A DNA stretch of 64,000 nucleotides from Bacteroidales bacterium (GTDB taxonomy: Bacteria > Bacteroidota > Bacteroidia > Bacteroidales > UBA12077): NCBI GenBank assembly GCA_028282585.1, contig JANQHR010000142.1:1-64000 (forward strand), given 5' to 3'. Position 1 is the first letter of the stretch; every line of letters begins with the position of its first letter. Of the stretch, positions 1 through 64,000 are shown piece after piece. Made by a program: the position numbers and the translations under genes. The notes under the pieces are model-generated. The model did not search any database. It was not told the DNA's origin and was given only the letters and a program-made list of their open reading frames with translations.

Positions 1-61
1 CTTTGATCTTGTTGTCATACCGACCCTTAAGATCGTAAATTTTAAGGGGACAACAAAATTA

Positions 62-98
62 AAAGGCTGTCCTTTTACTTTTTGGACAGCCTCTTTTT
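62..98 (+). terminator. GGCTGTCC/GGACAGCC hairpin followed by T-run; intrinsic terminator, possibly also the end of an IS1182-like element lying left of the window
   Basis: aaaggctgtcc-ttttacttttt-ggacagcctcttttt seen directly; the IS-end reading is recollection of GAGGCTGTC..AAAAGT-type ends and is unverified. Confidence 0.55.
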
Positions 99-506
99 AT
101 TTTCATCTGGATCCAGAGTCCAACTAAAAGACAAGAACTGCGTGTATTTAGTAATCGGTGGTTAAAACGTTAAAAACAGTTCGATCATCTGTAGCAATGC
201 CACTTGATTAAAATATCCCCTTGCAGTTGTCATACCACTATAGATTAAAGATCAATACATTTCTCTACTTTCCAGCTTACTATTAATCCACCAGCAGCAT
301 GAGTGTCGCCAACTCTCTTAAATCGTCATTCGTGTATAAAACTATTATTTGAATTAGACCAGGTACTTTTTTATTCTTTGTATTGACTTGGGTTAATTAC
401 TGATCACGTTTATATAAAAACAATTCCATTCCCTGATTTATCAACACTATTATAACACTCAATAATACAACAATTTATATGATTAAAACTTAAACATAAA
501 TAATTT

Positions 507-542
507 AACTTATTATTAAGTTGTTTAATTTAATAATAAGTT
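507..542. promoter_or_regulatory. Paired palindromic operator, candidate BlaI binding sites
   Basis: AACTTA-TTAT-TAAGTT (507-522) and AATTTA-ATAA-TAAGTT (527-542); 507-519 is the perfect inverse of 530-542; lies about 50 bp upstream of exbD-blaI. Confidence 0.55.
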
Positions 543-593
543 TTAATATTGTATCATATTATACAGAACAATTAGTTAAATAAATAAAAAACT

Positions 594-1157
594 ATGAGAA
601 GACGACAATTACCAGAAATTAATGGAGGATCTTTAGCAGATATTGCCTTTTTATTATTGATCTTTTTCCTTGTAGCAACAACTATGGATATGGATGCAGG
701 GATGATACGCAGGTTATCTCCACCCTCCGATGCTCCTCCACCCGAATTCAATGAAAGAAATGTTTGGGTTGTTTTAGTTAATGCAAATGATCAATTAATG
801 GTTGAAGGAAACGAAATGCCTTTAAGTATGTTAAAAGAAAAAACCAAAGAGTTCCTAACGAATCCTAATGATAAAGATAACTTACCGGAAAAGCGCACAG
901 CTTTCGTTGAGCCTTTTGGTGAAATTAAAGTATCTAAAGGAGTAATTTCCATAAAAAATGATAGATCAACATCATATGGAATGTTTATTAAGGTAATGAA
1001 TGAATTAGTTGCTGCTGGAAATGAAGTAAAAGATGAATTTAGCATGAAACAGTTTGGTAAAAAGTATGATGAATTACCTCAACATTTAAAAGATGCAGTA
1101 AAGGATGCAGTTCCGGCAGTAATCTCAGAAGCAGAACCAATGCATATAAATAGATAA
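594..1157 (+). CDS. exbD: Biopolymer transport protein ExbD/TolR family (Bacteroidota type)
   Basis: N-terminal EINGGSLADIAFLLLIFFLVATT transmembrane motif with the essential Asp; C-terminal ISEAEP typical of Bacteroidota ExbD. Confidence 0.92.
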   Translation: MRRRQLPEINGGSLADIAFLLLIFFLVATTMDMDAGMIRRLSPPSDAPPPEFNERNVWVVLVNANDQLMVEGNEMPLSMLKEKTKEFLTNPNDKDNLPEKRTAFVEPFGEIKVSKGVISIKNDRSTSYGMFIKVMNELVAAGNEVKDEFSMKQFGKKYDELPQHLKDAVKDAVPAVISEAEPMHINR

Positions 1158-1160
1158 GCT

Positions 1161-1538
1161 ATGACGACACTAACAAAAGCAGAAGAAAGAATCATGAAAA
1201 TCCTTTGGAAAATTGATAAAGGATTTATAAATGATATCCTGGAGCATTTTCCCGATCCAAAACCACCTTATAATTCGGTATCTACAATAGTAAGAGTTTT
1301 AGTTAAAAAAAAGATCGTATCATTTAAAAAGTATGGTAATACCTATGAATATTACCCTCTAATTACTAAAGAAGATTATAAGAAGGGTCAAATGAGCAGG
1401 CTCTTAAAAGATTACTATAACAATTCTTTAAAACAAGTAGTTAATTTCTTTTCTGAAAGCAAAAACCTGGATATAGATGAAGTTGACGAAGTAATGAAAA
1501 TGTTAAATGAAATAAAAGATAAGAAAAAGAATGGTTAA
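1161..1538 (+). CDS. BlaI/MecI/CopY family repressor
   Basis: LTKAEERIMKILW, YNSVSTIVRVLVKK, YEYYPLITKEDY and the N-F cleavage-site motif (VVNFF); overlaps the M56 gene. Confidence 0.93.
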   Translation: MTTLTKAEERIMKILWKIDKGFINDILEHFPDPKPPYNSVSTIVRVLVKKKIVSFKKYGNTYEYYPLITKEDYKKGQMSRLLKDYYNNSLKQVVNFFSESKNLDIDEVDEVMKMLNEIKDKKKNG

Positions 1539-3612
1539 ATTCTTGCTATATCTTTTTGAATCAGGATTATGCCTTACAATTCTGTTTTTGGTTTATGTAC
1601 TTTTTTTTCGAAAAGAAACATATTTTAAATTTAATAGGATCTATCTTATTTCAATCATCTTTTTGTCCTTATTCGTTCCATTTATGCGCATTAATATAAA
1701 AGTTAAAAACACGCAACGATACGAAAATGCTATTAATGAAATTGGAAAATTCAGGACTTATTATGAACAACTAATTGCCTTAACAGATCCTGATTATCTG
1801 CAAATAAAAACAGATAAATTCAATTTAATTTTTGATGAAACCGGAATAGTTGATTATAACAGTATAAGCTCTGCGCAGAGTAACTATGTAATTGATAATA
1901 CTTCGGCATTAAACATTATAAAAACGCCGAAACAATCTGCCAGATTATCTGTAGCTCAAATAATCTTCATCATTTATATATTAGGCGTTTTAATATTTTT
2001 TTCAAGAATAATTATCTTATTTCATTGGATTTTAAAAACTATTAACAAAAATCAGATTGAAATTTATAATAGCATTAAAATCATTAAACTCGGCAAAAAC
2101 CTCCCTCCTTTTTCTTTTATGGGCTATGTTTTTTTTAACAATAATATTTATTCAACAAAAAAAATAGAACAGATTCTGGCCCACGAAAAAGCACATATCA
2201 AACAATATCATTCCGTTGATCTTTTGATAGCTCACGCAATTACTATACTACAATGGTTTAATCCGTTTGTATGGTTTTTACAAAAAACGATAAAAACAAA
2301 CCATGAATATCTTGCTGATAGCAATGTAGTTAACCATGGTTACAATTTGCTTGATTACCAGGAACTATTGCTAAATCAATTCATATCAATTCCTTCAGTA
2401 CAACTTGTAAACAACTTTAACCTTATATCCATTAAAAAACGAATTAACATGATGAACAAAACAAAATCAGGATTAATAGCAAAATTTAAAGCTATATTAA
2501 TAATACCTGCAGCTCTTTTTGCATTTATTCTTTTCGCAAATCTAACTTTAAACAGCCCTGGAAAAGTTTTAACCAACCTATCATTCTTTGAAATTCAAAA
2601 CAACATGAATCAGTTGAAGGGAATGTGGAACAATACAAATGATAAAACTTATGGAATAAAAGTGCTTTTTGAAAAAAGCAAGTTCTCTGTAATAGATGAT
2701 AAAATAATTTTAAAAGAATATCCATATCAAATTCAGGGAAACCAGATCCTGTTAAGTTTGCCAGGTAACGAAACCATTGAGCTTAAATATGAAGTTGTTA
2801 ACGAGCAGTTAAAAATATGGTGGAATGAGGCCGAGTACTCTTTATATGAAAAATCGGAATATAATAATACTCTTGATGATTATTTATCACATCTTAATGT
2901 TGAAATTGACCTGCCTGTAATAAAAAAGTATTGGTTGCTACAACGACAAGATTTATGTATTGATGTTGCGATGATCGGTAATCAAATTTATGTTAACAAA
3001 AAATCTACAAGTTATACCGATTTAAAAGAAGCTCTAATAAGGGAAAAAAATAAAATAAACCAACTGGATCAAAAACTTATTACTATAAGGGTTTTTGCTG
3101 ATAAAAATCTTTCAATGGAATATATGAATAAGTTAAATCAATCGTTACGAGAAATCGGACTATTGAAAATTGCACATGTAGGAAAGGTAAATGATCCAAA
3201 AGTTTCTAAACTGCAAGTTGGTTATATTGGTATGACGAAAAAAATCCCGCCATTAGTTGGGATAGAAGTTCTTGAAAAAGAGGAAATAATAAAGAAAGGT
3301 ATAACACTTTTTGAAATTGATGCTACCAACAGTGAAAATACACCAGAAAAAGTTAAACCAAAATTTAAGGAAGCTGTTTTAAATTCCGAAAAATACATTA
3401 CTGACCTTTATTATGATAAAACTACTATATTCAATACTTATATTGGTTACCAAGATATGGCCAGATCAGTTATTTATGAATTTCGTGAAAGCTATTCTAT
3501 GGAAAAATATAATCTAAAATATGACGATTTATCACTAATACAACAAAAGGAAATAAAAAAGAAGTATCCATTAATCATATCAGAGTCTGGGGCCTTTAAA
3601 CCTAGAAATTAA
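1531..3612 (+). CDS. M56 (BlaR1-like) metallopeptidase with C-terminal ExbD-like periplasmic domains
   Basis: FNRIYL, PFSF, HEKAH (HExxH), QWFNPFVW, HEYLAD, IKKRINMM; the C-terminus resembles the adjacent ExbD (YSMEKYNLKYDDL...YPLIISES versus FSMKQFGKKYDEL...VPAVISEAE). Confidence 0.88.
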   Translation: MVKFLLYLFESGLCLTILFLVYVLFFRKETYFKFNRIYLISIIFLSLFVPFMRINIKVKNTQRYENAINEIGKFRTYYEQLIALTDPDYLQIKTDKFNLIFDETGIVDYNSISSAQSNYVIDNTSALNIIKTPKQSARLSVAQIIFIIYILGVLIFFSRIIILFHWILKTINKNQIEIYNSIKIIKLGKNLPPFSFMGYVFFNNNIYSTKKIEQILAHEKAHIKQYHSVDLLIAHAITILQWFNPFVWFLQKTIKTNHEYLADSNVVNHGYNLLDYQELLLNQFISIPSVQLVNNFNLISIKKRINMMNKTKSGLIAKFKAILIIPAALFAFILFANLTLNSPGKVLTNLSFFEIQNNMNQLKGMWNNTNDKTYGIKVLFEKSKFSVIDDKIILKEYPYQIQGNQILLSLPGNETIELKYEVVNEQLKIWWNEAEYSLYEKSEYNNTLDDYLSHLNVEIDLPVIKKYWLLQRQDLCIDVAMIGNQIYVNKKSTSYTDLKEALIREKNKINQLDQKLITIRVFADKNLSMEYMNKLNQSLREIGLLKIAHVGKVNDPKVSKLQVGYIGMTKKIPPLVGIEVLEKEEIIKKGITLFEIDATNSENTPEKVKPKFKEAVLNSEKYITDLYYDKTTIFNTYIGYQDMARSVIYEFRESYSMEKYNLKYDDLSLIQQKEIKKKYPLIISESGAFKPRN

Positions 3613-3618
3613 CAAGGA

Positions 3619-3649
3619 AAAAGCGCATTCTTTTGATGAATGCGCTTTT
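3619..3649. terminator. Bidirectional intrinsic terminator
   Basis: aaaagcgcattc-ttttgat-gaatgcgctttt between convergent ORFs. Confidence 0.85.
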
Positions 3650-3776
3650 ATATTTTATTGGATTTACATAATTTTTTTTCTTTCTTGGAATGCAGTCCGC
3701 ATTTTTTACATACAAAACTAGCTTTCTCTTTTTTTAGTTTATTCTTTGTATGTGCTTTGCATAACTTTTTCGACAT
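3648..3776 (-). CDS. 42-aa Lys-rich four-Cys microprotein (below the ORF-track cut-off), putative zinc finger
   Basis: Manual translation MSKKLCKAHTKNKLKKEKASFVCKKCGLHSKKEKKLCKSNKI*; contains CxxCG; stop codon abuts the terminator. Confidence 0.75.
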   Translation of the reverse strand: MSKKLCKAHTKNKLKKEKASFVCKKCGLHSKKEKKLCKSNKI

Positions 3777-3821
3777 TTCATTTTCAATTTAAAATGAAAC
3801 AGAAAACTATAAAAAATGTTC

Positions 3822-3852
3822 TAAAAAAAAGCGAAACCTAATGGTCTCGCTT
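3822..3852 (-). terminator. Intrinsic terminator after the permease-like gene
   Basis: A-run plus gcgaaacc-taat-ggtctcgc, i.e. hairpin then U-tract on the minus strand. Confidence 0.6.
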
Positions 3853-3887
3853 GAAAAAGTAATCCTAAAATAACTAAAAACGTGAAT

Positions 3888-4955
3888 TTATATTGAGTTG
3901 TGTTGAATATTCCTCCCTTTTAACTGATCAAATAGTTTACGCTTGGGACAACAAACTAAGTACACAGTTAAAAGGGCCATGGATAGAATAATAAATAAAT
4001 CGACTAAACCAAAATTTATTCTGTTCGCATACACCTCTAACCACAACTTCTTAATTAAGAATGCTATTGGCCCAACAACTAATCCTATAATTGCAATTAA
4101 ATAGATGTATGTTTTTGATATCACTAATGTTAAAACATGAATTCCTACTCCCAAAATCTTAAATAATTCTACTTCTTTTTTACAAGCATATTTTATTCCT
4201 ATGTGCCCTAAGCATATAAGCAAAATAAATATGTTGATAAATAAAAATGCACTATAAACAACATCTTCCCAAATCATGTGCTCGTTTTTTAATCTTTCTT
4301 GGAAAGTTAAAAATCCTGCTTGGCTTGCATCAATATTCATTTCTTTTACCAAAAATTGCTCTTCTAATTCGGAACAAAATGCATACGCTAAATGGCCTGA
4401 GGATAATTGAAATATCTTTGCTTGCTTATCGGAAGTCAAATTTAAATTCTCAAAATCTTTAACTACACCACAAACAATGAGTTTATTATTTTTATCGTCC
4501 ATTAATATGGTACCTGGAACATCATCAATTAAACTAATTCCTAGCAAATCAACAGCACTTTCATTGATATATACTAAAAGGCCATTATCATGGTCCATAA
4601 ATAAGCCAGGTTTCTCTGCAATTACTTTGTAATTAAAAAAATCCAAGTATTTATCAGAGATTAACTGATGAGCTATTTTTACACCTTTTGTATTATATTC
4701 TGACCTTATATGCGTAATTCTTTCGGATTTAAATCCAGGTAATGCAGATGAGAATACCAAACTATCCGGAAGTACAAATGAGCTTTTTGTCATCTTTATA
4801 GTAACTACACTGTCCTTATTAAAGCCTAAATCAGCACTTAAAACCATATTCATTTTGTTAACAGACAATAAAATAAAAAACACCCCAACCATAGAAATTG
4901 CCAGTAGGATGTTTAGAATTATTTTTGATGATATTTGCCTGTTTAAAATCCTCAT
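3888..4955 (-). CDS. Half-length, divergent FtsX/MacB-type ABC permease
   Basis: DLGFNKDSVV, YINESAV, VCGVVKDF, KEVELFKILG, WLEVYANRI; parallels the second half of the 808-aa permease at 19191. Confidence 0.75.
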   Translation of the reverse strand: MRILNRQISSKIILNILLAISMVGVFFILLSVNKMNMVLSADLGFNKDSVVTIKMTKSSFVLPDSLVFSSALPGFKSERITHIRSEYNTKGVKIAHQLISDKYLDFFNYKVIAEKPGLFMDHDNGLLVYINESAVDLLGISLIDDVPGTILMDDKNNKLIVCGVVKDFENLNLTSDKQAKIFQLSSGHLAYAFCSELEEQFLVKEMNIDASQAGFLTFQERLKNEHMIWEDVVYSAFLFINIFILLICLGHIGIKYACKKEVELFKILGVGIHVLTLVISKTYIYLIAIIGLVVGPIAFLIKKLWLEVYANRINFGLVDLFIILSMALLTVYLVCCPKRKLFDQLKGRNIQHNSI

Positions 4956-5029
4956 CTAATTATCAAAAGTTTTTCATTTTTAATTTCTATTCAAAAATAT
5001 GTTGACTTTTAACGTTAATCCACCAAAAT

Positions 5030-5063
5030 GTAATGAACTGTATTTTGTTAGTAACGAACTGTA
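5030..5063 (-). promoter_or_regulatory. LytTR-type direct repeat
   Basis: GTAATGAACTGTA (5030-5042) and GTAACGAACTGTA (5051-5063), 21-bp period; the minus strand reads ACAGTTCRT, matching the LytTR consensus. Confidence 0.65.
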
Positions 5064-5165
5064 GATTTTTATTACATATAATTTTAAAAAGATTTATAAA
5101 AAGGAAACCAATTAAAAGACTCCTTTTTACAATTAAAGTTGCAATTTTCTTAGGTAAGATTTATT

Positions 5166-5606
5166 TTATTGAAGTGTATCTGTGCTAATCAATTTTTCTA
5201 ATCTATCAATTTGTTCATAGCTTTCCGTCTCGAGCCAAGCATTTTTTAACATTTTATGAAAAACCTGAAAACCAAATAAAGCATGATATTTACCAAATTC
5301 TTCGTTTTTATTTAAAATGTTATTTAAATATTTTTCCAGGTATCTACTTACTTGATAATCTACGGTTTTACTATCAGAGTTTGCGTAACTCTTTTGTATA
5401 TGTGCTATATCTAGTAATAACGTAAATAATTCATTTATCTTTAGCTGTCTTATACGTGTACTTTTCAATTCATCCTCAAATAAATTAAATAGTTTTGATG
5501 ACTCGGAAGCATTATGATCCTTATAAAGATCTGGTTTACAATTTAAATTATTTATTTGCATGGCTTTCTCCATAAGAAATGTAACCAATTGTGAATATAA
5601 AGACAT
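5166..5606 (-). CDS. Hypothetical helical protein, possibly the 3' part of a decayed gene
   Basis: 146-aa ORF with no recognised motif; short broken frames lie upstream. Confidence 0.45.
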   Translation of the reverse strand: MSLYSQLVTFLMEKAMQINNLNCKPDLYKDHNASESSKLFNLFEDELKSTRIRQLKINELFTLLLDIAHIQKSYANSDSKTVDYQVSRYLEKYLNNILNKNEEFGKYHALFGFQVFHKMLKNAWLETESYEQIDRLEKLISTDTLQ

Positions 5607-5804
5607 AACTTAGAATTATTTAAAATATGTTATAATAAATATACCCGCTCCGTATATAGATTCATTTCGATAGTTGAACTTACCGGTAAAGAGAATTTTT
5701 CAGAAATTTCAATACTCTTTTTGAACACTTATTCCAAGGTTTGCCAACATAAAATGAAACTCCTTTATTTCATTATTCATGCTAATTCAAAAGTATGACT
5801 AGCA

Positions 5805-5978
5805 TTATAGTCGAACTAATTTCCTTTTTTGTAATGAAATATTTCTTAATGTATCAGTTATTACAGTAATAAGAGGAACTTCAATTATGTTATTTGCCTG
5901 TCCCGAACGGGTTGCAAAGAATTCCTCTTCCAATGTAAAGGAAAAATAACCGTTATCTTTTTCTTTAATCTGATTCAT
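5805..5978 (-). pseudogene. Truncated CheW-like remnant (57 aa)
   Basis: Manual translation MNQIKEKDNGYFSFTLEEEFFATRSGQANNIIEVPLITVITDT...; resembles the CheW N-terminus (YLSFxLxxExFA...IIE...IT) but lacks GVINLRG and the rest of the domain. Confidence 0.45.
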
Positions 5979-5992
5979 TAAGTATAATTTTA

Positions 5993-6400
5993 CTAAAATT
6001 GATTTTTTATAGTAAACAGCTTTTTGGGAAATGAATATTTTCCATTTAGTACTTCATTTATAACATCTATAATCTTTATCGTTGCTTCAGGTTTATATAA
6101 ACATGCTTTATATCCGGCGGAAATAATATCAAATAATGTGTGCTCCCAATACAAGGTAAGTCCAATCATAGGTAAGTCCTGGTATAGATAGTTAACCTTT
6201 TTTGCAAGTTCAATACCGTTCATACCATCCATTTCAATATCGATTATAACTAAATCTGGAGTCTGGGTTTCTAAGAGTTTCAATAAATCATTTCCATTTG
6301 AAGCTTCCGCAATAACTTTGAACCCTTCCACAGACTGTAAAAAAACATTAACACCTTTTCTAAAAATCGGATTATCATCAACGATGATTATATTTATCAT
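5993..6400 (-). CDS. Stand-alone NarL-type receiver domain protein (no HTH)
   Basis: IIIVDDNPIFRKG, PDLVIIDIEM, NGIEL; ATG at 6400 preferred over the track start at 6454. Confidence 0.85.
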   Translation of the reverse strand: MINIIIVDDNPIFRKGVNVFLQSVEGFKVIAEASNGNDLLKLLETQTPDLVIIDIEMDGMNGIELAKKVNYLYQDLPMIGLTLYWEHTLFDIISAGYKACLYKPEATIKIIDVINEVLNGKYSFPKKLFTIKNQF

Positions 6401-6638
6401 TTTTATATTCTTCAAATTGTATAGTAAAATTAAAGCCTGTAGTATTTCTAACAAGGTACTTCTACGAAATATAGAATAGGTATTTTTCTAAAGTTATTGG
6501 CGTTATTTTCGGTAATTTTGTCGTATTTATACGATATTAAAGTTACAAAAAGAAGAAAAAGTATATTTTCTGAAAATCAATACTTTGAAGTTATTGTCAT
6601 ATTTCTTGATAGTATGATATCTTTTTAAAACTATCTCA

Positions 6639-7289
6639 TCATAGATTTGCAAGATTATTTCTCAATGCGAAAAGAACTAATTTAACTGTCGTATTCGTAT
6701 TTGTTTTTTGCATCAACCTTTCCTTATATTTTTCTATAGTTCGGTCGCTAACATACATTTTCTTTGCTATTTCTTTTACAGATAATCCTTGGCAGAGTAA
6801 ATCAAGGAGTAATATTTCTTTTTCTGTAATAAATCTCAGTTCTTCTCTTTTTTTCTGAGCTTCCATATCTATTACGGACTTTTGAGAAAGCTTTACAATT
6901 ATCTCATTCGAAAAGTAATATTTATTATTCATTACTGCCTCTACGGCCTGACCAACTTTTTCATAATCAGCATCTTTTAACATATATCCGTATACACCCA
7001 AATCTATCATTTTGTTGACAGATTCTAAATTATCGTAATATGTTAATATAATTATTTTCAGGTGAGATTTTAATTTGATTATTTCTTCCGTAGCCTCAAA
7101 TCCATCCATTATTGGCATTTTTAAATCTAAAAAAACAATATCAATGTCTTTTTCATCTAGTATTTGTAATAACTCTTTTCCATTTGTTGCCTCACCAACG
7201 CATTCAATGTTATCTAAATGCTTTATAACTAATTTAAACCCCTCTCTAAAAATAGGGTGGTCATCAGCTATAATAACTTTAATTTTCAT
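6639..7289 (-). CDS. NarL/FixJ family response regulator (REC + LuxR HTH)
   Basis: IADDHPIFREG, FLDLKMP, GLSVKEIAKKMYVSDRTIEKY. Confidence 0.95.
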   Translation of the reverse strand: MKIKVIIADDHPIFREGFKLVIKHLDNIECVGEATNGKELLQILDEKDIDIVFLDLKMPIMDGFEATEEIIKLKSHLKIIILTYYDNLESVNKMIDLGVYGYMLKDADYEKVGQAVEAVMNNKYYFSNEIIVKLSQKSVIDMEAQKKREELRFITEKEILLLDLLCQGLSVKEIAKKMYVSDRTIEKYKERLMQKTNTNTTVKLVLFALRNNLANL

Positions 7290-7292
7290 ATT

Positions 7293-9464
7293 TTATTTAA
7301 TCAGGTTTATTTCAATAACTACTTCGACACCTGAACCTACTGAACTATTAATCTCACATTTACCATTAATTGACTTTATTCGATTTATCATATTTTTGAG
7401 TCCCATACTATTCATATTATTACTATTTAATTTATGAATATCAAAACCTTTTCCATCATCTGTATAAACCAAGAATAGTTTATTAAACAAATCAAAAAGT
7501 CTTATAGAAATGTTTTTGGCGTCGGAATGTTTGATTGTATTATTAATTAGTTCATTAATAATCTTAAATAAAATTATCTCTATTTCACGGTCAAACGATT
7601 TGCTCAAATTATCAGTAAAAACCGATATATTTAATTTACCATCAATCTGAATTTGATTGCATAAATTATTTACAGCTGTAACCAATCCTAAATCTCCAAT
7701 TTCATAAGGCCTAACATTATTAGCTATTTCTCTTGAAGCACGAGTGGCTGTAGTAATCAAATCCTTACAACGTTTTACTATTTTTAAAGACTCTTCTTTG
7801 TTAATATTTTTACTTTCAAGTACACTCAACTTTAGCTTTATGGCTGATAACAGAACTCCTAAGCTATCGTGTAAATCTTTAGCAAACCGGCTTCGTTCTT
7901 TTTCTTCAGTTTCAAATACTTTCCTCAGAATTTTTCTTTCTAGTGTTACACGATCTGTTATATCTCTGGCAATATGCATAAAAGCTTTTTCATCTCCATA
8001 TCGGATCGTTTTTCCGTGTACTTCCAGATAAACTTTTTTATGGTTTTCATACTCATAAGATATTTCCATATTTGCCCTATTTGTTTTTCTTAAATCTGTC
8101 AAATAGTTCTCTATAATTAGAGAATTGCTATCATTAATTAAAAAGTCTTTGTTTAAATCAGTGAAATTTAAGTTTAGTTGTTTTATCCTTTCTTTTGTAA
8201 TTTCATTAGCTTCTAATAATTCATCTGCCAAAGAGGTTATCATAACCAAATCGTTACTCGCATTAAAAATATTTATAAACTTGCTTTCAGAGTTTTCCAA
8301 TTCAATGGTTCTCTTTTTTACTGTTTCTTCTAAATAATGTTTATTCTGAATGATTTTTTCCTGTATTTTATTAAACTCTGTAACATCTTCACAAAAAGCA
8401 ATGTAAGTATCTGTTGAAATTTCCCTGGAATTTATTTTAACGTTAACGGATGACTGGTCTTTTTTCAACAATACAATTTCCGTTTCAAATGCACCACTTT
8501 CTAACAATTGCTGAAATGCTTTAAATATTTTGTTCTTATAATCATCATGAGTTAAATCTAAAATTGTTTTTGTAAGTAATTCTTCTGTTGTATAGTTTAG
8601 TAAATTCCTGGCGGACTCATTAGCATAAGTGCATTCGCCTTTACTATTAGATACAAAAATTGCCAAAGGTGATACTTCAATATATTTTCTGAGTTTCTTT
8701 TCACTTTCCTTTAATTTAAATTCTGCTTTCTTAATACTGGTTATATCCCGAAAGCTTTCAATAATTCCTTCAACTTTATTTCCTTCTCCTTTTAAAGGAA
8801 CTATATCACATATGTTAATTCTATGATTATCATTATGCCCGGAACCAACTTCATACCTAACTAATTCCTTACCATTTAAAATGAGTTTCACAGGGCACTT
8901 ATCCGAATTACAATATCCTGAATTGTAATAATCAAAACATTTGCGACTAACCACCTGGCTGGCCTCCATATTGCATAATTCAGCATATTTTTGATTGGCG
9001 TAAAGAATATTAAAATTCAGATCGATTATTCGCAAAGCATCATTAGATTCTTCAATTAAATAATCGAAAAACTGGCTATGCTTATCATTATTTCTAATTG
9101 ACAAATTACTTTTAGGCATCTCATCAAACAGTATATTGCAAATGCCAGGAGAATGGCTAAGGAAAGCTACTTCATAATTATTTCCTTTTATTTGTTTTAA
9201 AAACTTAATAACCTTCTTATGGTAGTTTTCCGATAAAAAAATGTCTTGTAGTCTTTCGTATTCTGGTTTTATCTCAGGTATTAACTCAACGATGTTCTCA
9301 TCTTTAAAATTATTAAGATAGGAAGTTTGAAATTTTAGTTGGAAGCTTTTGTTAGCATATTTTATTAATGGCTGATATATTTTTTTTTCAAGTTCTTGTT
9401 TAATACATACAATACGGACTGTAACAACACCTTGGGGCATTGCATCAAAAACCTTTCTTATCAT
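7293..9464 (-). CDS. Cytoplasmic multi-PAS sensor histidine kinase (HisKA_3 type)
   Basis: PAS ends RDITS, EDVTE, RDITDR; ERSRFAKDLHDSLG H-box; ELINNTIKHS, DDGKGF, MGLKNM. Confidence 0.93.
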   Translation of the reverse strand: MIRKVFDAMPQGVVTVRIVCIKQELEKKIYQPLIKYANKSFQLKFQTSYLNNFKDENIVELIPEIKPEYERLQDIFLSENYHKKVIKFLKQIKGNNYEVAFLSHSPGICNILFDEMPKSNLSIRNNDKHSQFFDYLIEESNDALRIIDLNFNILYANQKYAELCNMEASQVVSRKCFDYYNSGYCNSDKCPVKLILNGKELVRYEVGSGHNDNHRINICDIVPLKGEGNKVEGIIESFRDITSIKKAEFKLKESEKKLRKYIEVSPLAIFVSNSKGECTYANESARNLLNYTTEELLTKTILDLTHDDYKNKIFKAFQQLLESGAFETEIVLLKKDQSSVNVKINSREISTDTYIAFCEDVTEFNKIQEKIIQNKHYLEETVKKRTIELENSESKFINIFNASNDLVMITSLADELLEANEITKERIKQLNLNFTDLNKDFLINDSNSLIIENYLTDLRKTNRANMEISYEYENHKKVYLEVHGKTIRYGDEKAFMHIARDITDRVTLERKILRKVFETEEKERSRFAKDLHDSLGVLLSAIKLKLSVLESKNINKEESLKIVKRCKDLITTATRASREIANNVRPYEIGDLGLVTAVNNLCNQIQIDGKLNISVFTDNLSKSFDREIEIILFKIINELINNTIKHSDAKNISIRLFDLFNKLFLVYTDDGKGFDIHKLNSNNMNSMGLKNMINRIKSINGKCEINSSVGSGVEVVIEINLIK

Positions 9465-9753
9465 ACAAATATTCGTTCTTAGAGTCTCAAATATAATTTT
9501 TTAAAATCTTATTTTAAATATTTGAAATGAAATAATTCTGCATTCATAAAATAATTTAGTAAACCTCACACTTTTTCACCCTTCAATTTTTAACAAATAA
9601 AGGCAATCAGAAATACCATAAAGTTTTAAACTAACAAATTATGTGTTTAATCGATAAATACCTGTAAGAGTAACTTGAAGATAAGGGCTGGTTCCTGATT
9701 CTCCTCAAGAAGACGAACCAACTTCAATTCGTGCAATTTATATCAAGAAAATT

Positions 9754-9787
9754 AAAAAAGGGTTCAACTGTAAAACCATCAAACCCT
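9754..9787 (-). terminator. Intrinsic terminator after the cysteine synthase gene
   Basis: Minus strand agggtttga...ttgaaccc followed by a T-run. Confidence 0.55.
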
Positions 9788-9823
9788 GCGAATACTATTT
9801 ATAATTTTAGATAGTGCTTAAAT

Positions 9824-10795
9824 TTAATCAACGGCAAGATGTCCAAGGCCTATTTCATTCAGCCATTTAGGATTAAAAATTTTGCTCATATATTTAAAAC
9901 CGCTGTCAGGCAGAACAGTAACTATTTTAGCAGGAGCTTCTATTCGCTTTGCAATTTCCAAAGCAGCCCAAACATTACCTCCACTTGAACCACCAACCAT
10001 TAATCCTTCATCTTTGGCAAGCCTATGTACCATACTTATAGCATTTTCATCATTAAATGAGATCGCTTCATCAAGTATATCAAAATTCATAGCATCAACA
10101 AGTGTGCCTTTACCAGCTCCTTCTACTTTAAATGGTTTTTTGTACGACATGTAATCTTCTTTACCTTCAAAATAAGGCTTATAAACCGATCCTTCCGGAT
10201 CTGCCAGAATAACTTTTATATTGGGGTCATTTTCTTTTAATCGTCTACCAGTCCCAGATATTGCTCCACCGGTTGATGCGGTAGCAACAAATGCATCAAT
10301 CTTTCCGTTCATGTCATCCCAAATCTCCTTGCCTGTTGTCATATAATGGGCTTCAGGATTTAACTGGCTGTTATATTGATCAATATGATAAAAACGTTCA
10401 TCTTCTTTAGCCTTTTTAGCGGCAGCATCTTCATATGATTCAGGAGCAGGTATAACAGTAACTTGGGCACCATAAGACCTAATAATTGCAATCTTTTCAT
10501 CACTGCATTTATCCGGAACAAAAATAATTGATTTTAGTCCCATGCTCGAAGCAACCATAGAAACAGAAGCACCTGTATTACCTGAACTTCCCTCAACAAG
10601 TATTGTATTACTATTGATTTTACCTGTCTCAACACCTTTTTGAACCATATATTGAATAATCCGGTCTTTATAACTTCCCGTAGGATTCATAAACTCAAGT
10701 TTTGCATGTATCTCTATACCGGGCTTGGGATCAAGTGTCTTTAAATGTATCATCGGTGTGTTTCCGATCAGATTCAATGCTTCTATTTTTGACAT
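9824..10795 (-). CDS. PLP-dependent cysteine synthase / cystathionine beta-synthase family
   Basis: IGNTP, KLEFMNPTGSYKDR (PLP Lys), SSGNTG, TGGAISG, VEGAG, GGSSG, PDSGFKYMSK. Confidence 0.93.
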   Translation of the reverse strand: MSKIEALNLIGNTPMIHLKTLDPKPGIEIHAKLEFMNPTGSYKDRIIQYMVQKGVETGKINSNTILVEGSSGNTGASVSMVASSMGLKSIIFVPDKCSDEKIAIIRSYGAQVTVIPAPESYEDAAAKKAKEDERFYHIDQYNSQLNPEAHYMTTGKEIWDDMNGKIDAFVATASTGGAISGTGRRLKENDPNIKVILADPEGSVYKPYFEGKEDYMSYKKPFKVEGAGKGTLVDAMNFDILDEAISFNDENAISMVHRLAKDEGLMVGGSSGGNVWAALEIAKRIEAPAKIVTVLPDSGFKYMSKIFNPKWLNEIGLGHLAVD

Positions 10796-10897
10796 AACAA
10801 TTCTTTATACTTCCTTATATTTTCTATAGTTTATTAAAGCGCAAAATTACAAAATACTTTCTAATAAAATACAACTTTTTAACCAGCAAAAACAGTT

Positions 10898-11193
10898 ATG
10901 GAATTAACCGAGAACGAATTTATGTCATTAAGATTACATTAGTAGATACTGGTCAGAAACGAATGCAATGTACAAAAAAGAGTCTTTTAAAGAGACTGAA
11001 ACTTATTCTTTTTCAGGGAGATTGGATCCTGATAGTAAGGAAATACTTATTGCAGTTTCTGTTGGAAATACTGCCAGAACATTTGCACGGGAAGCAAACC
11101 TTAATTTAATTAAGGATGGCAAATTTGGCACAAACAAAATGAAATTAACCTAAATTTAGAAACGGTAAAAGAAGTAATGGATAAATTCTTTTA
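10898..11193 (+). pseudogene. Decayed small gene, tentatively carboxymuconolactone decarboxylase/AhpD-like
   Basis: Broken frames; SGRLDPDSKEILIAVSVGN is followed in another frame by C-Q-N-I-C; a terminator follows. Confidence 0.3.
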
Positions 11194-11215
11194 AAATTAA
11201 AAAAGATAAACCTTC

Positions 11216-11247
11216 TGCTATATTTCAATTGAAATATAGCATTTTTT
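11216..11247 (+). terminator. Perfect 26-bp palindrome with T-run
   Basis: TGCTATATTTCAA-TTGAAATATAGCA followed by TTTTTT. Confidence 0.65.
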
Positions 11248-11308
11248 ATTTTTGTCAATTATACTAAAATAATATATTTGTAACACTTCGACTTATCTAT
11301 TGAATTAA

Positions 11309-13588
11309 ATGTTAATTAACGAACCAAAGAAAATAATTATTCGTATTGGAGTTTTTGTATGTCTAATTATTTTAACTATTACTGCGAAAGCAGAAAAAGC
11401 AAAAGCAGAATTAAATGATATTTTTACTAACAAAAATATTTCTGTTGATGAATTTATATTTGTACTAAACAGTTATGTCGAAATTGAATCAAATTATATC
11501 TTAACTAACGAAAAGCTTGTTTTAGAAAAACTGAAAGAGACAAATTTATTTGTTCATCACATAGATATTTATAACCTTCTGGCAAATGCATTTTGGTACC
11601 GAAACAGGAAACACAAATATCAATTATATTGCTCCAAAGCTGATTCAATTCTAAAAAAGCATCCTGAATATGATTTTGGTAAATCTTCTCTTATGAGGTT
11701 AAGAGGCTTATATAATAATGATAACGATAAAAATAAAAAGGATTTTTCAAAATCTATTAACTTTCTAGATACCGCATTATCGTTATCAATAGAAACCCAA
11801 AATAAGTCCTTAATTGCCAGAAATTATTATTCGTTGGGATTTATTTATTGGGATAACTCCATGTTTTCTGATGCAATTCTTAACTTTAAAAAGTCAGAAG
11901 AGTTTTATGAAAACCTTAATGCGCAATATCAAATAGCAAGAATATATAATTACTATGCTATTCATGGTAAAAATGCCGGTGATTTAGCAACATCATTGGA
12001 TTATTATTTAAGAATAGAAAGAATTTACCAAAGTCTTTATGAAGAGAAAAGAAGGGCTGAAATTCTTGGGAAAATTGGAGGCATTTATGCCGATATGGGG
12101 AATTTTGAAGATGCAATGAAAATGTTTAATACTTCTCTTTCAGTCTTATTAGAACTGAAAGCGGAGAGAATGTTACCGTATGCATATGAAAGAATCGGAT
12201 CTCTGTATTTAAAAATGGATAATTATTCAAAAGCCAAATACTATTTCTTGAAATCAATTGATTTGGAATCAAAAAGTGGTAATAAAATAAGGTTAAATGG
12301 TTTAAAGATAAATATGATTGATATTTATATTAATGAGAAGAAATATGATAAGGCAATAGAAATATTGGATGAATCAATTCGTATTTATACTAAACTTTCA
12401 TTTACCTCTGGAATTTCAACCGTTTACCAAAGATACGCTGAGATACATTATTTACAAGGTAATTACAAAAAAGCAGTCGAAACAATTAAAGAGTCAATCG
12501 AATTGGCATTGGAGGTAAATAACCAGCTAATACTTCAGGACGCATATTTACAACTAAGTAAGTACTATGAAAAACTAGGTAAATATGACCTATCCTTAGA
12601 AAATTATAAATTATATAAGAACTACTCAGATTCTGTATTTAATGAAGAAAATCTTTTAAAGGTAGAAAGCCTTAAAACAAAATTTGAAATTAAAGAAAAA
12701 GAGCAAGAAATTGAACAACTTGAAGCCATGGCGGAGATTAAAAATCAACAGTTTCAGCTAACCGTATTAGTTCTTGCCCTCTTAATATTAATAATAAGCA
12801 TGTTATATGTTTACAAACGTTCAAGGGAAAAAACTAAACATCTAAAATTATTAGCCATAAAAAATAAAGAGTTAAAAGACGTTACTAAAAAACTTGAAAT
12901 CTCTAATAATTTTAAAAGCCGTTTAATTTCTAACATCTCCCATGAAATTAGAACTCCATTAAACATTATTTTAGGATTTACAAGCACAATAGATGAAAAA
13001 ATAAATCCTCAATCGTTCAAATTAGCTTTGTCCGAAATACAAAGAAGCAGTGATAATCTTACAAGAATGATTGATTCGATGTTAGATATTTCCTTACTTG
13101 ATTCTGATAAAGTAAAATTGAAACCAGAAGAATTTTATTCTTTCGAGTTAAAAAAGTCTGTTGAACAAGTTATAAAGCATGAATTCTGGAAAAAAAATAA
13201 GACACTTAGTTATAACATTGCATGTAGGGATAATTTTAAGATTATTTCTGACAAGAATAGGATCAAACAAACACTACAGCAAGTCATTGAAAACTCAGTA
13301 AAGTTTACCGATGATGGAAAAATAGAGGTAGATATCACTAGTTCTCGTAATAGTTTATCAATTAAGATTAAGGATACAGGGATTGGGATCGAAGAAGACA
13401 AAATTAACCAGGTATTTGAAAGGTTTTATAAAATTGAAAATAACAAAAAACTCTATAGAGGAGCCGGTTTAGGTTTATCAATAAGTTATGAAATTATAAA
13501 GTTACTTAATGGTAAAATAGAGATCGATTCAGAAATTAATAAAGGAACTACATTTTCTATTAGCTTGCCATTGAAAATGGAAGTGTAA
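11309..13588 (+). CDS. TPR-repeat membrane sensor histidine kinase
   Basis: Signal-like N-terminus, TPR helices, one TM segment, ISHEIRTPLN, ENSVKFT, DTGIGI, GAGLGLSI. Confidence 0.93.
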   Translation: MLINEPKKIIIRIGVFVCLIILTITAKAEKAKAELNDIFTNKNISVDEFIFVLNSYVEIESNYILTNEKLVLEKLKETNLFVHHIDIYNLLANAFWYRNRKHKYQLYCSKADSILKKHPEYDFGKSSLMRLRGLYNNDNDKNKKDFSKSINFLDTALSLSIETQNKSLIARNYYSLGFIYWDNSMFSDAILNFKKSEEFYENLNAQYQIARIYNYYAIHGKNAGDLATSLDYYLRIERIYQSLYEEKRRAEILGKIGGIYADMGNFEDAMKMFNTSLSVLLELKAERMLPYAYERIGSLYLKMDNYSKAKYYFLKSIDLESKSGNKIRLNGLKINMIDIYINEKKYDKAIEILDESIRIYTKLSFTSGISTVYQRYAEIHYLQGNYKKAVETIKESIELALEVNNQLILQDAYLQLSKYYEKLGKYDLSLENYKLYKNYSDSVFNEENLLKVESLKTKFEIKEKEQEIEQLEAMAEIKNQQFQLTVLVLALLILIISMLYVYKRSREKTKHLKLLAIKNKELKDVTKKLEISNNFKSRLISNISHEIRTPLNIILGFTSTIDEKINPQSFKLALSEIQRSSDNLTRMIDSMLDISLLDSDKVKLKPEEFYSFELKKSVEQVIKHEFWKKNKTLSYNIACRDNFKIISDKNRIKQTLQQVIENSVKFTDDGKIEVDITSSRNSLSIKIKDTGIGIEEDKINQVFERFYKIENNKKLYRGAGLGLSISYEIIKLLNGKIEIDSEINKGTTFSISLPLKMEV

Positions 13589-13589
13589 A

Positions 13590-14078
13590 TTATTTCTGTT
13601 TTAACCTATCAATGAGTAATTGCAATTGATTAGGTTTATTTGTTCCTATCAGAATTTTCTTTCCGTCCTTAAGTATTAATTGTAGACCTTTGCTTCCTGA
13701 AACAGTATAGGACCTGCCTTTCTTAATTCTAATTTGAATACCGTGTCCACCATATTCTCTAATTGGTTTAAAACTTCTTAAGTAAAATTCGGAAACTTCA
13801 TCCCATAAAATCTTCCTAGGTCGAATATGAAATGGTCTATATCGAAATGTAATTTTATTTTCATCAATTTCAGTATCTAATCTCATTAGTATTACTATTA
13901 TATTAAATATAATGATTACCAGCAAACTAAATAGTATAGAAATAATAGCCTCTAATTCTTTTTCTTTTGAAAATTGCTCAACCAACGCCCAAAACATTAG
14001 AACATATAAACCAATAAAAAATATCCATTTCCAACCCAGATTAATATATTGACTCTCATTAAAGTTTATATTTACCAT
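13590..14078 (-). CDS. Two-TM hypothetical protein with a bacterial PH-like C-terminus
   Basis: FNESQ, two TM segments, PIREYGGHGI, GLQLILKDGKKILIGT. Confidence 0.75.
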   Translation of the reverse strand: MVNINFNESQYINLGWKWIFFIGLYVLMFWALVEQFSKEKELEAIISILFSLLVIIIFNIIVILMRLDTEIDENKITFRYRPFHIRPRKILWDEVSEFYLRSFKPIREYGGHGIQIRIKKGRSYTVSGSKGLQLILKDGKKILIGTNKPNQLQLLIDRLKQK

Positions 14079-14247
14079 AACTTATATTCATTGTTTTAAC
14101 GCAATTTAAAAAACTATTTCTATAAATCAGTCTAATTCCCTGATTTGTTTAACAATTCTAACCAGAAAATAATTAATTATTGAACATTTAATTTTTTGTA
14201 CGGTTATTTAGTAATATTCGACTAAGCTTAAAACAAAAACTTTAAAC

Positions 14248-15306
14248 ATGGAACATGCTATCAAAACAATGCTAATCTACTTTAAATTTCTGTTGAAAGA
14301 ATTTATTAGCCCATTAAACTACTTTATGGCATTTTTAATTGGAGTTGTAATTAACTATTTTCAGGGGATTGGGATTTTCGAATCTCCTGTCCCATTTATA
14401 GTTCCCATAATAGTTCAGTCGATTTCCAAAGCATCGGTAAAATTTGGTAACAGGAACCTTAATTTACTAGTAAGGCTGCCTATGGAAAAGAAAGACCCGG
14501 CTTTTGTAATAAATACAAGTGGTGAAATTGTTGCTTCAGAAGGAAAAACAAAAGATTTATTCACTAATAATAACATCGGCAATTTTCTGGATTTATTCGA
14601 AAACCAGCAAGTATCTGATATAAAAGGAGCAATAAATGATAGCTATCATACAAAGCAACATGTTTCACAAGAATGGTATTCTCCCCGAATTGAAAAGTGG
14701 TATTCAATAAATATGAAAGCAGATGAATTTAGCAATAATGTTTTGGTTTGGCTAGATGATATTTCCTTACGCAAAAAGTTAGATGAGCGATTAACAAAAG
14801 TAAGGAACTTTAGTACCCAAATGATGCTAAGCATTGATGAACAACTTAAAGCCAGTGACAGCTATGACCGTTTAGCACAATTTGTGCTCGACCAAGGCTA
14901 TAAGGGAGTTTTCATTACCAGCAAAGAAAAAGAAGGTAACCTAAGAGGTTTTGTATATAAAACAGATTCAGGGCAAATCAGTAAATCGGATGAAATTGTA
15001 ATTTCAAAAAACTCCGAAGCCCCTATATGGAAATCCAGGAGAAGTTTAGGCATTGTTACAGATACTATTAAAAATTACACGGATTCGGAAGTGTTTTACC
15101 AAAATAACCGTTTTGACCCCCATGTTTTAGAATTCCTTAGCTTTAAAGTTGAGAATTTTGTTAACTACCACGAAGAAGATATATCCGTAATTACATTTAA
15201 CAAACATTCGGATGTAACCCAACAAGATTTAACCTTAATGGAGGGAATTGTAAACTCTGCATTCACAATTAATTACCTGGTTAATATTATCAAAAATTGC
15301 AGTTAA
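14248..15306 (+). CDS. Membrane-anchored PAS + GAF-like protein with no output domain
   Basis: Hydrophobic N-terminus; DPAFVINTSGEIV...WLDDISLRKKL PAS signature; C-terminal ...FNKHSDVTQQDLTLMEGI resembles a GAF end. Confidence 0.65.
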   Translation: MEHAIKTMLIYFKFLLKEFISPLNYFMAFLIGVVINYFQGIGIFESPVPFIVPIIVQSISKASVKFGNRNLNLLVRLPMEKKDPAFVINTSGEIVASEGKTKDLFTNNNIGNFLDLFENQQVSDIKGAINDSYHTKQHVSQEWYSPRIEKWYSINMKADEFSNNVLVWLDDISLRKKLDERLTKVRNFSTQMMLSIDEQLKASDSYDRLAQFVLDQGYKGVFITSKEKEGNLRGFVYKTDSGQISKSDEIVISKNSEAPIWKSRRSLGIVTDTIKNYTDSEVFYQNNRFDPHVLEFLSFKVENFVNYHEEDISVITFNKHSDVTQQDLTLMEGIVNSAFTINYLVNIIKNCS

Positions 15307-15307
15307 A

Positions 15308-17434
15308 ATGGTTCAAGATATTAGATATTCTTCTGAAGAGGTTAAATCTATGGCATTGTTTGCTAAGTATAACCCTGCGCCTGTTTTTCGTTTCGATAAA
15401 GAGGGAAATATACTTCAGGCTAATTATGCTGCTGAAGAAACTTTCTCAGAAATTATCTCCAGAAATGGAAGAGCTTTTGAGATGATTAAGGGAATTGACC
15501 AAAGCAAAGTTGAAAAGTGTATTAAAAATGGCGATATTCTTTCGTTGGTTGAACATGTTAATGGCAAGAATTTCCGGTTTGAAATGCGAGGCATACCTGA
15601 ATTAAAAGTTATGCAGGTTTATGGCGCAGACATAACTGAAATAGTAGAAACGCAATATGAAAATGAGAAACTTTCAACTGCAGTCTCTCAAACGTCTAAT
15701 TCTGTGATGATTACCGACCTTAAAGGCAACATTGAATTTGTAAACGGTGCATTTGAATTAAAATCAGGATATCAAAGAGAAGATGTACTTGGCAGAAACC
15801 CGCGCATTTTAAAAACCAATTACCTCTCAAAAGAGACCTACAAGAAAATGTGGGAAACCATTTCTTCTGGCCATGTTTGGAAAGGAGAATTTCATAACCG
15901 AAGAAAAGATGGTTCTACGTATTGGGAAGAAGCTACAATTAGTCCCATAAAAGATAGAAATGAGGAAATTCAAAACTACATAGCTGTTAAAGAAGATATA
16001 ACAGAACGAAAAAAAGCAGCGGAAAAATTGCATTCGATGGCTTTGTTTGCGGAATTAAACCCGGAGCCAGTAATGCGTTTAGCAGATAATGGTTTGATAC
16101 TCCAATCTAACAAAGCAGCTAATGATATTTTTAACGAAGAATCTTTAATAGGGTTTGAAGTTCAGGAATTGATACAAGAAATAGCACAAATTGATTTTTC
16201 CGGTTTTATTAAAAACAATAAAATTGAAACGATTGATATCCAAATTAAAAATAAATTCTACCGGTTTATTTTAAAAGGAATTGCTGAAATCAATGTGTGC
16301 CAAATGTATGGGTCGGATATTACCAGCCGAATCGAAGCCCAAAAAGATGCAGAATCAATGGCACTCTTCGCAAAACTGAACCCGGAGCCTGTTTTTAGGT
16401 TCGATGCCCATGGCATTATATTACAGTCCAACCCGGCCTCAAATGAAGCATTTGGCTCACAAACTATTGTAGGAAAGGAAATTATAGAGCTAATACCCGA
16501 AATTTCAGATATAAATTTTAAAGAATTTATAGAAAAAAACAGTTTATTAACTATAACAGCAGAGATTGGGCAAAGTATAATGAGATTTATTCTTCGTGGG
16601 CTATCCCATTTAAACGTATGTCAGATTTATGGTTCAGATATAACTGAAAGAGTCAAAGCACAAAAAAAAATCGAAGAGCAAAAGCAAGCCATTACGGACA
16701 GTATTCAGTATGCAAGTCGAATTCAAAATGCTGTTCTTCCAAAGCAAGATATAATGGATAATTATCTTTCCGATCATTTTATCTTTTTCAAACCCCGCGA
16801 TATAGTTAGTGGCGATTTTTACTGGATGACTGAGAAAAACAACAAGCTTGTATTAGTTGCTGCAGATTGTACAGGACATGGGGTTCCTGGTGCATTCATG
16901 AGCATGCTTGGTATTTCATTTTTAAATGAAATTGTAAACAAACATAGCTGTGAGAAAGCCAGCACAATTTTAGACGAATTACGCGACCTGTTAAAGTCAA
17001 CCCTGGCACAATCGGGACAAGCCACTGATGATGGAATGGATGTAGCACTTGTTATTGTCGATAAAGAAAGTATGAAAATCAATTACGCAGGTGCCTATAA
17101 TTCCTTTTATCTGGTAAGAGATGAAGAATTGCAAATAACCAAGGCCGACAGAATGCCTATAGGAAACTATATTAAAGATGATAAGCCATTTACTAACCAC
17201 ACAATCGAAATTCGAAAGGGTGATTCGTTTTTTATTTATTCCGATGGCTACCCTGACCAGTTTGGAGAAAAAACAAAAGCAAAATTTTCTACCAAGAAAT
17301 TTAAACAACTATTAACTGACATAAGTAAACATTCGGCAGAAATACAAACTCGCATACTTGAACAAGAATTTCAATCCTGGAAAGGAAATCACAGACAAAT
17401 TGATGATGTTTTGATTATAGGGGCTAAAATCTAG
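15308..17434 (+). CDS. Four-PAS SpoIIE/PP2C-family protein phosphatase
   Basis: SIQYASRIQ, KPRDIVSGDFYW, ADCTGHGVPGAFMS, DGMD, SDGYPDQFG, QIDD; one canonical PAS/PAC plus three repeated short PAS units. Confidence 0.92.
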   Translation: MVQDIRYSSEEVKSMALFAKYNPAPVFRFDKEGNILQANYAAEETFSEIISRNGRAFEMIKGIDQSKVEKCIKNGDILSLVEHVNGKNFRFEMRGIPELKVMQVYGADITEIVETQYENEKLSTAVSQTSNSVMITDLKGNIEFVNGAFELKSGYQREDVLGRNPRILKTNYLSKETYKKMWETISSGHVWKGEFHNRRKDGSTYWEEATISPIKDRNEEIQNYIAVKEDITERKKAAEKLHSMALFAELNPEPVMRLADNGLILQSNKAANDIFNEESLIGFEVQELIQEIAQIDFSGFIKNNKIETIDIQIKNKFYRFILKGIAEINVCQMYGSDITSRIEAQKDAESMALFAKLNPEPVFRFDAHGIILQSNPASNEAFGSQTIVGKEIIELIPEISDINFKEFIEKNSLLTITAEIGQSIMRFILRGLSHLNVCQIYGSDITERVKAQKKIEEQKQAITDSIQYASRIQNAVLPKQDIMDNYLSDHFIFFKPRDIVSGDFYWMTEKNNKLVLVAADCTGHGVPGAFMSMLGISFLNEIVNKHSCEKASTILDELRDLLKSTLAQSGQATDDGMDVALVIVDKESMKINYAGAYNSFYLVRDEELQITKADRMPIGNYIKDDKPFTNHTIEIRKGDSFFIYSDGYPDQFGEKTKAKFSTKKFKQLLTDISKHSAEIQTRILEQEFQSWKGNHRQIDDVLIIGAKI
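15347..16650 (+). repeat. Three dispersed intragenic repeats of a ~100-aa PAS-like unit
   Basis: Units start SMALFAKYNPAPV (15347), SMALFAELNPEPV (16034) and SMALFAKLNPEPV (16355); each ends RF.xxG...Q.YG.DIT. Confidence 0.85.
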
Positions 17435-17461
17435 TTGTTGATCAATATTTATTAGGTTTTA

Positions 17462-17968
17462 TCAAAATTTAGGTATCCATCGCCTAGCCTTTTTCATATA
17501 CTTAACATAATCATCCCCAAATTGCTTAAGCAACAATTTTTCTTCGTGTTTGGCAATAAAATTGTAAAAAAAGAAAATTAGTATAAACATGATTAATAAA
17601 GGTAATGAATACATTAAGATAGTTACTCCCAAATAAAATAACAAAGCCCCTAAATACATGGGGTGCCTTACTTTTTCATAAACTTTATGGTTTATTACTT
17701 GCGGATTCTCCGATTTAACTCCAAATATCATTTTCATGCTCCTACGAGCAAAATAAAATCCTGAAATTAATATAAATCCTCCCAATGCGATATGTAACCA
17801 CATCGGAACTTTAAAATATTCTGATTCCGGAAATTTAAAAAAGAATGTGTCTAAAACCCATAAACCAATAAAAAGCAATAAAAGGATTAGTTGGCCCAAA
17901 TCACCAAATGGATGTTCACCCGTTAAATCAGGCCTGTCAACGTGTTTTTTCACTTTATACGCTTGCAT
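17462..17968 (-). CDS. ICMT/PEMT-family membrane methyltransferase
   Basis: YEKVRHPMYLG, HEEKLL..FGDDY..Y...RRWIP; ATG at 17968 preferred. Confidence 0.88.
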   Translation of the reverse strand: MQAYKVKKHVDRPDLTGEHPFGDLGQLILLLLFIGLWVLDTFFFKFPESEYFKVPMWLHIALGGFILISGFYFARRSMKMIFGVKSENPQVINHKVYEKVRHPMYLGALLFYLGVTILMYSLPLLIMFILIFFFYNFIAKHEEKLLLKQFGDDYVKYMKKARRWIPKF

Positions 17969-18033
17969 TTTTGTAAGTATTAAAAGCAAAGGCTACCAGC
18001 CAAAAATTAAGAGCTGGTAGCTCAAAACTACAT

Positions 18034-18450
18034 TTATTTTTGTTCTTGCTCCTTACGGCGTTCCATATATTCGTTATATGCTTTTTCTCCTTCGTCCCAC
18101 CAAAAGTCATCAAAATGCCTCCAGTCCCTGCACTTGCGTTCTTTCTTATAATTATCTTTCCAATGATGAAAAAACTCTTTTTTTGGCGAACGTTTTTTGT
18201 AGTGGTTATCACTTCCGTGCTTAAAGCCGCCAAAAACTAAACGTGCAAGTAATACTATACCAGCTGCCTGCCAAAAGGTTATTGTTGTTAATCCGAATAT
18301 TGATGGCATTAACCAATTCCATAGCAACATTACAAAATAGCCAAATAAGAAGGCAAACCCTGCCGCTGCTATTGCCCCAAGTATTACAAAGCCTACTATC
18401 TTCAGCCCTTTTAATACCGGATGTGTCCTACGTCTGTATACTGTTTCCAT
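18034..18450 (-). CDS. Small membrane protein downstream of an ECF sigma factor
   Basis: VMLLWNWLMPSIFGL..ITFWQA.G motif; basic/aromatic tail. Confidence 0.8.
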   Translation of the reverse strand: METVYRRRTHPVLKGLKIVGFVILGAIAAAGFAFLFGYFVMLLWNWLMPSIFGLTTITFWQAAGIVLLARLVFGGFKHGSDNHYKKRSPKKEFFHHWKDNYKKERKCRDWRHFDDFWWDEGEKAYNEYMERRKEQEQK

Positions 18451-18471
18451 AATATTTAATTTTTATTGATT

Positions 18472-19032
18472 TCAATTTTCTATATATAAATCATCAAGCT
18501 TGATCAATTTTTTTAGCTTTTTAACTCCCCTATGTTTCCATGAGAGGAGTGTCCCAATCGGTATATCTAGTTCATCCGATAATTCCTCAAATGTATATCC
18601 TTCTATTTCAGTAGCTACAAATATCATTTGTTGATTCGGACTTAATTTGCTTAAGGCATTATTTAATTCATTGTAAAACCTTTCGTCATCAATCTCAAAA
18701 TGAATCGATTCGTCTAATACCGGTATGTTTCCGGAAAATGCATCCTCTCCTTCTTCATTCGAGAATTTTTCAAATGGAATTTCTTTCTTTTTCTTTCTCT
18801 GAAAATCGATAATCTTATTCTTTATTGACTGGTAAACATAGCCGGCAACATTTTCCAAATGCTCATCAAAATCCAGTTTAGAAAATAGATTCACTGCAAC
18901 ATCTTGCACAACATCCTCAGCACTAACATTATAATACCTTTCGTTTAAGTACCTTCTTACATATGAAACCAGGTTTCTGTATTCAGAACTTATAAATGTT
19001 TTCAGCCCCCTATTTTCTTTTTTGCCTTTCAT
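18472..19032 (-). CDS. ECF-type RNA polymerase sigma factor
   Basis: AEDVVQDV, KNKIID, EGYTFEELS..LDIPIGTLLS; ATG at 19032 preferred. Confidence 0.92.
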   Translation of the reverse strand: MKGKKENRGLKTFISSEYRNLVSYVRRYLNERYYNVSAEDVVQDVAVNLFSKLDFDEHLENVAGYVYQSIKNKIIDFQRKKKKEIPFEKFSNEEGEDAFSGNIPVLDESIHFEIDDERFYNELNNALSKLSPNQQMIFVATEIEGYTFEELSDELDIPIGTLLSWKHRGVKKLKKLIKLDDLYIEN

Positions 19033-19104
19033 ATTATACCTGACGGACACTTTAAATATTATTGCACTTTGGATTTGTTTTTTTGAAATTTGTTATGGTA
19101 TTCC

Positions 19105-19132
19105 TGTAACTTTCTTTTTCTAGTCTCGTCTT
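19105..19132 (+). promoter_or_regulatory. Candidate ECF promoter of the ABC permease
   Basis: TGTAAC-N16-CGTCTT, the typical AAC/CGT ECF architecture. Confidence 0.55.
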
Positions 19133-19190
19133 ACCTTAAATTTATATATTTACTTAACTAACCAATTACTAAGATATAAAATCAATCCAT

Positions 19191-21617
19191 ATGAGTAAAA
19201 ACATTATAAAACACAGTATAAGGGCTTTAAACAGACAGAAAGGCTATGTATTTATTAATATTATTGGCTTATCAATAGGAATTGCATGTAGCCTTTTAAT
19301 TTCGCTATTTGTAATTAACGAACTTAGTTACGATCAGTTTAATGTATTAAAAGACAGAATATACCGGGTTAATTTACATGGAAAAATAAGTGGCCAGGAA
19401 GCGCATGTTTCATCGACCAGCTCGCCACTCGGGCCAACAATGCTCCAAGAATTTCCGGAAGTTGAAGATTTTACACGCTTTGACAGCCGAGGAAAAACCG
19501 TTATAAAATTTGAAGATAAGAGTTTTGCTGAAGAAGCGTTTGCCCTTGTTGATTCATCTTTTTTTAAAATATTTTCAATAAACCTGCTTAAGGGAGATAA
19601 AAATGCTATTTTAAATGCACCATATCAAGTAGTTGTAAGCAAAACAACAGCCAAAAAATTCTTTGGGAACGATGAGCCCATTGATAAAATGATTCAAGTT
19701 AGCACGGATACGAATTTGTACAGGGTAGTTGGAGTTATGGAGGATATTCCCGAAAATTCGAGCTTTGAAGTAGATTTGTTCGGTTCATTTTTATCTAGCC
19801 GCCGGGCCAACGACGGTTATTGGTTATCGAATAGTTTCGAAACCTACATTCTGGCTAAAGAAGGCACTTCGGCTGATGCTATCAATTCGAAAATACACCC
19901 TATGTTGGTTAAATACGTGGGTCCGCTCATCCAACAATATTTTGGAATTTCTTTCGATGAGTTTTTAAGTAAAGGCAACCAATATATATACCGCTTGCAA
20001 CCTTTATTAAAAGTTCACCTGGACCCAAGCATCGAACATGAAGTTAAAAATGCCAGTGACCCAAAATTTCTTTACATTTTTGGTGGAATTGCAATTTTAA
20101 TCATTGTAATCGCTGCCATTAACTTCATGAATTTGTCAACTGCACAAGCTGCCAAACGAGCAAAGGAAGTTGGCATTAAAAAAGTAAGCGGGTCATCTAA
20201 GGGTATGCTGGTTCAACAATTTATTGCAGAGTCCATGGTTCTTGCATTTTTATCTTTAATTATAGCCATCTTGATTATGGAATTATCACTGCCATATTTT
20301 AATAACCTCTTAAACTCAAACCTACACTTAGATTACCTGGGTGAATGGTATACAATTCCAGGCTTATTGGCTCTTACATTATTTATAGGTTTCCTTTCGG
20401 GAAGTTACCCGGCCTTTTACCTTTCAGCCTTTAAACCTGTTTCGGTACTTAAGGGAAATATAAAAGACAGCATGAAAAATGGTAAACTAAGGAGTATACT
20501 GGTAATCTTGCAATTTGGAATTTCAATCATCTTAATTGTTGGGACCCTCATTATTTTCAGGCAAATCAATTTTATGCTTAACAAAGATATGGGCTTTAAC
20601 CAGGATCAATTAATGGTAATTTCAAGGGCAAACGTAGTAGGAAAGAAAATTAAACCGTTTAAAAATGAACTCTTAAACTTACAAGGAGTTGAAAGTGTTT
20701 CAGCCTCAACTGCGGCACCGGCACACAACAATAATGGCAATGGCTATACTATTGAAGGGAGAAACCAGGAATCCTATTTACTGGAAACAAACTGGGTTGA
20801 CTACGACTACTTTAAAACATATGGAATTTCTTTAGTATCGGGAAGACTCTTTGATGAAGAATTTAAAACCGATGAAGAAGCTTGTATTGTTAACCAAAGT
20901 GCAGTAAACAATTTCAATTTAGAGGATCCATTTGCTGTGAGGTTTATTGTTCCGGAAGATGACCCGGAAGCTGAAACCAAGTATATGCCAATCATTGGGG
21001 TTGTAAATGATTTCCATTTCAGGTCGTTGCATAGCCGTATTGAACCCTATATGTTCAGGTTTAAAAACGAAGATATTAACTGGGGCTATATAAGTGTGAG
21101 AATTGCTAAAGATGCACCTGCAACTGTTTTAAAGGAAATTGAAAATGTATGGAACAACTTTACTTCCAATGAACCAATCCAGTATTTTTACATGGATGAA
21201 TCGTTAAGGGAATTATATTTAGAAGAACAGCAAAATTCAAAACTTTCTATTATGTTTACCATACTTGCCATCATCATAGCCTCGCTGGGCTTGTTTGGCC
21301 TAACATCATTCACCGTTGAACAGCGAACCAAAGAAATCGGCATTCGAAAAGCCATGGGGGCTTCCGTAGGAAGAATATTTTACATTATTTCGAAAGAAAT
21401 CATGGTATTGGTTGCTATCTCAACCCTGATAGCATGGCCCATTGTTTTCTTTATTGCAAAAAACTGGCTGCAAAATTACCACTATAAAATCCACCTTGGA
21501 ATTTTTGATTTTTTGATTGGTTTTGTAATTGCATTGAGCATCGCTTTATTAACAATAAGCTACAGGGCCTTAAAATCGGCACGAATGAACCCGGCAGAGT
21601 CGTTGCGTTACGAATAA
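19191..21617 (+). CDS. ABC transporter permease, duplicated MacB-PCD/FtsX type
   Basis: INIIGLSIGIA, INFMNLSTA..KRAKEVGIKKV.G, QRTKEIGIRKAMGAS, NPAESLRYE. Confidence 0.95.
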   Translation: MSKNIIKHSIRALNRQKGYVFINIIGLSIGIACSLLISLFVINELSYDQFNVLKDRIYRVNLHGKISGQEAHVSSTSSPLGPTMLQEFPEVEDFTRFDSRGKTVIKFEDKSFAEEAFALVDSSFFKIFSINLLKGDKNAILNAPYQVVVSKTTAKKFFGNDEPIDKMIQVSTDTNLYRVVGVMEDIPENSSFEVDLFGSFLSSRRANDGYWLSNSFETYILAKEGTSADAINSKIHPMLVKYVGPLIQQYFGISFDEFLSKGNQYIYRLQPLLKVHLDPSIEHEVKNASDPKFLYIFGGIAILIIVIAAINFMNLSTAQAAKRAKEVGIKKVSGSSKGMLVQQFIAESMVLAFLSLIIAILIMELSLPYFNNLLNSNLHLDYLGEWYTIPGLLALTLFIGFLSGSYPAFYLSAFKPVSVLKGNIKDSMKNGKLRSILVILQFGISIILIVGTLIIFRQINFMLNKDMGFNQDQLMVISRANVVGKKIKPFKNELLNLQGVESVSASTAAPAHNNNGNGYTIEGRNQESYLLETNWVDYDYFKTYGISLVSGRLFDEEFKTDEEACIVNQSAVNNFNLEDPFAVRFIVPEDDPEAETKYMPIIGVVNDFHFRSLHSRIEPYMFRFKNEDINWGYISVRIAKDAPATVLKEIENVWNNFTSNEPIQYFYMDESLRELYLEEQQNSKLSIMFTILAIIIASLGLFGLTSFTVEQRTKEIGIRKAMGASVGRIFYIISKEIMVLVAISTLIAWPIVFFIAKNWLQNYHYKIHLGIFDFLIGFVIALSIALLTISYRALKSARMNPAESLRYE

Positions 21618-21632
21618 TATATATTTTAACTA

Positions 21633-21658
21633 AAAAGCGAAGTTTAGGCTTCGCTTTT
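21633..21658. terminator. Bidirectional terminator
   Basis: aaaagcgaag-tttagg-cttcgctttt. Confidence 0.85.
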
Positions 21659-22097
21659 ACTTATTTAGAATTTCTTCGAGTAGCTCGACTGATTCTTTTA
21701 CGTAATTAGAACACTTTTTGAAGAAGACATCTTCTTTTTCAGCTTGTTGCCTCCCTTCTTCTGTATTCAGATCAAAATCTATTAAAGCCTTACAGTTGAT
21801 GCTATCGAATTTTTCTGTATACTTTTGAGAAAATTCCTGAATTAGTTCGTTAGTTTTTTCCTTGGCCTTCTCATCTCCGCGTTTATATTTTCCATTTAAA
21901 AATCCTATAACCATAAATGCTCCTGTAACAGCACCACAAGTCTCTTGCATTCTTCCCATACCAGCACCAAAACCTGACGCTATTCTTAAAACAACTTCTT
22001 CATCTATTTCTAATTTATCTGAAAAAGAGGCAATAACGGATTGCGCACAATTAAAACTATCAAAGTAATAATCGAGCGCTCTTTCTGATCTTAACAT
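21657..22097 (-). CDS. C_GCAxxG_C_C family putative redox protein
   Basis: FNCAQSV, GFGAGMG, TCGAVTGA, SINC, later Cys. Confidence 0.92.
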   Translation of the reverse strand: MLRSERALDYYFDSFNCAQSVIASFSDKLEIDEEVVLRIASGFGAGMGRMQETCGAVTGAFMVIGFLNGKYKRGDEKAKEKTNELIQEFSQKYTEKFDSINCKALIDFDLNTEEGRQQAEKEDVFFKKCSNYVKESVELLEEILNK

Positions 22098-22101
22098 ATA
22101 A

Positions 22102-22347
22102 CTAGGCTAGTTTCTTTCTGTTAATTACCTGATAAAATTTTTTAGTAAAATGACCACCGCAATTTACCAAGTTATATTTTGGAACAAATGGTTCTGTTAA
22201 ATCTATTTCAACTCTTGCCTTAGGGTTAGATTCAAGATGTCCAATCAATTTAAGATAGTCCTTTACAACATCGTATTCAATATAATCCAAATCTAGCGGA
22301 TCTTTTAGAGCAATTTCTTTTCCATTCTTTAAACAAGTAATTTTCAT
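22102..22347 (-). CDS. Hypothetical protein (81 aa)
   Basis: ATG at 22347; stop 4 nt before the next gene, as in an operon. Confidence 0.6.
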   Translation of the reverse strand: MKITCLKNGKEIALKDPLDLDYIEYDVVKDYLKLIGHLESNPKARVEIDLTEPFVPKYNLVNCGGHFTKKFYQVINRKKLA

Positions 22348-22646
22348 AGTAGTTGATTTTATTCTTTCTAGTCCGTTTTTTTGCAAAAACCAGACCAGAA
22401 TATTACCGAGATTAAATCTAAGATAAAAAAATATTTCCTAAACCAGAAAAACGTTTAATAAAAATAAACCATTCCTTACTTTGGTATTCATCTATTCCTA
22501 TTGATGATATTTTTTTACATTAAGTTGCGTACGAACATTATTTTTACAAATCACTCCAATTGAACAAATTTATAGTTCTATAGTTCAACAAAGTAAAGTG
22601 TTAATTATGAAGCTAAAATGAAGTTGAATTTATTAAATAGTAAAAA

Positions 22647-23168
22647 ATGAAAAAACATTGGGCAATTATACTTGTATTTTTTATAAATATTAACCTTTTT
22701 GCACAAACGAACATTAAAAAACTTGAACCCGAAAAGTATTTCGATTTTTGGGTAGGAGAATGGGAACTAATTTGGCAAACAACGGATAAGAAAGTGGGAG
22801 AAGGAGAAAATCATATTTTCAAAACCTTAAATGATCGTATTATTGAAGAAAACTTTAAAGTTATTAACGATGATAATATGAAGGGATTTGTTGGTAAAAG
22901 CTGGAGTGTGTATAATAAAAACAATAATACCTGGTATCAAACCTGGGTAGATAATCAAGGTTCTTACCTGGATTTTGTCGGTGAATTTGATGGAAACAAA
23001 AGAATTTTTAAAAGGGAATTTACCTTATCTAATGGTAGGTTGGTAAAACAACGCATGATTTTTTATAATATTAAAAAGGATTCGTTTACCTGGGACTGGG
23101 AAAGTTCAATAGACAATGGAAAAACCTGGGATTTGAAATGGAGAATTTTTTACTCAAGAAAGAAATAA
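22647..23168 (+). CDS. Secreted beta-rich hypothetical protein
   Basis: Signal peptide; FDFWVGEW, WYQTWVDNQG, WESSIDNGKTW. Confidence 0.8.
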   Translation: MKKHWAIILVFFININLFAQTNIKKLEPEKYFDFWVGEWELIWQTTDKKVGEGENHIFKTLNDRIIEENFKVINDDNMKGFVGKSWSVYNKNNNTWYQTWVDNQGSYLDFVGEFDGNKRIFKREFTLSNGRLVKQRMIFYNIKKDSFTWDWESSIDNGKTWDLKWRIFYSRKK

Positions 23169-23227
23169 TTATTTAAGTTATATTTAGTAAAACATAATTT
23201 TACAAAATTATTTCTAATATAATTTAT

Positions 23228-23863
23228 ATGTTGAGCTATTATCTTCTTTTAGGGATTAGTTATGCTTTTGCTGCAGGAATACAACCAGGACCTCTTCAAA
23301 CTTACTTTATTTCTCAAACTTTAAAAAATGGTTGGAAAAAAACTTTACCGGCAACATTAGCTCCTCTTATAAGTGATATCCCAATTGCTATTTTAACTCT
23401 TTTTATACTCAAATCAGTTCCTGAAAATTTTACGTTCTTTTTAAGGCTAGCAGGTGGCCTATTTCTGTTGTACCTGGCTTATAAAGCGTTTAAATCATGG
23501 AATAAATATGATTTAAACCAGGAAACTTCTGAGCTTTCTGGTAAACAAACTTTATATGGTGCAATAGTCGTAAACCTTTTGAATCCTAACCCATACTTGG
23601 GATGGAGCTTGATTATGGGACCTTTACTTTTAGAAGGTTGGAAAATTGCACCTCTTAATGGAATTACATTAATTTTTGGATTCTATCTAACTTTGATTTT
23701 TACTATGGCAGGTACAATAATACTATTTGATTTTGCCAGAAGACTTGGACCAAAAATTATTAAGATCTTGCTTGGCTTATCCGCGCTTGTGCTTTTTTTA
23801 TTTGGTATTTATCAAATCTGGTTAGGAGTTGAGTTTCTTACACAATTTATGGTCAAGCATTAA
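23228..23863 (+). CDS. LysE/RhtB family exporter
   Basis: PGP motif, GGLFLLYLA, VNLLNP, hydrophobic throughout. Confidence 0.9.
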   Translation: MLSYYLLLGISYAFAAGIQPGPLQTYFISQTLKNGWKKTLPATLAPLISDIPIAILTLFILKSVPENFTFFLRLAGGLFLLYLAYKAFKSWNKYDLNQETSELSGKQTLYGAIVVNLLNPNPYLGWSLIMGPLLLEGWKIAPLNGITLIFGFYLTLIFTMAGTIILFDFARRLGPKIIKILLGLSALVLFLFGIYQIWLGVEFLTQFMVKH

Positions 23864-23887
23864 AAAAGGAGCTGTTAAGCTCCTTTT
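23864..23887. terminator. Bidirectional terminator
   Basis: aaaaggagct-gtta-agctcctttt. Confidence 0.85.
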
Positions 23888-23926
23888 ACATATTCAATAC
23901 GTTTTACTTTCATATTCTATATTCTT

Positions 23927-24673
23927 TTATTTTTCTTCACTTTTTACATTTCCTATTATGATTTCAATATTTTCTTTCGATTCGCCTTCTTTTCTAATTA
24001 TAACTTCTTTTATGATCTTATGCTTTCCATTTAAATCTTTAAAAATATCAGATGTACTTTCGTCATTGGAGTAAATAAATAACTTATTATTACCACTACC
24101 TATTAAATTATCTAATGAATCAATAGACCAAACCTTTGATTTATCCAATTTCTTTTTTATTGCTTCTACATTTTCACCTTTTCCGCTTTTTAAGACAATA
24201 ATTCCGTCTTCATCATCAACATGTATGCCATGAATTACTTTAACAGAATCATCCATAATCCAGGTTAAGCCTTTATTAAATTTAATTTTAGAACTATTTT
24301 TATCTCTATAAAAGTGCCATAATTCGTTTGATAAAGAATCTTTATCATATTCTCCATGAATATTCCAATACATATTCAAAATTGAATCACATGATTGGCC
24401 TTTATCCGAAATAGCAATAAATCTTGAACCTTTATTTGACAAAACTTTATATTCTCCCAAAATACTATCTAATCCATGATGTTCATGTAAACCTTTATCG
24501 GTAAGGTAATAAATTCCTTCTCCCTTTGAAATATGAACTGTATCAAACTCTTCTATTACTTTACCATCCTTTTCTTTTATAACTTTTAAATAGATCTTTT
24601 CTTCATGCTGTGCATGTAATTCTAATACGCTTGTTATGAAAACTGCAAGAATTGTAAATAAAATTTTTTTCAT
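23927..24673 (-). CDS. Secreted hypothetical protein divergent from the two-component system
   Basis: Signal peptide MKKILFTILAVF...LHA; no recognised domain. Confidence 0.75.
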   Translation of the reverse strand: MKKILFTILAVFITSVLELHAQHEEKIYLKVIKEKDGKVIEEFDTVHISKGEGIYYLTDKGLHEHHGLDSILGEYKVLSNKGSRFIAISDKGQSCDSILNMYWNIHGEYDKDSLSNELWHFYRDKNSSKIKFNKGLTWIMDDSVKVIHGIHVDDEDGIIVLKSGKGENVEAIKKKLDKSKVWSIDSLDNLIGSGNNKLFIYSNDESTSDIFKDLNGKHKIIKEVIIRKEGESKENIEIIIGNVKSEEK

Positions 24674-24742
24674 AATTTTTTGTTTTAGTTATTTATTACA
24701 AAATTTACTAAGCAAAGCTATAAGAGTTTGAATTTCAATTCA

Positions 24743-24780
24743 GTTAATGGTCTCTTAAAAACCGTTAAAGAAATGTTAAA
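24743..24780. promoter_or_regulatory. Tandem (G/C)TTAA boxes, candidate OmpR/RprY-family site
   Basis: GTTAAT 24743, CTTAAA 24754, GTTAAA 24764, GTTAAA 24775 (10-11 bp period). Confidence 0.55.
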
Positions 24781-24831
24781 GTTTCTATATCAGGTCGAAT
24801 TATATTTATCTTTGAATCAAATTCAATAAAA

Positions 24832-26469
24832 ATGAGAAAATATTCTCTGCAAATTTTAGTAGTTATTATGTCAATTTCTTTGGTCGGTATTGTAGTAGTT
24901 CAAGCTTTTTGGATAAAAAATGCCATTCAGGTTAAAGAAACAGAATATAAGGAAAATGTGCGGGAAGCTATTGCCAGTATTATTAAAAAAATTGAAAGAA
25001 AACAAGCTGTAGTTTTCATTTCAGAAAATCTAGAAAGCTTTGATATACAAAGAATAGAAAATTCATCTATAATGAGTAAGGGATTCGTTGAATATTTCCA
25101 CGGAGACACTATTTTACATTTCAATACCGACTCTTTTGAATATATAACTGATAATGAATTTAAAATAAATATTGCTTCAAATTCTACAGCAAAAACAAGA
25201 AATGAACAGTTAAAAGTTTTAAGGGAAACTAAACACCAAAAAAAAACTAATAATCCCATAGTCTTATCTACAATAAAATACACGGGGAATGATAAAAATA
25301 TAATTGTTCTTCAGGACAGTGTAACGGTTAATTCAAATATTCTCTCTACCAGAGAGGTTTATTTAAATGTACTTGACGATATGATTCATGAATATGAAAC
25401 AAGGTACAATCCTATTGAAGACAGGCTTGAAATCGAAAGATTAGATACGCTTATAAAAACTGAAATTCTCGAAAAAGGTTTAGATAAAGATTATGAATAT
25501 GCTATCATTGATAATCGAAGAGATTCTATTTATAAAAAATCGGAGGGTTTTATTGATGGATTTGTTCCAAAATCATTTAAAGCCAGCTTATTCCCAGATG
25601 CCCTGGTTGATGAACCGATCCATTTATACCTATATCTACCTGGTATGAATAGTGTGATATATAAATCTATATCTTACATGCTTCTCGGTTCTATCACTTT
25701 TACATTGGTCATCATTGTTATATTTTTTGTTACCGCAAGAATTACGTTTAAACAAAAAAAATTATCCGAGATTAAATCTGATTTTATTAACAACATGACG
25801 CATGAGTTTAAAACTCCGATTGCTACTATTTCTTTAGCCGCTGATTCGATAATAAATCCAAGGATTATTTCCAACGAAGAAAAAATAAATGAATTTGTCA
25901 AAATAATTAAGGAAGAAAATCGCCGAATGAATAACCAGGTTGAAAGCGTATTACAAATTTCATTATTAGAAAAAGAGAAATATAAGGTCAATCTGCAAAA
26001 GTTTGATTTACATGAATTAATACAAAAAGCAGTTAAAAACATCGAACTTAAAATAAAAGAAAAATCAGGAGTATTAAAAGTTTCTCTTGAGGCGGAAAAC
26101 CCATTTTCATTAGTAGATGAAACTCATTTTTTAAATATTATCCATAATTTATTAGATAATGCAATAAAATACTCTCCTGAGATTCTTGTTATAACCTTAA
26201 AAACCCGAAATCAAAACGGAAATATTCATATCAGTATTGAAGATCATGGAATTGGGATCAAAAATGATGAGCTGGTTAGGATTTTTGATAAGTTCTATCG
26301 AGTACCAACAGGGAATGTTCATAATGTAAAAGGTTTTGGTTTGGGTTTAAGTTATGTGAAAGCAATAGTTACTGAATTTAATGGATCCATTCATGCTAAT
26401 AGTGAATCTGGCAAGGGTTCCAAATTTGAAATGAATTTACCTGTAATACCTGTTAACAATGGAAAATAG
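24832..26469 (+). CDS. Sensor histidine kinase, RprX-like
   Basis: Two TM segments; DFINNMTHEFKTPIATISLA, NLLDNAIKY, HNVKGFGLGLSYV. Confidence 0.93.
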   Translation: MRKYSLQILVVIMSISLVGIVVVQAFWIKNAIQVKETEYKENVREAIASIIKKIERKQAVVFISENLESFDIQRIENSSIMSKGFVEYFHGDTILHFNTDSFEYITDNEFKINIASNSTAKTRNEQLKVLRETKHQKKTNNPIVLSTIKYTGNDKNIIVLQDSVTVNSNILSTREVYLNVLDDMIHEYETRYNPIEDRLEIERLDTLIKTEILEKGLDKDYEYAIIDNRRDSIYKKSEGFIDGFVPKSFKASLFPDALVDEPIHLYLYLPGMNSVIYKSISYMLLGSITFTLVIIVIFFVTARITFKQKKLSEIKSDFINNMTHEFKTPIATISLAADSIINPRIISNEEKINEFVKIIKEENRRMNNQVESVLQISLLEKEKYKVNLQKFDLHELIQKAVKNIELKIKEKSGVLKVSLEAENPFSLVDETHFLNIIHNLLDNAIKYSPEILVITLKTRNQNGNIHISIEDHGIGIKNDELVRIFDKFYRVPTGNVHNVKGFGLGLSYVKAIVTEFNGSIHANSESGKGSKFEMNLPVIPVNNGK

Positions 26470-27145
26470 AAATAATATATTTTTACTTGAAGATGATGAG
26501 AATTTTGGTTCGGTATTAAAATCATATCTTGAAATGAATGATTTTAATGTATCGTGGACGAAGGATGGTTCCCAGGCAATACTTAACTTTCAGGCAGGTC
26601 AATTTGACTTTTGCATATTAGATATAATGTTACCAAATCTTGATGGTTTTACTATAGCTAAGAAGATAAAAACAATAGATCCGGAGATTCCTACCATTTT
26701 CCTTACTGCAAAAACATTAAAAGAAGATATTTTGCAAGGTTATAAAATTGGTGTCGACGATTATGTAACTAAACCTTTTGACTCTGAAGTGTTACTTTAT
26801 AAAATTAAAGCAATTATAAAGCGTAAATCGGAACTAGATGATTCAACAGATTTTAAGATTGGTAATTATACATTCGATTCCGAGTTAAGAATACTGTCAC
26901 ATGAGCATAATTCAATAAAACTTTCACCTAAAGAAAATGATTTGCTAAAAATGCTTTGTTTAAGTATGAACAAAATCCTGGACAGAGATAAGGCTTTAAA
27001 TAAAATTTGGGGTGAAGAAGGTTACTTTACAGCCCGAAGCATGGACGTATACATCACTAAATTAAGAAAATATTTAAAAAACGATTCCTCCATAGAAATC
27101 GAAAATATCCATGGAAGCGGATTTATACTTAAAGTAACAGAGTAA
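26459..27145 (+). CDS. rprY: OmpR-family response regulator, RprY-like
   Basis: LLEDDENFG, ILDIMLP, FLTAK, IWGEEGYFTARSMDVYITKLRKYL; overlaps the kinase gene. Confidence 0.85.
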   Translation: MENRNNIFLLEDDENFGSVLKSYLEMNDFNVSWTKDGSQAILNFQAGQFDFCILDIMLPNLDGFTIAKKIKTIDPEIPTIFLTAKTLKEDILQGYKIGVDDYVTKPFDSEVLLYKIKAIIKRKSELDDSTDFKIGNYTFDSELRILSHEHNSIKLSPKENDLLKMLCLSMNKILDRDKALNKIWGEEGYFTARSMDVYITKLRKYLKNDSSIEIENIHGSGFILKVTE

Positions 27146-27310
27146 AATTTGTTCGTTAATTAAAGATTATACAAAATGTATTGTTGGAACCTCTATTACT
27201 GTTTAGTGGTTGCAAGCTCTTAGTTGTAAACACTCAAAAAATAAACAACATTTAGTTGAATACTCAATAATTAAACCGTATAATCGAAACTTTGAACTTC
27301 AAACTAATTA

Positions 27311-27556
27311 CTAATCTTCACAATATTCGCCTAAAGTTTGCCCAACCTTTTGAAGATAAAAATTCTGATCTTTTTCCTTTAAATGTAATCCTTTGATATC
27401 GTGTTCGGCTTCTTCCTGGATTAAAGGCAGAATTGAGCGTGAACTACAGTATTCAAAAGGATCCTCTTCCCAAAAGATTTCCATTATGTTTTCTTTTAGG
27501 TTTTCAACGACCGTTTGGGCCGAATTGATTTTTGTGTGGTAACTTATTGATCTCAT
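27311..27556 (-). CDS. Hypothetical acidic protein (81 aa)
   Basis: ATG ORF that fills an otherwise empty gap. Confidence 0.55.
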   Translation of the reverse strand: MRSISYHTKINSAQTVVENLKENIMEIFWEEDPFEYCSSRSILPLIQEEAEHDIKGLHLKEKDQNFYLQKVGQTLGEYCED

Positions 27557-27868
27557 ACACTAATAATGAAACAATTACATATATGCAAGTTATATAATGT
27601 TATTAATAAAGTAAATATTATAGAATATATATTTTTGTATTCTAGAACATAATTTTGGTATTGACTTTATTACCTAGATTTCGTATTGCGTTACACCTCA
27701 AATTATTAAAGATTACTCTTACAACATTTTGATGCTTACCTATAATCACTAATAATCATTTATGACATAATTGCATATAATTTCCGGTTTTATATACTAT
27801 CTTGTCACTAAATAATATTAGGAACAGTATTTGAAAACATTACTAAAATTATTTGAAAAGGAGAAATA

Positions 27869-30103
27869 ATGAATTTTAAAGACATACAAAAAAAACACCA
27901 ACATATAACCGATTTAATTTTAACAAATGAGATTATAGTCGCAATAAAAGAATTATTCAGTTTTGCAAGTAATGCTAAGAGGCAATATCATCAGGTTCAG
28001 ATTGAGAAAATTAAGGATACTTACTCAAATATTCTAAACCATTCATTTACTGGAGTTACTGATCCGGAGAGAGATAAAATATACAGATATGTGCAAAGAT
28101 CTTTACTGGAATTAAATGATAAAATAAAAGAATGTGTTTTAACCGAAACTTCTGATCTTACTATTTACAAATTAAAATGGTTACTAGAAAAAGAAATTGA
28201 AGGGCAATCTGATGAAACTTATTCTTTAATCAACAACTTAACATTTGATAATGAACTTGATAGAATTCTAAAGGATAATGATATCGACCTTACTCCAGAA
28301 CAAAAGGATGAATCTAAAGTGGTTTCGAGACAAGATGCTCTAAAAGAGCTTTTTAATATTCTTTGGCTTACCGATTCATATCATGAAACTGAAATCAATA
28401 CTATAAACTCTATTTGTAATTCGGAGAAAATTCCGTGGCATGATAAAAGTTTGATTGTAAGCTCAATTACATTAAGTCTTCTAAGAATATTTGATTCAAA
28501 TAAATTTATTTCATTACTTAGTTTCTATTACACTGCAGAAAATCAGGTATGGCAACGTGCATTAGTAGGGATAATTTTAGCTTTGTATAAACATGATAAA
28601 AGGATAAACCTTTATCCTGAACTTGAAAAAGAAATTTTAAAACTATCTAAAGTAGAAGAAATAGATAAGCAGTTTGAAACTGTACTAATTCAGATTTTCA
28701 AATCGAAGGAAACTGAAAAACTTACAAGAAAATGGGAAGAAGAAATACTCCCTGAAATGATGAAAATGCAGCCAAAGATCGAAAAAAATCTTGATCTTGA
28801 AAATATACTTTCAGAAGATTTCTCGGAAGATAAAAATCCGGATTGGGAAAAAGTTTTTGAAGATTCTCCTGATTTATTGGATAAGCTTCAGGATTTTTCT
28901 AAAATGCAGATCGAGGGTTCTGATGTATTTATGAGTGCATTTTCAAAACTAAAACATTTCCCGTTCTTTAATGAAATAAGCAACTGGTTTACTCCTTTTT
29001 ATAAAGAAAATGAATATATAGATATGATTGTTGAAAAGGAAGAAACCAATTTGTCAACATTCGTCGAGCAACTAGAAAAGTCCTTCCACATGTGTAATTC
29101 GGATAAATACTCATTTTGTTTGAACCTACAAATGATACCGGAATCTCATAAATCCATGATGATGGATATGTTTAATGAAGAAATGAAGAATTTGGAAGAA
29201 GTTCAAAAGGATGAAAATTTACTGAATCAATTTACCATAACAAAAAGTATAATAACTCAATACCTGCAAGATTTATATCGTTTTTATAAACTACATTCTT
29301 ATAAAAATGAGTTTTCCGACATTTTCAAATGGGAATTTAACGTTCAGTATTCTGAATTTTTTAACCAAATTATCACGAACAAACAAGTAATCAGAAATAT
29401 TGCCGAGTTTTTCTTTGAAAATGAACATTATGATAAGGCTGTTGAGATATTCAGGATAATAGACAAAACGGAAGATAGTAATATAGAATTATTTGAGAAA
29501 ATCGGATATTGCTATCAACGATTGGGAAAATACGAAAAAGCATTAAAATATTATCAAAGAGCTGAACTTTTAGATGAAAATAAAGCCTGGATTATTAAAA
29601 AGATTGCTTTATGCTATCGTAATCTAAATAATCATGAAAAAGCTCTAGAATATTATAAATCAGCCGAAAAACATGATCCTGAAAATCTTTATATACAAGC
29701 CTACATTGGTCATACTTTAATGAGGCTAGAAAAATATGAAGAAGCTTTGAAGTATTATTTTAAGGTTGAATACCTGTCTCCTTCAAACGAGAAAATACAA
29801 CGACCAATTGCCTGGATCTCATTCATACTTGGAAAGTTTGATTCAGCAGTAAATTACTATAATAAAGTACTTGGGAAAAAGATAAATGGCTTTGATTTAA
29901 TCCATTTAGGCCACTCTTATTGGTCTTCAAATCAAATTGACAAAGCTATAGAAACGTATAAAACAGCTTTCGAACATTTTAAGTATAACATTAAGGTATT
30001 TTCGCAATCTTTCATGGAAGATAATGAATATTTGGAGTTTCATGGTATTAAAAAACTAGACATTAAACTGATGAAAGATTTAATTACAAATATAAATCCT
30101 TAA
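27869..30103 (+). CDS. TPR-containing protein
   Basis: C-terminal TPR array (KIGYCYQRLG.YEKAL.YY); MCNSDKYSF and QRALVG motifs. Confidence 0.88.
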   Translation: MNFKDIQKKHQHITDLILTNEIIVAIKELFSFASNAKRQYHQVQIEKIKDTYSNILNHSFTGVTDPERDKIYRYVQRSLLELNDKIKECVLTETSDLTIYKLKWLLEKEIEGQSDETYSLINNLTFDNELDRILKDNDIDLTPEQKDESKVVSRQDALKELFNILWLTDSYHETEINTINSICNSEKIPWHDKSLIVSSITLSLLRIFDSNKFISLLSFYYTAENQVWQRALVGIILALYKHDKRINLYPELEKEILKLSKVEEIDKQFETVLIQIFKSKETEKLTRKWEEEILPEMMKMQPKIEKNLDLENILSEDFSEDKNPDWEKVFEDSPDLLDKLQDFSKMQIEGSDVFMSAFSKLKHFPFFNEISNWFTPFYKENEYIDMIVEKEETNLSTFVEQLEKSFHMCNSDKYSFCLNLQMIPESHKSMMMDMFNEEMKNLEEVQKDENLLNQFTITKSIITQYLQDLYRFYKLHSYKNEFSDIFKWEFNVQYSEFFNQIITNKQVIRNIAEFFFENEHYDKAVEIFRIIDKTEDSNIELFEKIGYCYQRLGKYEKALKYYQRAELLDENKAWIIKKIALCYRNLNNHEKALEYYKSAEKHDPENLYIQAYIGHTLMRLEKYEEALKYYFKVEYLSPSNEKIQRPIAWISFILGKFDSAVNYYNKVLGKKINGFDLIHLGHSYWSSNQIDKAIETYKTAFEHFKYNIKVFSQSFMEDNEYLEFHGIKKLDIKLMKDLITNINP

Positions 30104-30175
30104 ACACTAGTTTTTACAGAGTCTCAAACATAATTTAGTTTGCTCTTATTTTTCCGATTATAATAACTTAGCATT

Positions 30176-30202
30176 AAAAAAACCGGATTTAATCCGGTTT
30201 TT
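30176..30202. terminator. Bidirectional terminator
   Basis: aaaaaccggatt-t-aatccggttttt. Confidence 0.85.
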
Positions 30203-30208
30203 AATTTC

Positions 30209-30766
30209 TTATAAAATTGGCTTTTTACGTTTGAAAGGTTTATAGTAAAATTTTTCCCAGTGCACAATTTCGTCTAAAGGTTTTCTTAGCTGCTCGTGTC
30301 TGTTTTTATCTGTTTTATCAGCCGGATAACCAATCGGAAGTAATGCAATTGGTTCAACACCATCGGGTAAATCAAGTGCTTTTACACATTTCAGAACATC
30401 GAACTTACACACCCAACAAGTAGCTAATCCTAAATCAGTTGCTGCTAATGTCATATGATCAATTGCAATTGAAACATCCACATCCGTATGTATCTTTCCA
30501 TCGGCGCGTCTCCAAGCTTCTCGATGATCTCCACATACAACTATAACACATTTTGCGCTCTCTATCCAATCTCTTTCATAACACTCCTTAATTATTTTAA
30601 GTGATTCTTCTTCAGTAATTACAACAAAATGCCAGGGTTGTTTATTTTTTGCAGATGGTGCCACTCTACCAGCTTCTAAAACTTGTAATAAAAGTTCTTT
30701 TTCAACCTTCTTGTCCTGATAATTTCGTGATGAATATCTTTTTTTAGCTAAATCAATAAAAGTCAT
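30209..30766 (-). CDS. Nitroreductase family protein
   Basis: RYSSRNY, APSAKNKQPWHF, LGLATCWV, IGYP. Confidence 0.93.
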   Translation of the reverse strand: MTFIDLAKKRYSSRNYQDKKVEKELLLQVLEAGRVAPSAKNKQPWHFVVITEEESLKIIKECYERDWIESAKCVIVVCGDHREAWRRADGKIHTDVDVSIAIDHMTLAATDLGLATCWVCKFDVLKCVKALDLPDGVEPIALLPIGYPADKTDKNRHEQLRKPLDEIVHWEKFYYKPFKRKKPIL

Positions 30767-30786
30767 ATTATTTATAATCTTTAAGT

Positions 30787-30996
30787 TTATTCTACAACAA
30801 TAATTTCATTAAAAACTTCAATTTTATCACCGGATCGGATTTTTGCTCTTTTTCTGCTCTCCAAATTTCCATTTAACTTTACTTCTCCTTCATCAACAAT
30901 ATGCTTTGCTTCGCCTCCGCTTCCGCATATATTGGTAACTTTCAACAATTTAATAAGCTCAATGTATTCAGAACCTTCCAACCTAAATTTAATCAT
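30787..30996 (-). CDS. S4-domain RNA-binding protein (YbcJ/YaaA-like)
   Basis: YIELIKLLK, SGGEAK, ESRKRAKIRSGD. Confidence 0.92.
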   Translation of the reverse strand: MIKFRLEGSEYIELIKLLKVTNICGSGGEAKHIVDEGEVKLNGNLESRKRAKIRSGDKIEVFNEIIVVE

Positions 30997-31735
30997 ATTT
31001 TTGTTTTATTTCATTCAAAATTTCATTCATTACTTCAGCAGCCTTACCTTTTAAAAATATATCGGTAATTGACCCGGTAAATAAAGATTCTTCAGGATTA
31101 ATTTCGATTACATTTGCACCGTTTTGTTTTGCATATGGTGGTATTGATGCTGCCGGAACTACCTCTCCGGTTGATCCAATTATAATAACCAAATCTGCTT
31201 TTTGTGCTGCTTCAACAGATTTTTTATATGCTTCTTCCGGAATTCCTTCGCCAAAAAATATAAAATCTGGTTTTAAAACTGCATGGCATTTTTCACATAG
31301 CGGAATATAACTTAAATCTGCGTCCTCAGCTGCAATCTTTTTATCACAATAAGGACAAACTAACATTCTTGAATTCCCATGAAATTCGTAAACTTCCCTA
31401 CTTCCGGCATCATAATGAAGATTATCTATATTTTGAGTAATAATTGCTTTTACTAAACCCTTCTTTTCTAATTCAGCTAAAACTAAGTGCGCATCATTGG
31501 GTTTTGCTTCTCCAAAAAAATCATAAAATATTTCTTTTATTACTTTCCAGGCCTCTACTGGATTTAAATGAAAATTGCCTAAATCTAAGGCATTCGGATC
31601 ATATTTACTCCATAATCCATTTTCTCCACGAAAAGGGGGTATTCCACTTTCAACAGAAATTCCTGCTCCCGTAAAAGCTATTGTGTATTTGGAAGTTAAG
31701 ATTAAATCAACAGCTTTTTCCAAATTGTCATTCAT
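30989..31735 (-). CDS. cobB: NAD-dependent deacylase (sirtuin)
   Basis: TGAGISVESGIP.FRG, ITQNIDNLH, FHG, two CxxC pairs, IGST, EINP. Confidence 0.93.
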   Translation of the reverse strand: MNDNLEKAVDLILTSKYTIAFTGAGISVESGIPPFRGENGLWSKYDPNALDLGNFHLNPVEAWKVIKEIFYDFFGEAKPNDAHLVLAELEKKGLVKAIITQNIDNLHYDAGSREVYEFHGNSRMLVCPYCDKKIAAEDADLSYIPLCEKCHAVLKPDFIFFGEGIPEEAYKKSVEAAQKADLVIIIGSTGEVVPAASIPPYAKQNGANVIEINPEESLFTGSITDIFLKGKAAEVMNEILNEIKQKYD

Positions 31736-31816
31736 TGGTCAATGATTTATCTACAAATTGCTTATAAAGTTATAAATAAATCCTTGATCATAATATTTTA
31801 ATTTTTATAAAAAAAG

Positions 31817-31848
31817 AAAACCCGAAAGTTGATACTTTCGGGTTTTTT
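31817..31848 (-). terminator. Terminator after pntB
   Basis: aaaacccgaaagt-tgat-actttcgggtttt. Confidence 0.85.
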
Positions 31849-31862
31849 AAACATCTTGATCT

Positions 31863-33317
31863 TTACATATTTTCAACTTCTTTTACTACTCTTTGAAGTG
31901 TATCCTTTGCATTACCGAACAACATTCTTGTTTTATCATGATAAAACAAGTTGTTCTCAATTGCAGCATAACCTTTACCCATACCACGCTTTAATACTAT
32001 AATATTTTTTGCTTTCAAAGCTTTTACTATAGGCATTCCATAAATAGGGCTTGAAGGATCTTCTTCCGCAGCAGGATTAACTACATCATTCGCTCCAACT
32101 ACAACTGCCACATCAACGTTATCCATATCTTCATTAGCCTTATCGCTTTCAACTAACTTATCATATGGAACATCAGCTTCAGCTAAAAGAACATTCATAT
32201 GCCCGGGCATCCTACCCGCTACTGGATGAATAGCATATTTAACTTCCACTCCTTTTCCTTCTAATAATACATCTAATTCATGTGCTAAGAACTGTGCTTG
32301 AGCAACAGCTAATCCATAACCCGGAATAACAACCACTTTACGCGAATAACTCAACAATATAGCTAAATCTGTTTCAGATATTTCTTTTATGGTCCCTAAC
32401 TCATTTTGAACGGCTTCTCCTCCTCCGCCAAAGGCTCCAATTATTACATTAAATAAGGAGCGGTTCATTGCTTTACACATCAATATGGTAAGGATTGTTC
32501 CTGCCGAGCCTACTAAAATACCGCCTGTTAACATTGCCAGATTTCCATATAAAAATCCAGCCATTGCCGCTGTTACACCAGTAAATGAATTAAGTAGTGA
32601 AATTACAACTGGCATATCAGCCCCACCAATTGGCATAACAAATAAAACTCCATATAATAATGAAACTCCTAATAAAATAAATACATATGGCATTAAATCT
32701 TTCGGATCTATTCTTCCTTGCATCATTAAAAAAGCAACAAATCCAAAAATCGCTAATAATAAAACCATATTAACATATCTTAGTGATTTAGATCTGATAT
32801 CTTTAATAAAACCATCAAGTTTTCCAAATGCGATCATACTACCGGTAAAAGATACGCTACCAATGACTAAACTTAGAAATATAACCAATGTTTGAAAATT
32901 TAGCATTCCATGAAGTTCTATCAATTCCTTATCAATATTGGGAAATTCCATCAGAGCAATAATAGTTGCAACTGCTCCACCCATTCCATTAAAAAATGAT
33001 ACTAACTCCGGCATTTTAGTCATCTTTACTTTACGAGCAATAACCAATCCTACAACGAGACCCAGCGTCAATGCTCCAAAAATATAACCCATATTTCCAA
33101 TCCTTTGGCCGCCTTGCTTATGTAAAATTAACGTTCCCGCAATTGCTAAAATCATACCTATTGCAGCTATAAAATTACCGCGTCTTGCTGTATCCGGATG
33201 GCTTAACATTTTTAAACCCAATATGAAAAGTACCGCTGCAAAAAGGTATATAATCTCTAAAACTGAATCACCTAAGGTGAACTGTATATTCTTTGTGAAT
33301 TCGATTATTTTATCCAT
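31863..33317 (-). CDS. pntB: NAD(P) transhydrogenase beta subunit
   Basis: MPELVSFFNGMGG, PIGGADMPVVISLLNS, IHPVAGRMPGHMNVLLAEA, VGANDVVNPAA. Confidence 0.97.
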   Translation of the reverse strand: MDKIIEFTKNIQFTLGDSVLEIIYLFAAVLFILGLKMLSHPDTARRGNFIAAIGMILAIAGTLILHKQGGQRIGNMGYIFGALTLGLVVGLVIARKVKMTKMPELVSFFNGMGGAVATIIALMEFPNIDKELIELHGMLNFQTLVIFLSLVIGSVSFTGSMIAFGKLDGFIKDIRSKSLRYVNMVLLLAIFGFVAFLMMQGRIDPKDLMPYVFILLGVSLLYGVLFVMPIGGADMPVVISLLNSFTGVTAAMAGFLYGNLAMLTGGILVGSAGTILTILMCKAMNRSLFNVIIGAFGGGGEAVQNELGTIKEISETDLAILLSYSRKVVVIPGYGLAVAQAQFLAHELDVLLEGKGVEVKYAIHPVAGRMPGHMNVLLAEADVPYDKLVESDKANEDMDNVDVAVVVGANDVVNPAAEEDPSSPIYGMPIVKALKAKNIIVLKRGMGKGYAAIENNLFYHDKTRMLFGNAKDTLQRVVKEVENM

Positions 33318-33323
33318 AATTCA

Positions 33324-33635
33324 TTAATCTTTTTTAGGTTTCTTTTTGAACATTTCCAACATCCTGTCAGTTACCGCAAATCCTCCTACAACATTAAGTG
33401 TTCCAAGGAAAACTGCTAAAAATCCCATTACAATGCTGAATGTCGATTCTGCATGTCCAAGTATAATAATTGCACCTATTATTACAACTCCACTTAACGC
33501 ATTAGCTCCAGACATTAAAGGTGTATGTAAAACTGCTGGTACGTGCGATATTACCTCTATTCCCAGAAATATGGACAAAATAATTCCGAATATCGTTTCG
33601 GAGTTTACATATATAAATTCAAGAATTGCTTCCAT
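33324..33635 (-). CDS. pntAB: NAD(P) transhydrogenase alpha subunit, membrane part
   Basis: LHTPLMSGANALSG, NVVGGFAVTDRMLEMF. Confidence 0.95.
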   Translation of the reverse strand: MEAILEFIYVNSETIFGIILSIFLGIEVISHVPAVLHTPLMSGANALSGVVIIGAIIILGHAESTFSIVMGFLAVFLGTLNVVGGFAVTDRMLEMFKKKPKKD

Positions 33636-33647
33636 TGCTTTTAATTT

Positions 33648-34769
33648 TTATTGATTCGATTTTACTCTTTCACTTATAATTTCACTTTTATGTGTAATGC
33701 AAGTACCTTTTACAACTTCATCTTCAAAATCAAGTTTCAGATTACCTTCTTCATCAATAATCAATTTCATAAAATTAATAAGGTTATTTCCGTACATTTT
33801 ACTTGCATCGGATGGCATTTCACTAGGAAAATTTGAATTTCCTACAATTTTCACATTATTTATTTCAACTATCTCATTATTCTTTGTTAGTTCACAATTA
33901 CCGCCTGTTGATGCTGCAAGGTCAATAATTACTGATCCAGATTTCATATTTTCAATTGTATCTTTAGTGATTAAAATTGGAGCCTTTCGTCCAGGAATTT
34001 GAGCAGTTGTAATCACTACATTTGCTTTTTTTGTATGATCCTGTATTAGTTGTTGTTGTTTCTGCTTGTACTCTTCTGTTTGCTCCACCGCATAACCTCC
34101 AGCATTCGCATCATCCTTGGCCCCTTCTACCTCAACGAATTTTCCGCCTAAACTTTCAACTTGCTCTTTTACAGCAGTACGAACATCAAAAGCATCTACC
34201 ACAGCTCCTAGTTTTCTGGCTGTTGCAATCGCCTGCAAACCAGCTACTCCTGCACCTAAAACTAAAATCTTAGAAGGACGAATTGTACCTGCAGCAGACA
34301 TAAACATTGGAAAAAACGAAGGTAAATGTTTTGCAGCTTCCAGTACGGCTTTATAACCTGCAATGGTTGCCATGGAAGATAATACGTCCATTGATTGCGC
34401 TCGCGTTATTCTTGGTACCATATCCATACTAAAACTTGTTAATTCATCATCAAGAAACTGTTTTAGTAAATCTTTATTAAACAAAGGCCCATAAGCAGTT
34501 AAAACAGCCTGAGTAGAATTTAAGTTTTTATATTCTGCCTTAGGTGCTGCATTTATACTGAGTATCAGGTCAGCATTGGAGAGGATTTTTCCTCTGTCAA
34601 CTATTTCTGCACCAACATTTTTATATTCTTCATCAGAATAGAAAGATCTTTCACCAGCCCCTTTTTCAAGTATAACAGAAGTTTTTAAATCAATCAGAGT
34701 TTTTACATTTTCAGGTAGTAATGCAACTCTGTTATCAAAGTCAGGTTCCTTTAAAATACCTATAATCAT
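33648..34769 (-). CDS. pntAA: NAD(P) transhydrogenase alpha subunit, NAD(H)-binding part
   Basis: PRITRAQSMDVLSS, GAGVAGLQAIATA, TTAQIPGRKAP. Confidence 0.96.
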   Translation of the reverse strand: MIIGILKEPDFDNRVALLPENVKTLIDLKTSVILEKGAGERSFYSDEEYKNVGAEIVDRGKILSNADLILSINAAPKAEYKNLNSTQAVLTAYGPLFNKDLLKQFLDDELTSFSMDMVPRITRAQSMDVLSSMATIAGYKAVLEAAKHLPSFFPMFMSAAGTIRPSKILVLGAGVAGLQAIATARKLGAVVDAFDVRTAVKEQVESLGGKFVEVEGAKDDANAGGYAVEQTEEYKQKQQQLIQDHTKKANVVITTAQIPGRKAPILITKDTIENMKSGSVIIDLAASTGGNCELTKNNEIVEINNVKIVGNSNFPSEMPSDASKMYGNNLINFMKLIIDEEGNLKLDFEDEVVKGTCITHKSEIISERVKSNQ

Positions 34770-35031
34770 TTTTAAAATTATTTGAATTTAAGTTTATTAT
34801 ATTCGCGTTAAATTTTGTTAATTAAAAGTTTAATACTTGTAAACATTCTCTGATAATATTTGTTCAATGCTATAAAACCTATAAATAGTTGAATAAAAAG
34901 ATTAAAATATATGACTAACAGGCTAATTTAATTATATTTATGCGTATAGTAACATTAAACCTTAACTCCAATAAAGTTAAACAAAATTTAAAGACTTTTT
35001 ATTAAGCATTCTGGCTATTAAATAATTAATC

Positions 35032-37833
35032 ATGGATAAGTACTCTTATATAGGCAATACCGATATTGATACAATTGATAAACTTTACGAACAATATAAA
35101 TCTGATCCTGATTCTGTTGATGTCCAATGGAGAAAATTCTTTGAAGGATTTGAATTTGCGCAAAAAAACTTCCCAATAAATAAATCTGCGGGTCAAATAC
35201 TCGATAATGAATTTAAAGTAATAAATCTTATCGAAGGTTATAGAAAGCGAGGACATCTTTTTACAAAAACTAATCCTGTAAGAACGAGAAGAAGATACAC
35301 ACCTACCTTAGACATTGAAAATTACGGTTTAGAAAAAAGTGATCTGAACAAAATATTTCAAGCTGGGAAAAACATTGGAATAGGACCTGCAACGTTAAAA
35401 GAAATTATTGATCATTTGGAAACAACTTACTGCCAATCGATTGGTGCGGAATATATGTTTATCCGAAATCCTGAAATTATTACTTGGTGGCAAAACAAAA
35501 TGGAACCGGCAAAAAACATTCCGACCTTCACCAAAGATGAACGAAAGCACATTTATTATCATTTAAAACAAGCCGTTGGATTTGAAAATTTTATTCACAA
35601 AAAGTTTGTCGGGCAAAAACGTTTCTCATTAGAAGGTGCAGAATCATTAATTCCTGCGTTGGATGCAGTTATTGAAAAAGGAGCTGATCTTGGAATTGAA
35701 GAATTCATCATTGGAATGTCACACAGGGGAAGACTGAATGTTTTAGCTAATATTCTCGAAAAGCCTGTTGAAGATATTTTTGCAGAATACCTGGGAGAAG
35801 AATATGATGATGCGATTGCTCTTGGTGATGTCAAATATCATCTTGGGTATGGAAACACTGTAACAACCGATAAAGGTAAAAAAGTGCGGTTAAACTTAGC
35901 TCCTAACCCTTCACATTTAGAAGCTGTTGGTCCTGTTGTACAAGGCATTGCAAAAGCAAAGATTTGGAATAAATACAATCATGATTACGATAAGTTAGCG
36001 CCAATCATTATTCATGGAGATGCTGCAATTGCAAGTCAGGGTGTCGTTTATGAGACTATACAAATGTCTCAACTTAAAGGTTACAGAACAGGAGGTACTA
36101 TACATCTTGTAATTAATAATCAGGTAGGATTTACAACAAATTATTTGGATGGTAGGTCTAGTACTTATTGTACTGATATCGGCAAAGTTACCAAAGCTCC
36201 TATATTTCATGTCAACGGTGATGATGTTGAAGCTCTGATTTACACCATTCAGTTGGCAATGGAGTACAGATATACTTTCCATACAGATGTTTTTATTGAT
36301 ATACTTTGCTATAGAAAATTTGGACATAATGAAGGCGATGAGCCTCGCTTTACACAACCTTTACTTTATAAAGCCATAAGTAAACATCCTAATCCGAGAG
36401 ATATTTACGGGAATCATTTGATTGAACAAAACATTTTTACAAAGGATGACTTAAAAAGATTGCAATCGGAGTATAATGAATCTCTTGAAGAAAAATTAGA
36501 TTTAGCTAAGAAATCAGAAAAACTTCATATAAAGCAATTTTTAATTGAAGATTGGCAGAAGTATCATTATGCAAAACTTGGAGAGTTTGATGAATCCCCG
36601 GAAACAGGTTTGGATAAAATGGTTCTAAAAGCCATTGCTCACAGGTTAAATCACCCACCGAAAGATTTAAAACTTTTTAAAAAAGCGGAAAAATTACTCA
36701 AGGATCGTAATGAAATGATTAAAAACGAGCAACTAGACTGGGCCATGGCAGAATTATTGGCATATGGAACTCTGGTTAACGAAGGTCACCCCGTTCGTTT
36801 AAGTGGACAGGACTCTGAGCGTGGAACCTTTTCTCACAGACATTCCGCAATTGTTTTAGAAGACTCTGGCAATAAATTTATCCCTTTAAAGCATATTAGC
36901 GAGGGCCAAGCAGACTTCCATGTATTCAACTCTCCGCTATCTGAATATGGAGTATTAGGATTCGAATATGGATACGCAATGGCAATGCCAAACGGACTAA
37001 ACATTTGGGAAGCTCAGTTTGGCGACTTCTATAATGTTGCACAAGTAGTTATTGATCAATACATTAGTTCTGCAGAAGAAAAATGGGGTTTAATGAACGG
37101 ATTAACTCTTTTCCTCCCTCATGGTTATGAAGGACAAGGACCAGAGCATTCAAGTGCAAGAATAGAACGTTTTTTAATGCTTTGCGCTAATAATAATATG
37201 CAAGTAGCTAACATTACTAATCCAGCTAACTTTTTTCATATACTACGACGACAAGTCCATAGAAATTTTACTGTTCCTTTGATTATTTTCACCCCAAAAA
37301 GTTTACTTCGTCATCCCAGGTGTAAATCAACTTTAAATGAACTAGCTTCTGGCAAATTCCAAGAAGTTATTGATGATGAAGATGTTAACGTGAATGAAGT
37401 TAGAAGGGTAATATTTTGCGCAGGAAAGATGTATTATGATCTGCTTGCTAAAAAAGAAGAATTTGGTGCTAGTGACATTGCCCTGGTTCGAATTGAACAA
37501 CTATATCCCTGGCCTAAAAAACAAATTCAAAAAATTATCTATAAATATTCTAATACAAAAAGATGGATTTGGGCGCAAGAAGAACCTGTAAATATGGGAG
37601 CCTGGAAGTTTGTGAAGGAAAAAATAACAAATGTTAATTTACAAGTAGTTGCAAGGTTGGAAAGCGGCAGCCCCGCTGTTGGATTAAATAAACTTCATAT
37701 ATTGGGTCAGGAAGAAATAATTGGAAAAATATTTAGAAAGTGTACCTGTGAACTAAAAAACAAGTATTGTGGTTTACAATGTGAAGTAGGAAGCTCAAGG
37801 GTTGAAATTAAAAAACAACATACTTATCTTTAA
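35032..37833 (+). CDS. sucA: 2-oxoglutarate dehydrogenase E1
   Basis: KRFSLEG, GMSHRGRLN, GDVKYHLG, IHGDAA, GHNEGDEP, WEAQFGDF, LPHGYEGQGPEHSSAR. Confidence 0.98.
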   Translation: MDKYSYIGNTDIDTIDKLYEQYKSDPDSVDVQWRKFFEGFEFAQKNFPINKSAGQILDNEFKVINLIEGYRKRGHLFTKTNPVRTRRRYTPTLDIENYGLEKSDLNKIFQAGKNIGIGPATLKEIIDHLETTYCQSIGAEYMFIRNPEIITWWQNKMEPAKNIPTFTKDERKHIYYHLKQAVGFENFIHKKFVGQKRFSLEGAESLIPALDAVIEKGADLGIEEFIIGMSHRGRLNVLANILEKPVEDIFAEYLGEEYDDAIALGDVKYHLGYGNTVTTDKGKKVRLNLAPNPSHLEAVGPVVQGIAKAKIWNKYNHDYDKLAPIIIHGDAAIASQGVVYETIQMSQLKGYRTGGTIHLVINNQVGFTTNYLDGRSSTYCTDIGKVTKAPIFHVNGDDVEALIYTIQLAMEYRYTFHTDVFIDILCYRKFGHNEGDEPRFTQPLLYKAISKHPNPRDIYGNHLIEQNIFTKDDLKRLQSEYNESLEEKLDLAKKSEKLHIKQFLIEDWQKYHYAKLGEFDESPETGLDKMVLKAIAHRLNHPPKDLKLFKKAEKLLKDRNEMIKNEQLDWAMAELLAYGTLVNEGHPVRLSGQDSERGTFSHRHSAIVLEDSGNKFIPLKHISEGQADFHVFNSPLSEYGVLGFEYGYAMAMPNGLNIWEAQFGDFYNVAQVVIDQYISSAEEKWGLMNGLTLFLPHGYEGQGPEHSSARIERFLMLCANNNMQVANITNPANFFHILRRQVHRNFTVPLIIFTPKSLLRHPRCKSTLNELASGKFQEVIDDEDVNVNEVRRVIFCAGKMYYDLLAKKEEFGASDIALVRIEQLYPWPKKQIQKIIYKYSNTKRWIWAQEEPVNMGAWKFVKEKITNVNLQVVARLESGSPAVGLNKLHILGQEEIIGKIFRKCTCELKNKYCGLQCEVGSSRVEIKKQHTYL

Positions 37834-37964
37834 TTACGAGTAGCGAAATATGTATTATGAGTTAAAATTTATAAGCTAAATGCTATTGGTTTAAGACCTA
37901 AACTGGAAATTAAAATCATAAAAAAATAAAAGTAAGAAAGACTTAAATATATAAGAAGAATACT

Positions 37965-39200
37965 ATGGTTGAAATCAAAATACCAAGTCCCGGAGAATCA
38001 ATAACAGAAGTTGAAATATCTAACTGGCTGGTTGAAAATGGTGATTATGTAGAAAAAGATCAGGAAATAGCTGAAATAGAATCTGATAAAGCAACGTTAC
38101 CTTTAATGGCATCGGAAAATGGCACAATTGAAATCTTAGCAGAAGCCGGCGAAACGATAGAAGTTGGAGCAATTGCATGTAAAATAGATACAAATGGAGT
38201 AGCTTCTTCAAAACCCGCAGAAAACGAAATAGAACCAAACGAAGTTAAAACCAAGAAAAAGGAACATACAAGTCAAGCCGAGCAGGTTAAAGCTGGTTCA
38301 GAGTATCAAAATGTTAAATTATCTCCTGTTGCCAAAAAATTAATGCAAGAGAATAATCTTAGTATCGACGATGTTATCAAAGGTTTAAAACGAATTGGCA
38401 AAAATGAAATTGAACAAGTTTTATCCCAAAAAACTACAGGAATAACTCAAACCAAAAATCCAGAAGTTTCAAGAAAAGTTGAACGTAAAAAGATGACTCA
38501 GCTTCGAAAGAAATTAAGTGAACGTTTAGTTTCAGTTAAGAATGAAACTGCAATGCTTACAACGTTTAACGAAGTTGATATGACCGAAATAATGGCTTTA
38601 CGTAATAAATATCAAAAACAATTTATTGAGAAACATAACATTAAGCTGGGATTCATGTCTTTTTTCACAAAGGCTGTTACCATTGCTTTAAAAGCTTTTC
38701 CAACCATAAATTCACAAATAGATGGTAATGATATAATTTATCCGGATTACACTGATATTGGAATTGCAGTGCAAACTCCAAAAGGATTAATGGTACCTGT
38801 AATAAGAAATGCAGAAACCATGAATTTAGCAGAACTTGAATCAGAAATTAAACGATTGGCAGACAAAGGTAGAACTGGAAAAGTATCACTCGATGATTTG
38901 TCAGGTGGAACATTTACTATAACAAATGGAGGTGTTTTCGGGTCATTGTTATCAACACCAATTTTAAATCCTCCTCAATCTGCTATTTTGGGAATGCATA
39001 ACATACAAGAAAGACCAGTTGCAATAAATGGTAAAGTAGAGATAAGGCCGATGATGTACATCGCTCTATCCTATGATCATCGGACTATTGATGGTAAAGA
39101 TTCAGTAGGATTCTTAAAAAAAGTTAAAGAGCTACTTGAGTTTCCTTACAAAATGTTATTGGGAGAAAAAAATGCTGATGAATTATTATTAAACGTTTAA
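37965..39200 (+). CDS. sucB: Dihydrolipoamide succinyltransferase E2
   Basis: Lipoyl [27 protein letters not shown]. Confidence 0.97.
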
Positions 39201-39310
39201 ATATATAAGTTTAATACAACCTTATAAACAAAAGAAGTTCTAAAACCTTTCAGATTTTAAAACCTTTTTTATAAATTTATGTACAATAAAATATTGTATT
39301 CAGAATTAGC

Positions 39311-39931
39311 ATGTTAAAAAGATTTATTTCAATAAGCATATTTCTAATCATTTGCTTTCAAGGGTTTTCTCAGATCCCTGGATTAACTTTCTCAAGTCAA
39401 AAAGATCAACCCGATCTTTACTTAAAAACTAAAACGGTTTGGATTACGGCAACTCCATTCTTTTTTGTCGATCGTAAATTTTCACCCGATCAAGGCTCTA
39501 CCTATATTAAAGTTGGAATGTTCGGTGGGAATGTAAAGCCCTATGTTCTGGAAGATTCAGTTGCTTTGCACAATATAAATAATTATAAATTAACACGTAT
39601 TTTCGGCATTGCTCAGATGGGCGTTATAGCTCCTCTTTTAGCATATTTACATTTTAATCCCGCAGATCCAACTTCTACCGGTGACGAAGATATTGATAAC
39701 AGTATCACTCAGGAGGAACAAACAGGATACCTTGCCGCTGCGATTATTATTTTTTGCACTGGCACCCTTACCTATCACGTTTTTTCAAAGGGATTCTTAT
39801 TCGATGCATTGGAAAGGTACAATTATATCTTAAATGGAAGTCCTATTTTTGAAGATGTTTCGTTTAACATGAATCTCCGGTTAGATCCGGTATCACAAAC
39901 TCCTCAATTATCGTTAGTCTGGACATTTTAG
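39311..39931 (+). CDS. Exported hypothetical protein
   Basis: Signal peptide, two hydrophobic segments, terminal LVWTF. Confidence 0.7.
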   Translation: MLKRFISISIFLIICFQGFSQIPGLTFSSQKDQPDLYLKTKTVWITATPFFFVDRKFSPDQGSTYIKVGMFGGNVKPYVLEDSVALHNINNYKLTRIFGIAQMGVIAPLLAYLHFNPADPTSTGDEDIDNSITQEEQTGYLAAAIIIFCTGTLTYHVFSKGFLFDALERYNYILNGSPIFEDVSFNMNLRLDPVSQTPQLSLVWTF

Positions 39932-39941
39932 GCAACCTTAT

Positions 39942-40805
39942 ATGACTTGGATACTGTTTGCATTTCTCACAGCCTTATTTCGATCATTAACGGATGTTGC
40001 AGGAAAAATTGGCCTAAAAAACATGGATGAGTATGTAGTTGCCTGGGCGTTAAACTTTTTTGCTCTACCACTGCTCTTGCCTTTACTGTTTTTTATCGAA
40101 ATTCCGGAAATTACACCTGGATTTTGGCTGGCTATATGCGTGAGCGGATCATTAAATATCGCAACAGCCATACTTTACTTAAAAGCAATCAAATCAGCAG
40201 ATCTTTCCCTGGTGATTCCGTTATCCACTTTTACTCCCTTATTTTTATTAATTACCTCTCCAATAATTATAGGTGAATTCCCAAACATATTCGGCTTAAT
40301 TGGAATATTTTTAATCGTTTTTGGATCTTATATTCTTAATATTAAAGAAAAAAGGAATGGCTTTTTTGCTCCTTTTAAAGCATTATTGAACAATAAAGGA
40401 GCTCAACTAATGTTATTGGTTGCATTTATTTGGAGTATAAGTTCAAATTTCGATAAAATTGGTTTACAAAACTCATCTCCTGTTTTCTATGGCATAATTG
40501 TAAATGTCTTCATAACAATAGGAGTTACTCCCTTTTTATTGATCAAATCTACAAAAAGTCTCAAGCAAATACCTAAAAATCTAAAATCATTAATACCAGT
40601 TGGGTTATTTCATGGTTTAATGATGATATTTCATATGATTGCTATAAGTATGACACTCGTAGCTTACCTCATATCAATTAAAAGAACCAGCGCAATACTT
40701 AGCGTTTTGTTTGGAGCTCTCATTTTTAAGGAGAAGGGATTACAAGAAAGAATTTTAGGAGCTATTATTATGATCTTAGGCGTTTTGTGTATTACTCTTT
40801 TTTAA
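39942..40805 (+). CDS. EamA/DMT family transporter
   Basis: About 10 TM segments in two repeats; ADLSLVIPL, LIFKEKG. Confidence 0.9.
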   Translation: MTWILFAFLTALFRSLTDVAGKIGLKNMDEYVVAWALNFFALPLLLPLLFFIEIPEITPGFWLAICVSGSLNIATAILYLKAIKSADLSLVIPLSTFTPLFLLITSPIIIGEFPNIFGLIGIFLIVFGSYILNIKEKRNGFFAPFKALLNNKGAQLMLLVAFIWSISSNFDKIGLQNSSPVFYGIIVNVFITIGVTPFLLIKSTKSLKQIPKNLKSLIPVGLFHGLMMIFHMIAISMTLVAYLISIKRTSAILSVLFGALIFKEKGLQERILGAIIMILGVLCITLF

Positions 40806-40874
40806 ATAATTAATAAAAAGACCTATATATCTTTTATTTTTTTTAGTTAAATTTCTGATCTTAAAAGTTGAGCC

Positions 40875-41432
40875 GTGGAAAATAATCAACTAAATCCTTC
40901 CGAATGGATTAACAAGTACGGTGATTACTTGTATAATTATGCTATAACTCGAACACAATCTCAAGAAATAGCTAAAGACTTAATTCAGGATACGTTTCTA
41001 TCCGCATTAAAAGCTAAAAAGACTTTTAAAGGTAATAGTTCGGAACGAACCTGGTTAATTGCAATCCTAAAACGAAAAATAATTGATTATTACAGGAACA
41101 TTTCTAAACAGAAAGAAGATAAAACATTAAGTAATAAACCTTTTAGGGATTCAGGCTTTTTTAGTGGTCATTGGTTAGATAACAAAACACCAGCCAACTG
41201 GAATATTGAAAAATCAATTGAAACTGAAGAACTACTTGAGACCTTAAAATATTGTTTATCTCTTCTACCAGAAAAATTGAAAGCTTGTTTTAACTTAAAA
41301 AATATGGAAGATGTTCCTAATAAAGAAATTTGTAAGGAATTGGAAATTTCTGAGTCTAATTTATGGGTAATGTTACACAGAGCTCGCTTACAATTAAGAG
41401 AATGCCTGGAAATAAATTGGTTTAGAAAGTAA
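40875..41432 (+). CDS. ECF sigma factor of the MNIO RiPP cluster
   Basis: DLIQDTFLSA, SSERTWLIAILKRKIID, EICKELEISESNLWVMLHRARLQLRECLE. Confidence 0.93.
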   Translation: MENNQLNPSEWINKYGDYLYNYAITRTQSQEIAKDLIQDTFLSALKAKKTFKGNSSERTWLIAILKRKIIDYYRNISKQKEDKTLSNKPFRDSGFFSGHWLDNKTPANWNIEKSIETEELLETLKYCLSLLPEKLKACFNLKNMEDVPNKEICKELEISESNLWVMLHRARLQLRECLEINWFRK

Positions 41433-41434
41433 TT

Positions 41435-41734
41435 ATGGTTCATAATCATCACAATAAATTAATAAGAGATAAAATGCCCATGATGATTTCATGTGATGAA
41501 GCAACCTATATTATTTCAAAAAATCAACATCAAAAATTAGGTTTTATAAAGCGGATTCAGCTGAAAATACATTTACTTATGTGTAATTATTGTAGAAGGT
41601 ATGAAAATCAAATTCGATTTATAACCGGAATTATTAATAAACTCAAATTATTTCCGGAAAACAATAATTCTAATTATCGACTGGATAACCAGCAAAAAGA
41701 GAATCTCCAAAAGGAAATAAGTAAAGCTTCTTAA
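41435..41734 (+). CDS. Soluble zf-HC2 (ZAS-type) anti-sigma factor
   Basis: SCDEAT...HLLMCNYCRRY (HxxxCxxC); starts 2 nt after the sigma gene. Confidence 0.85.
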   Translation: MVHNHHNKLIRDKMPMMISCDEATYIISKNQHQKLGFIKRIQLKIHLLMCNYCRRYENQIRFITGIINKLKLFPENNNSNYRLDNQQKENLQKEISKAS

Positions 41735-41750
41735 AAAAACACTCTTTTCT

Positions 41751-41779
41751 TGTAAGGTATTTTCAAACATTACGTCTAA
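41751..41779 (+). promoter_or_regulatory. Candidate ECF promoter of the RiPP precursor
   Basis: TGTAAG-N16-CGTCTAA, 50 bp upstream of the ATG. Confidence 0.65.
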
Positions 41780-41828
41780 ATCTAAATTGTTATTTTTATT
41801 AAATCTAAATTAATTTAAGCTAACTGTT

Positions 41829-42230
41829 ATGGAAGACAATTCAAAAAAGAAAGCCAGTATCCTTAAAGGAGCTATTCTAACAGGAGTAATAGCAGGCTTA
41901 ACTCCATTATCCGTAAATTCTTCTGCACTATTTTCTTATCATGTACTTGGTTCTGGTGCTGAAGTAAGAACACAAATTTTAGAGGAAAAATCTGTTTCAG
42001 GAACAGTTTATGAACTAAAATGCGGAAGTGAAAAAGAAGAATCAAAGAAAAAAAGTGAAACCAAAAAAGGTGAGGCAACCAAGGCAGAAAAAGGTAAATC
42101 AACTGAAGCCAAATGTGGTGAAGGAAAGTGTGGTTCTGAAAAGAAAGAAGGAAAAAGCGAAGAAAAAAAAGAAGGCGAAAGTAAGTCTACCGAAGCAAAG
42201 TGTGGGGAAGGTAAGTGCGGTGTAGAATAA
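41829..42230 (+). CDS. HvfA-like RiPP precursor with KCG/EGKCG motifs
   Basis: Signal-like leader; low-complexity K/E core; ELKCG plus two KSTEAKCGEGKCG (5 Cys); directly upstream of an MNIO gene. Confidence 0.9.
   Translation: MEDNSKKKASILKGAILTGVIAGLTPLSVNSSALFSYHVLGSGAEVRTQILEEKSVSGTVYELKCGSEKEESKKKSETKKGEATKAEKGKSTEAKCGEGKCGSEKKEGKSEEKKEGESKSTEAKCGEGKCGVE
42096..42221 (+). repeat. Two copies of a 39-nt unit encoding KSTEAKCGEGKCG
   Basis: 42096-42134 and 42183-42221; identical peptide with many synonymous differences. Confidence 0.9.
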
Positions 42231-42298
42231 CATCTTACATTGCCTGAGAGCTGTATAACAATAATTCTTATTCAACAGTAATTCACAAACAGCTCAGG

Positions 42299-42372
42299 GC
42301 CCGGGAATTGGCAGGTTAGTTAGGTTGATTCGAATACATAGTGATATACATTTCCAATTCCTGGGCTTTTTT
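42299..42372 (+). terminator. Long-loop stem plus T-run between the precursor and MNIO genes
   Basis: gcccgggaattgg (42299-42311) pairs with ccaattcctgggc (42354-42366), then T6. Confidence 0.55.
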
Positions 42373-42384
42373 AAAACTATAATT

Positions 42385-43224
42385 ATGAAATCAAATATTA
42401 ATATAGGACTGGGTTTTCGACGGGATCTTACTGAAGAATTCATGTCTCAAAAAACAATCAAACCTGGATTTATTGAGTTTGCACCGGAAAACTGGATTGA
42501 TATGGGTGGCTACTGGGGAAAAGTATTAAGAGAGATTGAAACGAAATATCCAGTTACATGTCACGGATTATCATTATCACTTGGAAGTCCTGAAGAACTA
42601 GACTGGGAGTTTATTAAAAAACTCAAAATATTTCTTGATGAGCATCATGTTGAAATATACTCTGAACACTTATCCTATACCAAAGCTTCAAATGCTCATT
42701 TATATGATTTACTGCCAATTCCGTTTAGAGAAGATGCTATTCATCATGTTTCGAAAAGAATAAAACAGGTACAAGATTATTTGCAACGTAAAATCGCAAT
42801 AGAAAATGTTTCATATTACACTTCAGTAGCTGCTGAAATGGATGAAGCAACCTTTATTAACAGCATTGTTGAGGAAGCAGATTGTAACTTGTTACTGGAT
42901 ATAAATAATGTTTATGTAAATGCATTTAACCATAACTATGATCCAAAGAATTTTATAAAAAAGTTACCACTTGATAAAGTAGCATATATTCATATGGCCG
43001 GACATGAAAGGGTAGCTCCTGATCTAATTATAGATACTCATGGTGAAGCAATTATTGATCCTGTATATGAATTATTCGAATGGACGATTCAAAGAATGAA
43101 ACCAGTTCCGGTTTTATTGGAAAGAGATTTTAATTTTCCAGAAATAACAGAACTACAATCGGAACTAACTCAACTTGAGTCAATTTGCAAAAGACATTGG
43201 GAGGTTCATTATGAAATTAAGTAA
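42385..43224 (+). CDS. Multinuclear non-heme iron oxidase (MNIO, DUF692; HvfB/BufB-like)
   Basis: HGLSLSLG, SEHLSY, DLLPIP, IENVSYY, LLLDINNVYVN, IHMAGH, IDTHG, LLERDFNFP; ATG at 42385 preferred. Confidence 0.95.
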   Translation: MKSNINIGLGFRRDLTEEFMSQKTIKPGFIEFAPENWIDMGGYWGKVLREIETKYPVTCHGLSLSLGSPEELDWEFIKKLKIFLDEHHVEIYSEHLSYTKASNAHLYDLLPIPFREDAIHHVSKRIKQVQDYLQRKIAIENVSYYTSVAAEMDEATFINSIVEEADCNLLLDINNVYVNAFNHNYDPKNFIKKLPLDKVAYIHMAGHERVAPDLIIDTHGEAIIDPVYELFEWTIQRMKPVPVLLERDFNFPEITELQSELTQLESICKRHWEVHYEIK

Positions 43225-43972
43225 AGAAACAGAAGCTATTCAAAACTCTTTGGCTCTTTATTGCCGAAGCGGAGTGGAACCTCCAATTCCCGTTTCGCGT
43301 CCCGAGAATTTACCACATTACAGAAGGCTTGTTTTTAATATAGTTTTAAATACTATGCAACAAGCATTTCCAATTGCTTATAAGAATATACCAGCCGATG
43401 AATGGAAGGATTTGGTGCATAATTTCTTTTTAAAACATGATAGTCAAACTCCTCAAGTATGGAAACTTCCTTTTGAATTTTACCAATTTGTTTCTCAAAA
43501 TAACTATTCGGAACGTTTAAAGAAACCATTTTTAGATGATCTTCTTTTTTTTGAATGGATCGAGATAGAGGTACACACCATGCCAGATATTAAAGCAACC
43601 AAACATAAAACCAAAGGTAACTTATTTACTGATGTTTTAGTTTTAAACCCTGAATTTAAACTCTTTAAACTAAATTATCCTGTTCATATACATCCACCTG
43701 ATAAGGCTTTGGAACTTCATGGTGACTACTTTGTGATTGCATATCGGCATCCCAATGATTTAAATGTGAGATTCCTTAATTTATCTATTTTACACACTTT
43801 TATTATAGAAAAATTAATTGAAGAAGAATACACTTTAAATCAAATAGTTGATGATATGTTATCTTTATTTAACATCAACAAGAACGAACTAATAACCAAT
43901 ATATCAACCTTTTTAAATGACCTTTTCAACCAAAAACTAATTTTAGGTTATAAGATTAGTCCTGGCCTATGA
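43211..43972 (+). CDS. MNIO partner protein (DUF2063; HvfC/BufC-like)
   Basis: YRRLVFN, AFP, LLFFEWIEIEV, YPVH; overlaps the MNIO stop; ATG at 43211. Confidence 0.88.
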   Translation: MKLSKETEAIQNSLALYCRSGVEPPIPVSRPENLPHYRRLVFNIVLNTMQQAFPIAYKNIPADEWKDLVHNFFLKHDSQTPQVWKLPFEFYQFVSQNNYSERLKKPFLDDLLFFEWIEIEVHTMPDIKATKHKTKGNLFTDVLVLNPEFKLFKLNYPVHIHPPDKALELHGDYFVIAYRHPNDLNVRFLNLSILHTFIIEKLIEEEYTLNQIVDDMLSLFNINKNELITNISTFLNDLFNQKLILGYKISPGL

Positions 43973-44316
43973 TTTTTAAGGCCTGACAACTATGAAATGA
44001 TCGGAAATAAATAATTTAGCATCTTGGTTTTAAGGCATGAGTTATCCTTTGCCAAGAATAAGCGCTTACATGGCAGCAAGCATTGAACTATTAGGAGTAT
44101 TTTTATTGTTTTTTGGTTTGGGAACAAGAATAATTTCAATTCTTCTAATGTTCATAATGCTTGTTGTTATTTTTACGGTCCATCTCAAAGGAGGACTCAA
44201 AGCTGCAAATAATGGATTTAAAATTCCTCTTTACTACTTTATTATGTTATTCGTTCTACTAATATTAAGGACCCGGTAAAATGAGCGTTGATCGCTTCTT
44301 TGCTAAAAGAAGATAA
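43947..44316 (+). pseudogene. DoxX-family membrane protein pseudogene
   Basis: In-frame VIRLVLAYDF*GLTTMK*SEINNLASWF*GMSYPLP... with stops at 43977, 43998 and 44031; the C-terminal GPGKMSVDRFF motif is frameshifted (44269-44316). Confidence 0.85.
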
Positions 44317-44329
44317 GCCTGTATATAAA

Positions 44330-44364
44330 AAAGAGGCCATCTTGTAAAAAGATATGACCTCTTT
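44330..44364. terminator. Imperfect bidirectional terminator
   Basis: aaagaggccatctt...aagatatgacctcttt between convergent genes. Confidence 0.55.
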
Positions 44365-44393
44365 AGGCAAAACTACAATAATGAAAATCAAAG

Positions 44394-44930
44394 CTATTTA
44401 AAACTATTTCCTTCTACATAATCGACTAATTGTTCCGGTTGATAAATTTTCGCAATATTATCCCAAATATCATATAGATTCTCCACATCGTCTTTCCCAC
44501 CTTCAAAACCGTCTCTATTATAATCACTTAAATCAAAATATTCTTTTTCACCAGTATTAACTATCATTACCTCCTGACCTTTTAAATCAATAAACAATTT
44601 AAATTCCGGGTCATTAGTACCCATTATTTTTTCGAGAAAATTGCGTGAAACTTCAATTGTTAGAATACCATAATTAATTGCTTTGGCATTAAATAAATCT
44701 GTAAAAACATCCGAAATAACTATCCTAAATCCTAAGTCCGATATTGATTTTACCAACTCATCGTAATTACCTACTTTTTCACTGGCAACATCAACAACCA
44801 AAATTTTTTCTTTATTATCCGGATCAGCTTTTACAATTTTAATGTCTAATGATTCTTGTTCATTTCTTTTAACATCCGTTGCAATTGCAAGCACCCCGGA
44901 AGTTAAAGTACTGTCTTTTGAGATACTCAT
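44394..44930 (-). CDS. Degenerate LeuD (isopropylmalate dehydratase small subunit)-like protein
   Basis: KILV..., LGFRIVISDVFTDLF...NYGILTIEVS, IDL..Q.V....TGEKEYFDL..Y......G.DD; lacks DTDQIIP and NFGxGSSRE. Confidence 0.7.
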   Translation of the reverse strand: MSISKDSTLTSGVLAIATDVKRNEQESLDIKIVKADPDNKEKILVVDVASEKVGNYDELVKSISDLGFRIVISDVFTDLFNAKAINYGILTIEVSRNFLEKIMGTNDPEFKLFIDLKGQEVMIVNTGEKEYFDLSDYNRDGFEGGKDDVENLYDIWDNIAKIYQPEQLVDYVEGNSFK

Positions 44931-45135
44931 AACAATTAGATTTGTATTTTACAATTTTTGTTTACATTTGTTTATCCGCCTGAAATACTAGCCAAAAGTA
45001 TTTTTAAAATGCTTTGATCAAAAACTAAATATGTAATTTTTTACGATACCTAAAATTGATATCAGCATAGAGTTAACTTAAATAATATATTTAATGCTAG
45101 CAACTTAATACTAATTTAACTTAAAAGATATTACA

Positions 45136-46692
45136 ATGCCCAATAAAAATAATGATCCACTTTTTCAACTTATAAAATCTCTTACAAAGTCGGAAAAAAG
45201 ATACTTTAAGTTACATGTAAACAAACAAATAGCTGGAGAGGATACTAAATATTTAAAACTTTTTGATTTAATAGATAAACAAAAAGTTTATGACGAATCT
45301 AAAATTTTAGAAAAGGATAAAACAATTAAAAGTTCTCAATTATCAAATTTAAAGGCTCATCTCTATAAACAAATTCTGCAAAATCTGCGAAGCCTAAATT
45401 CTGATGAAGATATGGACTTGATTATACATGAAATGATTGACCATTCGACAATCCTTTATAATAAATGTCTTTACGATCAATGTATTAAAATGCTTGACAA
45501 AGCAAAAAATCTTGCTGAAAAATATGATAAAAACACATTACTTCTTGAGATTATCGAATTTGAAAAGAGATTGGTAACTAAATATATACGATCAAATATC
45601 GAAAACAAGGTCAGTAAGTTAATTAAAGCTTCCGATGAAATAAATGAACAAATTAATAGTATCAATACGTTCTCGAACCTAACCATTAAACTTTATTCTT
45701 TTTATTTAAATATTGGCTTTTTGCGAAACCATACCGATTTTGAATTAGTTAATAGCTTTTTGTATTCAACCTTACCCGTTTTTCAAGAAGAACAACTTTC
45801 TTTTGACGAAAAAATGTATTTGTACAATTCTTTTGTTGGCTACTATTTCTTTATTCAGGATTTTGATCGTGGTTATGAGTACGCAAAAAAATGGGTAAAT
45901 CTTTTTGATGAAAATCCAACTCTAATTCCGTCAAAAATTGAAATGTATATTAGGTCGGTAAATAATTTACTGGTATCTCAATCAAAGCTATTTAAATACG
46001 AAGAGTTCAAAACAACTGTACAAAGGTTAGATGAAATCCTAGATCAAAAAGATTTAAAACTTACTGAAAATATTAGATTATTAGTATTTAAATATTCATC
46101 AACACATAAAATTAACCGTTATTTTATGACCGGTGAATTCACAGAAGGGTCTAAAATTATACCTGAAATTGCCGAAAGCCTGGAGAACTTTGAACGTTTA
46201 TTAGATGTACATTACATCCTTATCTTTTATTATAAGTTCGCTTGCATGTATTTTGGTAATAGTGACTATCAGAATGTAGTTTTTTGGCTCAATAAGATCA
46301 TTAATATGAAAGATTTTGACATCAGATCGGACATTCATAGTTTTGCTCGCATCCTTAACCTGATAAGTCATTATGAACTTGGTAATCTTGATTTGATTGA
46401 CTATTACATACGTTCAACTTACCGTTTCCTTATTAAAAAAAATGATTTACATTTGTTTCAGAAAATTATCATGAAATTCTTAAGAAAACTTAGTTCTATA
46501 ACTCGCGACCAACTAATTGACGCATTTAAAGAGTTAAGAGAACAGCTAATTCCTTTAAATGATAAATTTTATGAACGCAGGCCTTTTATTTATTTCGATA
46601 TTTTATCCTGGCTTGAAAGTAAAATTGAAAATCGAAATGTTCAGGAAGTAATTCGTGAAAAGGCATTGAAGAAAATAAGTCATAATGCTTAA
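45136..46692 (+). CDS. Conserved Bacteroidota helical-repeat hypothetical protein
   Basis: LFQLIKSLTKSEKRYFK start; LISHYELGN and YFDILSWLESK near the end. Confidence 0.8.
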   Translation: MPNKNNDPLFQLIKSLTKSEKRYFKLHVNKQIAGEDTKYLKLFDLIDKQKVYDESKILEKDKTIKSSQLSNLKAHLYKQILQNLRSLNSDEDMDLIIHEMIDHSTILYNKCLYDQCIKMLDKAKNLAEKYDKNTLLLEIIEFEKRLVTKYIRSNIENKVSKLIKASDEINEQINSINTFSNLTIKLYSFYLNIGFLRNHTDFELVNSFLYSTLPVFQEEQLSFDEKMYLYNSFVGYYFFIQDFDRGYEYAKKWVNLFDENPTLIPSKIEMYIRSVNNLLVSQSKLFKYEEFKTTVQRLDEILDQKDLKLTENIRLLVFKYSSTHKINRYFMTGEFTEGSKIIPEIAESLENFERLLDVHYILIFYYKFACMYFGNSDYQNVVFWLNKIINMKDFDIRSDIHSFARILNLISHYELGNLDLIDYYIRSTYRFLIKKNDLHLFQKIIMKFLRKLSSITRDQLIDAFKELREQLIPLNDKFYERRPFIYFDILSWLESKIENRNVQEVIREKALKKISHNA

Positions 46693-46746
46693 ACCAAATT
46701 ATATCAAAACTGTCCTATTTAAAATTCACCTCTAAAACCTACTCAC

Positions 46747-48438
46747 ATGAAAAAAACTATTTACATTTTACTTATCACAATTCTAACTATCAATACAATG
46801 TATGCTCAAGACAGGTTAACAGGCAAGTCATTTGCAACACGATCCGAAGTAATTGCTGAACATGGAATGGCAGCTACCAGTCAGCCTTTAGCAACGCAAA
46901 TTGCCATCGACATTCTTAAAAAAGGAGGAAATGCTATTGATGCAGCAATTGCTGCAAATGCAGCCCTTGGTTTAATGGAACCTACCGGCAACGGTATCGG
47001 CGGAGATCTTTTCGCAATAATCTGGGATGCTAAGACAAAGAGATTATATGGGCTAAATGCAAGTGGAAGATCACCAAAATCGCTAACTCTTGACTATTTC
47101 ATTGAAAATGGATACGAAAAGATACCAGCCTTTGGACCTTTACCTGTATCAGTACCCGGTTGCGTTGACGGGTGGTTCGAAATGCATAACAAATTCGGCT
47201 CACTTGAAATGGCTGAGGTTCTGGAACCTACAATAAATTATGCTCGTGAAGGATTTCCTGTAAGCGAACTAATTGCTTATTATTGGAATAGTAATGCAAA
47301 AAGACTTGAAAAATACCCTGGATTTAAAGAAGTGTTTACACCAAATGGAAAAGCTCCTCAAAAAGGCGAAATATTTAAAAATCCTTATTTAGCTAATACT
47401 TTGGAAAAAATTGCAAAAGAAGGTCGTGACGTTTTTTATAAAGGAGAAATAGCAAAAGAAATTGCTAAATATATGGAAGAACAAGGGGGCTTCCTATCCT
47501 ATGAGGATATGGCAAATCATAAATCAGAATGGGTTGAACCTATTTCAGCGAACTACAGAGGTTACGATGTTTGGGAATTACCTCCGAATGGACAAGGAAT
47601 TGCAGCATTACAAATTTTAAATATTCTGGAAGGCTATGATATTGCCAAAATGGGTTTTGGAAGCGTTGAATATATCCACACATTTACAGAAGCCAAAAAG
47701 CTGGCTTTTGAAGATAGAGCAAAATATTATTCCGATCCCGATTTTAATGATATTCCCGTGGAAGAATTAGTCTCAAAGGAATACGCTAATGAAAGAAGAA
47801 GCTTAATAGATCCAAACAAAGCGGCAAAAAATTATCCTGCAGGTGAGTTAGAACAAGGTAATACGATCTATTTAACAGTTGCAGATCAATATGGAAATAT
47901 GGTTTCATTAATTCAAAGTAATTATCGTGGAATGGGTTCGGGAATGACACCGGGTAAACTTGGTTTTATTCTTCAGGACAGAGGTGAATTGTTCAGCTTA
48001 GATAAAAATCATATGAACTGCTACGAACCAGGGAAAAGACCTTTTCAAACAATTATTCCGGCATTTATAACCAAAGATGGAAAACCTTTTATGAGTTTTG
48101 GAGTTATGGGTGGATCAATGCAACCTCAAGGTCATGCTCAAATTGTTGTTAACATGATTGACTTTGGAATGAATTTACAAGAAGCTGGTGATGCTCCACG
48201 AATGAGACATGGAGGCAGTTCACAACCAACAGGTGAAATTATGACAGATGGAGGGATACTTCAATTGGAGAGTGGAATAGATTACGAAGTAATTCGTGAA
48301 TTAATGAAAAAAGGACATAAGGTTAAATTCAGTGTGGGAGGCTTTGGAGGTTATCAGGCAATAATGTTTGACATTGAAAATAAAGTTTACTATGGTGCCT
48401 CGGAATCACGTAAAGACGGACAAGCTGCAGGCTATTAA
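46747..48438 (+). CDS. ggt: Gamma-glutamyltransferase
   Basis: GGNAIDAAIA, GIGGDLF, VPG.VDGW, nucleophile in NTIY, PGKRP, FGVMGG.MQPQGH, ESRKDG. Confidence 0.95.
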   Translation: MKKTIYILLITILTINTMYAQDRLTGKSFATRSEVIAEHGMAATSQPLATQIAIDILKKGGNAIDAAIAANAALGLMEPTGNGIGGDLFAIIWDAKTKRLYGLNASGRSPKSLTLDYFIENGYEKIPAFGPLPVSVPGCVDGWFEMHNKFGSLEMAEVLEPTINYAREGFPVSELIAYYWNSNAKRLEKYPGFKEVFTPNGKAPQKGEIFKNPYLANTLEKIAKEGRDVFYKGEIAKEIAKYMEEQGGFLSYEDMANHKSEWVEPISANYRGYDVWELPPNGQGIAALQILNILEGYDIAKMGFGSVEYIHTFTEAKKLAFEDRAKYYSDPDFNDIPVEELVSKEYANERRSLIDPNKAAKNYPAGELEQGNTIYLTVADQYGNMVSLIQSNYRGMGSGMTPGKLGFILQDRGELFSLDKNHMNCYEPGKRPFQTIIPAFITKDGKPFMSFGVMGGSMQPQGHAQIVVNMIDFGMNLQEAGDAPRMRHGGSSQPTGEIMTDGGILQLESGIDYEVIRELMKKGHKVKFSVGGFGGYQAIMFDIENKVYYGASESRKDGQAAGY

Positions 48439-48460
48439 TTCAACCAAATTTTATATTAAG

Positions 48461-48491
48461 AATCTCTGATCAATTAATCAGAGATTTTTTT
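48461..48491 (+). terminator. Intrinsic terminator after ggt
   Basis: aatctctgat-caatta-atcagagatt plus T-run. Confidence 0.75.
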
Positions 48492-48515
48492 ATACTTGCA
48501 TTTAAATATTATATT

Positions 48516-49067
48516 ATGACTGGAAAAGAATTACTTGATTTAATAAATACACGGCAAAGCGACAGAGCTTATATATCAACCTCAATTGAAAAAGAGAAAA
48601 TAAATAGAATCATTGAAGCTGGCAGATTAGCTCCATCTGCCTGCAATTCACAACCATGGAAGTTTATTATTGTTGATGAAACCGAATTAAAAAATAAAAT
48701 CGCTGATTGTACATCAAGTAAAATATTAGGATTAAATCATTTTACAAAACAAGCTCCGGTGCATATTGTAATAGTTGAAGAAAAAGCAAAATTTACAGCA
48801 AATGCAGGAGGATTGATCAAGTCTAAACATTTTCCTTTAATTGATATCGGTATAGCTGCAGAACACATTTGTTTGCAAGCTGCAGCTGAAGGGTTAGGTT
48901 CTTGTATGTTAGGGTGGTTTGACGAGCCAAAGGTTAAAAAACTCCTGAATATTCCAAAATCAAAAAGAGTTCCATTGATAATTACCATAGGTTATCCGGC
49001 AAGTGAAACAAGAGAGAAACGAAGAAAAGATATGGAAACAATTGTTAGTTATAACCGGTACAAATAG
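48516..49067 (+). CDS. Nitroreductase family protein
   Basis: RQSDRAY, APSACNSQPWKF, GLGSCMLGWF, IGYP. Confidence 0.93.
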   Translation: MTGKELLDLINTRQSDRAYISTSIEKEKINRIIEAGRLAPSACNSQPWKFIIVDETELKNKIADCTSSKILGLNHFTKQAPVHIVIVEEKAKFTANAGGLIKSKHFPLIDIGIAAEHICLQAAAEGLGSCMLGWFDEPKVKKLLNIPKSKRVPLIITIGYPASETREKRRKDMETIVSYNRYK

Positions 49068-49092
49068 GCTTTTCTAATAATTTGAAAATGAG

Positions 49093-50106
49093 TTATATAA
49101 CATTTACTTCCATTTCCAGTTTTATATCAAATAATATAATGATAGCTTGTTGAATGTTTCTTGCTAAATGAACTATCTCCTCCCCCGTTGCATTGCCCTG
49201 GTTTATCAGCACCAATGCTTGCTTATCATGCACTCCAGCATTCCCCATTTGTTTTCCTTTAAAACCAGCTTTTTCAATTAACCAACCAGCAGGTATTTTC
49301 ACTAAATTATTATTTACCTTGTAATTAGGAATTTCGGGCCACCTTTCTTTTAACTGATCTGCTTTATGTTTAGTTATTACCGGATTCTTAAAGAAACTCC
49401 CGGCATTCCCTATTTCTTCCGGTTTAGGTAATTTTGATTCCCGAATCGCAATAACAGCTTGTCGAATGCTATTTAAATTTACTTCGTTATATTCCATTAA
49501 CTTCTCGTTCAAATTTCCGTAATCTAACTTAAAAATCGGCTGTTTTTTTAAACGAAATGTCACATATGTAATAATTTGCTTTCCTTTTAGTTTACGTTTA
49601 AAAATACTATCCCTATAGCCAAATTCACACTCTTCATTTTTATAACAAATTCTTTTTTGTGAATCGATTTCAATTACTTCAACATTTGTAATAACATCTT
49701 TTACCTCAACACCATAAGCTCCAATGTTTTGAATTGGGCTTGTTCCAATGTTTCCCGGAATTAAAGATAAATTTTCCACTCCTCCCCAACCATTTTCAAC
49801 ACAAAATCCCACAAACTCATCCCAATCTTCTCCTGCACCTACTCTAACCTCAATTTCATCTTTAGTTTCATAAATAGTTTCGATTCCTTTGATCTTTGGA
49901 TGAAGAATATAACCTTCATAATCTCTGGTAAATAAAACATTGCTACCTCCTCCAAGTATCATTAAGGGTAAATCCTTATTTTTGTGTATATTTAGAAACT
50001 CCTTAATATCATTCTCTGAATTACAGAAAACAAAATATTTTGTTTTTGCATTAATACCGAAAGTATTATGATTTTTTAACGCAAAATTTTCTTTAATTTC
50101 AAACAT
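49093..50106 (-). CDS. murB: UDP-N-acetylenolpyruvoylglucosamine reductase
   Basis: HNTFGI, LGGGSNVLF, ENLSLIPG, QNIGAYG, FGYRDSIFK, GNAGSFFKNP, QALVL, EVN. Confidence 0.97.
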   Translation of the reverse strand: MFEIKENFALKNHNTFGINAKTKYFVFCNSENDIKEFLNIHKNKDLPLMILGGGSNVLFTRDYEGYILHPKIKGIETIYETKDEIEVRVGAGEDWDEFVGFCVENGWGGVENLSLIPGNIGTSPIQNIGAYGVEVKDVITNVEVIEIDSQKRICYKNEECEFGYRDSIFKRKLKGKQIITYVTFRLKKQPIFKLDYGNLNEKLMEYNEVNLNSIRQAVIAIRESKLPKPEEIGNAGSFFKNPVITKHKADQLKERWPEIPNYKVNNNLVKIPAGWLIEKAGFKGKQMGNAGVHDKQALVLINQGNATGEEIVHLARNIQQAIIILFDIKLEMEVNVI

Positions 50107-50181
50107 AAATTGTTAATTTATCTTCCAAAGATAAGTATACAATTATTAAATATTGGACAAAATCTAACTAAACTAACTAAG

Positions 50182-51294
50182 TTGAAACGAATTTATATAA
50201 CCGCTTTAAATGATTTGGTTACAGATAACAGAGTGCATAAAGTAGCATGTACATTACTTGAATCTGGTTCAAAAGTAACTGTTGTTGGTATTCAGAAAAA
50301 ACATAGCTTAACTATTGAAAACAGACCGTATCAAACTAAAAGATTTAGATTATTTTTTAAAAATGGTCCCGCTTTTTATTTAGAATTTAATATTCGAGTC
50401 TTGCTTTACCTGTTATTAAGAAAGTTTGACTATATTGTATCTAATGATCTTGACACATTGTTAGGGTCTTTTTATGCTTCTAAATTAAGACTTAAAACCT
50501 TAGTTTATGATAGCCATGAATATTTTACTGAATTACCAGAACTGGTTAACCGCGAATTTCCAAAAAAGATTTGGAAATTATTAGAAAGCAAGATTTTACC
50601 AAAATTAAAGTATACATATACTGTTTCAGAATCTATTGCTAAAACATATAAGAAGCAATATGGTATTGAAATGAAGGTTGTAAGGAATGTTCCATATAAA
50701 ATTTCAACCGGCTTAAAGGATGAATCAATAAAAAATGGAACTAAACAAATACTATATCAGGGTTCTTTAAATATTGGTCGTGGATTGGAACATATGATTG
50801 ATGCAATGGAATTCCTTGATGATACAAAACTTCATATTATTGGTGATGGGGACATTACGGAAGATTTAAAAGAAAGAATAATAAAAAAGGGGGTTGCTGA
50901 CAAAGTTGAGCTTATGGGCCGAATACCTTTTGATGAATTACCTTCTATAACTAACAAAGCAGACTTAGGAATAGCCTTAGAAGAAAATATTGGCTTAAAT
51001 TATTATTATGCACTTCCAAATAAATTATTTGATTACATACAGGCACGAATTCCAGTATTAGTCTCACCTTTTCCCGAAATGCAAAAAATAGTAAACAAGT
51101 ACGAAATTGGTACGGTTTACGATCACAAAACACCGGAAGCTTTAGCCGAAAAAATAATAGAAGTTTTTAAGTTAAAAAACCGCTACAATAAGTGGAAAAA
51201 AAATACTTCCAAAGCTGCAGAAGAACTATGTTGGGAAAATGAAAAAATTATTCTTAAAGAAGTTTATAACAATGCAGGATTAATATTTAATTAA
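50182..51294 (+). CDS. GT4-family glycosyltransferase
   Basis: DNRVHK, YDSHEYF, YQGSL..GRGLE, ALPNKLFDYI; TTG at 50182 preferred. Confidence 0.9.
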   Translation: MKRIYITALNDLVTDNRVHKVACTLLESGSKVTVVGIQKKHSLTIENRPYQTKRFRLFFKNGPAFYLEFNIRVLLYLLLRKFDYIVSNDLDTLLGSFYASKLRLKTLVYDSHEYFTELPELVNREFPKKIWKLLESKILPKLKYTYTVSESIAKTYKKQYGIEMKVVRNVPYKISTGLKDESIKNGTKQILYQGSLNIGRGLEHMIDAMEFLDDTKLHIIGDGDITEDLKERIIKKGVADKVELMGRIPFDELPSITNKADLGIALEENIGLNYYYALPNKLFDYIQARIPVLVSPFPEMQKIVNKYEIGTVYDHKTPEALAEKIIEVFKLKNRYNKWKKNTSKAAEELCWENEKIILKEVYNNAGLIFN

Positions 51295-52328
51295 CGCCAT
51301 ATTCGTTCTCTGTTTAACGCTCGCTGATACTCGCGGGCATTAATGTTGTGCTGAGAAAGTGTTTTAGCAAAATTATGATATCCTGAAAAATCAGGTTTTG
51401 CGCAAAAGTATAGGTACTGATGCTTTTCATAATTCAACACCGCCTCGATAGCTGCGATAGACGGAATTGAAATTGGCCCTGGGGGTAAGCCATAATTTTT
51501 ATACGTATTATATGGCGAATTTATACGTTTATGAACATTTAAAACTCTTTTTATCGAGAAATCTCCAATAGCAAATTTAAGTGTTGGATCTGCTTGCAGA
51601 TGCATTCTTAGTCTTAACCTATTGATATATACGCCCGCAATCCGTGGCATTTCATCATTATATAAAGTCTCTTCATCAACGATAGAAGCTAAAGTTATTA
51701 CTTCTTCTTTAGTTAAGTTCAATTTAGCCGCTCTAATCTTTCTATCTTCATTCCAAAAACGCTGATATTCAACATTCATACGACTAACAAACTTTTCTCC
51801 TGATGTATTCCACCAAAACTCATATGTATTAGGCAAAAAGATACATGTAAAGGTTTCTTGAACTAAACCCAAATCAGAAATTAACGAATCATCATAAAAC
51901 AATTTAACAAGTTCAATAGAATCAGGCTCAATTTGTTTGGCAATCTTTCCTGCTAATTGTTCCCTTGTCCTGACACTATTAAAAATTACTTTAACCGGAT
52001 CTTGAAATCCTGATCTTAATTTGTTTACGATATCATTATTACTCATTGTAGAATCCAACTTGTACCGCCCAGGGTAAACATGATTAGGGTAGTTCTTCTT
52101 CTCTGCCACCCATTTGAAAGAATCTATGTTTTTTAATAATGAATCCTCCAATAATAACCCAACTACATCTTCATATCCGGAACCGGTTGGTATATATAAA
52201 TAAGTGTTAGAAGCATTAACATTAGGGGCATAAATCCTACTATAGGTTTTATAGCCAATAAAAATTATAAAGAATACTAATAATAATAACGGTGTAACTA
52301 TATATTTACTTAAAAAAGATTTTTTCAT
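51291..52328 (-). CDS. mltG: Endolytic transglycosylase MltG
   Basis: FLPNTY, LASIVDEE, IAGVYINRL, LQADPT, SPYNTY..GLPPGPI, YLYF. Confidence 0.95.
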   Translation of the reverse strand: MKKSFLSKYIVTPLLLLVFFIIFIGYKTYSRIYAPNVNASNTYLYIPTGSGYEDVVGLLLEDSLLKNIDSFKWVAEKKNYPNHVYPGRYKLDSTMSNNDIVNKLRSGFQDPVKVIFNSVRTREQLAGKIAKQIEPDSIELVKLFYDDSLISDLGLVQETFTCIFLPNTYEFWWNTSGEKFVSRMNVEYQRFWNEDRKIRAAKLNLTKEEVITLASIVDEETLYNDEMPRIAGVYINRLRLRMHLQADPTLKFAIGDFSIKRVLNVHKRINSPYNTYKNYGLPPGPISIPSIAAIEAVLNYEKHQYLYFCAKPDFSGYHNFAKTLSQHNINAREYQRALNRERIWR

Positions 52329-52542
52329 TTTTACTTTCAATTTCTATGTTAAAATTAGAACAAAAGTAAATTTATTTTGGTTTCTTTACTTTATAAAAAT
52401 TACATTATTATGTACAAATAATAACATTCAATCAATCTTTTTATATATATTTATAAATAAGTTGTAAATTAGTATTGATTTTTACGCTTTATTACAAGTT
52501 TTTTTTTAAATTGGGTTAAACTTTTAGATTAGGATTTTGAAT

Positions 52543-52911
52543 ATGAAAGATTTAATAATTAAGGAAACAGAAAAAACCCCTTCCGTAACACTTAGTTCAA
52601 ATGGCATATTAAAAATTGAAGGACGTTCTATTCCTGAAGATGCAGCTAAATTTTTCAAACCTCTCCTTGATTGGACTAAAGAATTCACAGCTAACGAAAT
52701 ACGTGTTGATATTAAACTTGAATACTTCAATACCAGTTCATCCAAGTTTATTTTGGAAATGCTTAGGTTACTGGAAAATAATCCGGAAAATAGTAACATA
52801 CTTGTTAACTGGTTTTATGAAGAAGGAGATTTAGACGTTCTTGAATCCGGTCAATATTTTGAATCCATTATCGGAATTCCTTTCAAATACATTGAATACG
52901 AAGAATTATAG
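52543..52911 (+). CDS. SiaC family (DUF1987) phosphoprotein
   Basis: TEKTP.V, GRSIPEDA..FF.P, LEYFNTSSSK, VNWFYEEGD. Confidence 0.9.
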   Translation: MKDLIIKETEKTPSVTLSSNGILKIEGRSIPEDAAKFFKPLLDWTKEFTANEIRVDIKLEYFNTSSSKFILEMLRLLENNPENSNILVNWFYEEGDLDVLESGQYFESIIGIPFKYIEYEEL

Positions 52912-53148
52912 TTTTTGTACTGCCTCTCGTTAGGTACTTTTTCACTAAAATATATGTTCATGAAAAAAAATGTTGTATTAATGGTAATTTCAGCATTTAA
53001 GTTCTTTTTGTATATTAAAATTATACTCGAAAATACAAACAATAATAGTCTTCTATATGTTAATAATTATTTAAATCCTATCTCATTTATAAGTTTGAAA
53101 ACAAATTAATTTTTATCAATCTTAAGTTTTAAAAAGACTTAAATAATT

Positions 53149-53517
53149 ATGGAAAAAATAGTTCTAATAGTTGACGACTCAAATACAAACAATTTTCTTT
53201 TACAGAGTATTCTTGAAACAGAAGGAATTAAATCTGTAATAGCTTTTAGTGGAAAAGAAGCTTTTGAATATCTTAAAATTGAAAAACCCGCCCTTATACT
53301 ATTGGATATAATGATGCCTTACGTAGATGGTTTTTCAGTATTGGAAAAATTAAAAAACGATGAGAAACTGAGTGAAATACCGGTTATCTTTATTACTGCA
53401 AAACACGACAATAATATAAAGCAGAAAGCTCTTGACGCTGGAGCTGTTGATCTAATACAAAAACCTATTGATGTTAACGAAGTGGTTAATCTTGTAAAAC
53501 ACCTAATTATTAACTAA
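53149..53517 (+). CDS. Single-domain response regulator
   Basis: LIVDD, ILLDIMMP, FITA, KP. Confidence 0.93.
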   Translation: MEKIVLIVDDSNTNNFLLQSILETEGIKSVIAFSGKEAFEYLKIEKPALILLDIMMPYVDGFSVLEKLKNDEKLSEIPVIFITAKHDNNIKQKALDAGAVDLIQKPIDVNEVVNLVKHLIIN

Positions 53518-53520
53518 AGT

Positions 53521-55368
53521 ATGCCAGAAGAAAAAACAAATAAGAATCAATTAAATCTTAGCTATGAAAAAATATATTATGTTATTTCATCTCTTTCTGA
53601 TTTTCTTTTTGTTCTCGATCCAGATGGTTATTATTTAGACGTAAAGTTTCCTGAAAATAATAATGCCATTGATCTTGACCCCAAATTTTTAGTTACCAAA
53701 CATTACAATCAGCAAAAAATTGGTAATGATTTCAATAAAAGACTACATAAATATTTAACAAAAATAAAGGAAACTTCTATAAATCAAGAATTTGATTTCA
53801 GCATTACGAACGAACTGGATACTTTTTATTTTGATGCCAAGTTATCGGAGTTTAAAACTGAAAAAGGAGAAATTCTTGGATATATCCTTTTAGCTCATGA
53901 TGTTACAAAAGTTACAGATAATGCAGAGGTTTTAAAAAAAGAACTCGAAGAACAAAATAAAAAAATTGCAACGCTTGAAAAAGAAGTTAACTTTTATATT
54001 AAACAGGGAGATGTTATTACTAACCAACGAGCTAAAGTTCAAAAAGAAAGAGATAATTTAGCTGTTGAAAAAGATGAAATGGCCAAACAAAAAGCCATTA
54101 TGGAAAAAGATCTTGACTTTATTATGAAGCAAGGTGATAAAATTGCTGAGCAAAAACATAAAATCAAAAAACAACATGATCTGGTTCGAACGCAAAAAAA
54201 GAAAATAGAAGATAGTATTTTATATGCTAAACGCATCCAATCTGCTGTTTTACCTCCTAATCGTTTTATTCAGCACTTGCTTTCTGAACATTTTATATTT
54301 TATAAGCCTCGTGACATTGTTAGTGGTGATTTTTACTGGACAAAACAGGTAGATGACAGAATATTTATAGCAGCTGCCGATTGTACTGGACACGGTGTTC
54401 CCGGTGCATTAATGAGTATGTTGGGTATTACTTTTTTAAACGAAACAGTTAATAAGAACCCAAACATACATGCTAATGAAATTTTAAATGAGCTTAGAAT
54501 ACACATTATTAGCTCTTTACGCCAAACGGGTTCAACAGGTGAAAGTCGTGACGGATTGGATATTGCGCTATGTATTATTGACCATAAGAAACGAACCATG
54601 GAATATGCAGGTGCAAATAACCCAATGTATCTAATTAGAAATGGGGAGTTAAGTGAAATAAAGGCAGATAGAATGCCTATTGGAATTCATAGAAGAGCCA
54701 AAGAATCATTCCATAATCATTTTATAAACCTGGAAAAAGACGATTTAATATATTTATTTTCTGATGGTTTTGTTGATCAGTTTGGAGGTGAAAGCGGAAG
54801 AAAATTTCTTTCAGCGAATTTCAAAAAATTATTAATTGATAATAATACCAGCTCACTAAATGATCAAAAAAATGTTTTAGAAAATACATTTAATGAATGG
54901 AAAGGGGAAAGAAAACAGTTAGATGATATATTGGTTATTGGATTTAAAATTGCATTTGATAAGGAAGAGATAAAATCTGTTACTGATTATGATTGGGCCG
55001 ACAAGACAGTTTTAATTGCTGAAGATGATCCTGCAAATTTATTATTACTTAAAAAGGCTCTTGAAAAAACAAATGCAGATATCATCCATGCGGAAAATGG
55101 TAAAGACGCTGTAAAATTATTTAGAACAAACCCTGACATTGATGTTATTTTAATGGATATTAGAATGCCAATAATGGATGGTATTGAAGCTACTACACAA
55201 ATAAAACAAATTGATAGAGACGTACCTATTATTGTCCAAACTGCATTTACCATGTCATCTGAAAAAGAAAAAAGTTTTAAGGCAGGCTGTGATGATTACA
55301 TTTCAAAACCAATAAATATTAAAGAACTTTATGCAACTGTTTGCAAATATATAGAGAAAAGTAATTAG
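53521..55368 (+). CDS. PAS - coiled coil - SpoIIE/PP2C phosphatase - REC hybrid
   Basis: HDVT PAS end; KPRDIVSGDFYW, ADCTGHGVPG, SDGFVDQFGG, QLDD; C-terminal IAEDD..ILMDIRMP..SKP. Confidence 0.92.
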   Translation: MPEEKTNKNQLNLSYEKIYYVISSLSDFLFVLDPDGYYLDVKFPENNNAIDLDPKFLVTKHYNQQKIGNDFNKRLHKYLTKIKETSINQEFDFSITNELDTFYFDAKLSEFKTEKGEILGYILLAHDVTKVTDNAEVLKKELEEQNKKIATLEKEVNFYIKQGDVITNQRAKVQKERDNLAVEKDEMAKQKAIMEKDLDFIMKQGDKIAEQKHKIKKQHDLVRTQKKKIEDSILYAKRIQSAVLPPNRFIQHLLSEHFIFYKPRDIVSGDFYWTKQVDDRIFIAAADCTGHGVPGALMSMLGITFLNETVNKNPNIHANEILNELRIHIISSLRQTGSTGESRDGLDIALCIIDHKKRTMEYAGANNPMYLIRNGELSEIKADRMPIGIHRRAKESFHNHFINLEKDDLIYLFSDGFVDQFGGESGRKFLSANFKKLLIDNNTSSLNDQKNVLENTFNEWKGERKQLDDILVIGFKIAFDKEEIKSVTDYDWADKTVLIAEDDPANLLLLKKALEKTNADIIHAENGKDAVKLFRTNPDIDVILMDIRMPIMDGIEATTQIKQIDRDVPIIVQTAFTMSSEKEKSFKAGCDDYISKPINIKELYATVCKYIEKSN

Positions 55369-55369
55369 C

Positions 55370-55397
55370 AGAATCCGGAATTTCCGGATTCTTTTTT
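55370..55397. terminator. Terminator
   Basis: agaatccggaa-t-ttccggattct plus T-run. Confidence 0.85.
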
Positions 55398-56593
55398 TAA
55401 CTTAATTTGTCAAGAGCATTCTGCATTCTTTTCATTGCCTCCTCCAATTTTTCATCAGAAGTTGCATACGAAAACCTCAAGTAATTATCTAATCCAAATG
55501 CTGATCCCGGAACTGTTGCAACATGAGCTTTTTCCAAAATGTACATCGCCAAATCAGATGAATTAGTTATGGTTACTTCTCCAGCAGATTTTCCGAAAAA
55601 CGAACTCACTTCCGGGAACAAGTAAAATGCTCCTTGAGGTACATTCACTTTCATCCCTTTTATTTCTGAAGCCAATTTTACTACTAAGTCTCTTCTTCTT
55701 TTAAATGCTACTACCATATTTTCAATATCATCTGTTTCGATATTTAATGCAGCTATTGATGCCATTTGCGATATAGAAGAAGCTCCGGAAGTTAACTGTC
55801 CCTGAATTTTGTTACAAGCCTTAGCTATCCATTTTGGTGCAGCAATATAACCAATTCTCCAACCTGTCATAGCATAACCTTTTGAAACTCCATTGATAAT
55901 TATTACTTTATCTTTAATATAATCAAACTGAGCTATACTTTCATGTTTTCCAATAAAATTGATATGTTCATATATTTCATCAGATAAAATATACATTTCT
56001 ACCCCGCTTTCATGAATAACCTTTGCCAAAGCTTCTAATTCATCTTTCGTATATAAACTTCCGGATGGATTTGAAGGAGAACACAAGAACATTGCCTTTG
56101 TTTTTGGTGTTATTGCAACCTTTAATTGTTCCGGTGTAATTTTAAAATCATTATCTATAGAAGTCTCAATTACTACATTAGTTCCTTCAGCTAATTTAAC
56201 CAACTCTACATAACTCACCCAATATGGCGCAGGCACAATAACTTCATCACCTTTATTTACAAGAGATAAGATTAAATTAGCCAAGGAATGTTTTGCCCCA
56301 TTTGAAACAATAATTTGGCTTGTTTCATAATCCAGATTATTTTCTCTTTTTAGTTTATTTGAAATTGCTTTTAATAATTCCGCATATCCGGGGACCGGTG
56401 TATAGTGACTATAGTTTTCATTAATTGCCTTAATCGCAGCTTCCTTAATGTGTTGTGGTGTATTAAAATCAGGTTCGCCCACGCTAAGATTAATAACGTC
56501 TATTCCCTGAGCTTGCATCTCACGGCTTTTTTGGCTCATTGCTAATGTTTGTGATATAGCTAAACTTGCTACTCTTTGCGAAATATTTTCCAT
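55397..56593 (-). CDS. aspC: Class I PLP aminotransferase (aspartate aminotransferase)
   Basis: VGEPDFNTP, SNGAKHS, PSNPSG, SDEIYE, NGVSKGYAMTGWRIG; ATG at 56593 preferred. Confidence 0.9.
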   Translation of the reverse strand: MENISQRVASLAISQTLAMSQKSREMQAQGIDVINLSVGEPDFNTPQHIKEAAIKAINENYSHYTPVPGYAELLKAISNKLKRENNLDYETSQIIVSNGAKHSLANLILSLVNKGDEVIVPAPYWVSYVELVKLAEGTNVVIETSIDNDFKITPEQLKVAITPKTKAMFLCSPSNPSGSLYTKDELEALAKVIHESGVEMYILSDEIYEHINFIGKHESIAQFDYIKDKVIIINGVSKGYAMTGWRIGYIAAPKWIAKACNKIQGQLTSGASSISQMASIAALNIETDDIENMVVAFKRRRDLVVKLASEIKGMKVNVPQGAFYLFPEVSSFFGKSAGEVTITNSSDLAMYILEKAHVATVPGSAFGLDNYLRFSYATSDEKLEEAMKRMQNALDKLS

Positions 56594-56772
56594 ACTCAAA
56601 AAATTAAAAAAGGTTAATGCTATTACATCAACCAATATGTTTATTTTTAATTTTGATAACTAGATTTAAAATCTTTTTCTTTGAGACGTAAAGATAAAAT
56701 AAATAAAAGTATTAATTTGTGTTGTAAAGCAACATCTTGTAAATTACAAGCAAATCATTAAAAATCAATATT

Positions 56773-57294
56773 ATGATTGAGGTATTAGAAATACTTAAAT
56801 ACACACTTCCAGCTATTATTGTTCTTATTGTAGCGGTGGTTTTTATTAAACAAATTGTTAAAAATGATCAAAATAGAAGAAACTATGATATTCTTGCTAA
56901 AAACCAGCAATTAATAACCCCCGTTCGATTACAGGCTTATGAAAGATTAACATTATTGCTTGAAAGAATTTCTCCTGAATCATTAATAATGAGAATAAAT
57001 AAGCCGAATATGACAACTAAACAACTTCAAACCGAACTATTAAGCACTATTCGATCTGAGTTTGACCATAATGTATCACAACAAATTTATGTTACACCTC
57101 AAGTTTGGGAGATCATAAAAAATGCGCGCGCAAAAATTACTCAGTTAATAAACATTTCAGCAACCAAGGTTAAACCAGAAGCTCCGGCGATTCAACTCAG
57201 TAAAATTATTTTAGAGGATTTAATGAAAATTGATAAATCGCCTGTTAGCCTGGCGTTAGATGCGTTAAAAGCTGAAGTAAAACATTTATATTAA
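56773..57294 (+). CDS. Conserved single-TM hypothetical protein
   Basis: N-terminal TM; RLQAYERLTLLLERI, EFDHNVSQQIYV. Confidence 0.8.
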   Translation: MIEVLEILKYTLPAIIVLIVAVVFIKQIVKNDQNRRNYDILAKNQQLITPVRLQAYERLTLLLERISPESLIMRINKPNMTTKQLQTELLSTIRSEFDHNVSQQIYVTPQVWEIIKNARAKITQLINISATKVKPEAPAIQLSKIILEDLMKIDKSPVSLALDALKAEVKHLY

Positions 57295-57315
57295 TATTAA
57301 AAATCGGAAACACTT

Positions 57316-58014
57316 ATGTTTAAAAATATTAAGGTCGTTGGTTTTGATGCTGATGATACCTTGTGGGTAAATGAGCCATATTTTAAAGAATTGGAAATCG
57401 AATTTTGCGAATTATTATCCGAATATATGCCAAAGGAAAAGATTTCAGAAGAACTATTTAAAACTGAAATCCAAAACCTGCAATTATATGGTTATGGCGT
57501 AAAAGCATTTATGCTATCTTTGATAGAGACTGCATTAAGAATTAGTAATCATGAAGTTCCTACAAGTAGTATTGATAAAATTATTAATCTAGGCAAAAAT
57601 CAGCTGGAAAAAGCTGTAATTTTATTGGATGGTGTTGAGAATGTGCTTAAAGAGTTATCTGCTGATTACAAACTTATTGTGGCAACAAAAGGAGACCTTT
57701 TAGATCAGGAACGAAAATTACAAAAATCAGGACTAGAAAAGTATTTCCATCATATTGAAATAATGAGTGACAAGAAAGAGTCTGATTATGAAAAACTTTT
57801 AAATCACTTAGAGATTAAACCTGAAGAATTTATCATGATAGGAAACTCAGTAAAATCTGATATTATTCCTGTCGTAAACATTGGCGGTCAGGGTATACAT
57901 GTTCCTTTTCATACAACCTGGCAACATGAAACTCAGATACCTGATAACTTATCTGATATTCAATACTACTCAATAGAAGCAATATCTGAATCCATTAACT
58001 TATTTAAAAAATGA
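57316..58014 (+). CDS. HAD family hydrolase
   Basis: FDADDTLW motif I, ATKGD, MIGNS.KSD. Confidence 0.92.
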   Translation: MFKNIKVVGFDADDTLWVNEPYFKELEIEFCELLSEYMPKEKISEELFKTEIQNLQLYGYGVKAFMLSLIETALRISNHEVPTSSIDKIINLGKNQLEKAVILLDGVENVLKELSADYKLIVATKGDLLDQERKLQKSGLEKYFHHIEIMSDKKESDYEKLLNHLEIKPEEFIMIGNSVKSDIIPVVNIGGQGIHVPFHTTWQHETQIPDNLSDIQYYSIEAISESINLFKK

Positions 58015-58640
58015 AAAAAACAATTGATTACAATAACTGGATACGAAAAGAGCACTACGAATGGTTTAAAAATTTTGATGAACCATTCTTTGGGTTAGTA
58101 TCAGAGGTGGATTGCAGTATTGCCTATATTAATTCTAAAAAAAATAATGTACCTTTCTTCCATTACTATCTTCACAAATCGCTTAAGGCTGCAAATTTGC
58201 TAGAGAGTTTCCGATTAAGAATAGAAGAAGACCAAATTGTTTGCTACGAATCAATACACGCTTCCGCAACTTTGAACAATGCTGTTGGCTTATTCGCAAT
58301 GTCATTCATTAATTACGATGAAGATTTAATAAAATTCAGTAAAAATGCTAAAAAAGAAGAAGAGAGAGTTAAAAGAATTAAAGGTTTAGGTGTTAATTCC
58401 GATACTGCAAGAACAGATACTATCCATTATTCATCGGCGCCATGGTTTAAAATTACAGGTTTAACTCATGCTCGAAATTTTAAATTTCAAGACAGTGTGC
58501 CCAAAATTACTTTTGGTAAGTTTGAAACTATTGGTAGCAAGAAAATAATGAATATTTCAATTAATGGGCATCACGGTTTAATGGACGGTTCTCATGTAGC
58601 CGAATATTTAAAGCTATTTCAAGATTTACTAAATGGATAG
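58011..58640 (+). CDS. CatA-like O-acetyltransferase
   Basis: W.RKEH, SSAPWF, PKITFGK, HHGLMDG catalytic motif. Confidence 0.88.
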   Translation: MKKTIDYNNWIRKEHYEWFKNFDEPFFGLVSEVDCSIAYINSKKNNVPFFHYYLHKSLKAANLLESFRLRIEEDQIVCYESIHASATLNNAVGLFAMSFINYDEDLIKFSKNAKKEEERVKRIKGLGVNSDTARTDTIHYSSAPWFKITGLTHARNFKFQDSVPKITFGKFETIGSKKIMNISINGHHGLMDGSHVAEYLKLFQDLLNG

Positions 58641-58641
58641 T

Positions 58642-59385
58642 TTAACGGGGAATCAGATAAATCAAAATACCGGTTGTTAGCATAAAACCTTTGTTTTTGG
58701 GCCTATCTACATTTTGTTCTGGCCAAAATGGTTCATGATTAAAATTATATCGGTATTCAGCTGTTCCATTATCCAGGTTAACAAATCCATAATAATACCT
58801 AAAATCAAGAAATAAATCAATACGACGATTAAACCTTCCCTGAACACCCAAACCTCCAACTAATCCAACATCAAAGCTATTCAAGTAAGAAGATATATCT
58901 TCGTTTATTGACTCCGTAATATTATCTTCACTGATAACTATTTCATATGTTCCTGTTGTATTTGCAGAAAGTAAATATGAACCATATCCGCCTCCATAAA
59001 TATAAATCTCAGGATCGATGGTAAAGTTAAATTTAAGATATAAGGGCAAACTTATATAATTAAGATTCATTTTCATATCATGATTCACGAATTTACCGCC
59101 CTTTGATTCGTAAAGAATCTCGGCTTTTATCGATAACATTGGATGAAAATATAAAGCTCCAGTGACTCCTATTTGCGGGCTAATTTTTTTTGCAAATTCA
59201 TCGATAGCTTCATCTCCTTTAACTGTTGACAACAATGCTCCTCCCTTAATACCAATGGTTGGGCTTTTCCTAACATTGTATGCAAAAACCTGAGGATTAC
59301 GTGGGTTTTGCGCATATAAAATATCAACCTGAAGAATGCAGATTAATCCAATTAAAAGAATTGATGTTTTATGCTTTAATTTCAT
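58642..59385 (-). CDS. Outer-membrane beta-barrel (porin-like) protein
   Basis: Signal peptide; GIKGG, LNYISLPL..K, FDVGLVGGLG, DFRYYYG. Confidence 0.85.
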   Translation of the reverse strand: MKLKHKTSILLIGLICILQVDILYAQNPRNPQVFAYNVRKSPTIGIKGGALLSTVKGDEAIDEFAKKISPQIGVTGALYFHPMLSIKAEILYESKGGKFVNHDMKMNLNYISLPLYLKFNFTIDPEIYIYGGGYGSYLLSANTTGTYEIVISEDNITESINEDISSYLNSFDVGLVGGLGVQGRFNRRIDLFLDFRYYYGFVNLDNGTAEYRYNFNHEPFWPEQNVDRPKNKGFMLTTGILIYLIPR

Positions 59386-59419
59386 CGTTTGTTAATACTA
59401 AAATACAAAAATAAATAAT

Positions 59420-59448
59420 AAAAAAAGCCTGTCAAGTATTTGACAGGC
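59420..59448 (-). terminator. Terminator after htpG
   Basis: A-run plus gcctgtcaa-gtat-ttgacaggc. Confidence 0.8.
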
Positions 59449-59471
59449 AAGTAAAAACAATAACTATGCTA

Positions 59472-61520
59472 TTATTTTATTAAATCTACGCTTCTTTTAA
59501 CAAATTTTGTTAAGTCTTCACCCTTAAGCATATTGTTTGCAAGTAACGCTAAATCAGTCAATTGCTTAACATATTTATTTTCTGATCCATATTTAACCAG
59601 TACTTCCTTTTTCTTTGATTTTATTTCTTCAATTTTCTTATCAACATCTGTCAATTTATCTTTTTCTTCCTGGTTAATTTCTTCTTCTTTCTTACCTTCC
59701 TTAGCTTTCTCTAAAGCTGTCTTTTCTTCCTCAAAAGGCTTAAGTTCTTCCAAAATTTTCGAAACTTTAGTACCTACTTTTTTGTCCTTTTGTTCAAGAA
59801 CCTTCTCAATTAATCTGTGATTTGTATTTAAAACAACGTTATAACTATCTGGCATCTCACCATAAAAATTCATTCCTCCGCCTCCCATAGCAGCCATATC
59901 TTTCATACGACGCATAAATTCCGACTGAGTAATCATAACCGGATCATCGTCTTCCCTTAAATTTTCAAAAGCCACCGTAAAATTAGCAAAACCAGGCAAT
60001 TGGCTTTCAAACATATGCGTTAACTGATCTTTATCCTCAACTGATAATTTAGATTCTTCCGAATCTTCTTTTCGAATCAATTTGTCAACCACATCAGCAT
60101 CAACTCTCATAAATCTTGAATTACTGAATTTTTGCTCAATCTGGTTAATAAAATGAGTATCTAACTGCCCATCCATAAGTAATACATCGTAACCTTTCGC
60201 TTTGGCATTTTCAATGAATGTGTATTGCTTGTCCTTATCAGTTGCATATAAATAAATTAGATTCTTGTCCTTATCTGTTTGATTCTCCTTAATTAATTTT
60301 TCATATTCTTCGAAAGTGAAATACTTTCCATCAGTATTCTTAAATAAAGAAAACTTCTCTGCTTTTTCGTAGAATTTTTCTTCGGTTAACATTCCATATT
60401 CAATAAATACTTTTAGATCATCCCATTTATTTTCAAATTGTTCACGATCATTTTTAAATATTTCATCAAGTCTGTCAGCTACCTTTTTAGTAATATGATT
60501 TGAGATTTTCTTTACGTTCGAATCGCTTTGTAAATAACTTCTTGAAACATTTAATGGAATGTCAGGTGAATCAAGAACTCCATGTAACAGAGTTAAAAAT
60601 TCCGGCACAATACCTTCAACCGAATCAGTTACAAAAACTTGGTTTGCATATAATTGTATTTTATTCTTTTGAACCTCAACGTTGTTCTTAAGCTTTGGAA
60701 AATAAAGAATTCCTGTTAAATTAAATGGGTAATCAACATTTAAGTGTATATGAAACAAATGTTCTTCATTAAACGGATATAACTTATTATAAAATTCCTT
60801 ATAATCTTCATCTTTTAATTCAGATGGCGTTTGGGACCACAAAGGCTTTGTTTCATTTATTATATTTAATTTATCCGTTTCAACTTCCTTACCATCTTTC
60901 CATTCCTTTTGTTTTCCAAATGCTATTTCGATTGGTAAGAAACGACAATATTTATTCAATAAATCGTTAATTCTTTTTTCTTCGGTAAATTCTTTCGATT
61001 CATCATCTATATGTAAAATAATGTCAGTACCTCTATTCTCTTTTTCGACCTCTTCTATCTTATATTCCGGACTTCCATCACATGACCATTTTACTGCTTT
61101 AGCATCATCTTTGTAAGATTTTGTAATGATTTCAACTTTTTTCGAAACCATAAAAGACGAATAGAAACCTAAACCAAATTTACCAATAATTGTAGTTTGA
61201 TCTTTGAACTTATTAATAAACTCCTCAGCACTAGAAAATGCAATTTGATTAATGTATTTATCGATCTCTTCATCAGTCATTCCAATACCCCTGTCACTAA
61301 TCGTTAGAGTCTTCTTTTTACTATCTAACGAAACATTTATCGTTAAATCACCTAATTCGCCTTTGTAATCACCAAGAGATGCAAGTTTTTTCATTTTTTG
61401 TGTTGCATCAATTGCATTAGATACTAGCTCTCTTAAAAATATTTCATGATCAGAATAAAGAAATTTTTTAATAATTGGAAATATATTCTCCGTTGTTACT
61501 CCAATTTTACCTTTTTGCAT
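59472..61520 (-). CDS. htpG: Molecular chaperone HtpG (Hsp90)
   Basis: FLRELVSNAIDA, DRGIGM, IGKFGLGFYS, PLNVSRSYLQ. Confidence 0.97.
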   Translation of the reverse strand: MQKGKIGVTTENIFPIIKKFLYSDHEIFLRELVSNAIDATQKMKKLASLGDYKGELGDLTINVSLDSKKKTLTISDRGIGMTDEEIDKYINQIAFSSAEEFINKFKDQTTIIGKFGLGFYSSFMVSKKVEIITKSYKDDAKAVKWSCDGSPEYKIEEVEKENRGTDIILHIDDESKEFTEEKRINDLLNKYCRFLPIEIAFGKQKEWKDGKEVETDKLNIINETKPLWSQTPSELKDEDYKEFYNKLYPFNEEHLFHIHLNVDYPFNLTGILYFPKLKNNVEVQKNKIQLYANQVFVTDSVEGIVPEFLTLLHGVLDSPDIPLNVSRSYLQSDSNVKKISNHITKKVADRLDEIFKNDREQFENKWDDLKVFIEYGMLTEEKFYEKAEKFSLFKNTDGKYFTFEEYEKLIKENQTDKDKNLIYLYATDKDKQYTFIENAKAKGYDVLLMDGQLDTHFINQIEQKFSNSRFMRVDADVVDKLIRKEDSEESKLSVEDKDQLTHMFESQLPGFANFTVAFENLREDDDPVMITQSEFMRRMKDMAAMGGGGMNFYGEMPDSYNVVLNTNHRLIEKVLEQKDKKVGTKVSKILEELKPFEEEKTALEKAKEGKKEEEINQEEKDKLTDVDKKIEEIKSKKKEVLVKYGSENKYVKQLTDLALLANNMLKGEDLTKFVKRSVDLIK

Positions 61521-61650
61521 TTTTATATGATTTTGTGTTCAACATCAAGTTAACATCTGCCCAATTTCAATATATATGCCATAATTGTTTTACTGCCAAT
61601 TAGACAGGATTTAGTTACATTAGATATAAATTAAGTGAAAAAAATGCAGA

Positions 61651-62196
61651 TTATGATAAAAACCACTCGGGAAAGATCATATAAAGTATAATTAATAAAA
61701 TTGCAATACAAGCAATAAATATTAGAAATACTCTTGTAAACCTTCTACTTGCATCTTTTTTTATTAGAAAATTTTTCTGACTTATAATTCCTTTTATATT
61801 ATTTTCTATACGTAAAATAATGTTTTCGTTCTTTTTTATAAAGGTATATGCCCCATAATGAAAAGCAGAAGAAACCAAATTAATATCGTCATTATCAGAA
61901 TATAAAACTACTTCAGAATTAGCGTTAATTTGTTTAATCCTTTTGAGAACATCCAATACATCTACCTGATTATTATCTTCATCAAGCTCTAATGTAGTTG
62001 CAAGGAAAATTATATAAATCTCATTTCTGGATCTTTCTATCAACCTAAAATCTTCAAAAAACTCCCTACTTCTTGAATAAATCTTTATGTTATATTCATT
62101 TACCTCTTCGAATTTTGCCAAAACATCCCTGATGTATGAATCATCGTTATCTATAAATATAACATTTGTATTATTTCTGGAAAATCTTCGATTCAT
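61651..62196 (-). CDS. Atypical receiver-domain protein with a C-terminal TM anchor
   Basis: VIFIDND, VLKRIKQIN, YGAYTFIKK; IIFLA at the usual IILD position; hydrophobic tail. Confidence 0.7.
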   Translation of the reverse strand: MNRRFSRNNTNVIFIDNDDSYIRDVLAKFEEVNEYNIKIYSRSREFFEDFRLIERSRNEIYIIFLATTLELDEDNNQVDVLDVLKRIKQINANSEVVLYSDNDDINLVSSAFHYGAYTFIKKNENIILRIENNIKGIISQKNFLIKKDASRRFTRVFLIFIACIAILLIILYMIFPEWFLS

Positions 62197-62248
62197 AAGA
62201 AATGAATTTAAGCTCTAAAATAAGCTAATATGCTATACGAGTCAATAG

Positions 62249-63094
62249 CTAAAATGCATCAATTGAGTAATCTCTTACATCGATATCTGTATATGAATTC
62301 CAAATTCCTCGTTCAAACTTTAATCCATCATATGAAAAATCAGGACCGTAAAATTCGAACTGCCCTGTTAAACTTGGCTTCGAGGGAGATAAATGATCGA
62401 ATACAATCATCTCTTTTTCATCATCATAAGCTAGCGTCATATTAGTTTGCCCGTTAAACTCAAATATTACTCGCGCTACAGGTGGAACCCTATTTTTAAA
62501 AACCTTATCTCCAAAAACAGGTAAATCATTCTTATCGAAATATAAAATATCGATTACTTTCTTTTTAGTAAGTAAGTTATTTAAATCTGCTCCAAGAAGC
62601 GTATAATAATCTCTTCCTTTGCTTTTAGTTGTAATTATTTTATAATATAAAGCCCCATACCAATTCGAAGAACTCAGGATAACCAATTCAGGATTCTTAA
62701 TCTCTTCGGAGCGATCTTTTAACTCATAAAATACATAATCTTTTTTATTTCTTTTATACTGAATGAATCCAAAATATTTATGAGTTCTATCACTGTAAGG
62801 CAGATTCCAGGTAATTATTCTTAACTTATAGTCATCTGATCTAATAAATCCGACATTTTTTAAATTAAAAAAAGGGTAATAAAAAGAATCTTTTTGCTTC
62901 AATGCTTCCTTAAACAAGCTAACGATCCTATTATTTATTTTAATTTTATTCTCATCCGTGTTCTCTTTTAAAAGCATTGAAAAATAAAGATTCAAGGAAT
63001 CCTCAAGTTGCTTTAAATGATCATCTTCATTAGCAATGATTTTAGAACTAAAAAAAGACAAGAAAATTAGTATTATTAAGAATGTTTTCTTCAT
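62249..63094 (-). CDS. Conserved exported hypothetical protein
   Basis: Signal peptide; WYGALYY.I, IVFDHL.P, YGPDFSYD. Confidence 0.8.
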   Translation of the reverse strand: MKKTFLIILIFLSFFSSKIIANEDDHLKQLEDSLNLYFSMLLKENTDENKIKINNRIVSLFKEALKQKDSFYYPFFNLKNVGFIRSDDYKLRIITWNLPYSDRTHKYFGFIQYKRNKKDYVFYELKDRSEEIKNPELVILSSSNWYGALYYKIITTKSKGRDYYTLLGADLNNLLTKKKVIDILYFDKNDLPVFGDKVFKNRVPPVARVIFEFNGQTNMTLAYDDEKEMIVFDHLSPSKPSLTGQFEFYGPDFSYDGLKFERGIWNSYTDIDVRDYSIDAF

Positions 63095-63133
63095 TTTGGT
63101 TCGGATTAAAATAAAAACTCAGATTATTACTAA

Positions 63134-64000
63134 TTATTTTAAAGATTCTGTAATTGATTCATTTAAAATATCACAAGCTTCTTTTATTTGAACATTTGAA
63201 ATTGTTAATGGCGGTGCAATTCTAAAAGCACTATCATGAAATAAGAACCAGTCTGTTACTAAACCTTTAGTTATTGCAATATCAATTACTTTTTTCACTT
63301 GATTAAAATCACTAAGTTCAACTGCCATAAATAATCCATCACCTCTAATTTCCTTAATTCCAGAATGATTTAAATACCTTTTGAACAACTTTCCTTTATG
63401 TTCAACTTTACTAATTATATCTTCTGCTATTAACGTATTAAGCGAAGCTTTCGCAGCGGCACAAGAAACCGGATGACCTCCAAATGTTGTAATGTGTCCC
63501 AAAATTGGATTGGTTTTAAAACTCGACATGATCTCATTAGATGAAACAAATGCTCCAATGGGCATTCCTCCTCCCATACCTTTTGCTATGGTAAAAATAT
63601 CCGGTAACACATTATATTTCTGAAAAGCAAATAAAGTACCAGTTCTACCAAATCCGGTTTGAATCTCGTCAAAAACTAATATTACGCCATGATCATCACA
63701 TCTTTCTCTTAACTTTTTTAAATAACCATCCTCTGGTAAACGAATTCCAGCTTCACCTTGAACAGTTTCTACAAGCACACAGGCTGTTTTATCAGAAATC
63801 TGCTCAATATCTTCAACTGAATTAAAATTTATAAATTTTATATCTGGCAATAATGGTCTGAACGAATTCTTAAATTCTTCATTACCCATTACACTCAAAG
63901 CACCATGAGTACTTCCATGATATGCATTTTTAAATGAAATAATTTCTGATCTTCCGGTGTATCGTTTAGCTAGTTTTAATGCTCCTTCAATTGCTTCACT
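63134..64000 (-). CDS. Class III PLP aminotransferase (acetylornithine aminotransferase-like), 5' end outside the window
   Basis: Frame open to the window edge (SEAIEGALKLA..YHGSTHG); ETVQGEAG, FDEIQTGFGRTG, AKGMGGG, TTFGGHP. Confidence 0.92.
   Translation of the reverse strand, partial: SEAIEGALKLAKRYTGRSEIISFKNAYHGSTHGALSVMGNEEFKNSFRPLLPDIKFINFNSVEDIEQISDKTACVLVETVQGEAGIRLPEDGYLKKLRERCDDHGVILVFDEIQTGFGRTGTLFAFQKYNVLPDIFTIAKGMGGGMPIGAFVSSNEIMSSFKTNPILGHITTFGGHPVSCAAAKASLNTLIAEDIISKVEHKGKLFKRYLNHSGIKEIRGDGLFMAVELSDFNQVKKVIDIAITKGLVTDWFLFHDSAFRIAPPLTISNVQIKEACDILNESITESLK

What the first reader, a model, noticed from the sequence alone, without database searches (positions are those of the whole stretch)
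40875..44316. ECF-controlled MNIO RiPP cluster (Hvf/bufferin-type) in a Bacteroidota genome: candidate copper-binding modified peptide
Seen: sigma, anti-sigma, an ECF-like promoter, a precursor with five KCG cysteines, an MNIO with its metal-ligand motifs intact, an overlapping DUF2063-like partner, and doxX. Known: the Haemophilus HvfABC and Caulobacter bufferin systems use this enzyme pair to turn Cys into heterocycles that bind copper, so the family itself is described. Inference: this is a Bacteroidota variant. About 30 aa (LFSYHVLGSGAEVRTQIL...) separate the signal peptide from the first KCG, and may be a recognition or pro-segment. I know of no characterised product with this layout.
Basis: partly seen in the sequence, partly recalled or inferred. 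Interest (0 to 1): 0.75.

Follow-up and report, generated by a model that had tools for sequence, protein, structure and literature searches.

The report
Bacteroidota captophorin cluster with hidden leader
This gene cluster encodes a cysteine-repeat peptide, likely secreted, that its iron enzyme likely turns into a copper-binding molecule of a known class; the short segment after its export signal is predicted to be the handle by which the enzyme's helper protein grips it.

Summary
The cluster is real: ECF sigma, ZAS anti-sigma, a promoter matching the Neisseria sigmaE consensus, a 133-aa precursor with five KCG sites, an HvfB-type MNIO (above cut-off) and a DUF2063-RRE partner. One correction: doxX is a pseudogene. 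The cluster belongs to the captophorins (oxazolin, fontiphorin, gonophorin), so the expected product carries 5-thiooxazoles. The six-gene set with this regulator pair is the Neisseria rpoE operon, reordered. Bacteroidota precursors of this type already stand in a published data set, and this scan noted such operons on other DNA before.

What is added concerns the post-signal segment. It is not unique: its F-x4-L-x2-G core is shared with 42 of 48 non-FCB precursors, and the FCB clade extends it with an E-x-R helix. A model docks it on the partner's RRE strand (0.76 against best control 0.02; mark reached by 116 of 157 solved and 2 of 215 mismatched pairs). Three FCB precursors that lack it lie in genomes where no MNIO or partner was found. 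So it is likely a recognition leader kept in the exported peptide. No bench data. New variant of a known kind; modest interest.

The parts
40875..41432 (+). ECF sigma factor, TIGR02943-like, 185 aa, GTG start
   Evidence: 32% identical to the sigma of the Mannheimia captophorin locus L084; dN/dS 0.05 against G282
41435..41734 (+). Soluble zinc-binding (ZAS) anti-sigma factor, 99 aa, with a His-rich N-terminal extension
   Evidence: NF052368 over cut-off; C-x25-H-x3-C-x2-C, the spacing of MseR Cys4/His30/Cys34/Cys37, in 19 of 19 anti-sigma ORFs read from related loci; dN/dS 0.10
41751..41780 (+). Predicted ECF promoter, GTAAGGTAT-12 nt-CGTCTAAA, 51 nt before the precursor start (counted from CGTCT)
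   Evidence: 8 of 9 and 8 of 8 letters of the Neisseria sigmaE consensus GTMAGBWTT / CGTCTAAH, spacer 12-13; in 15 of 20 FCB loci with a sigma, 5 of 12 without, 0.03% of shuffles; kept in G282
41829..42230 (+). Precursor peptide, 133 aa: signal peptide, leader, Lys/Glu-rich core with five KCG sites
   Evidence: 402 homologs; HvfA model 29.5 bits, under cut-off 95; dN/dS 0.04
41829..41921 (+). Predicted Sec signal peptide, residues 1 to about 31 (cleavage after S31 or A33, judged by eye; no lipobox Cys)
   Evidence: basic N-region and hydrophobic stretch (hydropathy up to 2.0); no SignalP run
41925..41987 (+). Predicted recognition leader: strand F35-x4-L40-x2-G43 (residues 33-44) and helix 43-53 (E45-V-R47)
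   Evidence: G41 and R47 invariant in 59 aligned homologs; helix H43-53 in a low-confidence monomer model; docks on the partner in the complex model
42012..42221 (+). Core: lone ELKCG (C65) and two EAKCGEGKCG units (C96/C101, C125/C130)
   Evidence: the same double repeat as the minimal FonA substrate described in PMC13097082
42248..42372 (+). Two RNA hairpins and a U-run between precursor and MNIO; likely a leaky terminator or mRNA stabiliser
   Evidence: -36.1 kcal/mol, z -2.7; z at or below -2.5 in 21 of 26 FCB loci, sequences unrelated; no Rfam match; not called by the terminator scan
42385..43224 (+). MNIO (DUF692), HvfB family, 279 aa
   Evidence: 3BWW, E 1e-68; H60, H95, E140, D172, N175, H203, D217, H219, E246, D248, F249 invariant in 18 of 18 aligned MNIOs; only MNIO found in the genome; dN/dS 0.05
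43211..43972 (+). Partner protein PME type 1 (DUF2063 plus RRE), 253 aa; four extra C-terminal residues come from read-through into the doxX remnant
   Evidence: model pLDDT 91, best fold match 3DEE NGO1945, then TglI, with TbiB1 RRE on the C-terminal part; dN/dS 0.11; G282 copy ends at 249 aa
43947..44316 (+). doxX (HvfX-like) pseudogene

Best explanation
This is a captophorin gene cluster of the Bacteroidota/FCB branch, whose iron enzyme likely converts the five KCG cysteines of the peptide into copper-binding 5-thiooxazoles after the partner protein has gripped it by a predicted leader that follows the signal peptide. Steps. (1) Inferred: copper or thiol-oxidising stress frees the ECF sigma from its zinc-bound anti-sigma, and the sigma starts transcription at the promoter before the precursor (promoter shown as a conserved motif; activity untested). 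The sigma pair lies upstream of this promoter, so unlike Neisseria there is likely no positive feedback, and no second target such as msrA carries the motif. (2) Inferred: the hairpins after the precursor gene give an excess of peptide over enzymes. (3) Predicted: in the cytoplasm residues 33-44 pair with the last strand of the partner's RRE (186-191) and the helix 46-53 packs towards the DUF2063 half, presenting the unstructured core to the MNIO. (4) Inferred from characterised homologs: the MNIO, with O2 and a mixed-valent diiron site, removes 4 H per Cys (up to -20 Da). (5) Inferred: Sec export and signal peptidase cleavage leave a peptide of about 100 residues, leader still attached, that sequesters Cu in the periplasm. 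DoxX is not needed: it is broken here while the other five genes are under purifying selection (shown).
For: Family matches over cut-off for the MNIO. Residues that match by motif position the FonB base Asp249, Phe250 and Arg15/Arg16 of Lys-Cys MNIOs (D248, F249, R12, R13; no alignment to FonB was run). All characterised MNIO-PME1 pairs make 5-thiooxazoles, three on EGKCG repeats (PMC13097082). Promoter and ZAS spacing as in Neisseria. Leader: LG[STN][GAS]-x-E-[VLI]-R-type motif in 118 of 120 listed homologs and 28 of 31 FCB loci; [FY]-x4-[LM]-x2-G in 42 of 48 non-FCB precursors against 2.8% of shuffles; the two profiles align in register (E 2.7e-5, score 24.6 against at most 11.3 in 40 column shuffles). 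A leader-only profile finds 280 clusters; 134 of the 150 listed carry KCG behind it, and the other 16 look cut short or frameshifted by eye. Complex model: score 0.76, best of 3 controls 0.02; the mark was reached by 116 of 157 solved and 2 of 215 mismatched pairs; runs agree in at least 84% of contacts, partner pLDDT at least 61. Docking residues P54, E118, F188 are invariant or nearly so in 27 FCB and 34 other partners; F234 is FCB-specific (25 of 27; not among the four commonest residues of the others). The 3 FCB precursors without the leader have doxX directly behind them and no MNIO or partner in the locus or found in their genomes (0 of 3), whereas 27 of 28 with the leader have an MNIO beside them (the 28th ends at a contig edge). 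dN/dS 0.04-0.11 for five genes. DoxX is dispensable for bufferin (PMC11626156) and no doxX match lies near 10 of 23 FCB clusters with enough flank. The genome has a heme-copper oxidase subunit and cytochrome bd; 11 of 12 MNIO-positive genomes of the order have a PF00115 match against 98 of 239 others.
Against: No modification, metal binding, export or expression was measured. The precursor and partner score under the HvfA and HvfC cut-offs. In HvfA the N-region helps but is not required, and single Ala changes before the FonA core were all tolerated, so a leader may matter little in vitro; another group has preliminary support for the signal peptide as part of the recognition site in bufferin 1. 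The complex pass may come from likeness to solved RRE-leader complexes, and my own alignments were used, so the calibration holds only roughly. The three leaderless genomes are assemblies of unknown completeness, may be one loss, and one search had no positive control among them. Oxidative stimuli did not induce the Neisseria sigmaE, and DUF692/DUF2063 mutants were chlorite-sensitive in three proteobacteria, so the signal need not be copper. FCB MNIOs sit on a long branch (1.32; quick tree), so their product could differ. One genome of 12 with the MNIO had no PF00115 match and one only a weak one; kin are not independent.
Confidence: 0.8

Rival explanations
1. Same cluster and chemistry, but residues 33-53 are a structural or functional part of the mature exported peptide (oligomerisation, binding to an envelope protein, or a pro-segment removed later), and the enzyme pair recognises the core or the signal peptide.
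For: HvfA without signal and N-region is still modified; FonA single variants before the core are tolerated; signal peptide suggested as recognition site in bufferin 1; the segment is predicted to stay on the peptide after signal cleavage.
Against: Docking at the canonical RRE strand with score 0.76 against 0.02; loss of the motif in the three precursors whose genomes show no MNIO or partner; shared register with MmrA-type precursors, whose leader was modelled on the RRE.
Confidence: 0.12
2. The modified peptide serves mainly as a periplasmic thiol/oxidant buffer (reactive chlorine or oxygen species) and not as a copper sink.
For: ZAS anti-sigma of the redox-sensing type; chlorite phenotypes of DUF692/DUF2063 mutants; Neisseria sigmaE also drives msrAB; FCB loci exist that keep sigma, anti-sigma, peptide and doxX without MNIO.
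Against: All tested relatives bind Cu and bufferin protects against Cu; msrA of this genome is not behind the promoter motif; DoxX, the likely redox partner, is lost here. The two roles are not exclusive.
Confidence: 0.2
3. The cluster is decaying in this genome and no longer makes a product.
For: doxX is broken here and reduced to a 24-codon stub in G282; the MNIO was found in only 3 of 37 genomes of the genus.
Against: Five genes intact with dN/dS 0.04-0.11 against G282, promoter kept; doxX is dispensable in bufferin.
Confidence: 0.05
4. The long-branch FCB MNIOs install a different cysteine modification.
For: Separate clade, SH-aLRT 100, branch 1.32; half of 28 FCB enzymes have Lys in place of the second Arg.
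Against: Invariant active-site residues shared with proteobacterial enzymes; over the HvfB cut-off; same core repeat; this copy keeps both Arg.
Confidence: 0.07

Closest known systems
Neisseria rpoE operon (NGO1948-1943 / NMB2140-2145), product gonophorin (PMC2893595; PMC13097082)
   Same: Same six gene kinds (ECF sigma, ZAS anti-sigma, MNIO, DUF2063-RRE partner of the 3DEE fold, EGKCG precursor, doxX); same promoter consensus and ZAS spacing.
   Different: Sigma pair upstream of the target promoter, so likely not autoregulated (no motif before the sigma here or in 19 of 19 loci checked; in L028 and L029 the pair lies behind the precursor); no msrA target found; doxX last and broken; longer leader.
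Fontiphorin (FonABC) and bulbicupramide (MmrABC of Microbulbifer) (PMC13097082; PMC12538549)
   Same: MNIO-PME1 pair, EAKCGEGKCG cores, signal peptide; a Microbulbifer precursor (L060) carries the same F-x4-L-x2-G register, and the MmrA leader was modelled as a strand on the RRE.
   Different: FCB leader continues as an E-x-R helix and a linker of about 20 residues where proteobacterial ones have G-Y and about 12; a lone first site (ELKCG); a dedicated ECF pair; MNIO about 45-50% identical and in another clade.
Oxazolin, HvfABC(X) of nontypeable Haemophilus influenzae (PMC11252979; reassigned in 10.64898/2026.06.05.730506)
   Same: HvfB family MNIO over cut-off; paired KCG repeats; signal peptide; DoxX neighbour.
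   Different: HvfA has a disulfide-bonded N-region in place of this leader; six Cys against five; precursor and partner score under the HvfA and HvfC cut-offs; no evidence of a virulence role here.
Bufferins (BufABCD, SigF/NrsF) of Caulobacter vibrioides (PMC11626156)
   Same: MNIO plus DUF2063 partner, Sec export, ECF control, DoxX dispensable.
   Different: Folded DUF2282 or 6/12-Cys precursors with two modified Cys; anti-sigma NrsF; BufB model 279 bits, under its cut-off 310.

Membership tests
Captophorins (MNIO-PME1 RiPPs) | MNIO of the HvfB/BufB/FonB group | tested here: met
   NF003818 394.9 over 360; PF05114 340.8
Captophorins (MNIO-PME1 RiPPs) | Adjacent PME type 1 partner (DUF2063 plus RRE, about 250 aa) | tested here: met
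   PF09836 and PF22106 over cut-off; fold match to 3DEE; 253 aa
Captophorins (MNIO-PME1 RiPPs) | Cys-rich precursor gene just before the MNIO | tested here: met
   41829-42230, five KCG
Captophorins (MNIO-PME1 RiPPs) | Sec signal peptide on the precursor | tested here: inconclusive
   Basic N-region and hydrophobic stretch by hydropathy; no SignalP or export test
Captophorins (MNIO-PME1 RiPPs) | 5-thiooxazole on Cys (-4 Da, about 305 nm) | not testable with these tools
   Needs co-expression, MS, UV and NMR
Captophorins (MNIO-PME1 RiPPs) | Copper binding by the product | not testable with these tools
   Needs titration or native MS
Buf_EGKCG/oxazolin (Lys-Cys) group | Repeated E(G/A)KCG motifs | tested here: met
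   Two EAKCGEGKCG units and one ELKCG; precursors with LGSGAE are filed as KC-style in the Gadgil data set (8 occurrences, 2 rows seen)
Buf_EGKCG/oxazolin (Lys-Cys) group | MNIO signature Arg-Arg near the N-terminus and Asp-Phe at the base | tested here: met
   R12-R13 and D248-F249, matched to FonB numbering by motif position only
HvfA equivalog (NF050188) and HvfC equivalog (NF050145) | Score over the curated cut-off | tested here: not met
   29.5 under 95; 119.7 under 142; NF050137 18.6 under 19.5
Bufferins proper (Buf1 DUF2282, Buf2 6/12-Cys) | DUF2282 or 6/12-Cys precursor; BufB score | tested here: not met
   No Pfam match for the precursor; NF050167 279.1 under 310
Neisseria sigmaE/MseR-type regulator pair | ZAS anti-sigma directly behind the sigma with C-x25-H-x3-C-x2-C | tested here: met
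Neisseria sigmaE/MseR-type regulator pair | Promoter GTMAGBWTT-12/13-CGTCTAAH before the operon | tested here: met
   One mismatch, spacer 12
Neisseria sigmaE/MseR-type regulator pair | Autoregulation and control of msrA/msrB | tested here: not met
   No motif before the sigma; single exact motif in the genome; msrA lies on another contig. Motif test only.
HvfX/DoxX (NF050144) | Intact membrane protein gene | tested here: not met
   Start lost, three in-frame stops, frameshift

The most novel reading that the evidence does not exclude
Most EGKCG captophorins carry a true RiPP leader hidden directly behind the signal peptide (F-x4-L-x2-G), which is never cut off; the FCB clade has grown it into a two-part leader whose extra helix binds the partner's DUF2063 half, holds the precursor in the cytoplasm until all cysteines are modified, and makes FCB enzyme pairs selective for FCB precursors. 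Losing the enzymes frees the leader to decay and leaves an unmodified KCG peptide that works with DoxX alone.
Probability: 0.35. Interest if true: 0.55.

Novelty: new variant of a known kind. Interest (0 to 1): 0.33.

Why it matters
The class is described and large, so one more cluster adds little. Two points are of use to specialists. First, how exported captophorin precursors are recognised and kept from premature Sec export is stated as open (PMC12452194, discussion passage); a defined motif, a docking model and natural leaderless variants make that directly testable, and the long, conserved FCB leader is the easiest version to test. Second, no FCB member with this layout turned up as characterised in my searches, and their enzymes form a separate clade, so one co-expression would show whether 5-thiooxazole chemistry extends to it.

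Tried and rejected
Fused or long forms of the leader: none among proteins of 234-2000 residues (weak evidence by the tool's own note). Leader shared with other core types: not seen among the 150 listed of 280 clusters; 130 were not seen. A wider sigma regulon: the loose scan gave 37 sites, mostly GTAAC-type ones that likely belong to other ECFs; the strict pattern gave one exact and 25 one-mismatch matches, none examined further except the five printed. A known RNA family in the intergenic hairpins: none. Sigma-70 promoter and terminator scans: at chance level. Monomer model of the precursor: low confidence (pLDDT 52), used only for the helix at 43-53 and not sent to a fold search. An FCB-specific R47-E118 salt bridge: not supported as clade-specific, as E118 is invariant in both groups. 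Expression: no RNA holder listed. Assembly error as cause of the broken doxX: same letters in a separate assembly of run X1, not fully independent. Second precursor or MNIO in the genome: none found. Intact HvfX-type doxX elsewhere: not found with the G015 protein; two distant DoxX-domain genes exist. Metagenome scan for close relatives gave only two loci at 48-51%, not used further. The careful MNIO tree did not finish; the quick tree is cited. The first motif count for FCB loci (14 of 33) was cut short by a 45-residue window and by demanding F or Y; it was redone (23 of 31 with F, Y, L or M at the first place). Rows left out: L076 (long frame) and L006 (no precursor); L012 (mis-started) and L007; L079 in the partner alignment; L012, L027, L061, L069, L076, L051, L084, L006, L007. 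The paper search for 'bufferin' with 'Bacteroidota' was swamped by 'buffering'.


Full report
Observation. The six elements stand at the stated places. The sigma (40875-41432) is an ECF factor nearest to TIGR02943, under that model's cut-off. The anti-sigma passes NF052368 and has C-x25-H-x3-C-x2-C, the spacing of Cys4, His30, Cys34 and Cys37 in Neisseria MseR. The precursor has five Cys, each in KCG. The gene at 42385-43224 passes PF05114 and the HvfB model. The partner passes DUF2063 and NGO1945_C, and its model (pLDDT 91) matches NGO1945 (3DEE) best. The one error is doxX: the start and first ~21 codons are gone, and three in-frame stops and a frameshift remain. A separate assembly of run X1, labelled coral metagenome and possibly the source, shows the same letters.

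Enzyme. H60, H95, E140, D172, N175, H203, D217, H219, E246, D248 and F249 are invariant in 18 of 18 aligned MNIOs. That the first nine are the metal-site residues is recalled from the family, not taken from a call. R12-R13 and D248-F249 match by motif position the FonB residues named for Lys-Cys enzymes. In a quick tree of 64 MNIOs, the 28 from Bacteroidota, Ignavibacteriota and Calditrichota form one side of a long branch (SH-aLRT 100). In the host's order, 12 of 251 genomes pass the HvfB cut-off; 11 of these 12 have a PF00115 match against 98 of 239 others (Fisher p 0.0006, overstated since kin are not independent). This genome has a heme-copper oxidase subunit and cytochrome bd, in keeping with an O2-using enzyme. 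Within the genus 3 of 37 genomes carry the MNIO.

Regulation. The site at 41751-41780 reads GTAAGGTAT-12 nt-CGTCTAAA, one letter off the Neisseria sigmaE consensus. A relaxed pattern lies before the precursor in 15 of 20 FCB loci with a sigma, 5 of 12 without, and 0.03% of shuffles. It is the only exact match in this genome and none lies before the sigma gene, so the regulon looks limited to this operon and not self-amplifying; this is a motif test only. The Neisseria operon holds the same six gene kinds and yields gonophorin, so ECF/ZAS control of an EGKCG cluster is known. Between precursor and MNIO lie hairpins with a U-run (z -2.7), and stable structure of unrelated sequence lies there in 21 of 26 FCB loci; I read it as a leaky terminator that sets peptide in excess.

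The post-signal segment. It is the most conserved part outside the cores: the LG-x-G-x-E-x-R motif is in 118 of 120 listed homologs (of 402) and 28 of 31 FCB loci. It is not unique to this clade. Among 48 non-FCB precursors, 42 carry [FY]-x4-[LM]-x2-G, each followed by Y or GY, against 2.8% of shuffles. The profiles align in register (E 2.7e-5; score 24.6 against at most 11.3 in 40 column shuffles), and some precursors in a published table read F-S-Y-x-D-L-G-S-G-Y, nearly the FCB text. FCB precursors replace G-Y by an E-x-R helix (predicted at 43-53) and a longer linker (median 22 residues to the first Cys, against 12 to the first KC). A profile of the N-terminal part alone finds 280 clusters, and 134 of the 150 listed have KCG behind it, so the segment is tied to this core. 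The complex model puts residues 33-44 on the partner's strand 186-191 and helix residues 46-53 among contacts that include partner residues 54-58, 118 and 158-165: score 0.76, best control 0.02, mark reached by 116 of 157 solved and 2 of 215 mismatched pairs, at least 84% agreement of contacts, partner pLDDT at least 61. RRE-leader complexes have been solved, so the pass may rest on likeness; it supports binding and does not show it. Three FCB precursors lack the motif (L027, L061, L069); in all three doxX follows directly and no MNIO or partner was found in their genomes (completeness not given, possibly one event). Of the 28 with the motif, 27 have an MNIO beside them. Against a strict need: HvfA is modified without its N-region, and FonA tolerates single changes before the core.

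Is it alive? Against the nearest relative G282 (86.6% nucleotide identity), dN/dS is 0.05 for sigma, 0.10 anti-sigma, 0.04 precursor, 0.05 MNIO and 0.11 partner, and the promoter is kept. G282 keeps only a 24-codon 5' stub of doxX, while G015 has it whole. DoxX is dispensable for bufferin. So the core is maintained without doxX.

Mechanism. Stress likely frees the sigma; the precursor is made in excess; the partner likely binds the leader and the MNIO oxidises each KCG Cys to a 5-thiooxazole; Sec export leaves a periplasmic peptide of about 100 residues that binds copper. Gene identities, motifs, selection and the broken doxX are shown; binding is predicted; chemistry, export, trigger and metal are inferred from homologs.

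Comparison and novelty. It works like, and by every feature testable here belongs to, the EGKCG captophorins, though precursor and partner fall under the narrower HvfA and HvfC cut-offs. Labilibacter marinus and Chitinophaga costaii clusters and 8 occurrences of LGSGAE are already in the supplement of PMC13097082, and a leader-on-RRE model exists for MmrA. The texts searched do not mention Bacteroidota for this group (0 hits), and searches showed no characterised FCB member and no description of this motif; figures were not visible. Earlier notes of this scan reached the same family call on other genomes. Verdict: new variant of a known kind, interest 0.33.

Papers seen: PMC13097082, parts 1-4 of 6 and searches of two supplement tables; 10.1101/2025.01.10.632315, passages and part 2 of 6; PMC12452194, passages; 10.64898/2026.06.05.730506, abstract and opening; PMC2893595 and PMC3240639, passages; PMC12538549, passages, part 1 of section 9 and supplement passages; PMC11252979, passages and Discussion; PMC11626156, passages; 10.1101/072470, one passage; 10.64898/2026.07.17.739211, passages.

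Noticed in passing
L061:2653-4523, L069:1981-3850, L027:5986-6988: FCB loci with a KCG precursor followed directly by doxX (two also with sigma and anti-sigma), no leader motif, and no MNIO or partner found in the genome: possibly an enzyme-less variant in which an unmodified Cys peptide works with DoxX.
   Followed up: partly
window 41435-41473: The anti-sigma has a His-rich N-terminal extension before the ZAS domain, kept in the two same-genus relatives (G015, G282) and not seen in the more distant ORFs as I called them; a possible extra metal-sensing arm.
   Followed up: no
L108 (G282), behind the partner gene: The nearest relative has lost the 3' part of doxX and keeps a 24-codon stub, while this genome lost the 5' part: different deletions of the same gene.
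   Followed up: partly
L028:5995-9314, L029:5995-9272: Gene order precursor, sigma, anti-sigma, MNIO, partner, doxX, with a variant promoter (TGTCAGG ... CATCT by eye): here the sigma would be inside its own operon, as in Neisseria.
   Followed up: no
window 39942-40805: EamA-family transporter gene on the same strand just before the sigma, kept in G282 (94%); the sigma pair may be co-transcribed with it. No link to the cluster tested.
   Followed up: no
window 19106 and other contigs: Several GTAAC-N16-CGTC sites lie before ABC permease and other genes, likely targets of other ECF factors.
   Followed up: no
window 43049-43086 and 43538-43573 (run X1): Two low-depth contigs of the same run match short parts of the MNIO and partner at lower identity: other carriers of this cluster in the same sample.
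   Followed up: no
P0174, P0233, P0248: Leader-bearing precursors whose cores are mostly TCG, SCG or NCG in place of KCG.
   Followed up: no
L103, L104: Short, stop-containing MNIO remnants in two genomes of the order (G060, G092): decayed clusters.
   Followed up: no
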